DNA of 60,497 nucleotides from Salinivirgaceae bacterium (GTDB taxonomy: Bacteria > Bacteroidota > Bacteroidia > Bacteroidales > SZUA-534), in contig JAEINW010000005.1 of NCBI GenBank assembly GCA_016342715.1, positions 1 through 60,497 on the forward strand, written 5' to 3'. The notes below the pieces were generated by a model. The model had not been told where the DNA came from and did no database searches. It saw only the letters and a list, made by a program, of their open reading frames with translations. The translations under genes and the position numbers were made by a program. Of the stretch, positions 1 through 60,497 are shown in pieces (the stretch's first letter is position 1; the number at the start of each line of letters is the position of its first letter).

Positions 1-142
1 AAAAGGCCAAAGCTATGCATTTCCTGCTATATTTAGCAGAGTGGAATCAAATAAAACTTGCTTACCGAATTAATGTGTTTTTAAATGTAAATAAATATTG
101 GCGTTAAAAAACATTATATTGCAACTTGAATAAAAAAATAGT

Positions 143-538
143 TTGATTTTGAAAACAGCTGAGGTTAGAATTGATAAGTGGTTATGGGCTGTCCGAATTT
201 TTAAAACTCGCAGTCAGGCTGCTGAAGCATGCAAAAAGGGTAGGATTTATATTAATGACGAAGAGATAAAAGCATCGAGGGCGGTTAAGTTGCATGATAT
301 TGTAGAAGTTAAAAAGCCGCCTATTACCTATCGGTATAAAGTAAAGGAATTGTTAGCAAGAAGAGTAGGTGCTAAATTGGTCGAAAATTACATTGAAGAT
401 ATTACTCCTGAGCAGGAGATTATTAAATTTGATATGATGCGATTGAATTTGGAAGGTTATCGCGATAGAGGTGCTGGCCGTCCAACGAAAAAAGAACGTA
501 GAATTTTAGATAAATGGCAAGATGAAGGCGATGAATAA
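143..538 (+). CDS. hslR: Ribosome-associated heat shock protein Hsp15 (S4 RNA-binding domain)
   Basis: RIDKWLWAVRIFKTRSQA N-terminus and GRPTKKERR C-terminal motif typical of Hsp15. Confidence 0.93.
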   Translation: MILKTAEVRIDKWLWAVRIFKTRSQAAEACKKGRIYINDEEIKASRAVKLHDIVEVKKPPITYRYKVKELLARRVGAKLVENYIEDITPEQEIIKFDMMRLNLEGYRDRGAGRPTKKERRILDKWQDEGDE

Positions 539-1022
539 AATTTTAGTTTCATTTCTGGTATTGTTTTTTATTCTTGGATGTGATATTGAGTCGGTGGATT
601 ATCCACCTGAGCCCTATGTTGAGTTTAAAGATGTTATTGTTGAAAATAGTGTTGATCTTTTAGATAATCCCATTAGGAATGTAAGCTTGCATTTTTATTT
701 AATTGATGGAGATGGAGATATTGGACCATTATTAGAAAATACAGAGATATATAGAAATTGTAATTGGGAATTATATTATTTCAATAATAATGAGCGAATG
801 CATGATACAATGCTTCATGATTCAATTATTTGGGTTGATATACCAAGTGCAGGTGAGTTGGGTCAAGATCAATCATTAAAAGCTGATGTTTTTATAACAA
901 TAGAATTTACAAGTGCTCCACAATCAACTTATGATACTTTTCAGTTTTCAATTCAAGTATTTGATATGGCGTTAAATGAAAGCAACATTGCTTGGTCAGA
1001 TACAATTATTTTTGTTGAATAA
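531..1022 (+). CDS. Hypothetical lipoprotein
   Basis: MNKILVSFLVLFFILGC lipoprotein-type signal; DGDGDIG motif; overlaps the hslR stop (ATG at 531 preferred over 522). Confidence 0.65.
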   Translation: MNKILVSFLVLFFILGCDIESVDYPPEPYVEFKDVIVENSVDLLDNPIRNVSLHFYLIDGDGDIGPLLENTEIYRNCNWELYYFNNNERMHDTMLHDSIIWVDIPSAGELGQDQSLKADVFITIEFTSAPQSTYDTFQFSIQVFDMALNESNIAWSDTIIFVE

Positions 1023-1262
1023 AATGAGTATTGTGATTTGCAATACAAAAGAATTCATAAGCAATTTTTCCCATCAGGTACTTTTTTACCCATGACAAAA
1101 AAGATATTTATAATAGCAACTGGAAAAATATTGGCTTGCGAAAAAATAAGTCACGATTTTTCAATTGGCTGCATAACAAAAGCTGGTATTGACCTTGATT
1201 TAAGTATAATTAAGAACTATTCAGGGGTGAAAAATGTATTTAAACTAACTTTTAATACGAAC

Positions 1263-1291
1263 AAAAAAGCTACCCTGTTGATAGCTTTTTT
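1263..1291. terminator. Bidirectional intrinsic terminator
   Basis: AAAAAAGCTAcc-ctgtt-gaTAGCTTTTTT hairpin with A/T tails directly after the higA stop. Confidence 0.65.
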
Positions 1292-1665
1292 CATAATGCA
1301 AGATCATAGTCTTTTGTTAAAATATCAATTGGTATTTTAAGAACTTCATTAATTTTTCTGATCATTTCTAAAGACAATTTTCTTTTCTTTTTTAAAACCT
1401 TTGAAGTATTCCCTTTATCTCCTAGCAGATCAGCCAAATCTTTTTGAGATATATTCATATCTTCCATACTGCACATAATTGCATCAATTGGATCAAGTGG
1501 TAATACTGGAAAATGTTGTTTTTCGTAATTTTCTATTAATAATGCCAATAATTCAAATTCATCTCCACCAGGAGTATTCGGTTCAACATTATTAATTAGC
1601 TCACCAAACCTAATAAGAGCATTTTTATACTCTGTTTCAGTTTTTATGATTTTCCACGTTTTCAT
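1291..1665 (-). CDS. higA: HigA-family antitoxin (XRE HTH)
   Basis: IKTETEYKNAL...ELLALLIENYEKQHFP...DPIDAI and HTH SQKDLADLLG...KRKLSLEMIRKI; downstream of higB. Confidence 0.9.
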   Translation of the reverse strand: MKTWKIIKTETEYKNALIRFGELINNVEPNTPGGDEFELLALLIENYEKQHFPVLPLDPIDAIMCSMEDMNISQKDLADLLGDKGNTSKVLKKKRKLSLEMIRKINEVLKIPIDILTKDYDLAL

Positions 1666-1688
1666 AACTTGTAGCTTAAAACTTATAT

Positions 1689-1988
1689 TTAAATTGTTAT
1701 TGTATTCGCATCAATTGAATCATACTCTGCATGAGTTCCTATGAATCTAATCACAGCCACTTTAAAGTTGAAGTCGAATTCAACTATTAAGCGGTAATTA
1801 TTGCCTTTAATATTAAAACAAACCCTATTGTTTTTTAAAAGGCTAACTTTATAAGGACAATTAAGAACTTCATTAAAATTATTAAAATCCTGTTTTTCAA
1901 TAAATTTGTACCAGTTTCTTAGATTCTTTTCACATTCTGCATGTTTAGCAAAAAATGCTTTAAGTGTTGAATAATTGTATATTCTCAT
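1689..1988 (-). CDS. higB: HigB-family mRNA interferase toxin
   Basis: RVCFNIKGNNYRLIV...IRFIGTHAEYDSIDA signature; toxin-before-antitoxin order. Confidence 0.92.
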   Translation of the reverse strand: MRIYNYSTLKAFFAKHAECEKNLRNWYKFIEKQDFNNFNEVLNCPYKVSLLKNNRVCFNIKGNNYRLIVEFDFNFKVAVIRFIGTHAEYDSIDANTITI

Positions 1989-2110
1989 GTTCAAAATATT
2001 TCCCTCTTTTTAGAGGATGCAACAAGGGATTAATTTTTCTCTTGTCTTTCATAATCACGTGATTTTAGTTTTTTGAATCTCTTTTAAGAATACTTTTATT
2101 AAAAAGACAG

Positions 2111-2144
2111 TACAAATATAATATAAAGTTGTCATAACGACAAC
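2111..2144 (-). promoter_or_regulatory. higBA promoter -7 element with adjacent palindromic operator
   Basis: Minus strand TATATTTGTA (TAnnTTTG) at 2111-2120; inverted repeat GTTGTC-ataac-GACAAC at 2128-2144 just upstream. Confidence 0.6.
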
Positions 2145-2434
2145 CTCAATGCAATATTTCTTGAACTTATTTATTTGGGCTAATCAAACGGAGAATATTT
2201 GGCTCATTCCAGAACAAACTATTTAGGGGTAAAAAAAGTAATAAACTTCATATGTTTTTTGGATCAAGAGTTGCCGATGGAAATTTAGTTTCATAGGAAA
2301 TTAATTCTTTAGTTATATAATCAATGTGCTTTTCTAACAAGTCTGTTTTTCTGCATTCAATTTTTACATTTGGTAGCCTTTTAGCTTGTATTTACGGTTG
2401 CTATATGCTAATGATAATAAGCGTATAGCGTTAC

Positions 2435-2463
2435 AAGGATAATAAAAATATTTTATTATCCTT
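2435..2463. repeat. Perfect 13-bp inverted repeat
   Basis: AAGGATAATAAAA-ata-TTTTATTATCCTT. Confidence 0.75.
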
Positions 2464-2572
2464 ACTTGAATATTTATTGTATTTATGCTAGAATGCTACA
2501 ATAAATGATACAATATGTGTTTTGTAAGTCTTTGGAATTCTGTTAGTTTTGAAATTTATCTACAAAAAGCAT

Positions 2573-2706
2573 AAAAAAGAGCTTCCTGGGAGGAAGCTCT
2601 TCACTTAATCTATAATCAGGTAGTATTTTTAGAATAATTTACCAAAAGAAAGGTTTAACAACAAACAACATTTAACAACTATTTTTAACCACGTACCTGA
2701 TTAGAA
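2573..2706 (-). ncRNA. Candidate sigma-54-dependent small RNA (~135 nt)
   Basis: 5' segment TAATCAGGTA pairs with TACCTGATTA about 70 nt later; ends in terminator AAGAGCTTCC-tccca-GGAAGCTCTT-TTTT; no ORF; -24/-12 promoter upstream. Confidence 0.6.
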
Positions 2707-2716
2707 AACGTTACTT

Positions 2717-2733
2717 ATCAAAAATAATGCCAA
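2717..2733 (-). promoter_or_regulatory. Sigma-54 (-24/-12)-like promoter
   Basis: TTGGCATTATTTTTGAT: GG and TTG spaced as in TGGCAC-N5-TTGC, with GA instead of GC at -12. Confidence 0.55.
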
Positions 2734-3060
2734 AAATAATAAATATAAAAATTCACTTTTTCATTGTGCTATATTAAGCTAACGATTTTGACATTAGATT
2801 GTTGCAAAAAAGTCAGGTATTTTTTTATTTATTTATTTGTGGTAATATGTAGGGTGATAAAAAATTATTGATATTGACTAAACAAAAAAGTAATAAAATA
2901 AACCTTCTATTCTATAGAGTTATGGTAATATTGCTTTAATAATAAGCTATGAAATTTATATTTATTCGAGATTTGTCATTTTGCCAGTTGCTAATGACAA
3001 TTTTGGATTTATTTTTTAAAAAAGAATTATATAGCTTAGTAGATAAGTTCATATGTACAG

Positions 3061-3154
3061 GCGCAGCAATTATAAGGGCTTATTGTGTGTACAAATGCTG
3101 CCAAAAGCTGCGCAAGCTGACAGATTTGACCTGACAAGGTTCGAAGGTGTCAGC
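3061..3154. repeat. REP-like palindromic cluster
   Basis: GCGCAGC...GCTGCGC (3061-3113) and GCTGACA...TGTCAGC (3116-3154) inverted repeats in AT-rich intergenic DNA. Confidence 0.4.
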
Positions 3155-3206
3155 GTCTTTCTCACGAAATGAAATTAAGTACTTAACTACTGACTCTAAA
3201 TAATTA

Positions 3207-4331
3207 TTATAAATCATCAACAATTAAAAGAAGTGTATTTATTAATGATTCACCAAGTTTTTCTGATCTGTCTGGCGACCATCCGAAAATATGATCGGGG
3301 AGATTGTTATTTTGTTTAAATGGCATTTCCAGTGTTTGTGATAAACACTTAAATTCCTCACCTATTGCTTTGGAGCAAATGTTTAAATTTGCTGAACCTG
3401 GTTCGTTTTTTGGATAGCCTTCTATGTCCTGAAAATCAGGACTTATTTGCCTCCATGAATCAGAAAATTTGTCTGTTAGTTTTTTTAACTTTTCATTGAA
3501 TGATGGTATGCCTTCAATGCCTGATAGAAATACAAAAGGAAGACCTTCATCACCATGAATATCTAAACTAAGATCAATGCCAGTTTCTTTCATTTTATTT
3601 TTCACATGAAAAACTTCCGGGCTTTTTTCAATACTGGGATTTGCCCATTCTCTGTTCAGGTTAATTCCTGCGGCATTGGCTCTTAAATTCCCATGAAAGC
3701 TTCCGTCAATATTTATATTTGGAACTAAATAGAAAACCGCTTTATTTAATAATACGATGGAAGCTGGGTCGTCATTATCTAAAAGTCGATTGATAAAACC
3801 CTGCATAAACCATTCGGCCATTGATTCGCCTGGGTGTTGGCGTGCAATAATCCAAATTTTCTTTTTATTTGGTGAGGGTTCTCCAATAATTAATAAATCA
3901 ATGTCGCGTTGTTCAACCGTATTGCCCACGCTTGTTAAAATGCAGCGATGCGATAGTTGAGCCTGATGCACAAGATCTAAGTGGTTTTCATAGGTAAACG
4001 GAGCAAAATATGCAAAATAAACAGAATTATGTTTGGGCATTAATTCAATGGTAAGTTTTTTCCCATCAAATGATGTTGGTACCTGAAACCAAGTTAAACG
4101 ATCGTATGATGCTCTTGCGAAATAATTCTCCCATCCTTCGGGGAAAGAGGCTTCTGAAGCATTGGTGATATGAATTTTACATGGATATCCCTCAGCACCT
4201 TGTAATCTGAAATAAAACCATTGAAAATAGTCTGAGTTGGTGTCTTTTCTTATTTCAAGTTCAATATTGTTATGGGTTTCGCAGTTTTTAACGATAATGT
4301 TTCCTCCATCGAAATTTGAGCTGATTTTCAT
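3207..4331 (-). CDS. M14-family cytosolic zinc carboxypeptidase
   Basis: ISSNFDGGNI N-domain, ARQHPGE zinc motif, NLNREW, DIHGDE, TLEMPF; ATG at 4331 preferred. Confidence 0.92.
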   Translation of the reverse strand: MKISSNFDGGNIIVKNCETHNNIELEIRKDTNSDYFQWFYFRLQGAEGYPCKIHITNASEASFPEGWENYFARASYDRLTWFQVPTSFDGKKLTIELMPKHNSVYFAYFAPFTYENHLDLVHQAQLSHRCILTSVGNTVEQRDIDLLIIGEPSPNKKKIWIIARQHPGESMAEWFMQGFINRLLDNDDPASIVLLNKAVFYLVPNINIDGSFHGNLRANAAGINLNREWANPSIEKSPEVFHVKNKMKETGIDLSLDIHGDEGLPFVFLSGIEGIPSFNEKLKKLTDKFSDSWRQISPDFQDIEGYPKNEPGSANLNICSKAIGEEFKCLSQTLEMPFKQNNNLPDHIFGWSPDRSEKLGESLINTLLLIVDDL

Positions 4332-4362
4332 GTCTGTAAATTTTAATATCAAATTTAATAAA

Positions 4363-5517
4363 TTACAAATTAGCAAAAACAAGTTTATAATTTACAACTT
4401 TTACATTTTTATAGTAAAAATGTATAATATCTAAGAAAGAATAATTCTGCCGAGCCATCTCCATGCCACCTTCTTGCGATAATCCAACACCATGACCATA
4501 GCCACGACCTTCAATAAATAAATAATTGCCCTTGGGGATTAATGAAAACCAAGTGGAACGAAGTTTAAAATCTTCACGGATTTTTCGCAATGGAATGGTG
4601 TCGTTTTTTATTTCTAAATATTTCAATCTATTTTTTTGCAAGAAAGTTAAGCTGTCAGTATCAATACTATCAATAATAATTCCATTGTTTTCAAGATATT
4701 TATACCAATCAGATAATAAAATTGAATCTTGCCAAAAGGTATTTCTTTGATCTAAACTAAAGGGATCAGGGGTTCCTTTAAGATATGAAGTAGATGAAAG
4801 CCATACATCTTCGGAATTTAATGTTTGACCCCCAGAATTTGAGTGAAAGGCTGCAGTAATTAGTCGTTGTAAGGTGTCAATAATTACTAAATCGTTGGTG
4901 TGTTGAACTGCTTGTAAAATTAATTCATTTTTTGTGCTCACACCTTTAAATACTTGGTGATTAACATCATCACCCAGAATGTATTTTTGCTTTCCTTCGC
5001 GATTTATTATCTCCAATAAATAGGTTCTACTAATAATTGCTTGTGATTTATAGAATTCATAAGGAGCATTGGGGCCAGCTTCAGCTTCAACAACGCCAGC
5101 AAGGTAGGTGTCAATGTCGGTATAATTCAGAACGCAGAGTTCTCCATTTTGGGTGTTAATTGTGAAATTTCCATTATAATTCCGTGGTGTAAGTGCTGGG
5201 TAAGCCGATTCTACTTTGCATAAGCTATTTTTGCTAAGGCTATTAAATTTTATGGTTTTAAAAATGCCAATATGTTGATCCAAATCCCAAACACTAATAG
5301 AGTCTTTTAAAGCTGTAAAGTATATGATGTTATTTTTTTTGAGTTTGTATACTTTTCCTTGTTCAGTTAAAAATTCATATTTTCCATCAATGGGACTAAT
5401 TATCATTGTTTTAACCGAGAATTGATTAAAAATATTTACCCTTATATCCGTTGCAAAAGTTGAATTGCAAGTGATAATGAATGTAAATAGTAAAATATAA
5501 TACTTGTACTGAAACAT
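4363..5517 (-). CDS. SpoIID/LytB domain lytic transglycosylase-like protein
   Basis: YLAGVVEAE, KSQAIISRTY, FHSNSGGQT, GRGYGHGVGLSQEG, YSFLDIIHFYY motifs. Confidence 0.9.
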   Translation of the reverse strand: MFQYKYYILLFTFIITCNSTFATDIRVNIFNQFSVKTMIISPIDGKYEFLTEQGKVYKLKKNNIIYFTALKDSISVWDLDQHIGIFKTIKFNSLSKNSLCKVESAYPALTPRNYNGNFTINTQNGELCVLNYTDIDTYLAGVVEAEAGPNAPYEFYKSQAIISRTYLLEIINREGKQKYILGDDVNHQVFKGVSTKNELILQAVQHTNDLVIIDTLQRLITAAFHSNSGGQTLNSEDVWLSSTSYLKGTPDPFSLDQRNTFWQDSILLSDWYKYLENNGIIIDSIDTDSLTFLQKNRLKYLEIKNDTIPLRKIREDFKLRSTWFSLIPKGNYLFIEGRGYGHGVGLSQEGGMEMARQNYSFLDIIHFYYKNVKVVNYKLVFANL

Positions 5518-5551
5518 GAATCAAAATTTGTGCGAAAGTAGGCTTTTTATT

Positions 5552-6679
5552 CTAATTTGTTATATCTTCAAATATACCTTTTGCTGCTTTGTCTGAGGCA
5601 CCGGGTGATCCCATAATATTTTGCAATTCGGCATAATTTGTCAACATTTTGTTTCTATAAGTTGAATTTTCAAGCAGCATTTTTAGCTCTTTAACTAAAT
5701 ACTCTTTTTTAAAGGTGCTTTGAGTTAATTCTTTAACAGCTTCAAACTCGAGTATTAAATTAACAAGTGAAAGCCATTTTACTTTAAGTATGCTTCGTCC
5801 TATTTTATATAGGAAATTCCCAATGTTGGTATGGTAACAAACTATTTGAGGAAGGTTTAAAAGTGCGGTTTCTAAAGTTGCAGTTCCTGAGGTTACTAAT
5901 GCGGCTTTGCTTTGTTTTAATAATTGATAGGTTTGATCGTAAAGTACTGGTATGTTATGTTCTCCAATAAATTCCTTGTAATATTCATCATCAATTGCAG
6001 GAGCACCACCGCATATAAACTGATGATTTGGAAAAAAATGACTCACTTCAATCATTACTGGAAGCATTAATTTAATTTCTTGTTTTCTGCTACCAGGTAA
6101 AAGAGCAACTATGGGTTTTGAATCTAATTTATTTTCTGAAGTGAATTGTTCAAAACTTTTTACGTCATCTTTTTGTGAATGAATTTCATCATTTATTGGG
6201 TTACCAACATAGTTTACATCAAAATCGTATTTTTTATAAAATTCAGTTTCGAAGGGAAGTATGGTAAACATTTTATCCACAAACTTTTTGATTTTGTGTA
6301 CTCTATTCGTTTTCCATGCCCAAATTTTTGGTGATATATAGTAATGCACCCGAATGCCTTTTGATTTTGCAAATTCAGCAATTTTCAAATTGAATCCGGC
6401 ATAATCAATTAGAATTAATACATCGGGATTGTATTTTTCGACATCCGATTTGCAGAAATTTATATTTTTTGCAATGGTGCGAATATTCATAAGCACTTTT
6501 ATAAAACCCATAAAAGCTAATTCTCTAATATGTTTTACTGGTTCGCCTCCATATTGTGACATGTTATCGCCACCCCAGAATCGAAACTCGGCATTTTTAT
6601 CGACAGTAGTCAACGATTTCATTAGATTTCCACCATGTAAATCGCCACTCGCTTCGCCAGCAATTATATAATACTTCAT
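5552..6679 (-). CDS. lpxB: Lipid-A-disaccharide synthase
   Basis: IAGEASGDLHG, IDYAGFNL, YYISPKIWAW, LLPGSRKQE, SGTATLE. Confidence 0.96.
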   Translation of the reverse strand: MKYYIIAGEASGDLHGGNLMKSLTTVDKNAEFRFWGGDNMSQYGGEPVKHIRELAFMGFIKVLMNIRTIAKNINFCKSDVEKYNPDVLILIDYAGFNLKIAEFAKSKGIRVHYYISPKIWAWKTNRVHKIKKFVDKMFTILPFETEFYKKYDFDVNYVGNPINDEIHSQKDDVKSFEQFTSENKLDSKPIVALLPGSRKQEIKLMLPVMIEVSHFFPNHQFICGGAPAIDDEYYKEFIGEHNIPVLYDQTYQLLKQSKAALVTSGTATLETALLNLPQIVCYHTNIGNFLYKIGRSILKVKWLSLVNLILEFEAVKELTQSTFKKEYLVKELKMLLENSTYRNKMLTNYAELQNIMGSPGASDKAAKGIFEDITN

Positions 6680-6691
6680 AGTATTTAAAAT

Positions 6692-6988
6692 TTACGACAT
6701 GTAAAGGATTAGAACAAGGATTCCGTAAAACATTGTTGAAAGCAGGGCTCCGCGTGCTTGATTTAGCTTATCTTGTTTGCTCCAAAGAAAGAACAAACCT
6801 GCGCCCGGCATTAAACTTAGCGAAACAATTTTGTACAAGAGACCTATGTTTTGAAAGTGATGTAAGCATTGCATAAATGAATCGTATTTTGAACTTGAGT
6901 ACAAAACAAATCCAAAAACTATTAGAGCAGGAATAATTAATCCGGCAATTACACCGATTGAAACTATATCTTTTTTATTTGTTGCCAT
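6692..6988 (-). CDS. Small membrane protein in surE-lpxB operon
   Basis: Three hydrophobic segments; start overlaps the surE stop. Confidence 0.65.
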   Translation of the reverse strand: MATNKKDIVSIGVIAGLIIPALIVFGFVLYSSSKYDSFMQCLHHFQNIGLLYKIVSLSLMPGAGLFFLWSKQDKLNQARGALLSTMFYGILVLILYMS

Positions 6989-7770
6989 TATTTGATGGAA
7001 TTTAGGTTTGTAATTTTATCTAAGCTATCAAAATCAGTAAAATCATTTCTAACAGGAACAATGCTTGCAAAATTGTTTGCAAGTGCCCATTCATCAGTGT
7101 CAGTAGCTCCATTTTCATGATTGTTAAAACTCCCGGTTAACCAATAATAGGTTCCATTATGCGGATCTATTCGTTTTTCATATTCCTCTTTCCAAACTCC
7201 ACGAGCTTGTCGGCAAACTTTAACTCCTTTAAAATCATCTTCGGAAACTACCGGAAAGTTAACGTTTAAGCAAGTGTATTTAGGTAAGCCATTTGCTAAG
7301 ACTTTTTTAAAGATCGATTCGCCATGTTTTTTTGCCACGCTAAAATCGGCATTCATGCTATGTGAACATAAGGAATAACCAATAGATGGAATTTCATTTA
7401 AGCTTCCTTCAATGGCGCCACCCATAGTTCCTGAATAAATCACACTAATTGATGAATTTGATCCGTGATTTATTCCAGAGACTAAAATATCCGGTCTTCT
7501 ATCTAATAGTTGATTTAATGCAATTTTCACGCAATCAACCGGAGTTCCATTTACTTTGAATATTTCTACACCTTCTTCACTTTCAAGTTTTGTTACTCGT
7601 AAAGGAAATTTTATGGTTATGGCATGCGACATTCCAGATACACCTTGTTCTGGGGCAACTACAACAACATCGCCATAGGGTTTAACCATATCAATAAGTA
7701 CTTTGAGCCCTGGAGCAAAGTAGCCATCGTCGTTGGTGATTAGTATTAGAGGTCGTTTGTTTGTTTCCAA
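6988..7770 (-). CDS. surE: 5'/3'-nucleotidase SurE
   Basis: ILITNDDG, SGMSHAIT, GTPVDCV, SGINHGSN, YSGTMGGA. Confidence 0.96.
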   Translation of the reverse strand: METNKRPLILITNDDGYFAPGLKVLIDMVKPYGDVVVVAPEQGVSGMSHAITIKFPLRVTKLESEEGVEIFKVNGTPVDCVKIALNQLLDRRPDILVSGINHGSNSSISVIYSGTMGGAIEGSLNEIPSIGYSLCSHSMNADFSVAKKHGESIFKKVLANGLPKYTCLNVNFPVVSEDDFKGVKVCRQARGVWKEEYEKRIDPHNGTYYWLTGSFNNHENGATDTDEWALANNFASIVPVRNDFTDFDSLDKITNLNSIK

Positions 7771-7964
7771 TTTCGTAATTTTTATTGCAAATATAGTTTG
7801 ATAAATTATGAATACTAAAATTTGTTCAAATTACTGAGCATATTTATTAAGGAAAATTCAATGTAAATTGTTAAAAGATGTGTAAATACCCTCATACATT
7901 ACCATGCGAATTTTAAAAAAAAACTTACTTTTGTTGCTTGTTTTAAATATAATATAAACATCGT

Positions 7965-10415
7965 ATGAAGATTTCTTATAATTGGCTTAAGCAGTACATT
8001 GATATAAATATAGAAGTTGAAAAATTGTCTGAGATTTTAACAGCTATTGGACTAGAGGTAGGTGGTATTGAAGAGTTTCAGTCAATTAAAGGTGGATTGG
8101 AAGGTTTGGTAATTGGAGAGGTGAAAACATGTACAGCCCATCCAAACTCCGATCATTTGAGCTTAACTACTGTCGATTTAGGAAATGGTGAGACAACACC
8201 TATTGTTTGTGGGGCACCCAATGTGGCAGCCGGACAAAAGGTTGTGGTTGCAACTGTTGGTACAACACTTTATAGTGAAAATGATTCTTTTGTTATCAAG
8301 AAATCGAAAATTCGTGGTGAGGAATCATTGGGAATGATATGTGCAGAAGATGAAATTGGCGTTGGAGCCTCTCACGATGGCATTATGGTTTTGCCTGAGG
8401 ATGCAAAAGTTGGAACTCCGGCAAAAGAGTATTTCAATATTGAAAACGACACGGTTATTGAAATTGATTTAACTCCCAATAGAATTGATGGAGGTTCGCA
8501 TATTGGTGTTGCTCGCGATGTGATGGCTTATTTAAAGCAAACTCAAGAAATTAGTTATTTAATGCCATCTGTTGAAAGTTTTACCGTACACAATACCGAT
8601 TTGGAGATTCCAGTTGAAGTTGAAAATACTAAAGCTTGTCCAAGATATGCTGGGGTTACTTTATCAGGATTAAAAGTTGAAGAATCGCCAGAATGGTTAA
8701 AAAATAGATTGAACGCTATTGGTTTAAAACCAATAAATAACATAGTAGACATTACCAACTTTGTTTTACAAGAGGTTGGGCAACCCTTGCATGCTTTTGA
8801 TGCTGCCAAAATAAAAGGGGGAAAAGTTGTTGTTAAAACAATGGCTAAAAATTCACTATTTACAACTCTCGACGAAGAAGAAAGAAAGCTTCATGAAGAT
8901 GATTTGATGATATGCAATGCCGAAGAAGGAATGTGTATTGCCGGTGTTTTTGGTGGTAGTGAATCAGGAGTTACTGAAAAAACAACTAGTGTGTTTTTAG
9001 AAAGTGCTTGTTTTAATCCGGTTTACGTTCGTAAAACGGCACGTCGTCAGGGTTTAAATACCGATGCTAGTTTCCGCTTTGAGCGTGGTGTTGATCCAAA
9101 TATTACCATATATGCTTTGAAAAGAGCAGCCATGTTAATGTGTGAAATTGCAGGGGCTAAAGTAAGTTCAAATATTGTTGATGTTTATCCTGAGCCTGTA
9201 GCCGATTTTGAAGTAGAGCTTCGTTATTCTCAGGTGAAAAGACTTATTGGTGAAGAAATACCGAAAGATAAAATAAAAAATATTCTTGAAGCGCTGGAAA
9301 TTAAAATTGTAAAAGAGGATGATGAAAAGCTTCTCTTACTTGTGCCACCTTATCGTGTAGATGTTCAAAGAGAATGCGATGTAATTGAAGAAATTTTAAG
9401 AATATATGGTTACAATACTGTAGCAATTTACGATCATGTAAATTCTACCTTAGCCTATGCTCCAAAACCCGACCCAAATGTTTTAAAGGAGTTAATTGCC
9501 AATCAGTTAAGTGGTGTTGGTTTTAATGAGATGATGGCGAATTCATTAACAAAAGTTGATTATTATGAAGGCTTAGAAACTTATAAAAAGGAGAATGTAG
9601 TTAATATTTTTAATCCCTTGAGTCAGGATTTGAATGGCATGCGCCAGACCTTATTGTTTGGAGCATTAGAAGCTGTTTCATTTAATAGTAATCGTCAAAA
9701 TGCAGATCTTAAATTATTTGAATTTGGCAATTGCTATTTTTACAATGGAAAAGAGCAAAACGAAAATCCCTTAAAAAAGTATTCTCAATCGGAAAAACTT
9801 TCAGTAGTTGTTTCAGGGAATCGTTCGGCTGAATCGTGGATGCAAAAGACTGAGCCAGTTAGTTTTTATTATATTAAATCCGTTGTTGAAACTGTTTTTG
9901 AAAAAATGGGGGTGAACCTGCAAAAAACAAAAACTGAAGCTATATCAAATGAATTATTTAGCGAGGGGCTAACTTTTGAATACAATAATAATTCGATTGG
10001 TAAAATTGGATCAGTTCATAAAAAAATACGAAAGGGATTTGAGATAAAGCAAGATGTTTATTTTGCTGAGCTAAATTGGGATGCACTTTTGAAAATAGCA
10101 AAAAAACATAAAGTTGAATATGCCGAAATCTCCAAATTCCCTGAAGTAAGGCGAGATTTATCACTTTTGTTGGATGCAAAAATTTCCTTTGATGAACTAA
10201 GAAACGAAGCTTTTTCGGTTGAAAGAAAACTTTTAAAAAATGTTTCATTATTTGATGTTTACGAAGGAGATAAAATTGGAGAAGGTAAAAAATCGTACGC
10301 TTTGAGTTTTGTTTTACAGGATGAAAATAAAACATTGAACGATAAACAGATTGATAAAATTATGAATAATATGATTAGAACATTTGATCAAAAATTTGGG
10401 GCAAAAATTAGATAG
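7965..10415 (+). CDS. pheT: Phenylalanine--tRNA ligase beta subunit
   Basis: MKISYNWLK, IVCGAPNV, LTPNR, ASFRFERGVDP, C-terminal FDVYEG FDX-ACB domain; TACTTTTG promoter at ~7926. Confidence 0.98.
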   Translation: MKISYNWLKQYIDINIEVEKLSEILTAIGLEVGGIEEFQSIKGGLEGLVIGEVKTCTAHPNSDHLSLTTVDLGNGETTPIVCGAPNVAAGQKVVVATVGTTLYSENDSFVIKKSKIRGEESLGMICAEDEIGVGASHDGIMVLPEDAKVGTPAKEYFNIENDTVIEIDLTPNRIDGGSHIGVARDVMAYLKQTQEISYLMPSVESFTVHNTDLEIPVEVENTKACPRYAGVTLSGLKVEESPEWLKNRLNAIGLKPINNIVDITNFVLQEVGQPLHAFDAAKIKGGKVVVKTMAKNSLFTTLDEEERKLHEDDLMICNAEEGMCIAGVFGGSESGVTEKTTSVFLESACFNPVYVRKTARRQGLNTDASFRFERGVDPNITIYALKRAAMLMCEIAGAKVSSNIVDVYPEPVADFEVELRYSQVKRLIGEEIPKDKIKNILEALEIKIVKEDDEKLLLLVPPYRVDVQRECDVIEEILRIYGYNTVAIYDHVNSTLAYAPKPDPNVLKELIANQLSGVGFNEMMANSLTKVDYYEGLETYKKENVVNIFNPLSQDLNGMRQTLLFGALEAVSFNSNRQNADLKLFEFGNCYFYNGKEQNENPLKKYSQSEKLSVVVSGNRSAESWMQKTEPVSFYYIKSVVETVFEKMGVNLQKTKTEAISNELFSEGLTFEYNNNSIGKIGSVHKKIRKGFEIKQDVYFAELNWDALLKIAKKHKVEYAEISKFPEVRRDLSLLLDAKISFDELRNEAFSVERKLLKNVSLFDVYEGDKIGEGKKSYALSFVLQDENKTLNDKQIDKIMNNMIRTFDQKFGAKIR

Positions 10416-10418
10416 TTA

Positions 10419-10940
10419 ATGAGTTCTAAGAAAAAAATAAAGATACTAAAAAGCGATATTACGCAACTTGATGTAGATGCAATTGTAAATGCGGCAAATG
10501 AGAGTTTGCTAGGTGGGGGCGGTGTTGACGGTGCAATCCATAGAGCTGCTGGTAGAGAGTTATTGTATGAATGTGAAACTTTAAATGGCTGCAAAACTGG
10601 CGATGCAAAAATTACTAAAGGTTATAATTTATCAGCAAAACATGTGATTCATACTGTGGGGCCTATTTGGCGTGGAGGCGAAAATAATGAAGCAGAATTG
10701 TTAGCCAATTGTTATAAGAAAAGTTTAGAATTGGCAGCTAATAATTCATTAAAGACGATAGCTTTTCCAAATATAAGCACAGGAATTTATGGGTATCCGA
10801 AGTCAGATGCCGCAGAAATTGCTCTAAATGAGGTGCTAAGATTTCTAAACCATAATGAATCGTTATCAAAAGTAATTTTTGCTATATTTGATGACGAAAA
10901 TTTTGAATTATACAAAAAGCTGTATAAAAATAGGGTTTAA
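10419..10940 (+). CDS. Macro-domain O-acetyl-ADP-ribose deacetylase (YmdB-like)
   Basis: [38 protein letters not shown]. Confidence 0.93.
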
Positions 10941-10951
10941 AAAAGAATATT

Positions 10952-11326
10952 TTGGGGTATTTAAAATTTGATGCAACTGAAGATCGTCCGGAAGTTTTAA
11001 TGGATGCTGATTTATCTATTTTTCAGATTCAGGGGAATTCTACACCAGAAGATGTAAACATGGTTTATAAACCAATTACCGATTGGTTAGATTCTGATGG
11101 TTTGCACTTGGATCATTGTCAGTGTAAATTGTTTTTTCGCTACTTGAGTACGTCTTCCCATCATATGGTTTATAATGTGTTGAAAAAATTAGATGGTTTG
11201 TATAATCAAGGGCGGCAAATTTCAATTGAATGGGCCTACGAAAATATTGATGATGATATGCTTCGTTTAGGACTTGATTTTGCCTCTATTTTGGAAATCC
11301 CATTTGAATTTAGTCCACGTAACTAA
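10952..11326 (+). CDS. DUF1987 / SiaC-family protein
   Basis: ATEDRPEV, IQGNSTPED, YLSTSS, EWAYENIDDDM...G.DF resemble SiaC family. Confidence 0.75.
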   Translation: MGYLKFDATEDRPEVLMDADLSIFQIQGNSTPEDVNMVYKPITDWLDSDGLHLDHCQCKLFFRYLSTSSHHMVYNVLKKLDGLYNQGRQISIEWAYENIDDDMLRLGLDFASILEIPFEFSPRN

Positions 11327-11332
11327 TTCCAC

Positions 11333-11923
11333 ATGATTACATTATTAATAATTATTGTAACAGCGTTGTTTTCAATAGCCGCTTTTAAACAAGCAGATTT
11401 AAAATACAGGTTTATTTTTAGTCCTTATCAGGTTATTCACAGAAAGCAATGGTATCGAGTTTTTTCTGCGGCATTTTTACATGCCAATTGGGAGCATTTA
11501 ATATTTAATATGCTCTCGTTTTATTTTTTTGCTCCCTATGTTGAAGCTCGATTAGGGATTCCTAAATTTTTAATAATCTATTTTGGAGCCATTGTAGTTT
11601 CAAGTATAAAAGATTTAGTCAAACATAAAGATAATCACGCCTATAGCGCATTGGGAGCCTCTGGAGCTGTTTCGGCAATAATATTCACTTCAATATTGTT
11701 GAATCCTACAAGTAAAATTATGTTTATTTTACTTCCAATTCCTATACCAGCCGTGATTTTCGGACTTATATATTTGGCCTATTCATATTATATGGGCAAA
11801 AAAAGCACCGATAACATTGGTCATGATGCTCACTTTTGGGGAGCAATTTTTGGCTTTGTCTTTCCCATTTTATTAATGCCTTCTTTATTTTCAAATTTTA
11901 TTAATCAGCTATTTTCTAATTAG
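11333..11923 (+). CDS. Rhomboid-family intramembrane serine protease
   Basis: WYR, FLHANWEHLIFNM, GASG (Ser), HDAHFWGA (His). Confidence 0.93.
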   Translation: MITLLIIIVTALFSIAAFKQADLKYRFIFSPYQVIHRKQWYRVFSAAFLHANWEHLIFNMLSFYFFAPYVEARLGIPKFLIIYFGAIVVSSIKDLVKHKDNHAYSALGASGAVSAIIFTSILLNPTSKIMFILLPIPIPAVIFGLIYLAYSYYMGKKSTDNIGHDAHFWGAIFGFVFPILLMPSLFSNFINQLFSN

Positions 11924-11927
11924 TAAA

Positions 11928-12397
11928 ATGCAAAAATTTGTTTTTTTCGATCGCGATGGAGTTATTAATAGTGATGTAGGTCACTATTATATTTTTAAAG
12001 CTGAGGATTTTAAAATAAACGATGGAATTATTTATGCCATGCATCAATTGCAAGCTAATGGATTTAAATTTATTGTAGTAAGCAATCAAGGGGGTGTATC
12101 AAAAGGTATTTACACAAAAAATGATGTTCATAAAGTGCATGAAAAGTTTCTGAATATTCTTGAGAAATTTACTATTGTCCACATCATAGCGATATTGAAA
12201 AATGCATTTGCCGCAAACCTGATTCATTGATGATTGAAAAGGCTATAGCAAGGTTTGATATTGACGTTTCTTTATCTTATTTTATTGGGGATAGTGAAAA
12301 AGATATTAAAGCGGCAGAAAAAGCTGGAATTAGAGGTATTAAAATTGAGTCAAATGAAAATATTGAATCCATTTTGAATCTAATTATTAATGAGTAG
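11928..12397 (+). pseudogene. gmhB: Frameshifted D-glycero-D-manno-heptose-1,7-bisphosphate phosphatase (HAD-IIIA)
   Basis: FFDRDGVIN and SNQGG in the first frame; from ~12164 the -1 frame reads EIYYCPHH...CICRKPD...FIGDSEKDI to TAG at 12397. Confidence 0.85.
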
Positions 12398-13253
12398 CAA
12401 TTATAATTTGATATCCTTCAATAAGGAATATATTCCATCTGATGCTTTTCGGATAAAAACTACCAATAGAGCATTTCGCTATGGCGATGGTTTTTTTGAA
12501 AGTATGCATGCAAATGGTTTGGAAGTTCAATTTATTAATGATCATTTTGAAAGAATTTTATATGCAGCTAATTGTCTTGATTTGGAGTTGCCAGAATATT
12601 TTTCGTTAGAATTCTTAAAAAAACAGATATCAGGCTTGTTATCGCGCTTAAAATTATTTCAAGGTGCAAGAGTAAGACTTTCCATTTATCGATCGGGAGA
12701 AGGGTTTTATATTCCAGAAACAAATAGGGCCGATGTATTAATTGAGGCGGCATATTTGAGTAAAGGTTTTTATGAATTAAATATATCGGGAATTACTATC
12801 GATGTATATAAAGATGTTCCTAAACAAAGAACCGCTTATGGAGCAATTAAGAGTATAAATGCAATGTTTTATGTTTTAGCAGGGAATTATGCAAAAAAGA
12901 ATAATTTAAACGATGTGTTACTTGTTGATGCGCAAGAAATAATCGTTGAAGCAACTTCATCTAATTTTTTTGCAATTAAGGGAAACGAACTATATACACC
13001 ATCTCTCGAGTTAGGCTGTGTGCATGGAATTATGAGAAAGCAAATTTTAAATAGAGCTACAAATATGAATTATATAATTCATGAAAATGCGATACTTAAA
13101 GAGAGTGATTTATTGCTAATGGATGAGCTGTTTTTAACCAATGCTGTGGTAGGTATAAAGTATGTTTCGGGCTTTAGGAATAAACGATATTTTAAACGCT
13201 CGGCTCAAAAAATGGTACATGCATTAAATCAATTGGCTTTTCCTAATTCATAG
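12390..13253 (+). CDS. Class IV PLP-dependent enzyme (aminodeoxychorismate lyase / D-amino acid aminotransferase-like)
   Basis: NRAFRYGDGFFE, EATSSNFF, GCVHGIMR, ELFLTNAV. Confidence 0.88.
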   Translation: MSSNYNLISFNKEYIPSDAFRIKTTNRAFRYGDGFFESMHANGLEVQFINDHFERILYAANCLDLELPEYFSLEFLKKQISGLLSRLKLFQGARVRLSIYRSGEGFYIPETNRADVLIEAAYLSKGFYELNISGITIDVYKDVPKQRTAYGAIKSINAMFYVLAGNYAKKNNLNDVLLVDAQEIIVEATSSNFFAIKGNELYTPSLELGCVHGIMRKQILNRATNMNYIIHENAILKESDLLLMDELFLTNAVVGIKYVSGFRNKRYFKRSAQKMVHALNQLAFPNS

Positions 13254-13848
13254 AAGGGTTTGCAGGGGCGTTAGCCCAGAGTGAATATGAATCACCAAGT
13301 TTATTAAGAATCTCTTTCCAGGTATTTTTGTTGGCAGTCATAATGGTTTTAGGTTTTATGTCAGAAACAATCCAGAACTTTTCTTTAATCTCTGATTGCA
13401 GTTGCTCAGGTGCCCATCCACTATATCCTAAATAAAATCGAATTTCTTTGGGTGTAATTTTTTTTTCAATTATGTGCTCTTTTAATAATTCAAAATCACC
13501 ACCCCAATAAATGTCACCTTTAATATGGGTACTTTTTGGAAATAAATCAAAGCGATTGTGTAAGTAGTGTAAGGTGTCTGGATTTACTGGACCACCAACA
13601 AAACATTTTGCATCAAAACTCGGAAAATCTGCCATAATATCGTTTATGTGAACCTCCACCGGTTTATTTAAAATGTATCCAAGCGTACCTTCTTTTTCAT
13701 TGTGTTCGGTAATCAATACAACAGATCGTCCAAAATAGGAGTCAGGCGAAAAGGGCTCAGAAATTAAGCACTTGCCCTTTTCAACATTTGTTAAATTGTG
13801 ATTTATGTTAAATAAGTTTATATCAATTCCCATTTTCATATTTTTCAT
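13243..13848 (-). CDS. YqgE/AlgH family protein (DUF179)
   Basis: FGRSVVLI, GYILNKP, VGGPV, YLGYSGW..QL..E, NPSMN end. Confidence 0.92.
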   Translation of the reverse strand: MKNMKMGIDINLFNINHNLTNVEKGKCLISEPFSPDSYFGRSVVLITEHNEKEGTLGYILNKPVEVHINDIMADFPSFDAKCFVGGPVNPDTLHYLHNRFDLFPKSTHIKGDIYWGGDFELLKEHIIEKKITPKEIRFYLGYSGWAPEQLQSEIKEKFWIVSDIKPKTIMTANKNTWKEILNKLGDSYSLWANAPANPSMN

Positions 13849-13928
13849 GCCTAATGTAAATATAAAAATAATTTTGCGGAATGTTAAATCGCAGGTTTAT
13901 AAATAACTTTTAATTTATTAAAAACTGA

Positions 13929-14501
13929 TTATTTTTTCGGTTTGCCATACTTTGATATCCAAAAAAGCCATAAAAATAGTATTAGTGGATACATAAGTAC
14001 AGGAGTGGCAATGTCGTGAACTAAAGTGGTATTTTGTTCATTATAGAATTGACCTACACAAATTATTGTTGTGCGAATTATATTAAACCCGATTAAAAGA
14101 AGTATGCCTAATATTATATACCAAATTTTATGGTAGGTTCTCCCAAATTGAAATAGAATAAAAAATACAAAAAGGGATAGATGTCTGAATCCTAAACAAC
14201 CATACTCAAAGCGAACGCCGGAAGTGTTAATTATTTTTAGATATTTACCATGACTAAAAGTTTCATATCCTAAAAGGTTGAGATTTTTTTCTGTTGAAGA
14301 AACTAAAATATTTCTTAAGAGCTTATCTATTCCTGAAGATTGTATTTTAGATACAACCCATGGTATGTCATTCAATAGAATAGTAAAAAACCAAGCTAAA
14401 AAAAAAGAAATAATGAAGCGCATTATTTCTTTTTTCAGTGTTTTCGAAATATTTTTTAAAGGGTTATGCTTTTGAAATATATCTTTAATTTGAAGTATCA
14501 T
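13929..14501 (-). CDS. Exosortase/archaeosortase family protein
   Basis: Multi-TM protein with triad-like motifs EYGCLG (Cys), FNIIR (Arg), LVHD (His), ending LWLFW; start uncertain (14501, 14423 or 14528). Confidence 0.8.
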   Translation of the reverse strand: MILQIKDIFQKHNPLKNISKTLKKEIMRFIISFFLAWFFTILLNDIPWVVSKIQSSGIDKLLRNILVSSTEKNLNLLGYETFSHGKYLKIINTSGVRFEYGCLGFRHLSLFVFFILFQFGRTYHKIWYIILGILLLIGFNIIRTTIICVGQFYNEQNTTLVHDIATPVLMYPLILFLWLFWISKYGKPKK

Positions 14502-14784
14502 CTTTAATTTTTCTAATAAAATAGACAAAACTGCCTATCATTAAAAAAGCAATTCCTCCTGAAATAGGTATTGGGTTACCTCCACCTCCATCTCCGGGAT
14601 CAGGAGGTTGAAAAGTTTTGGCATTGCCATCGGTATTCCAAGCATTATCTTTTGAAAATGATTTTTTGCTAAAACTGCCTCCTTTTTTATTTTGCGCAGG
14701 GGGATTCCCGTCTGCAAACAAAAAATTTGGCATAATTAGTAAAATGAATAAAGCGTAGAATAATTTTGTTACTTTTTTAATCAT
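14485..14784 (-). CDS. Small exported protein with PID-CTERM-like C-terminal sorting signal
   Basis: Signal peptide, ~45-aa low-complexity core, Pro/Gly linker PPDPGDGGGGN, then PIPISGG + TM helix + RKIK basic tail; directly upstream of the exosortase. Confidence 0.78.
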   Translation of the reverse strand: MIKKVTKLFYALFILLIMPNFLFADGNPPAQNKKGGSFSKKSFSKDNAWNTDGNAKTFQPPDPGDGGGGNPIPISGGIAFLMIGSFVYFIRKIKDDTSN

Positions 14785-14829
14785 AAGGAAATAATCCACT
14801 TCAATTATGCAAAAATGATAATTTTTTTT

Positions 14830-17800
14830 TTATCTCACAACTACTTTTTGAGTAACTGTAAAATCTTTAAATATAATTTTAAGTATATATGTTCCGGGTT
14901 GGGAAACATAAACTTTCTGTAATGCACTGTTGTTGGTGTTTTTTGCATCAACCACTCTTCCTGAAATATCAAACGTTTGAATATAAGAATTGGTTCTATT
15001 AAATTCATTTGTTTTTATGAAAATAGTTTTTCCATAGGTATATATTAATAAATCGTTGATATTTTTATCTTCATCTAAGGAGAGCGCATTGGAAGTAAAG
15101 ATCATTGAAAATCGATCCAAGCAGTATCCAAAAGCATAATCACCAGCGTTTAAATATACATAGTACGATTTGCTTTTTAAATTGGTATAGGTATTTGTAA
15201 CATTGTCAAACAAATAAATGTAAATATTATCTGGAATATTTAATATTTCAGAAGCTGAAAAAATTATTTCTCCATCCTGTAATACTCGAACACCCATATT
15301 TACTGAAAAATCATTTTCAGAAAGATACGTAAGTTTGTCTGGATTATAAGTATCTATTGCTAATGCTGTATTTTCATCAGGCATGCTAAATATTTGAGCA
15401 GTGTTTTCATTGTTAGTGAATTTTTTATAGGCATCAAATTCAGAATCAAAATAATCTGTGGCTCCATCGTAAAACACAATAAACGCATTGGTTGTTGTAC
15501 CTTCTTTTTTTGCTTGCAAGCGAACCATTTGTTTTTCAGAATCGATACTTTTTCTAAAGTCCTGACTATTAGATGCACGAACGGCGTTGGTTGTTCCAAT
15601 AGTCCCATTTGCTGATGCATGAACGAAAAATCCTTGGCAAGCAGCAATGTATTTTGATCCATCTCCAGTACTTGTGGTTCTATTCCATGTTGTATAACCG
15701 CCGCTTGAAGAATTGTAATAATAGGCAGTGGCATCAACATTTGTTAATGTCCAACCGCTTGCTTCCCAGTCAATGGTGCATGGATAAGGGTTTCCAACTA
15801 AATTCCATCCATAAGCATCACCGGCTGAGGTGTTTGTTACACCAATGCTTTGTGAGCCAGTATTAAAAGTTCCGCTAAAAGAAAGTGTTTTGTTCGCTGT
15901 AAACCATATGCTTGTACCTTCCATTGCACTAATAGTTGTGCTACCTGTTATTGGTGCCCATGCTGGAGTAGTTTCATCCCACTCATCCCCAACGAGTCCA
16001 GAAAAAGTTGTTAACGATGTTGGAGAAGTTGGAAAACTTATTAAATGTTGTGGATGTGTTGCATTATAATTTATATATCTATTTAATGTTGAAGTTCCAG
16101 ATACGGAAAGAGTTCCTGTTCCGGGAATTACAATCATTCCACTTGGGCTTGCATCTGCTGAGGCTCCTAATGTCAAATCATTTGAAACAGACAAACTATT
16201 GCCATCAGCAATGTTTATATATGTGCCGGCCTGTAATACTGCATCATTACTCACAGTTAAAGTTCCACTATTAATATCAATATATGCTGTTCCAGCACCC
16301 GACTGAATTGTAAGGTCATTATTTACGATTAAACTTCCGCTGCTTATAGTAACATTTGCCCCATCTGCAATGGTTAAAAAATCAACAGTTTCTGTTCCCG
16401 TAATTATCGGGTCGTTCGTCACATCAGGAATGCTTACTGAATAATCACCCGTTGGAACTTGTGCGATACTCCAATTGGCCCCAGTTCCCCAATCGGTTTC
16501 AAAGCCAGAATATCCACCAATCCATGTAGCAGGACCAATTGTTGAAGTGGAATTTGGATTAGAAGAGGCCGTGGCTGTATAATATTTAGTATTCGAACCA
16601 GTGTTGTTGTATTCATAAACCCTAAAATGGTAGGCGGTTAATTGAGTAAGACCAGTAACTGTAACCGAAGTGCCAGATCCATTATAAACTACATAATTTC
16701 CAGTCCCAATTTGATCTCCTAATACATACACAGAATTTGCTGTATATGCATTGTTGTCTTGAGGATTTGCATCAACCGCAGCACCTTGTTTAACAAGAAC
16801 AATTCTATTTTCTCCATTACCATTGATCCACGATACTTGCATGGAGTTGGTTTTTTTGTTTGAAAATGAAATGGTGTGTGCTTGCCCTGTGGGTGCAGGT
16901 TTTAAAGTAAACGAACTATTAGGGTTGTCTGTTGCTGTAGCTGTATAATATGCCTCATTTCCATCAGCATTGTTGTATTCAAATACCTGAGCGTAGTACT
17001 CTATATTTTCGCTTAATCCTGTTACATTTACAGAGGTACCAGATCCATTATAAACAATATAATAGCCAGAAAGATCTCCAGGAATGAGTTGATCTCCACT
17101 ACCGAAAACTGTACTTGCATCATAGGTTTCATTATCTTCAGGATTTGAAATAGTTCCACTTCCTGCTTTTAATGCAACAATTCTCCTTGCTCCATTCCCA
17201 TTGGTCCAGTTTATGGTAAATGTAGTAGTACCAATGTTTGTAAAATTAATTGAACTGGCTTGTGTTGTGGGTGCGTCTTGAGCAGCTGTAGTTCTATTGA
17301 TACTAGGAGCACCTGTGAGAAGATAATTGTTTTTGCCACTATTGTATTCGTAAACTTTGAAATAATAGGTTGTTGATCCTTTTAACCCAGTTACAGAAAC
17401 GCTATTGCTGGTCCCATTGTAAACCACATAATTATTTGATCCAACAAGATCACCACTTCCAAATATGGAGCTTGCTGCATACGTTTCTGCATCCACGGGT
17501 TCCGATGAAATAGGTCCATCTTCACGCGCTACTACAATTCTATTATTTCCGTTCCCATTTGTCCAAAGTAAGTTAATCGAGGCTGAACCAACATCTGTAG
17601 ATGAAAAACTTGAGGCGGCAGTAGTAGGCTCGGCTGCAAGGGTTGTATCATTAGCTATAGATGAAGTCGTCAAAAATTTTGTATAGTCACCTGTATTATT
17701 GTATTCGAAAACTCTGAAAAAATATTCGCTCCCTGTACCTAGATTGGTCACATCAACGCTGGTGGCTGGGCCATCATATACAACACGACTACCTGACCCG

Positions 17801-20800
17801 ATATCAGTTCCTGAGCCAAATACAGAACTGGCAGTATAGCTACCCCCATCAGAAGGCACGTCTGTTATAGTAGATCCTAGTTTTCCAACAACTAAAATAT
17901 TATCCCCGTCACCCCTAGTCCAATGTACCGTATAAGAGTCTGTAGCATAATCATCAAAAAGAGTAATTGCTGCTTGAGATGTAGGTGGCCCTAAAATTGT
18001 TGTTGTTGTGTTTGGGTTGTTCCCAACGAAGCCGTCTATTTTATAATCTGAATCTACTCCTGAGTTTGAATATTCATATACTTTAAATGTGTATTGAGTA
18101 TCTTGGGTTAAACCAGTAACCGTTACCGTATTTGATGATCCATTATAAACCACATAATTGTCAGTTCCTATTTCAGTTTCGACTGTGCCAAAAGTTGCAT
18201 TTGCCGTATATGCTGTATTGTCAACCGGGTCAGCATCAACGCTTGCGCCTTGCTTGGCTAAAACAATTCTATTGCCAACCTGACCATTGGTCCAAGTTAA
18301 GGTTACCTGATTGCTTTGAAGGCTACTAAAAACAATGTTAGATGCTTGGGTTGATGGTTCACCAGAAAGCGTACTTTGATTATTTGGATTACCGGTAGCA
18401 GAAGCTGTCATGTAATTGATATCGGTTCCAGAATTATTGTATTCAAAAGTTCTAACATGATAATCAGTACCTGTAGTTAAAGCAGTAATATTTTCACTAG
18501 TACCTGAACCAATATATAAAACATAATTACCCGCACCAATTTGAGTTCCACCTTCAAAGACAGCATCTGCTGTATATGTTGTACCATCAACAGGAAAATC
18601 AGAAACTGCTGAACCCGATTTCGCTAAAACAATTATTCCATCACCATTACCTCTTGTCCAGCTTGTTGTAAAGGTTGTTGTAGCTAAGGAACTAAAAGCA
18701 ACATTTGTTGATTGAGTAGTTGGTTCCAGTTTTAATGTTGTTGAGTTTGCTGGATTTCCTAAACCTACACCGGTAAAATAGTTTTCAGATCCCAAGCTTC
18801 CATTAAATTCAAAAATTTCAACCCAATAAGTTGTATTTGCAGAAAGATTCGTTAGCGACACACTGCTTCCAGTACTATTATAAACCACATAGTAGCCAGA
18901 AGTTCCCAATTGATCTCCTTTTGTAGACCAATTATTGCTTGCCGTATAGGATGTTGCATCCACAGGATTCTCAATACTCCCTTGAGTTGATTGTCGAACA
19001 GCAACCAAACTATTAGTGCCATTGCCACCAGACCAGCTAATGGTCATTGAGGTAGTATTTACTGAAGTAAAAGCAATAGTATGGGCTTGTTCAGTTGGCT
19101 CTGTCATTAACGTAGTTTGACTTGTCGGGTTAGTACCTGCTCCAGAGGAGATAAGGTACTTAGTGTTTAAGCCAGAATTGTTATATGTGAAAGCTCTAAA
19201 AAAATATTCTGTATTATCTGAAAGTCCTAAAACTGTAACTGTTCCTGTGGCTCTAGCACCATCAAATACAATAAATTCTCCGGTTCCTAGAATATCTTGT
19301 CCATTATTAAAAGTGTTGTCATCATCATAGTCAGTGCCATCAGAAGGGACATCATTTATGGAACCACTTTCCTTTGCCACAATAATTACATTTTCTCCAT
19401 CTCCACCAGTCCAATTGACAACTATCGATGAGATTGTTGTTGTACCAAATGTAATGTCAGATACTTGAGTTGTTGGAGCAGTTGCAAGGGTTGTGGTACT
19501 TGCAGGGTTGCCAAAGCCATCTCCAGTAAAATAGTTTTGAGATCCTACGCTTCCATTAAATTCAAAAATTTCAACCCAATAAGTGGTGTTTACTGTAAGA
19601 TTGGTTAGAGAAACGCTGCTTCCAGTACTATTATAAACTACATAGTAGCCAGAAGTTCCCAATTGATCTCCTTTTGTAGACCAATTATTGCTTACAGTAT
19701 AGGAGGTGCCATCTGTTGGATCTTCTATTGTTCCCTGAGCCGCTTCTCGCACAGCAACTAAAGTGTTGCTTCCATTTCCACCAGACCAACCAATTGTCAT
19801 TGAAGTTGTATTTAAAGAAGAAAAAGCAATGGTGTGAGCTTGTTCTGTAGGCTCCGAGGCAAGGGTTGTAATGGAAGATGGGTTAACTGATGCAGTGACA
19901 TCGGAATATTTTGTATTTGATCCTGTATTGTTATATTCCACAACCTTAAAGTAGTATAAGGTTCCTGCATTTAATCCAGAAGTAGTAAAACCCGTTAATC
20001 CATCATCGGTACCATCATAAACTATTTTCACCCCACTATTAGTTGGCGCCAGTGTGTAGTCATTGTCAAAAGATGCTGAGTAATCATTTCCATCAAGGTC
20101 AATTGCTGCCGGAAAAGATGGCGATGTAGATGCCATACATATTCTTCTTGTACCATTACCGACCATCCATTTTACTAAAACGGAAGAACTTTGAACATTA
20201 TCGCTCAGATTTAAAGTATGAGCCTGTGTTGTTGGAGCAGCTGCTAGGGTAGTAGTACTTGCAGGGTTGCCAGAGCCACCACTACCTGTAAAATAGTTTT
20301 CGGTTCCTGAACTACCATTGAAATCAAATATTTCAACCCAATACGTTGTGTTTACACTAAGGTTTGAAAGTTCTACAGCACCGGTACTATTTGGTCCATT
20401 ATAAACGACATAATACTCTGAGATTCCAAGTTGGGATCCTTTAGAAGTCCAATTAGAGCTAGCTGTATAGGAAGATCCATCTATTGGATCTGTAATTGAC
20501 CCCTGTGTAGATTCTCGAACTGTCACCAGAGTGTTAGTGCCATTGCCCCCAGACCAATTAATGGTCATTGTTGTTGTGGCAATAGGGTCGAATGTAATTG
20601 TAGTGGTTTGAGTGGTTGGTTCCGAGGCAAGTGTTGTAACGGAAGATGGGTTAACTGATGCTATGGCATCGGAATATTTTGTATTCGATCCTGTGTTATT
20701 ATATTCCACAACCTTAAAGTAGTATAAGGTTCCAGGACTTAAGTTAGTGGTGGTAAATCCGGTTGTGCCATCATCAGTTCCATCATAAACAATTTTCACC

Positions 20801-22110
20801 CCATTATTTGCAGGCGCAAGGGCAAAGTTATTGTCAAAATCTGCTGAGTAATCATTTCCGTCAAGTAAAGATGCTGCCGGAAAAGATGGTGAAGTAGATG
20901 CCATACATATTCTTCTCGTACCATTACCGACCGTCCATTTTACTAAAACGGAAGAACTTTGAACATTATCGCTCAGATTTAAAGTATGAGCCTGTGTTGT
21001 TGGAGCAGCTGCTAGGGTAGCAATACTTGCAGGGTTGCCAGAGCCATCACCTGTAAAATAGTTTTGAGATCCTGCGCTCCCATTAAATTCAAAAATTTCT
21101 ACCCAATAAGTGGTATTTACTGTAAGATTGGTAAGAGAAACGCTGCTTCCAGTACCGTTGTAGATTAAGTAATAACCGGATTCGCCTAATGCATCTTCTT
21201 TGGCTGACCAATCGTTGTTTACAGTATAGGAAGTGCCATCTGTTGGATCTTCAATTGTTCCTTGAGCCGTTTCTCTAACTGCAACTAAAGTGTTGCTTCC
21301 ATTTCCTCCAGACCAACCAATAGTCATTGAGGTTGTATTTAAAGAAGAAAAAGCAATCGTGTGAGCTTGTTCTGTTGGTTCTGTACTAAGCATTATTGTG
21401 TCATTTATACTTTCTGTTGTCAGATAATCAACATTTGATACAGAGTTGTTATACTCAAATACTCTAAAATGGTAGGTGTTTCCTGCAAGTAAGTTGTCCA
21501 CATCAACTGATGTTGATGTACCATCGTAGAGTACAAAATTTCCAGTTCCAATTTGGCTGCCGCTTCCAAATGTGGGATTTGCTGTGTACGTGGTTCCATC
21601 CACAGGAAATGACGATACCGCAGCACCTTTTTTTGCTACTACTAAAATACTATCACCATTGCCACGAGTCCAGTTAGCTGTTAGTGTGGTTGTGGCAACC
21701 GAAGAAAAGTCATTAATAGTTGCCTGGCCGTCTGGTTCACCTTTTAAAGTTGTGAATGAACCACTTATTGATTCTTTTACGGGATTCGTTCCGCCGTTAA
21801 AAAACGTAGCTTTAAATTTGTAATAATACATTACCCCTGAACTTAAGCCAGTAGCTAAATAGTCAATTGTAAAATCATCACCAGTTGCGCTAACCCAATT
21901 GTATAATGGACTTGAAAAGTCTGAATCATCGTCAATGATTACTTTATGTTGATACACTAAGGCATATGAACTATTATCAACATCACCATGCAGTATTGCT
22001 GAACTAGCAGTAACTGTATTAAATGATAAATTTCCAATACTATCGGTTATTTGAGAAAAACTTATTATTGAGATTAATAATAATGATACAACGAATGCAA
22101 ACCTCTTCAT
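14830..22110 (-). CDS. Giant surface protein with 14 tandem FN3-like modules and T9SS type A C-terminal domain
   Basis: Signal peptide; 14 ~125-aa repeats starting (E/A/P)P..QA-like with W..GNG and Y.F.V.EYN; GWNLVGNPYP; CTD FDISGRVV...GTYILKI...TQKVVVR. Confidence 0.88.
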   Translation of the reverse strand: MKRFAFVVSLLLISIISFSQITDSIGNLSFNTVTASSAILHGDVDNSSYALVYQHKVIIDDDSDFSSPLYNWVSATGDDFTIDYLATGLSSGVMYYYKFKATFFNGGTNPVKESISGSFTTLKGEPDGQATINDFSSVATTTLTANWTRGNGDSILVVAKKGAAVSSFPVDGTTYTANPTFGSGSQIGTGNFVLYDGTSTSVDVDNLLAGNTYHFRVFEYNNSVSNVDYLTTESINDTIMLSTEPTEQAHTIAFSSLNTTSMTIGWSGGNGSNTLVAVRETAQGTIEDPTDGTSYTVNNDWSAKEDALGESGYYLIYNGTGSSVSLTNLTVNTTYWVEIFEFNGSAGSQNYFTGDGSGNPASIATLAAAPTTQAHTLNLSDNVQSSSVLVKWTVGNGTRRICMASTSPSFPAASLLDGNDYSADFDNNFALAPANNGVKIVYDGTDDGTTGFTTTNLSPGTLYYFKVVEYNNTGSNTKYSDAIASVNPSSVTTLASEPTTQTTTITFDPIATTTMTINWSGGNGTNTLVTVRESTQGSITDPIDGSSYTASSNWTSKGSQLGISEYYVVYNGPNSTGAVELSNLSVNTTYWVEIFDFNGSSGTENYFTGSGGSGNPASTTTLAAAPTTQAHTLNLSDNVQSSSVLVKWMVGNGTRRICMASTSPSFPAAIDLDGNDYSASFDNDYTLAPTNSGVKIVYDGTDDGLTGFTTSGLNAGTLYYFKVVEYNNTGSNTKYSDVTASVNPSSITTLASEPTEQAHTIAFSSLNTTSMTIGWSGGNGSNTLVAVREAAQGTIEDPTDGTSYTVSNNWSTKGDQLGTSGYYVVYNSTGSSVSLTNLTVNTTYWVEIFEFNGSVGSQNYFTGDGFGNPASTTTLATAPTTQVSDITFGTTTISSIVVNWTGGDGENVIIVAKESGSINDVPSDGTDYDDDNTFNNGQDILGTGEFIVFDGARATGTVTVLGLSDNTEYFFRAFTYNNSGLNTKYLISSGAGTNPTSQTTLMTEPTEQAHTIAFTSVNTTSMTISWSGGNGTNSLVAVRQSTQGSIENPVDATSYTASNNWSTKGDQLGTSGYYVVYNSTGSSVSLTNLSANTTYWVEIFEFNGSLGSENYFTGVGLGNPANSTTLKLEPTTQSTNVAFSSLATTTFTTSWTRGNGDGIIVLAKSGSAVSDFPVDGTTYTADAVFEGGTQIGAGNYVLYIGSGTSENITALTTGTDYHVRTFEYNNSGTDINYMTASATGNPNNQSTLSGEPSTQASNIVFSSLQSNQVTLTWTNGQVGNRIVLAKQGASVDADPVDNTAYTANATFGTVETEIGTDNYVVYNGSSNTVTVTGLTQDTQYTFKVYEYSNSGVDSDYKIDGFVGNNPNTTTTILGPPTSQAAITLFDDYATDSYTVHWTRGDGDNILVVGKLGSTITDVPSDGGSYTASSVFGSGTDIGSGSRVVYDGPATSVDVTNLGTGSEYFFRVFEYNNTGDYTKFLTTSSIANDTTLAAEPTTAASSFSSTDVGSASINLLWTNGNGNNRIVVAREDGPISSEPVDAETYAASSIFGSGDLVGSNNYVVYNGTSNSVSVTGLKGSTTYYFKVYEYNSGKNNYLLTGAPSINRTTAAQDAPTTQASSINFTNIGTTTFTINWTNGNGARRIVALKAGSGTISNPEDNETYDASTVFGSGDQLIPGDLSGYYIVYNGSGTSVNVTGLSENIEYYAQVFEYNNADGNEAYYTATATDNPNSSFTLKPAPTGQAHTISFSNKKTNSMQVSWINGNGENRIVLVKQGAAVDANPQDNNAYTANSVYVLGDQIGTGNYVVYNGSGTSVTVTGLTQLTAYHFRVYEYNNTGSNTKYYTATASSNPNSTSTIGPATWIGGYSGFETDWGTGANWSIAQVPTGDYSVSIPDVTNDPIITGTETVDFLTIADGANVTISSGSLIVNNDLTIQSGAGTAYIDINSGTLTVSNDAVLQAGTYINIADGNSLSVSNDLTLGASADASPSGMIVIPGTGTLSVSGTSTLNRYINYNATHPQHLISFPTSPTSLTTFSGLVGDEWDETTPAWAPITGSTTISAMEGTSIWFTANKTLSFSGTFNTGSQSIGVTNTSAGDAYGWNLVGNPYPCTIDWEASGWTLTNVDATAYYYNSSSGGYTTWNRTTSTGDGSKYIAACQGFFVHASANGTIGTTNAVRASNSQDFRKSIDSEKQMVRLQAKKEGTTTNAFIVFYDGATDYFDSEFDAYKKFTNNENTAQIFSMPDENTALAIDTYNPDKLTYLSENDFSVNMGVRVLQDGEIIFSASEILNIPDNIYIYLFDNVTNTYTNLKSKSYYVYLNAGDYAFGYCLDRFSMIFTSNALSLDEDKNINDLLIYTYGKTIFIKTNEFNRTNSYIQTFDISGRVVDAKNTNNSALQKVYVSQPGTYILKIIFKDFTVTQKVVVR

Positions 22111-22317
22111 ATGTTAATGTGTTAATTATTTCATTATAACAAATAACTTCAAAAATAGTTGAAATCTCCTTAATATTTAGGACTTTTGCGATTTAATTTG
22201 ATTAAGAGCCAATGAAAATTGATTAAAATTTAAATGATGTGATAAATCTTTATTATGTTAGCCAATTGAATGAAAGAATAATTAATCTTTTTAAGTTTGT
22301 ATCATAAAAACTAAATA

Positions 22318-23091
22318 ATGCGAATAAAAACCTTTCAAATAATAGTTGTCATATTAATTTCACTTTCTTTTTCAAATTGTGCGCGATATAAGAAGATTGT
22401 TTTATTAAATGATGTGTACAAATCGATAGATTCAACCTCGGTAAATCACATGAATGCAAAATTTAGTGAAACAATACTTAAAACAAATGATAAAGTATTC
22501 TTGAGTTTGCATGGCTTAGATTATGAACAAACAGAATCATTTAATAAGCAAAGTAGAACTACAAGTTATAACGATATTTCTGTTTTTTTACAAAGTTATA
22601 TTATTGATTCTGAAGGTTTAATTAATATTCCAATATTGGGTAAGGTACTAATTGTTGGTTTAACTGTAAATGGGGCTGAAAAGTTAATTCAAGATAAAGT
22701 AGATGAATATTTAATTGGGGTTACCGTAGAATTGCGATTGATGAGTTTTGAAGTCTCTATTATGGGAGATGTAAAGCAGCCAAATAAATATTTGGTGTTG
22801 AAACAAAAAATAAATGTATTTGAAGCGATTTCTTTATCTGGCGGTTTTACGGCGCATGCTGATTTATCTAAAGTAATGGTTATTAGAGATGTTGGGGATT
22901 ATTCTGAAACTGCAGTTCTAGATTTAACAAATTCCGAAATTTTCGATAATGCGTATTATTGGTTGCGCCCAAACGATATTGTTTATGTAAAACCCATGAG
23001 ATCAAAAGCCTTAAGTATTAATTCTCAAACAATATCGATTACACTTTCTGGTTTAACCACATTGTTATTATTTTTAACATATTTCCAATAA
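22318..23091 (+). CDS. wza: Polysaccharide export lipoprotein (Wza/OPX family)
   Basis: Lipobox FSNC; YIIDSEGLINIPILG, VSIMGDVKQP, EAISLSGG, LRPNDIVYVKP. Confidence 0.88.
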   Translation: MRIKTFQIIVVILISLSFSNCARYKKIVLLNDVYKSIDSTSVNHMNAKFSETILKTNDKVFLSLHGLDYEQTESFNKQSRTTSYNDISVFLQSYIIDSEGLINIPILGKVLIVGLTVNGAEKLIQDKVDEYLIGVTVELRLMSFEVSIMGDVKQPNKYLVLKQKINVFEAISLSGGFTAHADLSKVMVIRDVGDYSETAVLDLTNSEIFDNAYYWLRPNDIVYVKPMRSKALSINSQTISITLSGLTTLLLFLTYFQ

Positions 23092-23092
23092 A

Positions 23093-25489
23093 ATGACTGA
23101 TTTAGATTCAATATATAAAGAGGAAACCATCGATATTAAAAAGTATATTTTTAAAATTATATCAAATTGGTATTGGTTTGCAATCACTGTTTTTCTTGCT
23201 GTTTCGGTAGCATATTTTGTTAACCGCTATAGTGAAAGGGTTTACCAGGTTTCATCATCGATTTTAATCAGGGAATCTAACGATCAATCGTTTTATAACG
23301 ACGAAATGATTCAAGGATTGGATTTATTTAACCAAAATTTTAATATTCAGAATCAGATGGCGATACTTCGTTCATTTGATTTAAATCACAGAGTGATAAA
23401 TGAATTGGATTTTGGAATTTCGTATTTTGGCATAGGAAGAGTAAGAGAGCCTGAAATTTATCAGCCAGCATTTATTGTAAATGTTGACACCAGTCATCAC
23501 CAAATGTATTACTTGCCTGTTTATATTACATTTATAAATCCGAATGAATATATATTGGAAATAGAAGATATTGAAGTTAATAGGACATTGAATCTTGGAG
23601 AGACATTTGAAAATGACTATTTCAGTTTTAATATTACCATTCGTGATATTGAAAATTTTGATTTTGAAACAAATAATAGATTTTACTTTTATATTAATAA
23701 TCCTTTGCAATTAACTAATTATTACCGTAATAAGTTAGGTATAGGTTTGTTGGACGAAGAGGGCTCTGTGTTGTCAATTAGTACGCAAGGATATGTGGCT
23801 AAAAAGGAGGCGGTTTATTTAAACAAATTGGCTGAAGTTTTTATCAAAATTGAAATTGAAGATAAAAATCAAATAGCCATTAATACCATTAAATTTATTG
23901 ATGATCAAATTACTGCAATTGTTGATTCCTTAGCGGTAGCAGAAGGCAATCTTCAGGATTTTAGGACTGAAAATAAAATAATTGACCTAACGCAAGAAGG
24001 CAGAAGTTTGTATATGCAATATGAAAGTTTGGAAAACGAAAAAGCAATACTTTCTGTACAAGATAAATACTATCAGTATCTAAAAAAATACTTATATGAA
24101 AAAGGAAAAGATCAGGATATAATTATTCCAACATCAGTTGGAGTAAAAGATCAATTGCTTGTTAATTTGATTATGCAGATAAATGTATTAAATAGTGAAA
24201 AGGTAAGCCTAAAATTGCAATCGATTAAAACAAATCCGAAACTAAACTCAATTGAGTCAAAAATTGATGAGTTGAAGAAGATGCTGAAAGAAAACGTAAT
24301 GAATTTAATTGCTACAAATCAAATTGCAATTGATGATATTGCTTCTCGAATTAGCAAGCTAAACATTAGTATAGAAAAACTGCCATATAACGAAAGACGC
24401 TTAATAAATATTCAAAGGAAATTTGATCTGAATGATCAAATATATACTTACCTACTTGAAAAAAGGGCTGAAACTGGCATTAGCATGGCTTCGAATTTGC
24501 CAAATGCTAAAGTTTTAGATAAAGCAAGAGTTGAGCAGTCTGTAATAATTTCTCCAAAAAACAAGTTAAACTATTTAATTTCTTTAGTTATTGGAGGCTT
24601 AATTCCTTTTTTAATAATTGTTCTTAAAGATTATTTTAATGATAAAATTTTATCGAAGAAGGATATTGAAGAAAAAACAAAAGCTCCAATTGTTGGTCTT
24701 GTAGGGCATAATACAAAAGATACTGAACTTGTAGTTTTTGACAATCCAAAATCGGCCATTTCGGAATCTTTTAGAACCATTAAAACGAATTTGCAATATT
24801 TGCTATTAAGCAAACATGCTAAAGTAATTACCATTACATCAACAATGAGTGGCGAAGGCAAAACATTTTGTTCTTTAAACCTTGCCTCAATCATAGCAAT
24901 GACTGATAAAAAGACGCTCCTAATTGGAATGGATTTACGAAAACCCAAAATACACCGTCATTTTGATATTGACAATTCGATTGGATTAAGTACCTATTTG
25001 ATAGGTAAAGAAAGTATTGAGAATATTATCTTTCCATCAGAAATTGACGGGTTATTTATACTTCCTTCTGGACCGATTCCCCCAAATCCTGCAAAATTAT
25101 TAGAAACTCAAGCATTGGATGATTTAATGAAATTTGTTCGAGAAAAGTATGATTATATTGTAGTTGATACTCCGCCAATTGCTTTAGTTTCAGATGCATT
25201 ATTATTTTCAAAATATTCAGACATAAACTTATTTGTAATTAGACAAAACTATTCTCATAAAGATGTTTTGGATTTAGTGAATGACCTGAACAAAAAACCA
25301 AATATACCAGAATTTAATATTTTAATAAACGATGTTAAAGTGCCTGGGTATTATGGTAAGAGATATGGATACGGCCATGGGTATGGATACGGTTATGGAT
25401 ACGGTTATGGTTATGGAGCTGGATATTACGAAGACGATGATGAACCAAAAACAATGTTTGAAAGAATTCAAAAAAAGTTTAAGAATTAA
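23093..25489 (+). CDS. wzc: Polysaccharide co-polymerase / BY tyrosine autokinase (Wzc)
   Basis: Two TM helices, SESFRTIKTNL, Walker A GEGKT, DLRKP, VDTPP, C-terminal YG cluster. Confidence 0.92.
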   Translation: MTDLDSIYKEETIDIKKYIFKIISNWYWFAITVFLAVSVAYFVNRYSERVYQVSSSILIRESNDQSFYNDEMIQGLDLFNQNFNIQNQMAILRSFDLNHRVINELDFGISYFGIGRVREPEIYQPAFIVNVDTSHHQMYYLPVYITFINPNEYILEIEDIEVNRTLNLGETFENDYFSFNITIRDIENFDFETNNRFYFYINNPLQLTNYYRNKLGIGLLDEEGSVLSISTQGYVAKKEAVYLNKLAEVFIKIEIEDKNQIAINTIKFIDDQITAIVDSLAVAEGNLQDFRTENKIIDLTQEGRSLYMQYESLENEKAILSVQDKYYQYLKKYLYEKGKDQDIIIPTSVGVKDQLLVNLIMQINVLNSEKVSLKLQSIKTNPKLNSIESKIDELKKMLKENVMNLIATNQIAIDDIASRISKLNISIEKLPYNERRLINIQRKFDLNDQIYTYLLEKRAETGISMASNLPNAKVLDKARVEQSVIISPKNKLNYLISLVIGGLIPFLIIVLKDYFNDKILSKKDIEEKTKAPIVGLVGHNTKDTELVVFDNPKSAISESFRTIKTNLQYLLLSKHAKVITITSTMSGEGKTFCSLNLASIIAMTDKKTLLIGMDLRKPKIHRHFDIDNSIGLSTYLIGKESIENIIFPSEIDGLFILPSGPIPPNPAKLLETQALDDLMKFVREKYDYIVVDTPPIALVSDALLFSKYSDINLFVIRQNYSHKDVLDLVNDLNKKPNIPEFNILINDVKVPGYYGKRYGYGHGYGYGYGYGYGYGAGYYEDDDEPKTMFERIQKKFKN

Positions 25490-25500
25490 AAAATATTTTG

Positions 25501-27399
25501 ATGCGTTTTTTTACCAGATTTTGTATTCTTATTTTGTTTCAAATTAGTTCTTGTTATTTATTTGCAAACGATTCAGCTAAGATTTCAGTCAACCTTCCAC
25601 CAATTATTTTAAAAGGTATCCCGGCAGAAATAGAAATTACCGCTGATAGAAACGACACCTCATATTTAATTCCATTAAAAATTGGAGTAGAAAACCATCT
25701 GGTTTCTGTTGATTTTGGCAAAGGGTATTTTAAATATACTTTTCAAGAAAAACAAGAAATTGTATCGGAATACATGGAGCAAGATGTTCCGGTAAATCCT
25801 ATTCCCTTATGGTTATCTATTTTCCCACCTATGATAGCTATTTTAATGGCTCTGTTTTTTAAGGAGGTTATAACTTCACTCTTTACTGGCTTAGCTGTAG
25901 GAACTTCAATAATTTATATTTATTCTACAGGTTCCATAATTGGAATTTTTAACGGTTTATTTGCTATTGTTGATACCTATGTGTTGGAATCGTTAACAGA
26001 CAGTGGTCATGTGTCAATTATTGTATTTTCGATGATGATAGGTGCTATGGTAAATATAATTACCAAAAATGGAGGAATGAAGGGTGTGGTTAATAAATTA
26101 ACTAAGTATGCAAAAACACCACGTTCAGCTCAATTTATTACTTGGCTTTTAGGACTTGCCATTTTTTTCGACGATTATGCAAATACATTGGTTGTGGGAA
26201 ATACCATGCGCCCTGTAACTGATAAATTAAACGTTTCTCGACAAAAACTAGCATACATTGTTGATAGTACAGCAGCTCCAGTTGCTGCAATAGCATTTGT
26301 AACTACTTGGATAGGGGCCGAATTGAGTTATATTCAATCGGGAATATCTACCTTAGGAATTTCCATTTCTCCATATACCGTATTTTTAAATTCATTGGCA
26401 TATTCATTTTACCCAATTTTCACGCTGATATTCATATTTATGCTAATATATAGGAATGCAGATTTTGGTCCTATGTATAAAATTGAAAAGCAAACTAGGA
26501 AAGAAGGGGTAAAGGTTGATGAATCAAAAGTAGGTTTTTCAAATCAGTTAAATGAGCTGGAGGTTCGCGAAGATATTAAAGCTCGATGGTATAATGCAGC
26601 GATCCCCGTTTTTATTGTAATATTTGGAACCTTTGCCGGCTTATTATATACAGGTTGGGATGTGAATGTTAAAAATGATATTACACTAACTTTTGGACAA
26701 AAGCTTTCTACTATAATTGGAAACTCTGATTCATATAAAGCCTTATTATGGTCATCATTAATTGCCACTATTGTTGCTGTTTTAATATCCTTAGTCCAAA
26801 AACTCTTAACTCTACAAGAATCAATTGATAGTATAATTAATGGTTTTAGAACCATGTTAACAGCAGTTGTAATTTTAATTTTGGCTTGGGCAATTGCGCT
26901 GGTAACAGAACATTTGCATACTGCTGATTTTATTGCACAAGTAATTGTTGAGTCTAGTTTGTCCCCAATATTTGTGCCGCTAATAACATTTATTTTAGCT
27001 GCTTTGGTTGCCTTTAGTACTGGATCATCGTGGGGAACAATGGCCATTCTTTATCCTTTAGTTTTACCAGCTTCATGGTTAATAACCAAAGAATATAATT
27101 ATGAATATGCCCACTCCTTAAATATTTTTTATAATGTGGTTGCAAGTGTTTTAGCAGGTTCTGTTCTTGGCGATCACTGTTCTCCAATTTCTGATACAAC
27201 TATATTGAGTTCATTGGCTAGTTCTTGTCCACATATTGAACATGTTCGAACTCAAATGCCATACGCCTTAACTGTAGGTGGAGTTGCTGCGTTTGTGGGT
27301 GTTTTGCCAGCAGCAATAGGAGTCCCATGGTGGATAACTTTTCCGGCTGGAATAGGTGTAATGTTTTTGATAATAAAATATATTGGTAAAAAGCATTAA
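25501..27399 (+). CDS. Na+/H+ antiporter NhaC family protein
   Basis: FFDDYAN, LAYIVDSTAAP, FSTGSSWGTM, GDHCSPISDTTILSS, HVRTQMPYA. Confidence 0.9.
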   Translation: MRFFTRFCILILFQISSCYLFANDSAKISVNLPPIILKGIPAEIEITADRNDTSYLIPLKIGVENHLVSVDFGKGYFKYTFQEKQEIVSEYMEQDVPVNPIPLWLSIFPPMIAILMALFFKEVITSLFTGLAVGTSIIYIYSTGSIIGIFNGLFAIVDTYVLESLTDSGHVSIIVFSMMIGAMVNIITKNGGMKGVVNKLTKYAKTPRSAQFITWLLGLAIFFDDYANTLVVGNTMRPVTDKLNVSRQKLAYIVDSTAAPVAAIAFVTTWIGAELSYIQSGISTLGISISPYTVFLNSLAYSFYPIFTLIFIFMLIYRNADFGPMYKIEKQTRKEGVKVDESKVGFSNQLNELEVREDIKARWYNAAIPVFIVIFGTFAGLLYTGWDVNVKNDITLTFGQKLSTIIGNSDSYKALLWSSLIATIVAVLISLVQKLLTLQESIDSIINGFRTMLTAVVILILAWAIALVTEHLHTADFIAQVIVESSLSPIFVPLITFILAALVAFSTGSSWGTMAILYPLVLPASWLITKEYNYEYAHSLNIFYNVVASVLAGSVLGDHCSPISDTTILSSLASSCPHIEHVRTQMPYALTVGGVAAFVGVLPAAIGVPWWITFPAGIGVMFLIIKYIGKKH

Positions 27400-27411
27400 A
27401 AAAAGTAGGCA

Positions 27412-27447
27412 GTTCTCAGTACTCATTATTGATTGAGGACTGAGAAC
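27412..27447. terminator. Hairpin between convergent nhaC and E1 genes
   Basis: GTTCTCAGT(A)CTCA...TGAG(G)ACTGAGAAC inverted repeat. Confidence 0.55.
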
Positions 27448-27481
27448 CTAAGACTGCTTTTAATAATAAGCTTCAGTTAGT

Positions 27482-29875
27482 CTAATATAACTTAGGATAG
27501 CTATTGGGTTTTGCTTCGTGCATCATGCCATAAATAGTTTCAAAAACATCTTCCGCATTTGGATTTGAAATGTAATCGCCATCGGTTGCAAATGCCGGAC
27601 GGTGATCTTTTGCTGTCAATGTTTTTGGCGCAGAGTCTAAATGAAAATATGCTTTTTGATCTTCCAATACCTTTTTCATCATGTACGATGTAGCCCCACC
27701 AGGAACATCTTCGTCAAAGAAAAGTACACGGCCTGTTTTTTTAATCGATTCAACAATCATTTGATCAATATCAAAGGGCAACAAAGTTTGAACATCAATT
27801 AATTCGACATTAATATTAAAATCTTTTAATTGAGATACAGCATCTTGTGCAATTCGCACACACGAACCATAGGTTACTAAGGTAACATCGCTACCAATGT
27901 TTAATATTTCTGGTTTTCCTAATGGAATTTTATACTCACCAATATTGTCGGGCTTTTTCTCTTTTAATCGGTATCCATTTAAGGGCTCTATAACCAAGGC
28001 TGGATCTTCTCCTTCGAGCAAAGTGTTATACAAACCTGCGGCTTGGGTCATGTTTCGTGGAGCACAAACATACACTCCACGTATGGAATTTATCACCATA
28101 CTAAGGGGTGATCCGGAATGCCAAATGCCTTCTAGTCGATGGCCACGGGTTCTGATAATTAAAGGAGCCAATTGACCGCCTTTTGTTCTCCAAGCTAGAG
28201 TCGCTAAATCATCGCTTACAGGTTGTAATCCATATAATAGGTAATCAAAATATTGAATTTCAGCAATCGGACGCAATCCACGCATGGCCAATCCAATTCC
28301 TTGGCCAATTATGGTAGCTTCTCTAATTCCAGTATCGGTGACTCTTAATTCACCATATTTGGCTTGCATTCCTTCTAAGCTTTGGTTTACGCCACCAATT
28401 TTTCCAGTGTCCTCACCAAAGGTTACCAGTCGGGGTTCTTTTTCAAATAATTTATCAAAATTGTCTCGCAAAATCTCTCGTCCGTTTATTTCAATAGATT
28501 TCTCTGAATAAATAGGAGCTACTGGTTTAACTTTTAGCGCAGATTTATCGTAGTCATTATATAAAAAGGTACTATAGCGCTCTTGATTTATTTCGTAATT
28601 TCTAGCTAACCAAGTAGATAAATTTTCTTGTAATTCTTTTCTAATACTGCAGTCGGAACATACGTGGCGTAATATTTTCTTTGCGGTTGAAAAATTATCC
28701 TTTCTAACAGGAAAAGTGATGTTTCTTAGTTCATTTGCATATAGAGTTACCTTATCAATCCCTTCGCGTTTGCATTTGCACGTTTTCTTTTCAATGATAC
28801 TTAATAACTTATTCTTTTCATCAATAAGTGGAGATGTGAAGTCTTTCCAGGCTTTTTTGCGGGCGTTTTTTGCAACGGTTTCTGCTTCTTTTTCAATGGC
28901 TTCAAGTTCTTCTTTTGTTGCTATGTTTTCATTTATAATCCAATCATGCATTTTAAGAATTCCGTCGTACTCTTTTTCCCATTCCAAGCGTTCTTTTGTC
29001 TTGTAGCGCTCATGCGATCCAGATGTGGAATGACCTTGGGGCTGTGTAATTTCTTCAATATGAAATAATACTGGTTGGTGTTTCTCCCGACATTCTTTTA
29101 TACCTTTTTCATACAATTCAACCAATTCGTTGTATTGCCAACCTTTGCCTTTATATATTTTAACACCGGGGCTATCTTTCGTGGGTTGGATGCCGGATAA
29201 AAGTTCTGAAATGCTTTCTTTAGTGGTTTGGTATTTTTTACTAACCGAAATTCCATAACCATCGTCCCAAACAGATACTGCCATAGGTATTTGTAAAACT
29301 CCAGCAGCATTTATGGTTTCAAAGAAATGACCTTCCGATGTACTTGCATCGCCAATCATTCCAAAGGCCACCTCGTTACCATTTACTGAAAAATTATTCT
29401 TTTTATTCAACTCAGGATTGTTTCGATAGAGTTTTGAGGCATAAGCCAAACCAATTAATCTTGGCATTTGTCCAGCCGTTGGCGATAAATCGGCAGCTGT
29501 ATTTTTAAGTTGGGTTTGGTCTTTCCAATTTCCGTTTTCGTCAATGTATCGGTTGCCCCAATGATTGTTAAAGGAACGGCCAGCATTGCTGGGGTTATTT
29601 TTTATATCTGTATCGCCATACAATTGGGCAAAGAATTCTTCGGGGCTTGACATACCCGTAGCAAACATAAAAGTTTGATCGCGATAATACCCCGAACGCC
29701 AATCACCCTTTTTAAATTGTCTAGCGGCAGCAACCTGTGCAATTTCTTTTCCATCGCCAAATATGCCAAATTTTGCCTTGCCAGTTAGTACTTCACGGCG
29801 GCCAATTAAGCTTACTTGCCTGCTTATATTTGCAAGTTTATAATCGTCAAGAATTTCTTTTTTCGATAAGTTCAT
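27482..29875 (-). CDS. Fused alpha/beta E1 of 2-oxoacid (probably branched-chain) dehydrogenase
   Basis: TPP motif GDASTSEG, GHSTSGSHERY, DTGIREATIIG, AEIQYFDY, transketolase C-terminal domain. Confidence 0.9.
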   Translation of the reverse strand: MNLSKKEILDDYKLANISRQVSLIGRREVLTGKAKFGIFGDGKEIAQVAAARQFKKGDWRSGYYRDQTFMFATGMSSPEEFFAQLYGDTDIKNNPSNAGRSFNNHWGNRYIDENGNWKDQTQLKNTAADLSPTAGQMPRLIGLAYASKLYRNNPELNKKNNFSVNGNEVAFGMIGDASTSEGHFFETINAAGVLQIPMAVSVWDDGYGISVSKKYQTTKESISELLSGIQPTKDSPGVKIYKGKGWQYNELVELYEKGIKECREKHQPVLFHIEEITQPQGHSTSGSHERYKTKERLEWEKEYDGILKMHDWIINENIATKEELEAIEKEAETVAKNARKKAWKDFTSPLIDEKNKLLSIIEKKTCKCKREGIDKVTLYANELRNITFPVRKDNFSTAKKILRHVCSDCSIRKELQENLSTWLARNYEINQERYSTFLYNDYDKSALKVKPVAPIYSEKSIEINGREILRDNFDKLFEKEPRLVTFGEDTGKIGGVNQSLEGMQAKYGELRVTDTGIREATIIGQGIGLAMRGLRPIAEIQYFDYLLYGLQPVSDDLATLAWRTKGGQLAPLIIRTRGHRLEGIWHSGSPLSMVINSIRGVYVCAPRNMTQAAGLYNTLLEGEDPALVIEPLNGYRLKEKKPDNIGEYKIPLGKPEILNIGSDVTLVTYGSCVRIAQDAVSQLKDFNINVELIDVQTLLPFDIDQMIVESIKKTGRVLFFDEDVPGGATSYMMKKVLEDQKAYFHLDSAPKTLTAKDHRPAFATDGDYISNPNAEDVFETIYGMMHEAKPNSYPKLY

Positions 29876-30128
29876 AATATTTTATTAATCCTATGTAGTA
29901 AAAAGGCAATTAAGTATAGTGTTTATTTTTGCTTACAGTTATTTCGTTTCTAGAACGAATTTAAAGCTATTATTGTTCAGTGGTAAAAATATGTTTTGAA
30001 AGTATTTTCTTTTTAAAAAATAAAATATAGAGACTTTATATATCTAGAACTATAGATGTGTGAATATATGTGGTTAAATTTAGAAATTTTGAAAAACGAA
30101 ATGTTATCTTTGTAAAAAAATAAGTGTT

Positions 30129-30350
30129 ATGAAAGTTGTTTTGTTGGCTGTTGTGATATTGGGTATTGGTATTCTAGGGATGGCATTTAATATTGTTTTT
30201 AGGAAAAAGAAATTTCCAGAAACTCATGTAGGACAAAATAAAGAGATGCGTAAAAAAGGCATTGTATGCGCACAAACAATGGATAAGATGGAGCAGGCTA
30301 AAGCTAAAAAGCAGGCTCGATTTAAGAATGTTCGAATAATGAAAGCATAG
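30129..30350 (+). CDS. Small membrane-anchored protein
   Basis: N-terminal TM, FPETHVGQNKEMRKKGIVCA motif; TATCTTTG promoter at ~30105. Confidence 0.75.
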   Translation: MKVVLLAVVILGIGILGMAFNIVFRKKKFPETHVGQNKEMRKKGIVCAQTMDKMEQAKAKKQARFKNVRIMKA

Positions 30351-30401
30351 TTTTTATGAACATTATTTCATCTATTTCCTTATAGATTGAAAGATTAAAT
30401 C

Positions 30402-30560
30402 ATGCAAATACTTGTTTCAATAATAGTTTTGGCAATAGTAATGGGTGGATTATTTCTAATCACTCTCAGCAGGGGCGAAGGAAAAGAATTAAAAAAATCG
30501 TGTGCCTGTGCCATTCCAACGCCTAAGGGTGAAAAGGGAATGGGTTGTGGTTGTTCCTAA
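30402..30560 (+). CDS. 52-aa Cys-rich single-TM protein (NqrM-like / FeoB-associated Cys-rich-like), below ORF-track cutoff
   Basis: MQILVSIIVLAIVMGGLFLITLSRGEGKELKKSCACAIPTPKGEKGMGCGCS. Confidence 0.65.
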   Translation: MQILVSIIVLAIVMGGLFLITLSRGEGKELKKSCACAIPTPKGEKGMGCGCS

Positions 30561-30567
30561 ATTATTT

Positions 30568-32907
30568 TTAGTATTCATAAGTCTCATAGGCATATCCATA
30601 ACCATATGCTTTCTTGCCAGTTTCCATAAAATTTGTAACCAAATTAAGGTTTTTAATTTTTTTACTATCAAGACCTTTAATTAAATTTGATAACTGATTT
30701 TTTCGGGTATAATCATATCTTATTACACATAAATTTATATCAGAAAATTTACTTAACACATATCCCTCAGAAATTATTCCAATGGGAGGCGTATCAATTA
30801 TTATATAGTCATATATTTTTTTCAATTCTTGAAATAGTGTTTCAGTTTTTTCTGAAGCAACCAATTCTGAGGGATTTGGAGGAATTGTACCCGTTTGAAT
30901 AATTGATAAGTTTTCAATTTCAGAGGGTTGGATTATTTCATTAAGAGGTATCTTACCAATTAAATAATTTGTTAAGCCAAAATTGACTTTTGGAATATTA
31001 AAGAAGAGCTTTGGTTTTCTTAGATCGAACATAACAAGAACAGTGTTTTTTCCATTTATTGCCAAACTATGAGCTAAATTATTTGAAATAAAGCTTTTCC
31101 CTTCGCCTTGCATAGTTGATGAAACCAGTATTACTTGTGGTCCGGAATGTTTTTTTGCAAAATCTAAATTTGTGCGTAACATTCGGAATGACTCAGCTAT
31201 TTGTGATTTCGGATTCGAGAATACAATATTAGAATCTTTTATTTTTTGCTTGATTATGTGTCCAAGTATTGGAAGACTTGTTTCTTTTTCAATATCGCTA
31301 TCCATAATTATTTTACTATTTAAATAGTATTTCAAGTAAATAAAAATGCCAGGGATAAGAATTCCAATAATAAAACCAATCAAATAGTTCAATTTGTTAT
31401 TTACGCCAGTCATTTTATAATTTGATGGTCGTGCAATGTCAATAACTTCGTTCATTGGAATATTAGATGCTTTGGCCAATAAGGTTTCTGATCTTTTTTG
31501 TAATAAGAAAGTGTAGATGTTATCGAAAATTTTGAAGCTTCGTTCATAATTGAACAAGGCTCGCTGAGTTTTGGGTATATTATTTATTTGCAACAATACT
31601 TTATCTATTCTTGAACTTAGTTCGGTAAGGGTTAAGTCTAGATTTTTATTTTCGTTTTGTACATATTCTTGAATTACCGACTTTGAACTTTCAATTTTTG
31701 CTACCAGCGAGTTTTTGTAGGGATTCTCTTTATTATTATCAAATTTTATATTATTGAGTTCGCCTTGTTGATTGATTAAATTTGCAATTTGCGAATTAAG
31801 AATTGGATTGTTTATATTCATTAACGAGGGAGCAATAATTTCGTTAACCTCATTTTTTTTATCGAGGGTTTCAAATAAATAAGTGTAATATTTTTTTTTG
31901 ATCAGGGCTTCCGCTTTTTGGTTTTGAAGCGTCCCTAGCTTTTCGAACATAGCTTGCGATTGAAAATCAATATTCAATGCACTTTTGGTGGATTGAAAAT
32001 TCTGTAAACTTTTTTCAGATTTGTACAATGAATCATTTATCTCTGATAAATGATTATCGATAAAATCAAGGGATTTTTCGGCAACTCTATTTTTTGTGGA
32101 GAGTTCTTTATTTAAATATTCTTCGGTGAGTTTATTTAAAAAGGTAACCGCTTTGTACAGATTATTATGCTCAAGCGAAACTCTAATAATTGATGATTTA
32201 TCGACAATCTCAAAATTAATTTGTGAAAATTCATTTACTATTTGATTCAGACTATTAAAAGTAAAATAGAAGTTTTGCTTAGGAAGGTTGCTGTTCGTAT
32301 GATTTATGATTATTTTAAATCGAAAGGCATCGGATTCAATCCATTCCTTGTTTTTAATAATTTTTGAATGGCTTGGTATCGTTTTGAATTCAGTAATTTG
32401 ATTTGTTTTATAATCATAGCATTTAACCAATGCTTCATCCCAAAACAATTCTATGGAATCGGAAGCATGAAATATAACATTAAATTTGAAATTGATGGGC
32501 TGTAAGTAATTGGAGTCTATGATTACAGTAAATGGATGTTTTTCATATATTTCGTTTGAAAAATATTTCAACTGTTCAAAATACGAAACATTCAGTTGGA
32601 GTTTTTCAACAACCTGCTTAATAAGTGTATATGATTGCAAAATTTCAATTTCATTTTGAATTTTATTCTTATTTTCATATAAATCTAATCCTAAAATTAC
32701 CTGAGGGTCAAGCGCAGTTTTATTGTCATTAATTAGTAAGGTTGTTGAAACCTTATAGCTTGGTTTTTGAAATTTATTAATAAAAAAAACTATTATAGTT
32801 GAAAGAATTATACCAATTAGGAACAACTCCCAATGTCGCCAGATTTTAAAAAAAACTTCTTTAAAATCTATGGTTTCTTCAGAAAAAGTATCTTGGTTAT
32901 ACATCAA
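30568..32907 (-). CDS. wzc: Second Wzc-type tyrosine autokinase
   Basis: AESFRMLRTNL, GEGKS, FDLRKP, IDTPP, C-terminal YGYGYAYETYEY. Confidence 0.88.
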   Translation of the reverse strand: MMYNQDTFSEETIDFKEVFFKIWRHWELFLIGIILSTIIVFFINKFQKPSYKVSTTLLINDNKTALDPQVILGLDLYENKNKIQNEIEILQSYTLIKQVVEKLQLNVSYFEQLKYFSNEIYEKHPFTVIIDSNYLQPINFKFNVIFHASDSIELFWDEALVKCYDYKTNQITEFKTIPSHSKIIKNKEWIESDAFRFKIIINHTNSNLPKQNFYFTFNSLNQIVNEFSQINFEIVDKSSIIRVSLEHNNLYKAVTFLNKLTEEYLNKELSTKNRVAEKSLDFIDNHLSEINDSLYKSEKSLQNFQSTKSALNIDFQSQAMFEKLGTLQNQKAEALIKKKYYTYLFETLDKKNEVNEIIAPSLMNINNPILNSQIANLINQQGELNNIKFDNNKENPYKNSLVAKIESSKSVIQEYVQNENKNLDLTLTELSSRIDKVLLQINNIPKTQRALFNYERSFKIFDNIYTFLLQKRSETLLAKASNIPMNEVIDIARPSNYKMTGVNNKLNYLIGFIIGILIPGIFIYLKYYLNSKIIMDSDIEKETSLPILGHIIKQKIKDSNIVFSNPKSQIAESFRMLRTNLDFAKKHSGPQVILVSSTMQGEGKSFISNNLAHSLAINGKNTVLVMFDLRKPKLFFNIPKVNFGLTNYLIGKIPLNEIIQPSEIENLSIIQTGTIPPNPSELVASEKTETLFQELKKIYDYIIIDTPPIGIISEGYVLSKFSDINLCVIRYDYTRKNQLSNLIKGLDSKKIKNLNLVTNFMETGKKAYGYGYAYETYEY

Positions 32908-32908
32908 T

Positions 32909-33670
32909 TTACATGGTTATTGCTAAAACTGCTATTACAATAGAAATGGTTGAAATGAATAATCCATAAGGCATTTTTTCATAGGTATATGATTTACTTT
33001 TTAGTGATGGAACATATATAACATCGTTTGGCATTAAGTAAAAATAGTCTGAAGATAAAATATTTTTATCTTGCAAATTCAACTGAACAGTTTCTGAACC
33101 AGTAGATGTTTGACGAACCAAAGTAATGTCGGCTCTATTTGCATAATCTTTGAAGCCTCCACAAATTGCAACAGCCTCTAAAACATTAATTTGTTCTTCA
33201 GGAACATTAAATTTTGAGGGGTCTTCTACCTCGCCTAAAACAGAAACAACATAACTTACCATTTTTACCGATACGGTAACATCCTTAAAAAAAGTGTTCA
33301 TAGTGGTTTGTAATTGTTTTTGCACCTGTTCAACGCTTAAGTCTTTAACATACATTTTGTCAATAAATGAAAAGGTTAAATAACCATCTTCGTTAACAAC
33401 ATAACTGTTTAAATACAGGTATGTTTGGTTCATTAATGTTGGAAGATTCGATTGAAAGTATGCACTGGTGGCTTTATCGGTACTGTAAATATTAATATAA
33501 ATATTATCTCCAGATTGAATTTTATAAGCCGTTTTTTTTGTGTTTGCGAACTGAGTTTCTGCTGAATTTGAATCTTGAAGAATCCAGGTTTTTTGTTGCC
33601 TTATGCACGATGAAAATAGCAACGCTCCAATAATTATTACATAAATAATCTTTGTTTTTAAAGCTTTCAT
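32909..33670 (-). CDS. wza: Second Wza/OPX polysaccharide export lipoprotein
   Basis: Lipobox FSSC; YKIQSGD, VSVLGEVEDP, LMPNDVIYVP. Confidence 0.87.
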   Translation of the reverse strand: MKALKTKIIYVIIIGALLFSSCIRQQKTWILQDSNSAETQFANTKKTAYKIQSGDNIYINIYSTDKATSAYFQSNLPTLMNQTYLYLNSYVVNEDGYLTFSFIDKMYVKDLSVEQVQKQLQTTMNTFFKDVTVSVKMVSYVVSVLGEVEDPSKFNVPEEQINVLEAVAICGGFKDYANRADITLVRQTSTGSETVQLNLQDKNILSSDYFYLMPNDVIYVPSLKSKSYTYEKMPYGLFISTISIVIAVLAITM

Positions 33671-33690
33671 ATCAATAATAGTTTAATTTA

Positions 33691-35301
33691 TTAATCTTTT
33701 TTTGAATCTGCCCATAAATCAATTTTTTCACCATTTCTGTAGGCAACTATAAATGCACCAGGAACCCCACATTTTCTGCGTGCAAAATTTGCAGGCCAAA
33801 ATCTTTTGAAATTTCCAAACGAATATTTATGCCAACCATCTTCGTACAAATAATTTATAGGAACTTTGCCACTATATATTTCTTTAAGAGTATTATTGTC
33901 AAGCGGTACTTTGTCTGCGGCTATTTGAATAACAATAATCGTTTTGTTTGAGCTTAAACTTTTTAAATCGATAAAGTCTAAAGGTGGAATACTTCCTTTT
34001 TCTGCGTGAACATATTTTAAGTAATATTTAACCTTTTTTCCATCTTTATAGGCCATTACAAAAGCATCAGATACCATCGATTCTTTTTTTATTCCAACAG
34101 CTTCTCTAAGGGTTGAGCATTCCGCAATATAATATTTATACCAACCTTCTTCTTGGAACATTTGTATTTTTCTGGGGCCATTATATATTTTTGCTAATTT
34201 ATTTTCAGACAAAGGTACATTATCAGCAGCTATTTGAACTCGGAACACCAAGTTGGCCCTTGAGTTGCTATTTATTGGTGTATAGTCTTGATTTCGTGTT
34301 TCATGGGATGACTCAGTGTTATTGCTTGTCTCATCAGTTGAATTTTGTTCTGTTTTCGCATTATTTTGTTCATTGTTTTTTGAAGTGGAAATTTGGGCAT
34401 TTATTTGCTTTTCTGGTTCTTTATATTGCACCTTAGTGTCAATCGCAACCATATCATCAACTGTATTGAAGGCGGTTGAATCATCCAAAACAATATCAAA
34501 CGCTTCTTCTTCGTATAGATATGCATTCCACCTATCTATAAGATTGTCCAAATCATAGGAATATATATTATAAAAACTGTTTGTTGTGTCCTCTTCATAA
34601 TTACTTATAGCAAGCTGAATTGATTCTACTATTTCATTATTTATGATGACATTTGCATAGGTAATATCGCTTTCAACGTGTGGAATATCATTTTTAATAG
34701 ATGTATTTTCAGTGCTTAAATTGCTTGAATATCCCTTTTTTATGAGATAGGTCTTACTAGCCAGTGAGTAAAATGTAAAAAATTGTTTTGCATTTAAATG
34801 TATTAAATCCCATGAGTTATCATTTTTTTGCAAAATGAGTATCATTGAAATCGTGTCTTCTGTATTTTCTAATTCATTTGTTGTTAATGTTAGTTTTTTG
34901 TATTCGTCCTGTATGAACATAACATTCAAATCTAAACTTAATTTGAATTCTTGAATGGAATCAATGGAGTACTTTGTGCCATTAACATATGCGGTGTAAA
35001 TATCAGATAGTTTTTGTTTTAGAAGGAGTCTATTGTTGAGAGTTTCAAAAATTTCTCTTGAAATAGGTATGGTGTAAATATCTTGAGCAATACTATCAAA
35101 AAATGTGGTAGCAAAATAATTAAAAATCGCAATATCTGTTTGGGAAAGTTCTTCTTCAATTGTTATTATTTCTTGTTTATCGGCATCTTCAAATTCATCA
35201 ATCCAATTATTGTTCGACTGGGAATAACTATTGATACCAATAATTAATTGTAAAAAAATGAAAACAATGCACCTCACAAGGATGTTTCTTTTTATTAGCA
35301 T
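33691..35301 (-). CDS. Exported protein with two C-terminal SPOR-like repeats
   Basis: Signal peptide; FRVQIAA...GWYKY...DAFVMAYKDG and VIQIAA...GWHKY...GAFIVAYRNG. Confidence 0.65.
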   Translation of the reverse strand: MLIKRNILVRCIVFIFLQLIIGINSYSQSNNNWIDEFEDADKQEIITIEEELSQTDIAIFNYFATTFFDSIAQDIYTIPISREIFETLNNRLLLKQKLSDIYTAYVNGTKYSIDSIQEFKLSLDLNVMFIQDEYKKLTLTTNELENTEDTISMILILQKNDNSWDLIHLNAKQFFTFYSLASKTYLIKKGYSSNLSTENTSIKNDIPHVESDITYANVIINNEIVESIQLAISNYEEDTTNSFYNIYSYDLDNLIDRWNAYLYEEEAFDIVLDDSTAFNTVDDMVAIDTKVQYKEPEKQINAQISTSKNNEQNNAKTEQNSTDETSNNTESSHETRNQDYTPINSNSRANLVFRVQIAADNVPLSENKLAKIYNGPRKIQMFQEEGWYKYYIAECSTLREAVGIKKESMVSDAFVMAYKDGKKVKYYLKYVHAEKGSIPPLDFIDLKSLSSNKTIIVIQIAADKVPLDNNTLKEIYSGKVPINYLYEDGWHKYSFGNFKRFWPANFARRKCGVPGAFIVAYRNGEKIDLWADSKKD

Positions 35302-35427
35302 AAAAAAAGTTTATTTGGATTTTATAAACTTTAGAAACTCGTTGTAACAAATATATGTTAATAAATCATGTTTTCCTATTGAGTTATATTATATCAACTC
35401 ATAGGGTGATGACAAACAATCCAGATG

Positions 35428-36432
35428 CTATTGTGGGGTTATAGCACGTTTGAAGTTATTTGATGCGTAGGTATTAAATTCTTGAGAGGAGTCGGAATAT
35501 ATTAAGTAAACATCTATGAAATCTAGTTTTTCCGATAATTCGATACTCTTTTCAAGCCCCATTACCATAAAAGCGGTTGCAAATGCATCGGCAGTCATGC
35601 AATCATCGGCTAATACCGAAGCGCTTAATAAATTACTTCGTGCCGGAAAACCCGTTTTTGGATTTATGGTATGAGAATATTTTACACCCGCTTTTTCATA
35701 GTATTGGCGATAATTGCCCGATGTGGCAAGGCTTTTGTTTTTCAAACCAACTACTTCCTGCAATTCTCTATTGCTTAGCTCTTTATCTTCAATGGGTTTG
35801 TCAATTCCAATGCGCCAGTATTTGCCTTTTGCATTTTTTCCACGGGCTCTAACTTCACCACCAATTTCAACCATGTAATTATTAACTCCATGAGCTTCAA
35901 TTACTTTTGCTGCAACATCAACTCCAAAGCCTTTTGCTATGGCACTTACATCGAGTTTAATGCCTTGAATTTCTTTAATTATTTTATGATTTTCAAGTCT
36001 TATTTTATGATAGCCTACAAAGAGCATGAGCGAATCAATTTTAGCACTGTCGGCATGGGTCGATTCATCGAAACCAAAACCCCAGGCATTTACTACCGGA
36101 GCTACTGTTATGTCAAAGGCTCCATTGGTAATTGCCGCTATTTCTTGCGAACGTAAAAAGCATTGTTCAAAATAGGTGTCACAGGTAACTTCACGATCGT
36201 TGTTATTAATTCTGCTTATGATAGAATTCGGATCGTAATTACTTAATGAATTATTAAAAACCTTTAATTCGGCTAATATATCGTCTTGAATATTTTTACC
36301 AGAAGGGTGTTCATATATAAAACTATAGGATGTTCCAAAAATGAAACCTTGGTTTTTTATGTATTCCGATTGGTTTGAACATGAAAAAAGAAATAGGGAG
36401 ACAATAATTAGGAGAATATTTTGCTTTTTCAT
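35428..36432 (-). CDS. apbE: FAD:protein FMN transferase
   Basis: Lipobox; GAFDITV, AIAKGFGVD, VEIGGE, ATSGNYR, HTINPKTG, ADAFATA; ATG at 36432 preferred. Confidence 0.94.
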   Translation of the reverse strand: MKKQNILLIIVSLFLFSCSNQSEYIKNQGFIFGTSYSFIYEHPSGKNIQDDILAELKVFNNSLSNYDPNSIISRINNNDREVTCDTYFEQCFLRSQEIAAITNGAFDITVAPVVNAWGFGFDESTHADSAKIDSLMLFVGYHKIRLENHKIIKEIQGIKLDVSAIAKGFGVDVAAKVIEAHGVNNYMVEIGGEVRARGKNAKGKYWRIGIDKPIEDKELSNRELQEVVGLKNKSLATSGNYRQYYEKAGVKYSHTINPKTGFPARSNLLSASVLADDCMTADAFATAFMVMGLEKSIELSEKLDFIDVYLIYSDSSQEFNTYASNNFKRAITPQ

Positions 36433-36525
36433 AGTTGGAATTGTTTTAGCCACGAAGATCATGAATAATTTAAAAATAATCAAGGGTGTATTTATGATTA
36501 TTCCGTTTTATAAGGGCTTATAAAT

Positions 36526-36554
36526 AAAAAAAACCGCTCATAAAATGAGCGGTT
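36526..36554 (-). terminator. Intrinsic terminator of nqr operon
   Basis: AACCGCTCAT-3 nt-ATGAGCGGTT hairpin followed by a U-tract on the minus strand. Confidence 0.8.
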
Positions 36555-36560
36555 GAAATA

Positions 36561-37820
36561 TTATGATCCAAAGTCATCGAAGGCAACCATTTCATCTGGT
36601 ACTCCCATATCGTACAGCATTTTATTAACTGCATCATTCATCATTGGAGGTCCGCATAAGTAGTATTCAATATCTTCAGGTTCTTCATGTTTAGTTAAGT
36701 ATTTATCTAGAATAACCTGATGGATAAATCCAGTAGGTCCTTCCCAATTATCTTCAGGCAATGGTTCTGATAACGCCAAATGCCATTCGAAATTTGGAAA
36801 TTCTGCAGCAAGAGCATCAAATTCTTCCTTATAAAAAACCTCTTTCATAGAGCGAGCTCCATACCAGAAAGTGGCTTTTCTTCCAGTTTTAGCTGTCTTA
36901 AATAAATCGAAAATATGAGAACGCATGGGAGCCATTCCAGCACCACCGCCAATAAACATCATCTCGTTTTGTGTATCTTTAATAAAGAATTCACCATAAG
37001 GTCCTGATACTGTGACTTTATCGCCAGGTTTACGTGAGAAAATGTAAGAAGAACAAATTCCTGAATTTACTTTCATGAAATCATTTTTATTTCTATCCCA
37101 AGGTGGAGTAGCAATACGGATGTTCAACATTACAATGTTTCCTTCAGCTGGATGATTGGCCATAGAATAAGCACGATAAGTTGGTTCTGGGTTTTTCATA
37201 TGTAATTTGAAAATACCCATTTTTTCCCAATCTTCGCGGTATTCGTCTTCAATAATCATGTCCTTAAAGTCAACATTAATTTTAGGAACATCAATTTGAA
37301 TATATCCACCGGATTTAAAATCAAGAGTTTCACCTTCAGGTAGTTTAACAACAAATTCTTTAATAAATGTGGCAACGTTATGGTTTGAAATCACTTCGCA
37401 TTCCCATTTTTTGATGCCCAAAATTTCTTTGTGAACACGCATGTTAATGTTGTCTTTCACTTTTACCTGACAAGCTAAACGCCAATTGTTCTGAGCTTCT
37501 TTTCTGGTAAAGTAACCGGTTTCGGTAGGTAAAATTGACCCTGCACCATCGTCAACCTGACATTTACACATGGCACAAGTACCACCACCGCCACAAGCCG
37601 AGGGTAAAAATATTTTATTTTGACCTAAAGTGCTTAATAGAGTGCTTCCTGGCTCAACTACCATCTCTTTTTCACCATCATTAATACTAATAGTGACTTC
37701 TCCAGAAGGCATTAGTTTCTTTTTTGCATAAAGCAATATGGAAACTAAAAGCAACAGAACTAATAGGAAAATTCCAATACTAGATCCGATAATTAAACCA
37801 CTTGCTGCTAATATTATCAT
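36561..37820 (-). CDS. nqrF: Na+-translocating NADH:quinone reductase subunit F
   Basis: SACGGGGTCAMC 2Fe-2S motif, RAYSMAN, GGGAGMAPMRSH, YLCGPPMM, FDDFG. Confidence 0.97.
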   Translation of the reverse strand: MIILAASGLIIGSSIGIFLLVLLLLVSILLYAKKKLMPSGEVTISINDGEKEMVVEPGSTLLSTLGQNKIFLPSACGGGGTCAMCKCQVDDGAGSILPTETGYFTRKEAQNNWRLACQVKVKDNINMRVHKEILGIKKWECEVISNHNVATFIKEFVVKLPEGETLDFKSGGYIQIDVPKINVDFKDMIIEDEYREDWEKMGIFKLHMKNPEPTYRAYSMANHPAEGNIVMLNIRIATPPWDRNKNDFMKVNSGICSSYIFSRKPGDKVTVSGPYGEFFIKDTQNEMMFIGGGAGMAPMRSHIFDLFKTAKTGRKATFWYGARSMKEVFYKEEFDALAAEFPNFEWHLALSEPLPEDNWEGPTGFIHQVILDKYLTKHEEPEDIEYYLCGPPMMNDAVNKMLYDMGVPDEMVAFDDFGS

Positions 37821-37838
37821 AATTAAAATTTTTCTAGG

Positions 37839-38456
37839 TTATAATTTAATACCCATAAAGCTCATGAAAGCGAGTCCCATAAGTCCTGTAATAATAAAGG
37901 TTATTCCGAGTCCACGAAGCGGGGCAGGAATGTCTGAGTATCTTATTTTTTCGCGAATAGCTGCAATACCAATAATTGCAATAAAGAATCCAATTCCAGA
38001 TCCAATACCAAATGTAGTAGCTTCTGCTATTGAATTGTAATCGCGCTCTTGCATAAATAATGAACCACCTAAAATAGCACAGTTTACAGCAATTAAGGGA
38101 AGGAAAATGCCCAGCGATGAATAAAGCGCAGGTGCGAATTTTTCAACTACCATTTCAACCAATTGAACCATGGATGCAATTACTGCAATAAACATAATAA
38201 AGCTTAAGAAACTTAAATCAACTGTTTTAAAATCATCGCTTAACCAGGCTAATGCACCTTCGCGTAATACATAATTGTGCAATAAATAATCCACAGGAAC
38301 GGTAATGCCAAGTACAAATACCACGGCAAGTCCTAATCCAACAGAAGTTTTTACTGTTTTTGAAACAGCAAGATACGAGCACATGCCTAGGAAGTAGGCA
38401 AATACCATGTTGTCAATAAATATTGACTTAACAAATATATTTACTAAATTTTCCAT
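37839..38456 (-). CDS. nqrE: Na+-NQR subunit E
   Basis: [25 protein letters not shown]. Confidence 0.96.
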
Positions 38457-38464
38457 AGACCTTA

Positions 38465-39118
38465 TTATTTATCTTCAATTAAATCTCTATTTCTACTTCT
38501 GTGAATCCAGATAATTACACCCACAGTTATTAAGGCCATTGGTGAAAGTACCATCAGGCCATTGTTCTCATAAAATCCACCATTCTTAATATACCAGGCG
38601 TCAGGAATAACTGAAAATCCGAATAGGGATCCACTTCCAAATAATTCACGAAAAAAGGCAACGATCATAAGAATTAAACCATAACCCGCAGCATTCCCAA
38701 TTCCATCAAGAAATGATGGCCAAGGTTTATTTGCTAAGGCAAAAGCTTCTAAACGACCCATGATAATACAGTTGGTAATAATAAGTCCTACAAATACTGA
38801 AAGTTGCTTACTAACGTCGAAAACAAAAGCTTTTAGAACTTGGTCAACAAGGATTACCAATAAGGCAATAATAACAAGCTGTACAATAATTCTAATACGG
38901 TTTGGTATGGTGTTTCTAAGTAAGGATACAATCACATTTGCTAATGCTAGAACGGCCATAACTGAAAGAGCCATTACAAAAGCAGGTTTCATTTTTACGG
39001 TAACAGCAAGAGCTGAGCAAATACCCAATACTTGAACGGTAATCGGATTTTCTTTGCTAAGCGGATTAAAAATCAGCTTGCGGTTTTTTGGTGAAAACAA
39101 AGGTTCTTTTTCACTCAT
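38465..39118 (-). CDS. nqrD: Na+-NQR subunit D
   Basis: [29 protein letters not shown]. Confidence 0.96.
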
Positions 39119-39120
39119 AA

Positions 39121-39843
39121 CTAATTGTTTTGATTTTTTAAGAAATTCTCATAAGTCGCTAGGCAATCGCTGATCATTTTAGTTACTCCATCACTGGTAA
39201 TTGTTCCTCCAGAAATGGCATCTACAGCATGTAAATCGTTTGGTGCAGCCCCACCTTTGGTAACTTTAATGGATACTAATTTGCCCTGTTCGTTGAATAT
39301 TTTCTTTCCAACAAATGGGTTTGAAAACCAGGTCTGATTAATTTCAGCCCCTAAGCCAGGAGTTTCACCCTTATGGTCGAAGTTTGCTCCGTAAATAGTA
39401 TTCATATCATCTTCAAGAGCTATGAATCCCCAAATTGGTCCCCACAGTCCTTTGCCGCGTATGGGTAAAATATATTTTATCGATCCATCATTTTCTTTAC
39501 ATTCAAAAACGGGAAGCTTTTGGTTTTCAACAGCTTTTGCTTGTTCTTTATGTAAATTTACTATAAATGCGTCTCCTTCAATGCGTTCGCCTTTTGAGTT
39601 TACAATATAACTATTGGTTATATATTTTTTGTATTCCGTTTCAACGTAAACTGTTTTATCGGGAGCACTTGCTGCGTCTAAGCCTTTTTTAACAGATAGC
39701 AGAATATTAGATTTTTTTTCAATCTCAATATTTCTATCCTGAAAAGGTTTTAGAACGATTGATGCGCTTGATAAAATAGTTGCAGCAACAATTACCATTA
39801 TGGCTGCATATATAAATGTGTAACTATTTCCCTGTGTATTCAT
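39121..39843 (-). CDS. nqrC: Na+-NQR subunit C
   Basis: [30 protein letters not shown]-binding motif. Confidence 0.96.
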
Positions 39844-39846
39844 ATT

Positions 39847-40995
39847 TTAAGCTTTTACAGATGCGCGTTTAAGTCTTCGTTTAATATTTGCCTGAACCAC
39901 GTAATGATCAATTAGTGGGGCAAATACATTCATAAGTAAAATGGCAAGCATCATACCTTCAGGATAAGCTGGGTTTAGAACTCTGATTAGCACAGCAATA
40001 AATCCAATTAAAAATCCATAAATGTATTTTCCTTTGCTTGTTTGAGCTGCAGAAACCGGATCGGTTGCCATAAAAACAGCACCAAATGCAAAACCACCCA
40101 TTATTAAGTGATAATATCCTGGTAATTGCATAAATGCATTATCGGCAGGAGCAAGGGCATTAAAAATGTAAGCCATAACCAAAGCACCAACCACTGTTGA
40201 AGCCATAATTTTCCAGCTTCCAACCCCAGTGTAAATAAGAATAAATGCACCTATTAATATGGCTATGGTTGAGGTCTCTCCAATGGAGCCGGGTATATTT
40301 CCCATAAACATTTCCATAACGCTGGGAAGGTTTGCTGTATGTCCGGCAGCTGCTTCGGCCAGTGGAGTTGCACCTGAAAAACCATCGGCTTTTTCAGCAA
40401 TCCAAACCGCATCGCCACTCATGTGCGACGGATAGGCAAAGAATAAAAATGCACGAGCTGTTAATGCCGGATTCATAATATTCATTCCTGCGCCTCCAAA
40501 TGCTTCAACACCAATAATTACTGCAAAAGCAGTTGCAACAGCAACCATCCATAAAGGAACACCAACCGGAACGATAAGTGGAATAAGCATTCCTGTTACA
40601 AAGAATCCTTCTTTTACTTCATGTCCACGCATTTGGGCAATAATAATTTCAATACCCAGCCCAACACCATAGGATACCACAATAATTGGAAGAATTTTTA
40701 GGAATCCGTACCAAAAGGCAGTCATTATATCAACAGACTCACCCAAGGATAAAAAATGTTGAACACCTGTATTCCACATGCCAAAAAGCAAGGCAGGAAT
40801 CATGGCAATAACAACAATCATCATTAATCGTTTGGAGTCTTTGCTGTCACGAATGTGAACGCCTGATTTTGTGGTTGTGTTCGGAACAAAAAACAAGGTT
40901 TCAATGGCATCAAACATTGAACGAAACGCTTGCAATTTTCCACCTTTTTCAAAACTAGGCTTTATCTTGTCAAATTGTTTTCTTATTAATTTCAT
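39847..40995 (-). CDS. nqrB: Na+-NQR subunit B
   Basis: DGFSGATPL FMN motif, GSIGETS, FMATDPVS, YPEGMMLAIL. Confidence 0.96.
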   Translation of the reverse strand: MKLIRKQFDKIKPSFEKGGKLQAFRSMFDAIETLFFVPNTTTKSGVHIRDSKDSKRLMMIVVIAMIPALLFGMWNTGVQHFLSLGESVDIMTAFWYGFLKILPIIVVSYGVGLGIEIIIAQMRGHEVKEGFFVTGMLIPLIVPVGVPLWMVAVATAFAVIIGVEAFGGAGMNIMNPALTARAFLFFAYPSHMSGDAVWIAEKADGFSGATPLAEAAAGHTANLPSVMEMFMGNIPGSIGETSTIAILIGAFILIYTGVGSWKIMASTVVGALVMAYIFNALAPADNAFMQLPGYYHLIMGGFAFGAVFMATDPVSAAQTSKGKYIYGFLIGFIAVLIRVLNPAYPEGMMLAILLMNVFAPLIDHYVVQANIKRRLKRASVKA

Positions 40996-41001
40996 AGTTA
41001 T

Positions 41002-42360
41002 CTAGCTTGTTTCTTTAATCATTAAATCAAAGCCTTTTCTCAATGTCTCTTGAACCGGAATTTTTGAAGTACACACAAATTCGCAAAGTGCGAAATCGTC
41101 CTCGCCTACTTCGTAAATTCCCAATGCTTCCATTTGGTCAATGTCTTCAATCATTACCGATTTTAACAAGTGAACCGGGAGTATATCCATAGGTAATACT
41201 TTATCATATTCCTCAGTGAAAACAAATGGACGTTTCCCTCCGTGAAGGTTTGCGTTCATTTTGAATTCTTTTCCTGGCATGAGCCATGAGAAAAATGATC
41301 GTGAAACACTGAATTTTTTAAGTCCCGGTAAAATCCATCCTAAAAATTCATAATCATCACCTTCAGGAATAACGCTTACCTGATTGTGATAAAAGCCTAA
41401 GAAACCATCACTTACAATTTGGATTCCGCTAAGCACATTACCACTTATGTAGCGCAAGTTTTCAGAAGAATTTATATTGTCTCTCAACATATACTCAATG
41501 CTCACCCCAACTTTTGCTTTGTAATATTGGGGTTTTTTAATCTCTGATCCCGTTAAAGCAATAATTTTCGAGGCATCAAAAATACCATGATTGAATAGTC
41601 GTCCAATAATTAAAATATCCTGAGGATTAATGTGCCAAACAATTTCTCCTTTGTTTATTGGATCGATGTGATGAATTTGAATGCCTACATTTCCTGCCGG
41701 ATGTGGGCCGGTAATTGTATTTAACTCAACGCCCTTAATGGCTGAAAAAACTTTGTTGGTTCGATAGGCTCCATTAACTGTTAAGTGAATAGGTCCTTCG
41801 GTCAATTTCTTCAAAGCATCAATCCCTGTTTGAAAATCTTTTTCCTGTCCATTTAAAATGAAGTCGTAATCGGGAGCCAGTGGTGAGCTATCAAAAGCTG
41901 AAACAAAAATAGCCTTTGGCATATCTTCTGGATTTGCAATTACATCGTAGGGACGTTGGCGAATAAATGGCCAAATACCCGATTCGAGTAATAGTTCAAT
42001 TACTTTTTCACGCGATAATTCATTTAAATTACCCGTTTCAAACTTTAGGTATTGCTGATTTGCTTCAGGTTCAATAACAAACTCTAAAATTTTCCGGCGC
42101 TCACCTCTAATAATACTTTTTAATGTACCACTCACAGGTGACGAAAGCTTAATCGAAGGTTTATTCTTATTGAAAAAAATTGCCTCACCGGCTTTTACTT
42201 TATCTCCTTCTTTAAAAAGAGATTTTGGCGTAAACGACGGAAAATCCGTTGGTCGGAGTGCAAATAAACTGCCTTCGTACTGGCTTTTGTTTAAAAACTT
42301 TTCGGCTTTCCCCTTTATAGGAATGTTTAGCCCCTTTCTAATTTTTATTTTATGCGGCAT
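41002..42360 (-). CDS. nqrA: Na+-NQR subunit A
   Basis: IRKGLNIPIKG, SPVSG, GPHPAGNVG, ALCEFVCTSK; TATCTTTG promoter near 42390-42397. Confidence 0.96.
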   Translation of the reverse strand: MPHKIKIRKGLNIPIKGKAEKFLNKSQYEGSLFALRPTDFPSFTPKSLFKEGDKVKAGEAIFFNKNKPSIKLSSPVSGTLKSIIRGERRKILEFVIEPEANQQYLKFETGNLNELSREKVIELLLESGIWPFIRQRPYDVIANPEDMPKAIFVSAFDSSPLAPDYDFILNGQEKDFQTGIDALKKLTEGPIHLTVNGAYRTNKVFSAIKGVELNTITGPHPAGNVGIQIHHIDPINKGEIVWHINPQDILIIGRLFNHGIFDASKIIALTGSEIKKPQYYKAKVGVSIEYMLRDNINSSENLRYISGNVLSGIQIVSDGFLGFYHNQVSVIPEGDDYEFLGWILPGLKKFSVSRSFFSWLMPGKEFKMNANLHGGKRPFVFTEEYDKVLPMDILPVHLLKSVMIEDIDQMEALGIYEVGEDDFALCEFVCTSKIPVQETLRKGFDLMIKETS

Positions 42361-42700
42361 ATTGCGATTATATGTTTAATAAAATCGATACAAAGATAAT
42401 TAATTTACTAGTTTATGAAATGGTAAAAGGTGGTCATAAGTCAATATTTGTATATGACATGTGTCAAGTTTTGTGTTGTTATGATTGCTTGAAGTGTTTG
42501 TTTGAATGTTCATTTACTTGTAAATTATTGATAATTATTTAGCTATGTAATTTGTATATGTTCAAGTGTTATTTTTGTCATCAATATTAATGTACAATAG
42601 CAAGTGCTATATTGTTTATTCAAATGTTGTAAAAATCGTTTTAAGCGAATTCAAAACTAAAAGCGGAATCTTGAATTCCACAATGTGGGTTCATATTATT

Positions 42701-42826
42701 ACTCTCCCGAGATTCTCGGGATCGTGAGAATAGTTCGCTTTGCTCATGATAAAAGTTCCACGCAGCTTGCTGCGAGAAAATAAAAGTTCTACTATTTTGA
42801 TACCTCGTCTGCTTGCAGCGAGGTAG
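42701..42826. repeat. Cluster of REP-like GC-rich palindromes
   Basis: TCCCGAGATTCTCGGGA (42705-42721), CGCAGCTTGCTGCG (42761-42774), TACCTCGtCTGC-TT-GCAGCGAGGTA (42801-42825). Confidence 0.55.
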
Positions 42827-42931
42827 TTCTTTTTTTTCATTCTGAATTAAAAATATATTACTTATCATTTGAAGATGGTTTTATATATTGCACAATATTT
42901 GTTAATTAAAATCGATAAAAAACTATTACAA

Positions 42932-44233
42932 ATGACCGGGGTAAAATACAAATTATTGATGATTCTTTTAAGTTGTTTTATATTTCAATTTAACCAGTAT
43001 TTATATAGTCAAGGAGTTGATGTAAATTCGAAATATGAAACAAGTATATCAACAACTCATATAAAAACATTGCGTGCATATGTTCAAGGTAATGAGTTAT
43101 CTTATCCTGCCATTGAATTAAATAGCAAGCAAAAAATTCAAATTGAATTCGATGATCTGTCACTTGATTCAAAGGATTACTATTACCAAATAATCCATTG
43201 CAATAACGATTGGACCAGCTCTGAACTTTTTTCCGATGAGTTTATGGATGGATTTAATGAAAATAGTGTAAATAATTATGAATTCTCAATAAATACAACA
43301 GTTCCTTATATTCATTATAATGTTGTTTTACCCAATAATGATGTTGAATTTCTTGTATCGGGGAATTACGTATTTAGAGTAATTGAAGGAGAAAATCGCG
43401 ACAGCACAATTCTTACTGCTCGATTTTCAATATATGAACCCATAGTTAATATTCAAACTGAAATAATTCGTCCTTTAGGAAGTGAATTTCAGAACACTGG
43501 GCAAGAAATTAGGCTAAAAATAAACCATGCTGAACTTTCAATTAGTCATCCCTTTAATGACGTAAAAGTTTACATTTCTCAAAATAATCGACCTGATAGA
43601 GTTTTGAAAGACATTAAACCAGTTTTTGTACAAAACGATGAATTGGTTTATAATTTTTCAGGTGAAAATACTTTTTTGTCGGGGAATGAATTTAGAATTA
43701 TTGACTTTAATAACCAGCATAAATTGGGTTTAAATATTAACGATGTGCAATTTTACGATTCAATTTATCATGTGCAAGTTCGCTTAGATGAAAGGAGAAG
43801 CTCAAAACGCTATTTGTTTTTTGAGGATATGAATGGCAAATACATTATAAATGTTGAAGATGGCTATGACCCACAAATTTTTGGCGACTACGCTAATGTT
43901 TATTTTTCAGTTCCAATGGAGGAGCCTTTTTTTGACGGAGCTGTATACATTTATGGAGCACTAAATAATTGGAAATGTAATTATGACAGCAGAATGGAGT
44001 ATAATTTTGATAAAAAAATGTATGAAGGTAAACTGCTTTTAAAACAAGGATACTATAATTACACCTATGCTTTTGTTAATAATTATGACTTTACTATTGA
44101 TGAAAGTGTTCTTGAAGGAAGCCATTATCAAACCGAAAACGATTATGTTATTTATGTGTACCATCGTGATTTTGCTCAAAAGTTTGATCGTTTGGTTGGA
44201 TACAAAGTAGTAAATTCCCTGCATGCTGAATAA
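42932..44233 (+). CDS. DUF5103 / T9SS plug-like protein
   Basis: IEFDDL, YQIIHCNNDW, SGNY, GNEFR, LLKQGYYNY, EGSHYQTENDY motifs; ATG at 42932 preferred. Confidence 0.8.
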   Translation: MTGVKYKLLMILLSCFIFQFNQYLYSQGVDVNSKYETSISTTHIKTLRAYVQGNELSYPAIELNSKQKIQIEFDDLSLDSKDYYYQIIHCNNDWTSSELFSDEFMDGFNENSVNNYEFSINTTVPYIHYNVVLPNNDVEFLVSGNYVFRVIEGENRDSTILTARFSIYEPIVNIQTEIIRPLGSEFQNTGQEIRLKINHAELSISHPFNDVKVYISQNNRPDRVLKDIKPVFVQNDELVYNFSGENTFLSGNEFRIIDFNNQHKLGLNINDVQFYDSIYHVQVRLDERRSSKRYLFFEDMNGKYIINVEDGYDPQIFGDYANVYFSVPMEEPFFDGAVYIYGALNNWKCNYDSRMEYNFDKKMYEGKLLLKQGYYNYTYAFVNNYDFTIDESVLEGSHYQTENDYVIYVYHRDFAQKFDRLVGYKVVNSLHAE

Positions 44234-44271
44234 TTCCTTTTTGTTTCAATTAGTATTTATACCTTTGTAGC

Positions 44272-44438
44272 TCTTGGTGGAATTCCTTTTTATATGGGAA
44301 TCCTTAATATGGGAATCCGGTTAAAATCCGGAGCTGTACCCGCAGCTGTAAGCCTTTAAATGCTTATTATTAAAGCCACTTTCTAAATAATTAGGAGGGA
44401 AGGTAAAATAAGTAAGGTGAGCCAGAAGACCTGCCATA
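44272..44438 (+). promoter_or_regulatory. Cobalamin riboswitch (btuFCD leader)
   Basis: GGGAATCCGGT-AAATCCGG, CCCGCAGCTGTAAG, GCCACT...GGGAAGG, B12 box GAGCCAGAAGACCTGCC; TACCTTTG promoter at 44260. Confidence 0.93.
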
Positions 44439-44526
44439 AAACTTAATTATTACAAACTTCGGGATAAAGTTTGGGAAGACATTCCTTTCCTTTTTACCGC
44501 CAAATCAGAACAAAAAAATTGTGATT

Positions 44527-45387
44527 ATGACACAAAAACTTAAAATTGACTTGAGTAGAGTTTTGTTTTTCTTGATTTTGCCCGCATTGTTTTTTACTTC
44601 GTGCAAGAATATAAAAACAGAATCAAAAACAGAATTTTCAGGCTTGCGAATAATTTCATTAGCTCCATCAATTACTAAAGAATTAATTTATTTGGGTGTT
44701 GAGGAAAATATTGTTGGGGCTACTAATTATTGCGATATTTCAAAAGACTCACCAGATCTTGTAGTAGGATCGGCCATTGATATTAATATTGAGAAAATAC
44801 TTTTATTAAAACCCGATGTGGTGTTTGCAAGTACTTTAACCAAACCATCAAATATTGAGACCTTAAAGGAAAATGGCTTGCAGGTTTATCAATTGGGCAA
44901 AATGAGTTCCTTTAAAAATATTTGTGATGAATTTTTGGCCATTGGGAAGTTGGTTGAAAAGGAGAAAGTAGCCATATCGATAATTAAAAAAGCGAATCAA
45001 ACCATTGATAGTTTAAAATTAAGTATTCAGCACAGAGATAAACAATCGGTATTCTTTCAGATTGGTGCAAAGCCTTTATTTGCAGTAATTCCTAACACTT
45101 ATATGGAAGATTTGATTATTTATGCCAATTGTGAAAATATTTTATTTGATTTGGAACATGGAACTGTAACTCGTGAAAGTGTTTTGAAAAGAAATCCGGA
45201 TGTTATTTTTGTTGCAACTATGGGAATTGTTGGTGAAGAAGAAAAGAATATTTGGGAAAGCTATGGTGATATTAATGCTGCTAGAAATAACAAGGTATTT
45301 ATTATCGATTCTAATACTGCTTGCACTCCATCGGTTATTGCATTTACCGAAACATTAACCCAAATGGTTCATTATATTTATAATTAA
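44527..45387 (+). CDS. btuF: Cobalamin ABC transporter substrate-binding lipoprotein
   Basis: Lipobox FTSC; RIISLAPSIT, NIEKILLLKPD, AARNNKV; downstream of B12 riboswitch. Confidence 0.85.
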   Translation: MTQKLKIDLSRVLFFLILPALFFTSCKNIKTESKTEFSGLRIISLAPSITKELIYLGVEENIVGATNYCDISKDSPDLVVGSAIDINIEKILLLKPDVVFASTLTKPSNIETLKENGLQVYQLGKMSSFKNICDEFLAIGKLVEKEKVAISIIKKANQTIDSLKLSIQHRDKQSVFFQIGAKPLFAVIPNTYMEDLIIYANCENILFDLEHGTVTRESVLKRNPDVIFVATMGIVGEEEKNIWESYGDINAARNNKVFIIDSNTACTPSVIAFTETLTQMVHYIYN

Positions 45388-45548
45388 AGGAGAATAATTG
45401 AATATTAAAAACAGATGAAACCTTCATGCACCATTTGTTTATAAAAGGAGATAAATTAATCATGGAGTTGCACGAATTTGAAATAGGAAAGTAAAATTTT
45501 GTATTATTATTTTTTTGAAAAACAAACATATAACTAATTTGCATTTTA

Positions 45549-46550
45549 GTGAAAGGAAAATATTTTAAATGGGTTTATTACATTATAATACTTTTTGTAT
45601 TATTAATTCTTAGTGCCTGGATATCGGTGTCGTTTGGCGAAATTGATTTTTCGCTTATTGAATTGTTTCAAATTATGAAAAGCAAAACTGGCATTGAATA
45701 CACCATTTTAAACAATATTCGAATTCCCAGAATTCTTTTGGGACTAGCCGTAGGGGGAGCTTTAAGCCTTTCGGGAGTTATTTTGCAAGGGATTTACCGA
45801 AATCCTTTGGTAGAGCCTTATACTATGGGGATATCAGGTGGAGCAGCTTTGGGAGTTGCATTGGCAATTGTTTTTCAATTGTCATCGGTTTTCGGAAGCT
45901 TTTTTTTACCTGTTTCAGGTTTTATTGGTGCAGCCATTACCATTTTTCTGGTTTACTTTTTATCCATACGGAACAATCATTTAAACATTAATAAAATGCT
46001 ATTGATTGGTGTTATGGTAAGTTTTATTGCATCATCGGCAGTAATGTTTTTAATGTCAACTACTAGCACCGAGAATGTGCATAGTATTGTATTTTGGATA
46101 ATGGGATCGCTCGACACAAGCAATCAATTTTTAATTCGAATTGTCACCATATCATCTATATCAGGTTTAGTATTGACATATTTATTTGCTAATCAATTAA
46201 ACGCATTGCGTTTGGGTGAATCAAAGGCTAAACATTTAGGTGTAAATACTAATTTAACCATTCGGGTTTTATTTATTGTGGCATCGTTGCTTACAGGTAT
46301 TAGTGTTTCGGTTGTTGGTGTTATTGGCTTTGTGGGTTTAATAGTGCCTCATATGCTACGAATGGTTTTTGGTACCGACTATAGAATATTGCTAATTACA
46401 TCGTTCTTGGGAGGGGGAATCTTCATCATTTTATGCGATTTGGTCTCACGAACAATTATTTCGCCCAACGAATTGCCAATTGGTGTAATAACAGGAATGA
46501 TAGGTGGAGTAATCTTTATTTTTGCGCTTAGTAAATCAAAAATTAATTAA
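45549..46550 (+). CDS. btuC: Cobalamin ABC transporter permease (FecCD family)
   Basis: IRIPRI, QGIYRNPLVEP, IGFVGLIVPH, ELPIGVIT. Confidence 0.87.
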   Translation: MKGKYFKWVYYIIILFVLLILSAWISVSFGEIDFSLIELFQIMKSKTGIEYTILNNIRIPRILLGLAVGGALSLSGVILQGIYRNPLVEPYTMGISGGAALGVALAIVFQLSSVFGSFFLPVSGFIGAAITIFLVYFLSIRNNHLNINKMLLIGVMVSFIASSAVMFLMSTTSTENVHSIVFWIMGSLDTSNQFLIRIVTISSISGLVLTYLFANQLNALRLGESKAKHLGVNTNLTIRVLFIVASLLTGISVSVVGVIGFVGLIVPHMLRMVFGTDYRILLITSFLGGGIFIILCDLVSRTIISPNELPIGVITGMIGGVIFIFALSKSKIN

Positions 46551-46561
46551 AGAAAATTGAA

Positions 46562-47359
46562 ATGTTAGTTGTATCTGATTTAAGAAGTGGTTATGCCAAT
46601 AAATTTCATTTAAAAGAGATATCGCTTAAAGTGGATAAGGGTTCTCTTACAGGAATTGTGGGACCCAATGGATCGGGGAAAACAACTTTGTTCATGACTC
46701 TTACTGGCGAATTGGGTATCCAAAATGGAAAAGTGATAATCGATGGCAAAGATATTTCAGCTTTATCACCCAGAGAAAAAGCACATAAAATTGCTATTGT
46801 AACTCAAAATACTGAGGTTTTTGATATTTCGGTTGAGGATTATGTATTGATGGGAAGGCTACCCTATAAAAAACCATTTCAGCTTTTTGAAAAAGCCAAA
46901 GATTTTGCTTTGGCCAACAAATTCATGAAGCTTACCGGAGTTTTTGAGTACAAAAAAAAGCTAATGACAGAACTAAGTGGAGGCGAACAACAATTGGCTG
47001 CCATTGCTCGTGCCCTTTGTCAGGAACCTGAGTTGTTATTGCTTGATGAACCCACATCTCACCTTGATATTGCTCATCAACTGAGTGTGTTAAATTTAAT
47101 TCAAAAGCTAAATGCCGATTTGGGACTTACCGTATTAATGATTATTCACGATTTAAATTTGGCTAGTGAATATTGCGATCACATTGCAATGATGCATAAA
47201 GGATCTATCCATACCAAAGGTATACCAGAAGATGTTTTGAATTACAAAAACATTGAGTTTGTTTATGATACGGTTGTAATTACACAAACTAACCCATTGT
47301 CGAAAAAGCCAGCAATTTTTTTAGTTTCTGATAAGGTTTTAGCACAGAATAAAAAGTAG
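46562..47359 (+). CDS. btuD: Cobalamin ABC transporter ATPase
   Basis: GPNGSGKT, LSGGEQQ, LLLDEPT, HDLNLA. Confidence 0.87.
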   Translation: MLVVSDLRSGYANKFHLKEISLKVDKGSLTGIVGPNGSGKTTLFMTLTGELGIQNGKVIIDGKDISALSPREKAHKIAIVTQNTEVFDISVEDYVLMGRLPYKKPFQLFEKAKDFALANKFMKLTGVFEYKKKLMTELSGGEQQLAAIARALCQEPELLLLDEPTSHLDIAHQLSVLNLIQKLNADLGLTVLMIIHDLNLASEYCDHIAMMHKGSIHTKGIPEDVLNYKNIEFVYDTVVITQTNPLSKKPAIFLVSDKVLAQNKK

Positions 47360-47480
47360 GAAATACAATTTATAATAAAAATAGTTATCTGTAAAATATG
47401 GATTATATTGAAAAGTTGTGGAGCAAGCTAAAAATTTTGAAAAGGTCAGTCATAAATGATATAGTTTAGAATTTAAACAA

Positions 47481-47890
47481 CCTCGCTGCGAGCATCGGGG
47501 AAAAAGACACCCTCTGTTATTTCAAATATCCATTTGATGCTTTTTATTATCATTTGTTTCGATTTTGCAATGTATATAGTTTGGTAACTTTAAAAGCGAA
47601 GCAGGCGCTTCGCTATCCAGAGGAACTCACAGCGCCTGCTGTGAGAATAAATTCCAATATTTTGTAGCTCTCAACTCCCTCCCTAATTTTAGGGAGGGCT
47701 GGGGAGGGTAAAAAAATACTTTAATTAATTTTTAAAGAAGCAAAGTAGATTTAATTCAAATGATTATTTATCTGTAATGGCTGAAAGCCATAAATAATAT
47801 AGCTTAGGGCAACGCCCTAAGTTATTTGTAGTTAATAACAAGCGATGCAAGCATAAAATCTATTTTTATGAAATTATCTACATGCATCGC
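47481..47890. repeat. Intergenic accumulation of several REP-like palindrome families
   Basis: Hairpins at 47481-47500, 47595-47614, 47626-47645, 47675-47709, 47777-47791, 47803-47821, 47842-47890. Confidence 0.6.
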
Positions 47891-48046
47891 AACAATTTAA
47901 TATTAAATATTTAGGTGATGTTTTTATTTAAACCCACAACTTTTCAAATTGATCCTAAAATATTGGTATTTAGAGCATGTTGCTATTTTAAATAATTATT
48001 TAGTAAAGTAAATAATGCTATAAAAAAAGTAGTACATTTGTCAAGA

Positions 48047-48232
48047 ATTTGGTGTTCCGCTTTCGATTTATCGAAATGGAATGAAAAGGGAATCCGGTTA
48101 AAATCCGGAGCTGTACCCGCAGCTGTAAGCCTTAACAACTTAATTGTTGAGCTTTCTTAATCCTCGCCACTGACCCGAGTAATCGGGACGGGAAGGCTAA
48201 AGAAAGTAAGGTGAGCCAGAAGACCTGCCAGA
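48047..48232 (+). promoter_or_regulatory. Cobalamin riboswitch (btuB-btuG leader)
   Basis: TGAAAAGGGAATCCGGT, CCCGCAGCTGTAAG, GCCACTG...GGGAAGGC, GAGCCAGAAGACCTGCC; TACATTTG promoter at 48033. Confidence 0.95.
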
Positions 48233-48264
48233 TATAATTTGTTCGGGAACAAACATTATGGAAA

Positions 48265-50244
48265 ATGCTAGGAATTTTATATTCAATTAGAGAAAAAAGG
48301 AAGCTTATTGGCTTGCTGGTATTGGTATTTTTGAGCTGGTCAAATTTGATACTGGCAGATAATATACCTGATACTGTGCATATTGATGAAATTGTAATAT
48401 CATCGGAAAATATTAACCGTTTTCAAACCGGAGCTAAAATAGTAGAGATTGATGCTAAGCAGCTGGAGCTTTTGCAGGATGGGAATTTGGAACAGCTTTT
48501 GAGCAGAACTACACCAATCGCATTCAAAACAATGTCAGGTTCACTTTCAACTATTCGAGTTCGTGGTACCTCTCCCAATCATACAAGTGTAAATTTTGGA
48601 GGATTAAATATTAACTCCCTTACACTTGGTCATAGCAATGTGAGTAATATTCCCATGTATTTATTCGATAAAATTGGCTTGCAATACGGAAGTAGCAGTG
48701 CAGTAAATGGTTCGGGAAGTATTGGTGGCGCAGTTCATTTGGGATTAACTAATTATTGGGTTGATGGTTTTAAGGCCGAGGTTCGATCTGCTTTCGGTTC
48801 AACAGGCGAACAATTATATGGAACAAAATTGTTTTTTGGAAATGGGAAATGGGAAACAGTAACCAGAGCCTACTATTATTACAATAAGAATGAGTTCTCA
48901 TTTTTAAATTCGAGCACAGGTAACGTCGAAAATGGGAAAAAAATATTTGAAGATGTTCAGAAAAGTGCAAACATTGAGAATAAAGGATTGCTTCAAGAAT
49001 TCAATTACAAATTTGCTAAAAATGAAACTTTTAAATTGATGGCGTGGGTTGAGGATGATTGGCATTTAATTCAGCAAAACATGGCAACCAATTGGGATAA
49101 TCCGGACATGAGGGAGTCTTTGAAAGATGATAATATTCGATTATGGTCTACCTATAATAATCGCAAACACCTTTTCAAGTACCATATAGGTGCTGGATAT
49201 GTATTTGATAATTCTGTTTACAACAATACGAATGAAAAAATTAAAACTCAACGTGCTGTAGGTGATGCATATGTAGAACATGATATTAAGCCATATTTGA
49301 GTTATAAAATTGGATTAAAAGCTACAAAGGTTAAAACGGATGTATATTCTTATAATGGGAGTTTAGACGAAGAGAGGTTGGATATGTTTCTTCAGTTTAG
49401 ATATAAATTGTTTAATAAATTAGAATCAACCTTTAATTTAAGACAAGGGTTTGTTAGTGATTATTCGGTTCCATTTACGCCAACCCTTGGACTTTCATAT
49501 ATCCTAACATCAAAGGAGAAAATTCATATAAAAGTTACTGGAAATATTGCAAAAAATTATCGGGTTCCAACTTTTAACGATCGCTTTTGGGGGACTCAGG
49601 GCAATCCCGATTTATTTCCGGAAGATGGAATGAATTATGAATTGGGTTCGAAAATGAGTTTTTGGGATAGTAAAATATCTGGAAATCTTAGCTTGAGTAC
49701 TTTTTACATTGATGTAGAGAATTGGTTATTATGGGTTCCTGGAACAAATGATTGGTATCCAGAAAATGCACAACGAGTAATAAGTAAAGGTTTTGAATGG
49801 CAGGGTAGTATCAAAAATGATGTGGGATGGGGTAGTGTTAATTCTGGATTTGTGTATGCTTACACTTCCACACAAAGGATTAAACCCAAAAACTTTATTG
49901 ACAAGGAAAATGATCCAAGCTCAAATGCTTTTGGTCGGCAATTAGAATATGTGCCTTTGCATAGTTGTAAAATATATTCAAGCCTTGATTTTAAAAAATG
50001 GAGCGCAGGGTTCGATGGGCAAATGGTGCCTTGGCAGTACACTAATAAGGAGGAGGACGATATTCTTGATGGATATTTTATGCTGAACTTTAATATTCAA
50101 AGAGAAATAGAAATAGATAGCAAACATAAATTACAAATTAGGGCACTTATTAATAACATTCTTAACGTCAATTATCAATCAAGTTATGGTTATGCCATGC
50201 CACGCTTAAATTTTAAATTAAGTATAACATATAATTTTAACTAA
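48265..50244 (+). CDS. btuB: TonB-dependent cobalamin receptor
   Basis: Plug IRVRGT...GSGSIGGAV, YRVPTFNDRFW, C-terminal YNFN; B12 riboswitch upstream. Confidence 0.87.
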   Translation: MLGILYSIREKRKLIGLLVLVFLSWSNLILADNIPDTVHIDEIVISSENINRFQTGAKIVEIDAKQLELLQDGNLEQLLSRTTPIAFKTMSGSLSTIRVRGTSPNHTSVNFGGLNINSLTLGHSNVSNIPMYLFDKIGLQYGSSSAVNGSGSIGGAVHLGLTNYWVDGFKAEVRSAFGSTGEQLYGTKLFFGNGKWETVTRAYYYYNKNEFSFLNSSTGNVENGKKIFEDVQKSANIENKGLLQEFNYKFAKNETFKLMAWVEDDWHLIQQNMATNWDNPDMRESLKDDNIRLWSTYNNRKHLFKYHIGAGYVFDNSVYNNTNEKIKTQRAVGDAYVEHDIKPYLSYKIGLKATKVKTDVYSYNGSLDEERLDMFLQFRYKLFNKLESTFNLRQGFVSDYSVPFTPTLGLSYILTSKEKIHIKVTGNIAKNYRVPTFNDRFWGTQGNPDLFPEDGMNYELGSKMSFWDSKISGNLSLSTFYIDVENWLLWVPGTNDWYPENAQRVISKGFEWQGSIKNDVGWGSVNSGFVYAYTSTQRIKPKNFIDKENDPSSNAFGRQLEYVPLHSCKIYSSLDFKKWSAGFDGQMVPWQYTNKEEDDILDGYFMLNFNIQREIEIDSKHKLQIRALINNILNVNYQSSYGYAMPRLNFKLSITYNFN

Positions 50245-50263
50245 ATATTAATATAACTCAATT

Positions 50264-51358
50264 ATGAAAACAAGATTATTACTTGCTGCTATTTTAGTTG
50301 CTGTTTTTTCTGTATTTGTATCATGTACAAAAGATGATGATAATACGAACCCCGTTGTTGAAAATGCTATAAAAGGCAAATACATTATTAATTATGGTAA
50401 TTATACAGGAACAAAATCGAGCATAAGCCTTTTTGATACAGAAAAGGATGAAATGATTAATAATTATTATTCGACAATTAATGATATTGATCCAGTATCG
50501 AACTATCAATATGCATATAGTTATGAGGGGAAAGTATATTTCATGGGGAATAATGTTGATAAAATAACATATGTAGATAATCAAACTTTTGTACAAACAG
50601 AAAATGGTATTAGTAATGAAATAGTAAAGCCAAGGTGTTGTGTAGCAAATGGTAATACTTTGTATGTTTCTTGTTGGGGTGGCGATGTTTGGGTAGATAA
50701 TACAGTTTCCTATATTGCAAAAGTTGATTTGACTACAATGGCTGTATCGAAAATAGCTCTTCCTGGTGGACCTGAAGGTTTAGTAATAGCAAATGGGAAA
50801 TTATATGCAGCATTAAATTACATAGACAAAGTAGCATCGATAAATCTTGAAAATGATGAAGTTTCTTTAATTGATATGCCTACAATGTCTACTTATTTTA
50901 TTAAAGATAAAGATGATAATTTATATGTTTCAATAGTAGGTTATTATGGTGAAGTTTCTGATTCTTTAGGTTTAGGATATATAAATACAACTACAGATAA
51001 ACTAGAAAATGTTTATCCACTTTCAGGAATAAGCTCAAGCTATGGTAGTCAAATTGCTGCAAACAGCGATTTAACAAAACTATATGCTGTTGCGGCAAGT
51101 TATAATGCAATCTGGGAACTTGTTGGTTCAGTGGCAGAATTTGATATGAATACTAAATCTTTTGCTTCTGAGATGTTTGTTGAAGGAATTGTTGGAATAA
51201 ATGGAGTTTCTGTTGATGCTGAGACGAATAATGTTATGGTATTAAAAACAGCAGGAGCTGATGCTAACGGAAGTGTATCCTCGTATAAAAAAGATGGAAC
51301 TTTTATAAAAGAATATACAGTAGGAATTGCTCCAGGTATGTTATTAACTGTTGAGTAA
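50264..51358 (+). CDS. btuG: Surface beta-propeller B12-binding lipoprotein (BtuG/YncE-like)
   Basis: Lipobox FVSC followed by TKDDD surface-export-like signal; PR...LYVSCW, GPEGL propeller blades; follows btuB. Confidence 0.75.
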   Translation: MKTRLLLAAILVAVFSVFVSCTKDDDNTNPVVENAIKGKYIINYGNYTGTKSSISLFDTEKDEMINNYYSTINDIDPVSNYQYAYSYEGKVYFMGNNVDKITYVDNQTFVQTENGISNEIVKPRCCVANGNTLYVSCWGGDVWVDNTVSYIAKVDLTTMAVSKIALPGGPEGLVIANGKLYAALNYIDKVASINLENDEVSLIDMPTMSTYFIKDKDDNLYVSIVGYYGEVSDSLGLGYINTTTDKLENVYPLSGISSSYGSQIAANSDLTKLYAVAASYNAIWELVGSVAEFDMNTKSFASEMFVEGIVGINGVSVDAETNNVMVLKTAGADANGSVSSYKKDGTFIKEYTVGIAPGMLLTVE

Positions 51359-51487
51359 GTCAATTGTTAGAATAAAAATTAATTGCAAACTATTTATAAT
51401 TCTTATTGGTGCATTGATTGATTTTGCCTCAATAAAAAATCAGGTTTGGTGACTGTTGAAATTAGATATCAAACTGATGTTTTACAT

Positions 51488-51517
51488 ACAACCCCATTTT
51501 GTTTTTAATGGGGTTGT
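51488..51517 (+). terminator. Hairpin downstream of btuG
   Basis: ACAACCCCATT...AATGGGGTTGT. Confidence 0.55.
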
Positions 51518-51547
51518 TCCTTATTTTAAATTTGTAAAGAATAAGCC

Positions 51548-52057
51548 ATGACAAAAATTACATTCATAACCGGAGGAGCTCGATCGGGTAAAAGTAGCTT
51601 TGCTCAAAAGCTGGCTGAGGAGCTTTCTGCTTCACCTGTTTATTTGGCCACTGCTCGAATTTGGGATAAGGATTTTCAAAAACGGGTGAACAGACATAAA
51701 GCCGAAAGAGGCGAACACTGGCAAACCATTGAAGAAGAAAAGCAGTTAAGTACATTGATTTTGCATGATAAAACGGTGGTGCTCGATTGCATTACGCTAT
51801 GGTTAACCAATATTTTTCATGACAATAAATACCATGTTGAAAAATCGTTAGCCGAAGCAAAAAAAGAATGGGATAAATTTGTCAGAAATGATTTTCAATT
51901 ACTGGTAGTTAGCAATGAACTAGGAATGGGAGTTCATCCTGAACATGAATCGGCAAGAAAATTTATCGATTTGCAGGGCTGGATGAATCAATACATTGCA
52001 AACACTGCTCATATTGTTTATTTAATGGTATCGGGCTTGCCTGTTAAAATAAAGTAG
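51548..52057 (+). CDS. cobU: Adenosylcobinamide kinase / phosphate guanylyltransferase
   Basis: TGGARSGKS, YLATA, RH..R, DCITLWLTN, VSNELGMG. Confidence 0.95.
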   Translation: MTKITFITGGARSGKSSFAQKLAEELSASPVYLATARIWDKDFQKRVNRHKAERGEHWQTIEEEKQLSTLILHDKTVVLDCITLWLTNIFHDNKYHVEKSLAEAKKEWDKFVRNDFQLLVVSNELGMGVHPEHESARKFIDLQGWMNQYIANTAHIVYLMVSGLPVKIK

Positions 52058-52072
52058 ATGGATGAGAAGAAG

Positions 52073-52191
52073 AGAGTCTGAAAGGCTCTAATAACTATAA
52101 CTTGGGGCAACGCCTCAAGTAAGCATACACGGAACAAAAAAATCGTCGCAAGTAGTTTGTTTATTTATAATTGAAGAGAAGCATGCGACGA
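52073..52191. repeat. Three-hairpin element homologous to 47777-47890
   Basis: GAGTC-TGAAA-GGCTC, CTTGGGGCAACGCCTCAAG, TCGTCGCA-N33-TGCGACGA. Confidence 0.6.
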
Positions 52192-52230
52192 AAACTTGGA
52201 TAACATTTACTTGCTAAAGTATTGAAAATA

Positions 52231-53229
52231 ATGAAAGAACAATTACAGCATAAAATAGATTTTAAAACAAAACCGCTCAGATCGCTAGGTAAATTGGAAG
52301 AAGTAGCCTTAAAAATTGGAATGATCCAGAATACCTTAACTCCTGAATTGAAAAACCCAACCCATCTGGTATTTGCCGCCGACCATGGTTTGGCAGACGA
52401 AGGTGTCAGTCCTTATCCAAAAGAAGTAACTTATCAAATGGTTATGAATTTTTTAAATGGCGGAGCTGCAATCAATATTTTTTGTCGTCAAAACGATATC
52501 AAGCTCAAAGTAATTGATGCTGGTGTAGATTTTGATTTTCCAGCGGAAAGTAATCTGATTCATGAAAAGATTGCAAGAGGTAGTAAAAATATTTTGAAAG
52601 AGCCTGCCATGTCAATGGAAACTTGTCAGCAAGCCATGGATAAAGGAAAAGAAATATTAAATGCAGAATTTGATAAGGCTTGTAATATTATCAGTTTTGG
52701 TGAAATGGGAATTGGCAATACATCGGCTGCAGCTTTGCTTTTGAATAAATTTACCGGATTAGCTATTGAAGAATGTACAGGTCGTGGAACCGGACATAAT
52801 GATGCTGGATTGAAAAAGAAAATTTCAATTTTGAAAGAGGCTTCAACAAAACATCAGGTCAATTCTCCAAAAGAAATACTTGCTGCTTATGGAGGACTTG
52901 AAATTGCCATGATGTGTGGTGCTATGTTGCAAGCCAAAGAAAATAATATGACCATTCTGGTGGATGGTTTTATAGTAACATCGGCTTTATTAGTGGCTTA
53001 TGAAATGGATAAATCTATATTGGATAACTGTATTTTTTGTCATCACTCACAAGAAAAGGCACACAAACATATGTTGGCTCATATGGGTGTTGAGGCTTTG
53101 GTAAATTTGAATATGCGACTTGGCGAAGGTACTGGAGCAGCGGTTGTTTATCCTATAATTAAATCAGCTGTGCTATTTTTAAATGAAATGGCTAGCTTTG
53201 AAGATGCCGGAGTAACTAATAAAGACTAA
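52231..53229 (+). CDS. cobT: Nicotinate-nucleotide--dimethylbenzimidazole phosphoribosyltransferase
   Basis: KTKPLRSLGKLE, FAADHG, GEMGIGNT, MRLGEGTGA. Confidence 0.95.
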   Translation: MKEQLQHKIDFKTKPLRSLGKLEEVALKIGMIQNTLTPELKNPTHLVFAADHGLADEGVSPYPKEVTYQMVMNFLNGGAAINIFCRQNDIKLKVIDAGVDFDFPAESNLIHEKIARGSKNILKEPAMSMETCQQAMDKGKEILNAEFDKACNIISFGEMGIGNTSAAALLLNKFTGLAIEECTGRGTGHNDAGLKKKISILKEASTKHQVNSPKEILAAYGGLEIAMMCGAMLQAKENNMTILVDGFIVTSALLVAYEMDKSILDNCIFCHHSQEKAHKHMLAHMGVEALVNLNMRLGEGTGAAVVYPIIKSAVLFLNEMASFEDAGVTNKD

Positions 53230-53269
53230 TTATTTAATAATAGATCAGGTTTATCTTTCAACGATATAA

Positions 53270-53284
53270 AAACCTGACAGGTCT
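53270..53284. repeat. Short REP-like palindrome
   Basis: AAACCTGACAGGTCT; exact reverse complement at 56095-56109. Confidence 0.5.
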
Positions 53285-53304
53285 TATTGGATTTTGAAAT
53301 AAAT

Positions 53305-54081
53305 ATGCGAAAAGAACTAAAAATATTCTTCACAGCCCTGATGTTCTACACACGGTTCCCGGTGCCTAAAAGCACAGGTTTCTCTAACGAAAATTTAAAC
53401 AGAGCTACAAAATATTTCCCCCTGATTGGTTATATAGTTGGAGGTTTGGGTGCTTTAGTTTTTTTTGCAGCCAATCAGTTTTTATCGGTGCAAATTTCCA
53501 TAATAGCAAGCTTGTGTTTAATGATATTAGCAACAGGAGCTTTTCATGAAGATGCTTTGGCAGATTTTTGCGATGGTTTTGGTGGTGGCTATGGAGTTGA
53601 AAATATTTTAAAAATAATGAAGGATAGTCATATTGGAACTTATGGTACGGTTGGCTTAATTCTTTTATTATTTTCGAAATTTGCTTTATTAACTGAAGTT
53701 GATGTGAAAACAATTCCTATACTAATAATTGTTGGCCATGTAGTAAGCAGAGTAAATACTGTTATTTTAATTTTTAGTTCAAGCTATGTTCGCGATTCCT
53801 ACGGAAGTAAATCAAAACCAGTGGGCGAAAAGCATAAAAATGTTGATTTAGTAGTTGCTCTTTTTATAGGTTTAGTTCCCTTGTTTTTGCTGCCGCTTTA
53901 TTGTATCCCTGTAATTTTATTAGTTCTATCAGCAATCTTTTTATATTTCCGTTATTACATCCATAAAAAAATTGGCGGATACACAGGCGATGTTTTAGGA
54001 GCCTTACAACAATTCTCTGAGGTGGGTATTTATGTTTCCTTTTTTTTAGCACAATATCTTTATGCATTTATATCTAGTTAG
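53305..54081 (+). CDS. cobS: Adenosylcobinamide-GDP ribazoletransferase
   Basis: FYTRFP, TGAFHEDALADFCDG, IMKDSHIGTYG, GGYTGDVLGA. Confidence 0.95.
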   Translation: MRKELKIFFTALMFYTRFPVPKSTGFSNENLNRATKYFPLIGYIVGGLGALVFFAANQFLSVQISIIASLCLMILATGAFHEDALADFCDGFGGGYGVENILKIMKDSHIGTYGTVGLILLLFSKFALLTEVDVKTIPILIIVGHVVSRVNTVILIFSSSYVRDSYGSKSKPVGEKHKNVDLVVALFIGLVPLFLLPLYCIPVILLVLSAIFLYFRYYIHKKIGGYTGDVLGALQQFSEVGIYVSFFLAQYLYAFISS

Positions 54082-54610
54082 GCATACACAAGTTGATGTT
54101 CCAAGGGGAATGTGTTATGGTCGAACCGAGGTAGGCCTGGCAAAAACTAATTTGGCTGAATTTGGAGTGGTGGCTAAAAATTTGGAAGGGATTAAATTCA
54201 AATACGTTTATTCTAGTCCCTTATTAAGATGTTTGAAACTTGCTAACTTCTTAAATGAAAAATTAGACTTGCCTAAAATTATCATTGATGATCGTTTACA
54301 AGAATTAAATTTTGGAGTTTGGGAAACCAAACTGTGGTCAGATATTGAGCAAATGGAATATGCTACAGGATGGTTTCACGATTTTGTAAATATTCCCTGT
54401 CCCAATGGAGAAAGCTATTTGCAGTTAATTTCCAGAGCAAAATCATTTATTCATGATTTTAAAATGATGGATACTAACAATAATATTTTAATTGTAACAC
54501 ATGGGGGAGTGGTTCGAGCTATAAATCTGCTTATTAAAAACATTGATCCTTTAAAGGCCTTTGATTTGGAAGTAGATTATGGGCAAATAATAAAACTGGA
54601 AATAAATTAG
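54062..54610 (+). CDS. cobC: Alpha-ribazole phosphatase
   Basis: Histidine phosphatase LVRH, SSPL.RC, ELNFG.WE, GES, VTHGGV in cob operon. Confidence 0.9.
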   Translation: MHLYLVRHTQVDVPRGMCYGRTEVGLAKTNLAEFGVVAKNLEGIKFKYVYSSPLLRCLKLANFLNEKLDLPKIIIDDRLQELNFGVWETKLWSDIEQMEYATGWFHDFVNIPCPNGESYLQLISRAKSFIHDFKMMDTNNNILIVTHGGVVRAINLLIKNIDPLKAFDLEVDYGQIIKLEIN

Positions 54611-54616
54611 TACAAA

Positions 54617-56083
54617 ATGAATAAGCTTCGACCCATAATGTTTGTAGGAACCGGTTCCGACGTTGGAAAATCCATTATTAATGCGGCTTTTTGTCGCATT
54701 TTTTTGCAAGATGGCTTTAAACCTGCACCTTTCAAAGCTCAAAATATGTCACTGAATTCATATGCAACTCCCGATGGATTAGAGATTGGTCGAGCACAAG
54801 CGGTTCAGGCCGAAGCGTGTGGTTTGGAAAGTAAGGTTGAAATGAATCCTATTTTGCTAAAGCCTACTTCGGAGATGAATGCCCAGATAGTTTTAAACGG
54901 AAAACCTTTGGGGAATAAATCAGCATCGGAATATTTTTTAGGAAGCGATCGTGATGCGTTGTTTGCAGAAGTAATGAAATCATATGATAAGTTATTTGAG
55001 CATTATAATCCTCTTGTAATTGAAGGAGCTGGTAGTATTTCAGAAATGAATTTATGGGATAAGGATATTGTAAATATGCGAGTAGCATTGGCAAGTAATG
55101 CGGCAACTTATTTAATTGCTGATATTGATAGAGGTGGTGTGTTTGCTAGTGTTTATGGTAGCATAAAATTATTACCTGCAGAGGAAAGAAAGTTGATAAA
55201 GGGAATTATCATAAATAAATTCCGTGGCGATTTAGCTTTATTTGAAGATGGAAAGAAAATGCTGGAAGAACTATGTGGAATTCCAGTAGTAGCAATTATT
55301 CCTTATTATCGCAATATTTTTATTGACGATGAAGATTCAGTGGTTCTGGACAAAAAGATTGCTAAGCTAAAAACTAAGAAGCTCAATATTGTTGTAGTTT
55401 TATTAAAACACATGAGCAATTTTACCGACTTTAATGTGTTGGAACGAATTCCTGAAGTAAATCTATTTTATACCCACTCGGCTGATGATGTTATTAGCTC
55501 TGATATTGTAATAATACCTGGTAGCAAAAATACCATTGAGGATTTAATATATTTGCGAAAATCGGGAATGGCAAAAGCCATTTTACAGGCACATGATTCG
55601 GGTAAAGCAGTTTATGGAATTTGTGGTGGTTTTCAAATGATGGGCGATGAAATATTCGATCCACAGCATTTGGAAAGTGAAGTGGAAGTAATAAAAGGCT
55701 TGGGTTTACTTCCGGTTAAAACCATTTTAACTCCTGAAAAAACAACTGAACAGTGTGAATTTAAATTTCAGAATAATACGGAAGTTTGCAAGGGATATGA
55801 AATTCATATGGGAGAAAGCATGTCGGATAATAAATCACCTCTTGCTATACTATGTAATGGTAAAAAAGATGGTTACATAAAAAACTCAAAAATATGGGGT
55901 ACATATATTCACGGAATTTTTGACAATATTTCAGTAATAAAAGAAATTGTGAAAGTTAATGGGGGAGATGATGTTCAGGATTTTGATTTGAACGATTTTA
56001 AGCAAGCTCAGTACAATAAACTAGCTGATCTTGTGCGAGAATGTTCTGATATGGATTATATATATAAAACTCTAAAGGAATAG
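54617..56083 (+). CDS. cobQ: Cobyric acid synthase
   Basis: GTGSDVGKS, PFKAQNMSLNS, IEGAGS, SNFTDF, GICGGFQM, GYEIHMG, GTYIHG. Confidence 0.96.
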   Translation: MNKLRPIMFVGTGSDVGKSIINAAFCRIFLQDGFKPAPFKAQNMSLNSYATPDGLEIGRAQAVQAEACGLESKVEMNPILLKPTSEMNAQIVLNGKPLGNKSASEYFLGSDRDALFAEVMKSYDKLFEHYNPLVIEGAGSISEMNLWDKDIVNMRVALASNAATYLIADIDRGGVFASVYGSIKLLPAEERKLIKGIIINKFRGDLALFEDGKKMLEELCGIPVVAIIPYYRNIFIDDEDSVVLDKKIAKLKTKKLNIVVVLLKHMSNFTDFNVLERIPEVNLFYTHSADDVISSDIVIIPGSKNTIEDLIYLRKSGMAKAILQAHDSGKAVYGICGGFQMMGDEIFDPQHLESEVEVIKGLGLLPVKTILTPEKTTEQCEFKFQNNTEVCKGYEIHMGESMSDNKSPLAILCNGKKDGYIKNSKIWGTYIHGIFDNISVIKEIVKVNGGDDVQDFDLNDFKQAQYNKLADLVRECSDMDYIYKTLKE

Positions 56084-56094
56084 ATTGATTTAAT

Positions 56095-56109
56095 AGACCT
56101 GTCAGGTTT
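56095..56109. repeat. Short REP-like palindrome
   Basis: AGACCTGTCAGGTTT, reverse complement of 53270-53284. Confidence 0.5.
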
Positions 56110-56142
56110 TAATTTTAGGCCTATTGATTATAAAACTAATTG

Positions 56143-56721
56143 TTAGGTTTCTGCCAACCTTCCGTCTAATTCTAACTGATCGGCAATTTTTGCCATTCCT
56201 TCAATGGTAAGGGTAATGATTTCAGTTAGTTCCATTTCCATCAATTCGGCACCTTTTTCAATAATGCTGCGGTCAATTTTTGCTGCAAAATTTTTATTGT
56301 TCCATTTCTTTTTAACCGATTTAGCAGTCATATCTAGAATGCTTTTGGTAGGCCTAACTAAAGCCGATGTGGTTACCAAGCCTGTTAATTCATCAATAGT
56401 AAAAAGTGTTTTTTCAAGAAGCGATTCTGGTTTAATATCATTACAAGTCCCCCAAGCATGGCTTAATACAGCGCGAATATATTCTTCGGGCCAATTGTTT
56501 TCTTTTAAAATCTCTTCGGTTTTTATACAATGCTGTTCTGGAAATTTTTCGTAATCCAAGTCGTGAACCAAACCAATAATTCCCCAAAGCTCTTCATCTT
56601 CATTAAAATGTTTGGCAAAATGACGCATGGTAGCTTCAACTGCTAAGCCATGTTTTACTAAACTTTGCGTTTTGTTGTACTCTTTTAAAAGTTCAAAAGC
56701 TTGTTCTCTTGTTGGTTTCAT
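56143..56721 (-). CDS. HDIG-domain metal-dependent hydrolase
   Basis: LVKHGLAVEA, GLVHDLDYE, DELTGL, SVKKK..K.FAA. Confidence 0.88.
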   Translation of the reverse strand: MKPTREQAFELLKEYNKTQSLVKHGLAVEATMRHFAKHFNEDEELWGIIGLVHDLDYEKFPEQHCIKTEEILKENNWPEEYIRAVLSHAWGTCNDIKPESLLEKTLFTIDELTGLVTTSALVRPTKSILDMTAKSVKKKWNNKNFAAKIDRSIIEKGAELMEMELTEIITLTIEGMAKIADQLELDGRLAET

Positions 56722-56876
56722 ATAATATTTTTTAATTTGCTTACGAAAAATATAAAATTTCCACGCAAAGATCGCAATGATTTAACGCAAAAAACGCAAA
56801 GAAATAAATAATTCTTTGCGTTTTTTTTGAATTTTATTTTTTGAGCTTTGTTGGTATAGCTTTTATTTTATCAATT

Positions 56877-57057
56877 CCCAGCTCCCGCACTAATGACTGA
56901 TTAAAAAAACGAAGCTCGTGCGCATGTCCTCACGCGTTCGTTGTAAACAAAAGAAATTAAAATAAGATATAAGCCTAGCAAAAATGTTAGGCTTTTTTTT
57001 AATAAAGTTAGCCCTTTAGTTATTAATTTGACCACACGAGAGGACTCGTGCGGCAGC
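56877..57057. repeat. 181-bp REPIN-like element, copy 1
   Basis: Direct repeat of 58001-58181 (3 mismatches); two inverted REP hairpins with TCCT loops and an internal terminator-like hairpin. Confidence 0.9.
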
Positions 57058-57097
57058 AGCGCAATCGCGCACTAGAGGGACGGTAGCGGAGAAGGAG

Positions 57098-57443
57098 TAG
57101 ACCTTTGTCTAAAGCAAGAAAATATGAAAAGTGGAGCTGTGGAGCTTTCTCCATTGTAAGAAAGAACGAAAGGTGAAGGCATGGATATTTGCCCATTGCA
57201 TCGGAATGACAAAGAAAGGCATGGAGATTTGTCCAAAGTAAGAAAGGATGACCGGTGGACTCGTGGAGATTTGTCCAAAGCAAGAAAGGACGAAAAGTGA
57301 AGGTATGGAGATTTGTCCATTGCATAGGAATGACAAAGAAAGACATGGAGATTTGTCCAAAGTAAGAAAGGACGACCGGTGGACTCGTGGAGTTTTGTCT
57401 AAAGCAAGTAAAAACTGAAAGTGGCGGTGTGAAAGTACCTCCA
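57098..57443. repeat. Degenerate 40/42-bp tandem array (8 units plus a partial ninth)
   Basis: Core TGGAGATTTGTCCA-like at 57098, 57140, 57182, 57222, 57264, 57306, 57346, 57388, 57430. Confidence 0.88.
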
Positions 57444-57515
57444 TGGCTTGAAAATTCCAACAGAGTAATTGAGGGGGTTTGTACCTGCTAAAAAAATACA
57501 AGTGTAGACATTGTA

Positions 57516-57546
57516 CCCCTGCTGGCGCGAGCTTTCAGCTCGTGTC
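57516..57546. repeat. REP copy immediately 3' of the transposase
   Basis: CCCCTGCTGGCGCGAGC-TTTCA-GCTCGTG, same GCT-nnn-hairpin layout as the REPs in the 181-bp element. Confidence 0.65.
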
Positions 57547-57616
57547 CAATTATTTATAGCTCATCAATTTTTATTACTCCGTTACCATCAGTAAAATTGG
57601 AAGCGCTACTATAGTT

Positions 57617-57641
57617 ACCTTCGGTGAGCTCGTAAACTCGG
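57617..57641 (-). mobile_element. 25-nt mini-insertion with AA duplication (in frame)
   Basis: TGG-AA[CCGAGTTTACGAGCTCACCGAAGGT]AA-CTAT; removal restores HWNYSSA. Confidence 0.7.
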
Positions 57642-57825
57642 TTCCAGTGGTGAGGCTCCAAAACAAAACCAGATTCCACTGGATTGTAATGTATATAATC
57701 CAATTTTTGCTGAATTACATCAATGCTCCATAATTCAATCGGTTTATTGTGTTGTTGCCAAAACTGTCGCTTTTTAACATTACTATTCTTTCTACCTGCC
57801 CTTTCCATCATCCAAAGTAACCATT

Positions 57826-57854
57826 ATTCGCAAAGCTCATGAGGGCTAAAGCCG
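57826..57854 (-). mobile_element. 29-nt mini-insertion with AA duplication (frameshifting)
   Basis: AAAG-AA[CGGCTTTAGCCCTCATGAGCTTTGCGAAT]AA-TGG; removal restores SRKEWLLWMM. Confidence 0.75.
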
Positions 57855-58000
57855 TTCTTTTCTACTTTCTTGTGGATTCTCTTCAATCAGGCTTTGAAGT
57901 TTTTTGAAGTATGCGTCTTGAATTCACCTAATAATTTACTTGGGTTATTATTAAAATCTTTAAATATTAAGTGAACATGATTTGGTAAAATACAATAGGC

Positions 58001-58181
58001 CCCAGCTCCCGCACTAATGACTGATTAAAAAAACGAAGCTCGTGCGCGTGTCCTCACGCGTTCGTTGTAAACAAAAGAAATTAAAATAAGATATAAGCCT
58101 AGCAAAAATGTTAGGCTTTTTTTTAATAAAGTTAGCCGTTTAGTTATTAATGTGACCACACGAGAGGACTCGTGCGGCAGC
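58001..58181. repeat. 181-bp REPIN-like element, copy 2
   Basis: Direct repeat of 56877-57057; abuts and replaces the 5' part of the transposase. Confidence 0.9.
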
Positions 58182-58233
58182 GGGGGGTAAAGTTAAACAA
58201 TTGAGAATTTAAAAGTCCCAGTAAAAATTATCT

Positions 58234-59568
58234 TCAATGTTTTTTTATTTTATTTATTGTCTGTATAATTAACCATAAATTATTATAATCAACTTCATCA
58301 AATCTATCCCATACTTCTTTTGTTTTATTTTCTTGAGAATAATAAAAGTTATAATAATTAAAATAAATCCTTAAACCGAAATCATCAAAATCATAACCAT
58401 GCTTAGCAAAAATCATATTAGCTAATAATTTCAATTCGTAAGTTGTTAAACTTACCATATCATTAGCAAGCAACAATTTATTTGAAAATAATTTAAAATA
58501 TAAAAGCTCTAGCTCTGAATTTGGCTTATAAGCATACTTATAAAACTTATCGTTTAGTTTTACTTTAAAATAAATATTCTGAGTTTTTTTATTGCTTTCA
58601 TCATACCCAATTAACTTATATTTATTTTTACTTGAAGGAGCTAGTATTTCTTTGAATATCGTTGTATTTGCTATTTCCAATTTATCTTTATCAACAACAC
58701 AAGAAAACCTACTGTCTGCCAGTTTCTTTAAGGTATGTATAAACAACTTAGAATCATCTATACTAGAATGCATATAAAAAAAATTATACTCCAAGTTATT
58801 TACTCCTTTAAAGTTATATGTAATATCTTCTAGCTTATTCTTTTCAATATCATATAGGAAATAACTAAGGCTAGAATAGCCCCCTGCCCATTCTCCAAAT
58901 TCTAATATGTATTTATCTTCAAATAATCTATACCCTGACACAAATTCCTGTTCTGAATCTAACATATCTGACATTTGAAACAGAATATTAGTTTCATTTT
59001 TAGATAAATTAACTGATGAAATTGATTTATCCTTTTCGTTGAAATAATAAAAAATTGTATCTGCGTAGTAAAAAATACCATAAATAACATCTACAGGTGA
59101 CTTACTAACTTTACCCTTTAAAACTAGAGAATCTGATAGTTGATAAAAATAAGTAGAATCTTTACTTCCACTACAGAAAAATAAATTTCTATTATCAATA
59201 TACAATTTGTAAACACCCCCTTTAACAAGTTCTGGCTCCAAAGCATCAAGAATTACGTAATCAATAAATCTATTTGAATTCTCAATATTCTGTTTGAAGA
59301 CTTTTAAAGAAACAGAATCAATATGATACAAAAAACGAACGTTTTCATTAATTTCATCAACATTAATACCTATGCTAAAATCAAAAGATTTAATAAGGAA
59401 AGTGTCTATTAATTGCTTTTCTTCTGACTTTAATTCAATATCTACAACCGTATCACTTAGAATAATAAACTCCTTATTAGGAGCGACCTCTTTCGTTTTA
59501 GTTTGTTTAATAGAACATTCACAAAATAATAATGCCACTATAATAAAAAATAAATATCTTGTTTGCAT
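58234..59568 (-). CDS. Exported/lipoprotein with C-terminal YARHG domain; candidate immunity protein
   Basis: N-terminal signal with Cys; ELKLLANMIFAKHGYDF...YF...FY YARHG-like motif; starts 2 nt after the upstream toxin-like ORF. Confidence 0.7.
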   Translation of the reverse strand: MQTRYLFFIIVALLFCECSIKQTKTKEVAPNKEFIILSDTVVDIELKSEEKQLIDTFLIKSFDFSIGINVDEINENVRFLYHIDSVSLKVFKQNIENSNRFIDYVILDALEPELVKGGVYKLYIDNRNLFFCSGSKDSTYFYQLSDSLVLKGKVSKSPVDVIYGIFYYADTIFYYFNEKDKSISSVNLSKNETNILFQMSDMLDSEQEFVSGYRLFEDKYILEFGEWAGGYSSLSYFLYDIEKNKLEDITYNFKGVNNLEYNFFYMHSSIDDSKLFIHTLKKLADSRFSCVVDKDKLEIANTTIFKEILAPSSKNKYKLIGYDESNKKTQNIYFKVKLNDKFYKYAYKPNSELELLYFKLFSNKLLLANDMVSLTTYELKLLANMIFAKHGYDFDDFGLRIYFNYYNFYYSQENKTKEVWDRFDEVDYNNLWLIIQTINKIKKH

Positions 59569-59570
59569 CT

Positions 59571-60422
59571 TTATCTTAATTTTAATTCTGGTTCATTCAT
59601 TGGTTTATTTGGAATTTGACTTATTTCTTTAGGGGTCATTTTTTTAAGCGGGTTAGCTTTATACTCTAGTCTTTCTGATAAAGTTGGGAAAGATTCTATA
59701 AGAACAAAAGCTTGTAAATTTTTAATTTTTGCATCGGAATAAACGCCTCCTTCTCCCAATAATGGGAACTTGCCTACTTTAAGTCCTGCTTGTACAACGT
59801 TTCCAAAATTATATTCCATCTCATTCACCTCGATTGTTGATAGTTCATCAGTCGAAAGACCTGTAGTAATATGACCACTTGAACTGCTACCGGAATTCCA
59901 GGAATAATAAACCATTCCTCCTGCATTTACATAATTCCAAGATTCATTTAAAGAAACTTCATGAAATACGTCTGGATAACTATTCATTATTTCATTCATT
60001 GCATTCGCATTAACCCTATAATCAACCCCAGTTGATAATTGTTTATTCCCATCTTTATTTGTAAATAACTTATCTTCCCATGGATTACCGTATCCCATGC
60101 TATCAGTTAAATCATATCCAAATTGATTACACCAAGTTACACTTTTACCACTCTTTAGTTCATATGTTTCCTTTCTTACTGTTTCATCTAAAAAATCTCC
60201 TTTTGCAATATCAACTCTAATTTTTCCCCACATGAAATCTGTCTTTGCATTTTTAATTGGGATATAAGCATGGTTCGGTTGATAATAATCTTTTTGTGCC
60301 AGGCTTGAACCTCTTGAAGCCAATAATTTATCTCTACCTAAAATATTTGGTTTAGATTTATTATAATCAAGTCCTCTAGGGGTCATTTTCGTTAATGGTG
60401 CCAAAGCCTCTTCCAACCCATC
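59571..60422 (-). pseudogene. Orphaned C-terminal domain of a probable RHS/polymorphic toxin, Cys/His amidase-like
   Basis: Begins DGLE right at the IS junction (resembles the RHS core-end DxDG motif); TWCNQF...ANAM...SGHI...QAG. Confidence 0.55.
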
Positions 60423-60497
60423 TGTAAATAGCAAATTTAAAATCACCAATTTTTCGCAATTGGTTTTCACCACTTTTTCGCAAATGCAAATCACCAC
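60423..60497. mobile_element. IS21-family-like terminal region (element runs off the window)
   Basis: Starts TGT; three repeats GCAA..N..TCACCA at 60431, 60456, 60480 with 24-25 bp period. Confidence 0.72.

Follow-up and report, generated by a model that had tools for sequence, protein, structure and literature searches.

The question raised by this locus is whether two short segments interrupting a decayed transposase gene are copies of one mobile repeat family and, if so, which kind of process inserts them. The locus lies in the analyzed window, a 60,497-nt stretch of contig JAEINW010000005.1 of a Salinivirgaceae bacterium, whose 5.5-Mb genome is denoted G000 below (Table 1).

Two insertions in a RAYT-like transposase remnant

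The remnant retains the motifs LPNHVHL, FWQQ, YIHYNPV and YSSA, and carries an A-run frameshift (between TSK and K) with a TGA behind it. The Pfam profile Y1_Tnp (PF01797) scores 19.4 bits on a 45-aa piece and 21.7 bits in a second run, the cut-off being 23. In close homologues the gene is complete and encodes about 185-195 aa, and a genome-wide search has found no further copy of this RAYT. At the sequence level the motifs appear to fit RAYT subclass 2.6, as outlined in the available part of Quentin et al. 2018 (PMC6006769). The 181-nt repeat next to the remnant has a second copy at 56877-57057 (98% identical) and a third one on contig C107; on contigs C84, C232 and C4 the loop of its hairpin CACGAG-TCCT-CTCGTG hosts a micro-element of the family described below.

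Table 1. Coordinates of the interrupted gene, the inserts and the adjacent repeats (positions of the window)
Feature	Positions	Strand	Remarks
RAYT-like (HUH Y1) transposase gene remnant	57557..58000	minus	5' part missing, two inserts inside
Insert 1	57641..57617 (with AA on each side 57615..57643)	minus	25 nt, CCGAG...AAGGT, type a micro-element
Insert 2	57854..57826 (with AA on each side 57824..57856)	minus	29-nt micro-element
REP-type hairpin of the RAYT gene, CGAGCT-GAA-AGCTCG within GGACACGAGCTGAAAGCTCGCGCCAGCA	57528..57542	minus	immediately 3' of the stop codon
181-nt repeat copy	58001..58181	plus	abuts the RAYT remnant, replaces the 5' part of the gene

In minus-strand orientation, insert 1 stands between GGAA and AA and has the layout C-C-GAGTT(TACG)AGCTC-A-C-C(GAA)G-G-T. 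Together with one AA it comprises 27 nt, stays in frame and contributes RVYELTEGN to the translation. Insert 2, preceded by AAGAA and followed by AA, is laid out as C-GGC(TTTA)GCC-CTC-ATGAGC(TTT)GCGAAT and with one AA amounts to 31 nt, shifting the frame. In this genome it joins the module GGCTTTAGCC (20 copies) to the hairpin ATGAGC-TTT-GCGAAT (nine close copies); the combination is unique, each module being found elsewhere. Close copies of insert 1 occur in contigs C54 and C39 and at locus L087.

Both segments are missing from homologues of the gene. Among the 11 genome loci aligned by tblastn, five of the six alignments listed have a clean 9-residue gap at the site of insert 1, the sixth (L005) being aligned differently, and the site of insert 2 reads as uninterrupted ...ESRKEWL in L002, L003, L004 and L011. 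Insert 1 is absent from all 80 metagenome homologues, with nine gap columns opposite NRVYELTEGN in 78 of them and eight in two. Insert 2 could be compared in 77 of these 80, the other three having no match to the upstream piece; it is absent from 76, where the E codon of SRKE directly abuts the W codon of WLLWMM, and the remaining one is offset at the junction by -2. The alignments agree with the preliminary description, which proposed two insertions with a common grammar in a transposase gene, and both inserts are confirmed as genuine copies of a widespread Bacteroidales family of hairpin-bearing micro-repeats. In Rfam, neither insert matches any family, and elsewhere in 56800-58300 there are weak chance matches only.

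The CGAG(TTTA)CGAG hairpin formerly assigned to insert 1 turns out to be a direct repeat, read in the wrong register. The actual pairing is GAGTT/AGCTC, with five pairs including one G-T, and takes in the CTC that had been regarded as a linker. DNA folding with ViennaRNA yields -0.5 and -1.1 kcal/mol for inserts 1 and 2, with z-scores of +0.87 and +0.86. Since this is no gain over shuffled sequences, the hairpins rest on covariation and on the published chemistry of mini-hairpins.

Grammar and covariation of the micro-element family

The family follows the grammar AA, then C-(variable part)-CTC-(mini-hairpin)-AA. A pattern search in G000 has identified 120 compliant copies of 23-35 nt (54 of type a and 66 of type b), while the reversed-sequence control gave three. 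The constant part is formed by the 5' C (often CCGA), CTC and a mini-hairpin beginning with A and ending with T, followed by AA. The mini-hairpin is either A-N-C(GAA)G-N'-T (type a) or ATGASS(3-4 nt)SSGAAT with two G-A mismatches (type b). The filler between the 5' C and CTC ranges from TTCT to a GC-rich hairpin. The first module was rejected as an obligatory hairpin: the commonest type in G000 has TTCT in its place, and only 4 of 34 distinct variants pass a perfect-stem test. The shared grammar claimed for the two inserts is borne out, while the two mini-hairpins per element that it included are no rule, the first being dispensable.

The motif A-N-CGAAG-N-T preceded by CTC occurs at 42 sites of the genome, of which 38 combine a Watson-Crick pair at N/N' with AA after the motif. 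At the 746 sites of the same motif without CTC, 26% have a Watson-Crick pair and 11% are followed by AA; the shared grammar is therefore far beyond chance. Type-a 29-mers were collected from this genome and other loci; of 35 distinct ones, 29 have a Watson-Crick N/N' pair, with all four types represented (A-T in 12, C-G in seven, T-A in five and G-C in five). In type b, both S/S positions are Watson-Crick in all 66 hairpins of G000, and the stem from genome G060 (ATGACC...GGGAAT) has both arms changed. The CGAAG core of type a has the variants AGCGAAGCT, ACCGAAGGT, AACGAAGTT and ATCGAAGAT, and type b often includes GCGTTAGC or GCGATAGC. Covariation, grammar and many insertion sites agree with the earlier proposal of a structure-defined family of micro-elements.

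The core CGAAG matches the mini-hairpin DNA motif (GCGNAGC / GCGNNAGC, a G..A loop closed by a C-G pair) as defined in the accessible part of a review (PMC13037366). The same text gives a melting temperature of 76.5 C for d(GCGAAGC) and counts CCGAAGG, GCGTTAGC and GCGATAGC among the mini-hairpins, these being properties of DNA; the melting variants given there do not include A-T and T-A second pairs. The G-C variant of type a is exactly the GCGAAGC of the d(GCGAAGC) / d(GCGNNAGC) mini-hairpins of Hirao and co-workers. Mini-hairpin DNA is treated there as a structural motif, natural in phage and plasmid priming sites, and not as a mobile element. Our literature searches found no link between a mobile element and this motif, and the string 'transpos' has a count of zero in the text of PMC13037366 that was available.

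Insertion sites and distribution

For 37 of 70 candidate copies, removal of the element and one AA (deletions of 25, 27, 28 or 32 nt) yields a gap-free match to a paralogous empty site. The best filled/empty identity is 100% over 60-70 nt (e.g. C3:10380-10408 vs C103:7335-7394), and in genome G044 one host hairpin exists in a filled and an empty version (L031 vs L039). Insertion is always 3' of AA and in one fixed orientation; at 20 curated independent sites the base preceding AA is G in 14, C in four and T in two. One clear copy has a 3' flank other than AA, standing between AA on its left side and TT on its right. The right-hand AA may belong to the element or have arisen by duplication. The AA that ends each copy can itself serve as the site of a further insertion, giving head-to-tail arrays on one strand; these have 26-nt units in G000 and 40-46-nt spacing in G044 and G042.

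The loops of pre-existing hairpins are frequent hosts. Four of the 20 curated sites lie between arms of at least 5 bp, three of them with arms of 7-8 bp, compared with 5.6% of 20,000 AA sites in the control. In both L084 and genome G300 the REP hairpin GCGGCAT..ATGCCGC, located immediately 3' of a RAYT gene, has a micro-element in its loop directly after ..CAA, the two insertions belonging to different subfamilies. Host hairpins include an IS200-like end hairpin, where the micro-elements are guests; no similarity of the micro-elements to the resident IS200-like ends was seen at the scanned Y1 genes of G000.

The 115 copies of G000 with a left boundary fall into 43 flank groups, and 113 of them lie outside any gene-like frame, as judged from open frames across the emptied site rather than by gene prediction. 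The two exceptions are both in the pseudogene described above. Micro-elements adjoin ordinary genes in G000, and no transposase family recurs among the 215 open frames of at least 120 aa within 1.5 kb of copies. Of the two explanations originally offered for the double hit, targeting and inactivation of mobile DNA disagrees with these counts, while survival in dispensable DNA fits them better and is preferred, because all copies outside this pseudogene look intergenic. A liking for the loops of pre-existing hairpins also fits the copy locations.

The 3' signature has 285 matches in 52 of 301 Bacteroidales genomes (five matches in the control), ranging from 0 to 69 per genome. An all-prokaryote scan for a 16-mer served for the Watson-Crick fraction and for examples, many matches being due to chance at this pattern size; among the matches listed, from at least 120 loci, 75 of 121 are Watson-Crick against 25% expected. 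Many of the listed matches come from records titled Bacteroidota, suggesting candidate look-alikes of the micro-elements in other members of this phylum.

A match to a RAYT of the clade concerned (L006-type) is found in 16 of 23 genomes with at least four element matches and in 69 of 278 others (odds ratio 6.9, p = 2e-5, in a statistic that ignores relatedness and general repeat load). The two richest genomes have no intact RAYT of this clade: G000 has the pseudogene only, and G217 a weak match (3e-14). Genome G153 has five element matches and no Y1_Tnp match at E <= 0.001.

Candidate mechanisms and known systems

The observed family, with its grammar, covariation, filled and empty sites and distribution, is interpreted here, with a probability of roughly 0.55, as very small (about 22-35 nt) non-autonomous mobile repeats of Bacteroidales, moved in single-stranded form by an HUH-type enzyme. 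Strand-specific insertion after (G)AA, the lack of inverted ends and the DNA-type mini-hairpins point to such a single-strand mechanism. The micro-element would move as single-stranded DNA, and an enzyme presumably of the HUH class (Y1, RAYT- or IS200-like) would read CTC and the mini-hairpin, cut after AA on both sides of the element and rejoin the strand after AA in exposed single-stranded DNA. The dead RAYT gene would then have been hit twice as dispensable DNA beside hairpin repeats, without any aiming.

The preliminary description had already suggested an HUH-type mover. The features of the elements fit a single-strand, HUH-like process, but no Y1 or HUH gene is linked to them at the loci scanned. 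No micro-element lies near RAYT genes of the interrupted clade, either within about 1.5 kb at the 11 genome loci or at the 80 metagenome loci (191,580 nt). Micro-elements are likewise absent from the nine loci scanned (L013-L020, L022) among the 13 other Y1_Tnp matches of G000 and from all seven Y1_Tnp loci of G217, the richest genome with 69 matches. The exceptions beside RAYT genes are the copies of L084 and G300, both inside another REP. A more specific version can be put forward tentatively: a single-strand transposase, possibly a RAYT, would read the extraordinarily stable 3-bp GCGAAGC-type mini-hairpin, with CTC the sole conserved recognition feature, cut after AA and use hairpin loops as preferred targets, and the elements (22-29 nt) would be among the smallest mobile DNA known, Bacteroidota-wide.

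Alternatively, the repeats could be signals useful to the host (priming or single-strand initiation sites, terminators, protein-binding mini-hairpins) spread by recombination or selection, the pseudogene copies being by-products. Such an origin would agree with the age and wide spread of the family and with the intergenic position of nearly all copies beside ordinary genes, and the accessible text of PMC13037366 describes the CCGAAGG mini-hairpin as part of the primase recognition site of plasmid RSF1010. We nevertheless regard it as unlikely in view of the exact insertions into coding sequence, the precise filled/empty pairs inside unrelated host repeats and the patchiness within one order. 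Host use after insertion could be compatible with mobility.

Quite improbable, too, is that the micro-elements are the cognate REPs of the interrupted RAYT clade, forming a classical REPtron with local hopping. Two insertions within 240 nt of one RAYT remnant, compared with 43 flank groups in the whole genome, and the enrichment of the clade in element-rich genomes would be expected in this case; moreover, GAGCT..AGCTC, which forms the first hairpin in type a, is similar to the stem CGAGCT..AGCTCG of the clade's REP, and RAYT genes of subclass 2.4 are known to harbor REP insertions (PMC6006769). However, the REP of the clade is a repeat of different sequence, distinct from the micro-elements, which flanks the gene in G000, in G044 (one inverted copy upstream, three downstream) and in G057 and is present in only 5 of 61 related genomes. 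Its distribution does not follow that of the micro-elements: G057 has gene and REP but a single, unpaired element match, G042, G048 and G060 have micro-elements without this REP, and none of the 11 and 80 homologous loci carries a micro-element.

There is little to recommend the third alternative, in which the elements are MITEs, a DDE transposase moves them and AA is its duplicated 2-bp target. It would account for AA on both sides of nearly every copy and for filled and empty sites differing by the element and one AA, but duplication alone gives no account of the uniform orientation relative to the asymmetric AA/TT, and one copy is flanked by AA on its left side and by TT on its right. No type has terminal inverted repeats: CCGAG.., CGGC.. 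and CTTCT.. are not reverse complements of ..GAAGNT or ..GCGAAT. A length of 22-29 nt is too short for two transposase-binding ends, nor was a larger parent with the same ends observed. A single-strand, HUH-like process suits the features of the elements better than a DDE transposon does. A serine recombinase with AA as its crossover dinucleotide would likewise leave AA at each junction and fix the orientation; this model was rejected because double-stranded DNA of 25 bp is physically unable to close into a circle. Excision footprints were rejected as well: the complete grammar recurs at many sites, and the larger element with these ends that they would derive from was not seen.

A device of the host or of a rival element that seeks and inactivates mobile genes is very hard to credit, although one transposase gene was struck twice and copies sit in an IS200-like end hairpin and in REP hairpins beside RAYT genes, for 113 of 115 copies are outside gene-like frames, no transposase recurs among the 215 neighboring frames, insert 1 preserves the reading frame and would not necessarily abolish function, the gene was also truncated and frameshifted by other events, and the preference for hairpin loops accounts for the copies at the ends of mobile elements.

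The preferred reading, movement as single strands by an HUH-type enzyme, has its closest parallel in REP sequences. Mosaics of REPs (BIMEs) are thought to be mobilized by RAYTs (TnpA-REP, HUH Y1), as stated in the portions available of PMC6006769 and Di Nocera et al. 2013 (PMC3733652); the former also describes REPs inside RAYT genes and Bacteroidetes RAYTs with atypical, tagless repeats (subclass 2.6 having 'atypical secondary structures'), and the latter REP insertion within palindromes. Like REPs, the micro-elements are short (20-40 nt), hairpin-bearing, high-copy and extragenic, have a fixed short motif at the hairpin foot and no inverted ends, form mosaics with other repeats, and are sometimes found in palindromes and RAYT genes. 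They differ in the foot motif (CTC, compared with GT[AG]G or CGTC in REPs), in the hairpin (a 3-bp GAA mini-hairpin or a stem with G-A mismatches, compared with a 7-20-bp stem) and in the arrangement (head-to-tail arrays, unlike the inverted doublets of REPIN and BIME). Moreover, the micro-elements reveal exactly where single units have inserted after (G)AA, and among the loci scanned no RAYT gene is flanked by them as in a REPtron. They may be a variant of the REP kind, set apart from the atypical repeats in the available part of PMC6006769 by description, with sequences that may overlap.

IS200/IS605 elements and their miniature derivatives (PATEs) are moved as single strands by TnpA (Y1). 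The micro-elements share with them asymmetric hairpin ends, oriented insertion 3' of a specific short motif, possibly with no need for true duplication, a right end that resembles the target, and probably a single-stranded DNA substrate. Known PATEs are about ten times larger, and unlike IS200/IS605 the micro-elements can dispense with the left hairpin.

Small dispersed repeats (SDR, 21-27 nt), which Elhai et al. (2008, Genome Res 18:1484) reportedly described in Nostoc and relatives, are said to look mobile, with some forming hairpins, and to be nested in other repeats. They resemble the micro-elements in size (about 25 nt), apparent mobility and nesting, and belong to another phylum; they are set apart by this description and not by sequence. 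To our knowledge, no AA rule, CTC and mini-hairpin core or modular make-up has been described for them.

The spread of REP-type repeats is still largely inferred, as single-unit insertions with exact borders are rarely visible. The family described here offers dozens of exact filled/empty sites and a simple (G)AA target rule, often in a hairpin loop, and a recognition core of about 14 nt, so that single-strand DNA transposition could be studied biochemically on a compact model. Should a single-strand transposase indeed move these elements, short oligonucleotides would allow direct tests of how REP-like repeats move. The family also matters for annotation, as in-frame copies of 27 nt can occur inside genes, and copies split or extend other repeats; unrecognized micro-elements mimic odd protein insertions or new repeat families.

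Two short insertions in a RAYT-like gene remnant

The window comprises all of contig C278 in an assembly (G000) of 5.54 Mb, 358 contigs and 32.8% G+C. It contains the remnant of a RAYT-like gene (RAYTs are HUH Y1 transposases linked with REP repeats), whose readable motifs agree with those of Bacteroidetes RAYT subclass 2.6 in the excerpted text of Quentin et al. (2018, PMC6006769), namely NH[LIV]H, WQ, YIH[QN]NP and an SS tail. The Pfam Y1_Tnp model scores 19.4 and 21.7 bits on it, under the cut-off of 23. The 5' part of the gene is substituted by the right copy of a 181-nt repeat, a third copy of which lies on contig C107, and a frameshift in an A-run leads into TGA. Whole-genome search of G000 revealed no second copy of this gene, and no further copy of the neighboring tandem array is found in that genome.

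Coordinates of the features in the window
Feature	Position	Strand	Remarks
Insert 1, 25 nt	57641..57617	minus	GAA before, AA after
Insert 2, 29 nt	57854..57826	minus	GAA before, AA after
RAYT-like HUH Y1 transposase gene remnant	57557-58000	minus	motifs LPNHVHL, FWQQ, YIHYNPV, YSSA readable
181-nt hairpin-rich repeat, two direct copies, 98% identical	56877-57057 and 58001-58181		on either side of the RAYT remnant, its REP and the tandem array
Tandem array, 124-nt units, ~2.6-3 copies, 60-85% alike, 42-nt sub-period	57092-57463		between left 181-nt repeat and RAYT remnant

The preliminary description proposed that two short segments interrupt this gene, and both are absent from its homologues at exactly the proposed positions. 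In tblastn against 11 loci of related genomes, a clean 9-residue gap stands opposite RVYELTEGN (insert 1) in five of the six alignments shown, the sixth, L005, being aligned differently here, while ESRKEWL at the site of insert 2 is uninterrupted in L002, L003, L004 and L011. Moreover, insert 1 is missing from all 80 metagenome homologues (58-68% identical), with 9 gap columns in 78 and 8 in 2. At the site of insert 2 the E codon is directly followed by the W codon in 76 of the 77 homologues matching the upstream piece (three of the 80 have no upstream match), the remaining one being offset by -2.

The A-run at TSK|K (window ~57900-57915, minus strand) is one A short, has one A extra in the homologue from genome G044 (L002, ~1440-1460), and is intact in that from G057. 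These opposite frameshifts could stem from a site prone to slippage, from errors in sequencing or from programmed slippage.

Grammar, structure and distribution of the micro-elements

Insert 1 recurs in near-identical form on contigs C54 and C39, and a dozen contigs hold relatives. In insert 2, one module, GGCTTTAGCC (20 occurrences), is joined to a second hairpin, ATGAGC-TTT-GCGAAT (9 close copies). Both belong to repeats of about 22-35 nt (micro-elements) consisting of AA, a 5' C, a variable part, CTC, a mini-hairpin and AA; the mini-hairpin is A-N-C(GAA)G-N'-T in type a and ATGASS(3-4 nt)SSGAAT, with two G-A mismatches, in type b. In G000, CTC followed by A-N-CGAAG-N'-T has Watson-Crick N/N' and AA next in 38 of 42 sites, while among comparison sites lacking CTC (n=746) 26% are Watson-Crick and 11% have AA next. 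Under one grammar for both types, G000 contains 120 compliant copies (54 type a, 66 type b) and 6 unpaired type-a sites, compared with 3 and 5, respectively, in the same genome reversed without complementing. These counts and the covarying GAA hairpin support the structure-defined family that had been proposed. The stretch from the 5' C to CTC may be as simple as TTCT, the most frequent form (28 copies), or as elaborate as a GC-rich hairpin.

Insert 1-like copies (type A; G000 plus further loci) supply 35 distinct 29-mers, 29 of which have a Watson-Crick middle pair in the GAA hairpin, all four pair types being represented; the paired fraction over all 8 pairs, 0.88, drops to 0.11-0.24 once the partners are shifted by 1-2 positions. 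Both S/S pairs of type b are kept in 66/66 copies, and in G060 this hairpin reads ATGACC..GGGAAT. The first hairpin of insert 1, initially drawn as CGAG/CGAG, actually pairs as GAGTT(TACG)AGCTC, and a first hairpin as a general feature is weakly backed, 4 of 34 distinct variants beating shuffles in a perfect-stem test (p <= 0.05). DNA folding of both inserts on both strands by ViennaRNA, whose model does not cover GAA mini-hairpins and sheared G-A pairs, indicated no special stability. According to the excerpt of a review (PMC13037366), d(GCGAAGC) melts at 76.5 C and GCGTTAGC and GCGATAGC near 70 C, and CCGAAGG is a mini-hairpin within a plasmid priming signal; these motifs occur literally within micro-elements.

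The suggested pattern search yielded further copies in G000 and other Bacteroidales. Five of 61 related genomes are rich in a 14-mer signature (G000 39, G044 15, G060 13, G048 12, G042 10). A 16-mer signature has 285 matches in 52 of 301 Bacteroidales genomes (control 5), up to 69 per genome (G217; G000 has 26). Among the matches listed in a prokaryote-wide 16-mer scan, 75 of 121 are Watson-Crick and 35 of 120 loci have the full layout AACCGA...AGCTCA-hairpin-TAA, the record titles of the latter including Bacteroidales, Muribaculaceae, Rikenellaceae, Microscilla, Crocinitomicaceae, Sphingobacteriaceae and Lentimicrobium.

Insertion sites and host repeats

For 37 of 70 candidate copies, removal of the element and one AA (25, 27, 28 or 32 nt) gives a gap-free match to a paralogous host repeat, with identity up to 100% over 60-70 nt; a similar filled/empty pair is found in G044. 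With only 43 flank groups for the 115 copies that have a left border, the number of independent insertions is far below that of copies, many of which multiplied together with the host repeat. At 20 curated independent sites AA is preceded by G (14 sites), C (4) or T (2), and four of these sites lie in hairpin loops (arms of at least 5 bp), compared with 5.6% of control AA sites.

Hosts include the 181-nt repeat also flanking the RAYT locus of the window and the end hairpin of an IS200-like element. The latter hairpin, CTGCAAT-TYC-ATTGCAG, accompanies a truncated tnpA (C11:285-740) and is the commonest type-A host in G000, the micro-elements lying on the strand opposite to tnpA. In L084 (a Muribaculaceae MAG) and G300, the host is a REP hairpin, GCGGCAT..ATGCCGC, directly 3' of a RAYT gene, and two different micro-element subfamilies have entered its loop at the identical position. 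Copies terminate in AA, and 26-nt units are arrayed head to tail; type-b arrays of this kind, along with mixed unit types, are observed on C5:20437-20489, C30 and C12, similar to BIME-like mosaics.

Within gene-like frames of G000 the two pseudogene inserts are the only copies, and the targeted inactivation of mobile genes considered earlier is not upheld. Three long frames do span a site, but solely within the 21 residues at their beginning, which precede the probable start codon.

Loci L031, L043, L048 and L051 (G044 and G042, of two different families) share a long palindrome as host repeat, and the two micro-elements in its interior are also the same, which suggests that the larger repeat spread horizontally. 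Moreover, a hairpin segment of ~25 nt, TGCCTGCCCCGATTTTTTATCGGG, adjoining GAGCTC and having no AA border, is variably present inside one host repeat (G000 contigs C286, C209, C250 and C319 compared with C2 and C10), and may represent a second kind of micro-insertion.

Mode of transfer and relation to REPs

Several features argue against a DDE transposon and favor transfer that would be single-stranded and of HUH type: the orientation is fixed relative to the asymmetric AA, the ends are not inverted, the mini-hairpins are of the DNA type, loops of hairpins serve as targets, and the right end restores the target sequence. At its core the preliminary interpretation holds, with a family of micro-elements that is defined by structure and whose transfer was likely in the form of single-stranded DNA.

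In favor of a RAYT link, a hit to the L006-type RAYT is present in 16 of 23 genomes with at least 4 matches and in 69 of 278 others (odds ratio 6.9, p = 2e-5, kinship ignored), and RAYT genes and micro-elements are close in the window, L084 and G300. However, such proximity can be accounted for if the loops of REP hairpins make good targets, and the window clade has its own, different REP hairpin, CGAGCT-NNN-AGCTCG, which flanks the genes in the window, G044 and G057 and occurs in no more than 5 of 61 genomes. Micro-elements are near none of 11 genome and 80 metagenome loci homologous to the RAYT of the window, and are absent from 9 of the loci belonging to the 13 further Y1_Tnp matches of G000 and from the 7 such loci of G217, while G153 carries micro-elements yet has no Y1_Tnp match. 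A gene for the transfer was not found among the RAYT/Y1 loci examined in the window clade, G000 and G217.

The literature searched contained no published account specific to this family. Cyanobacterial mobile repeats of 21-27 nt were reportedly described by Elhai et al. in 2008. Unlike REPs, the micro-elements have neither the tag nor the REPtron arrangement (a RAYT gene flanked by its own REPs); still, they work in a REP-like way, and therefore we class them with REPs, as a variant. In the excerpted text of Quentin et al. (2018, PMC6006769), subclass 2.6 genes have flanks with atypical, tag-less, weak secondary structures, and in-frame REP insertions are described within subclass 2.4 RAYT genes; REPs within palindromes and within genes appear in the excerpt of Di Nocera et al. 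(2013, PMC3733652).
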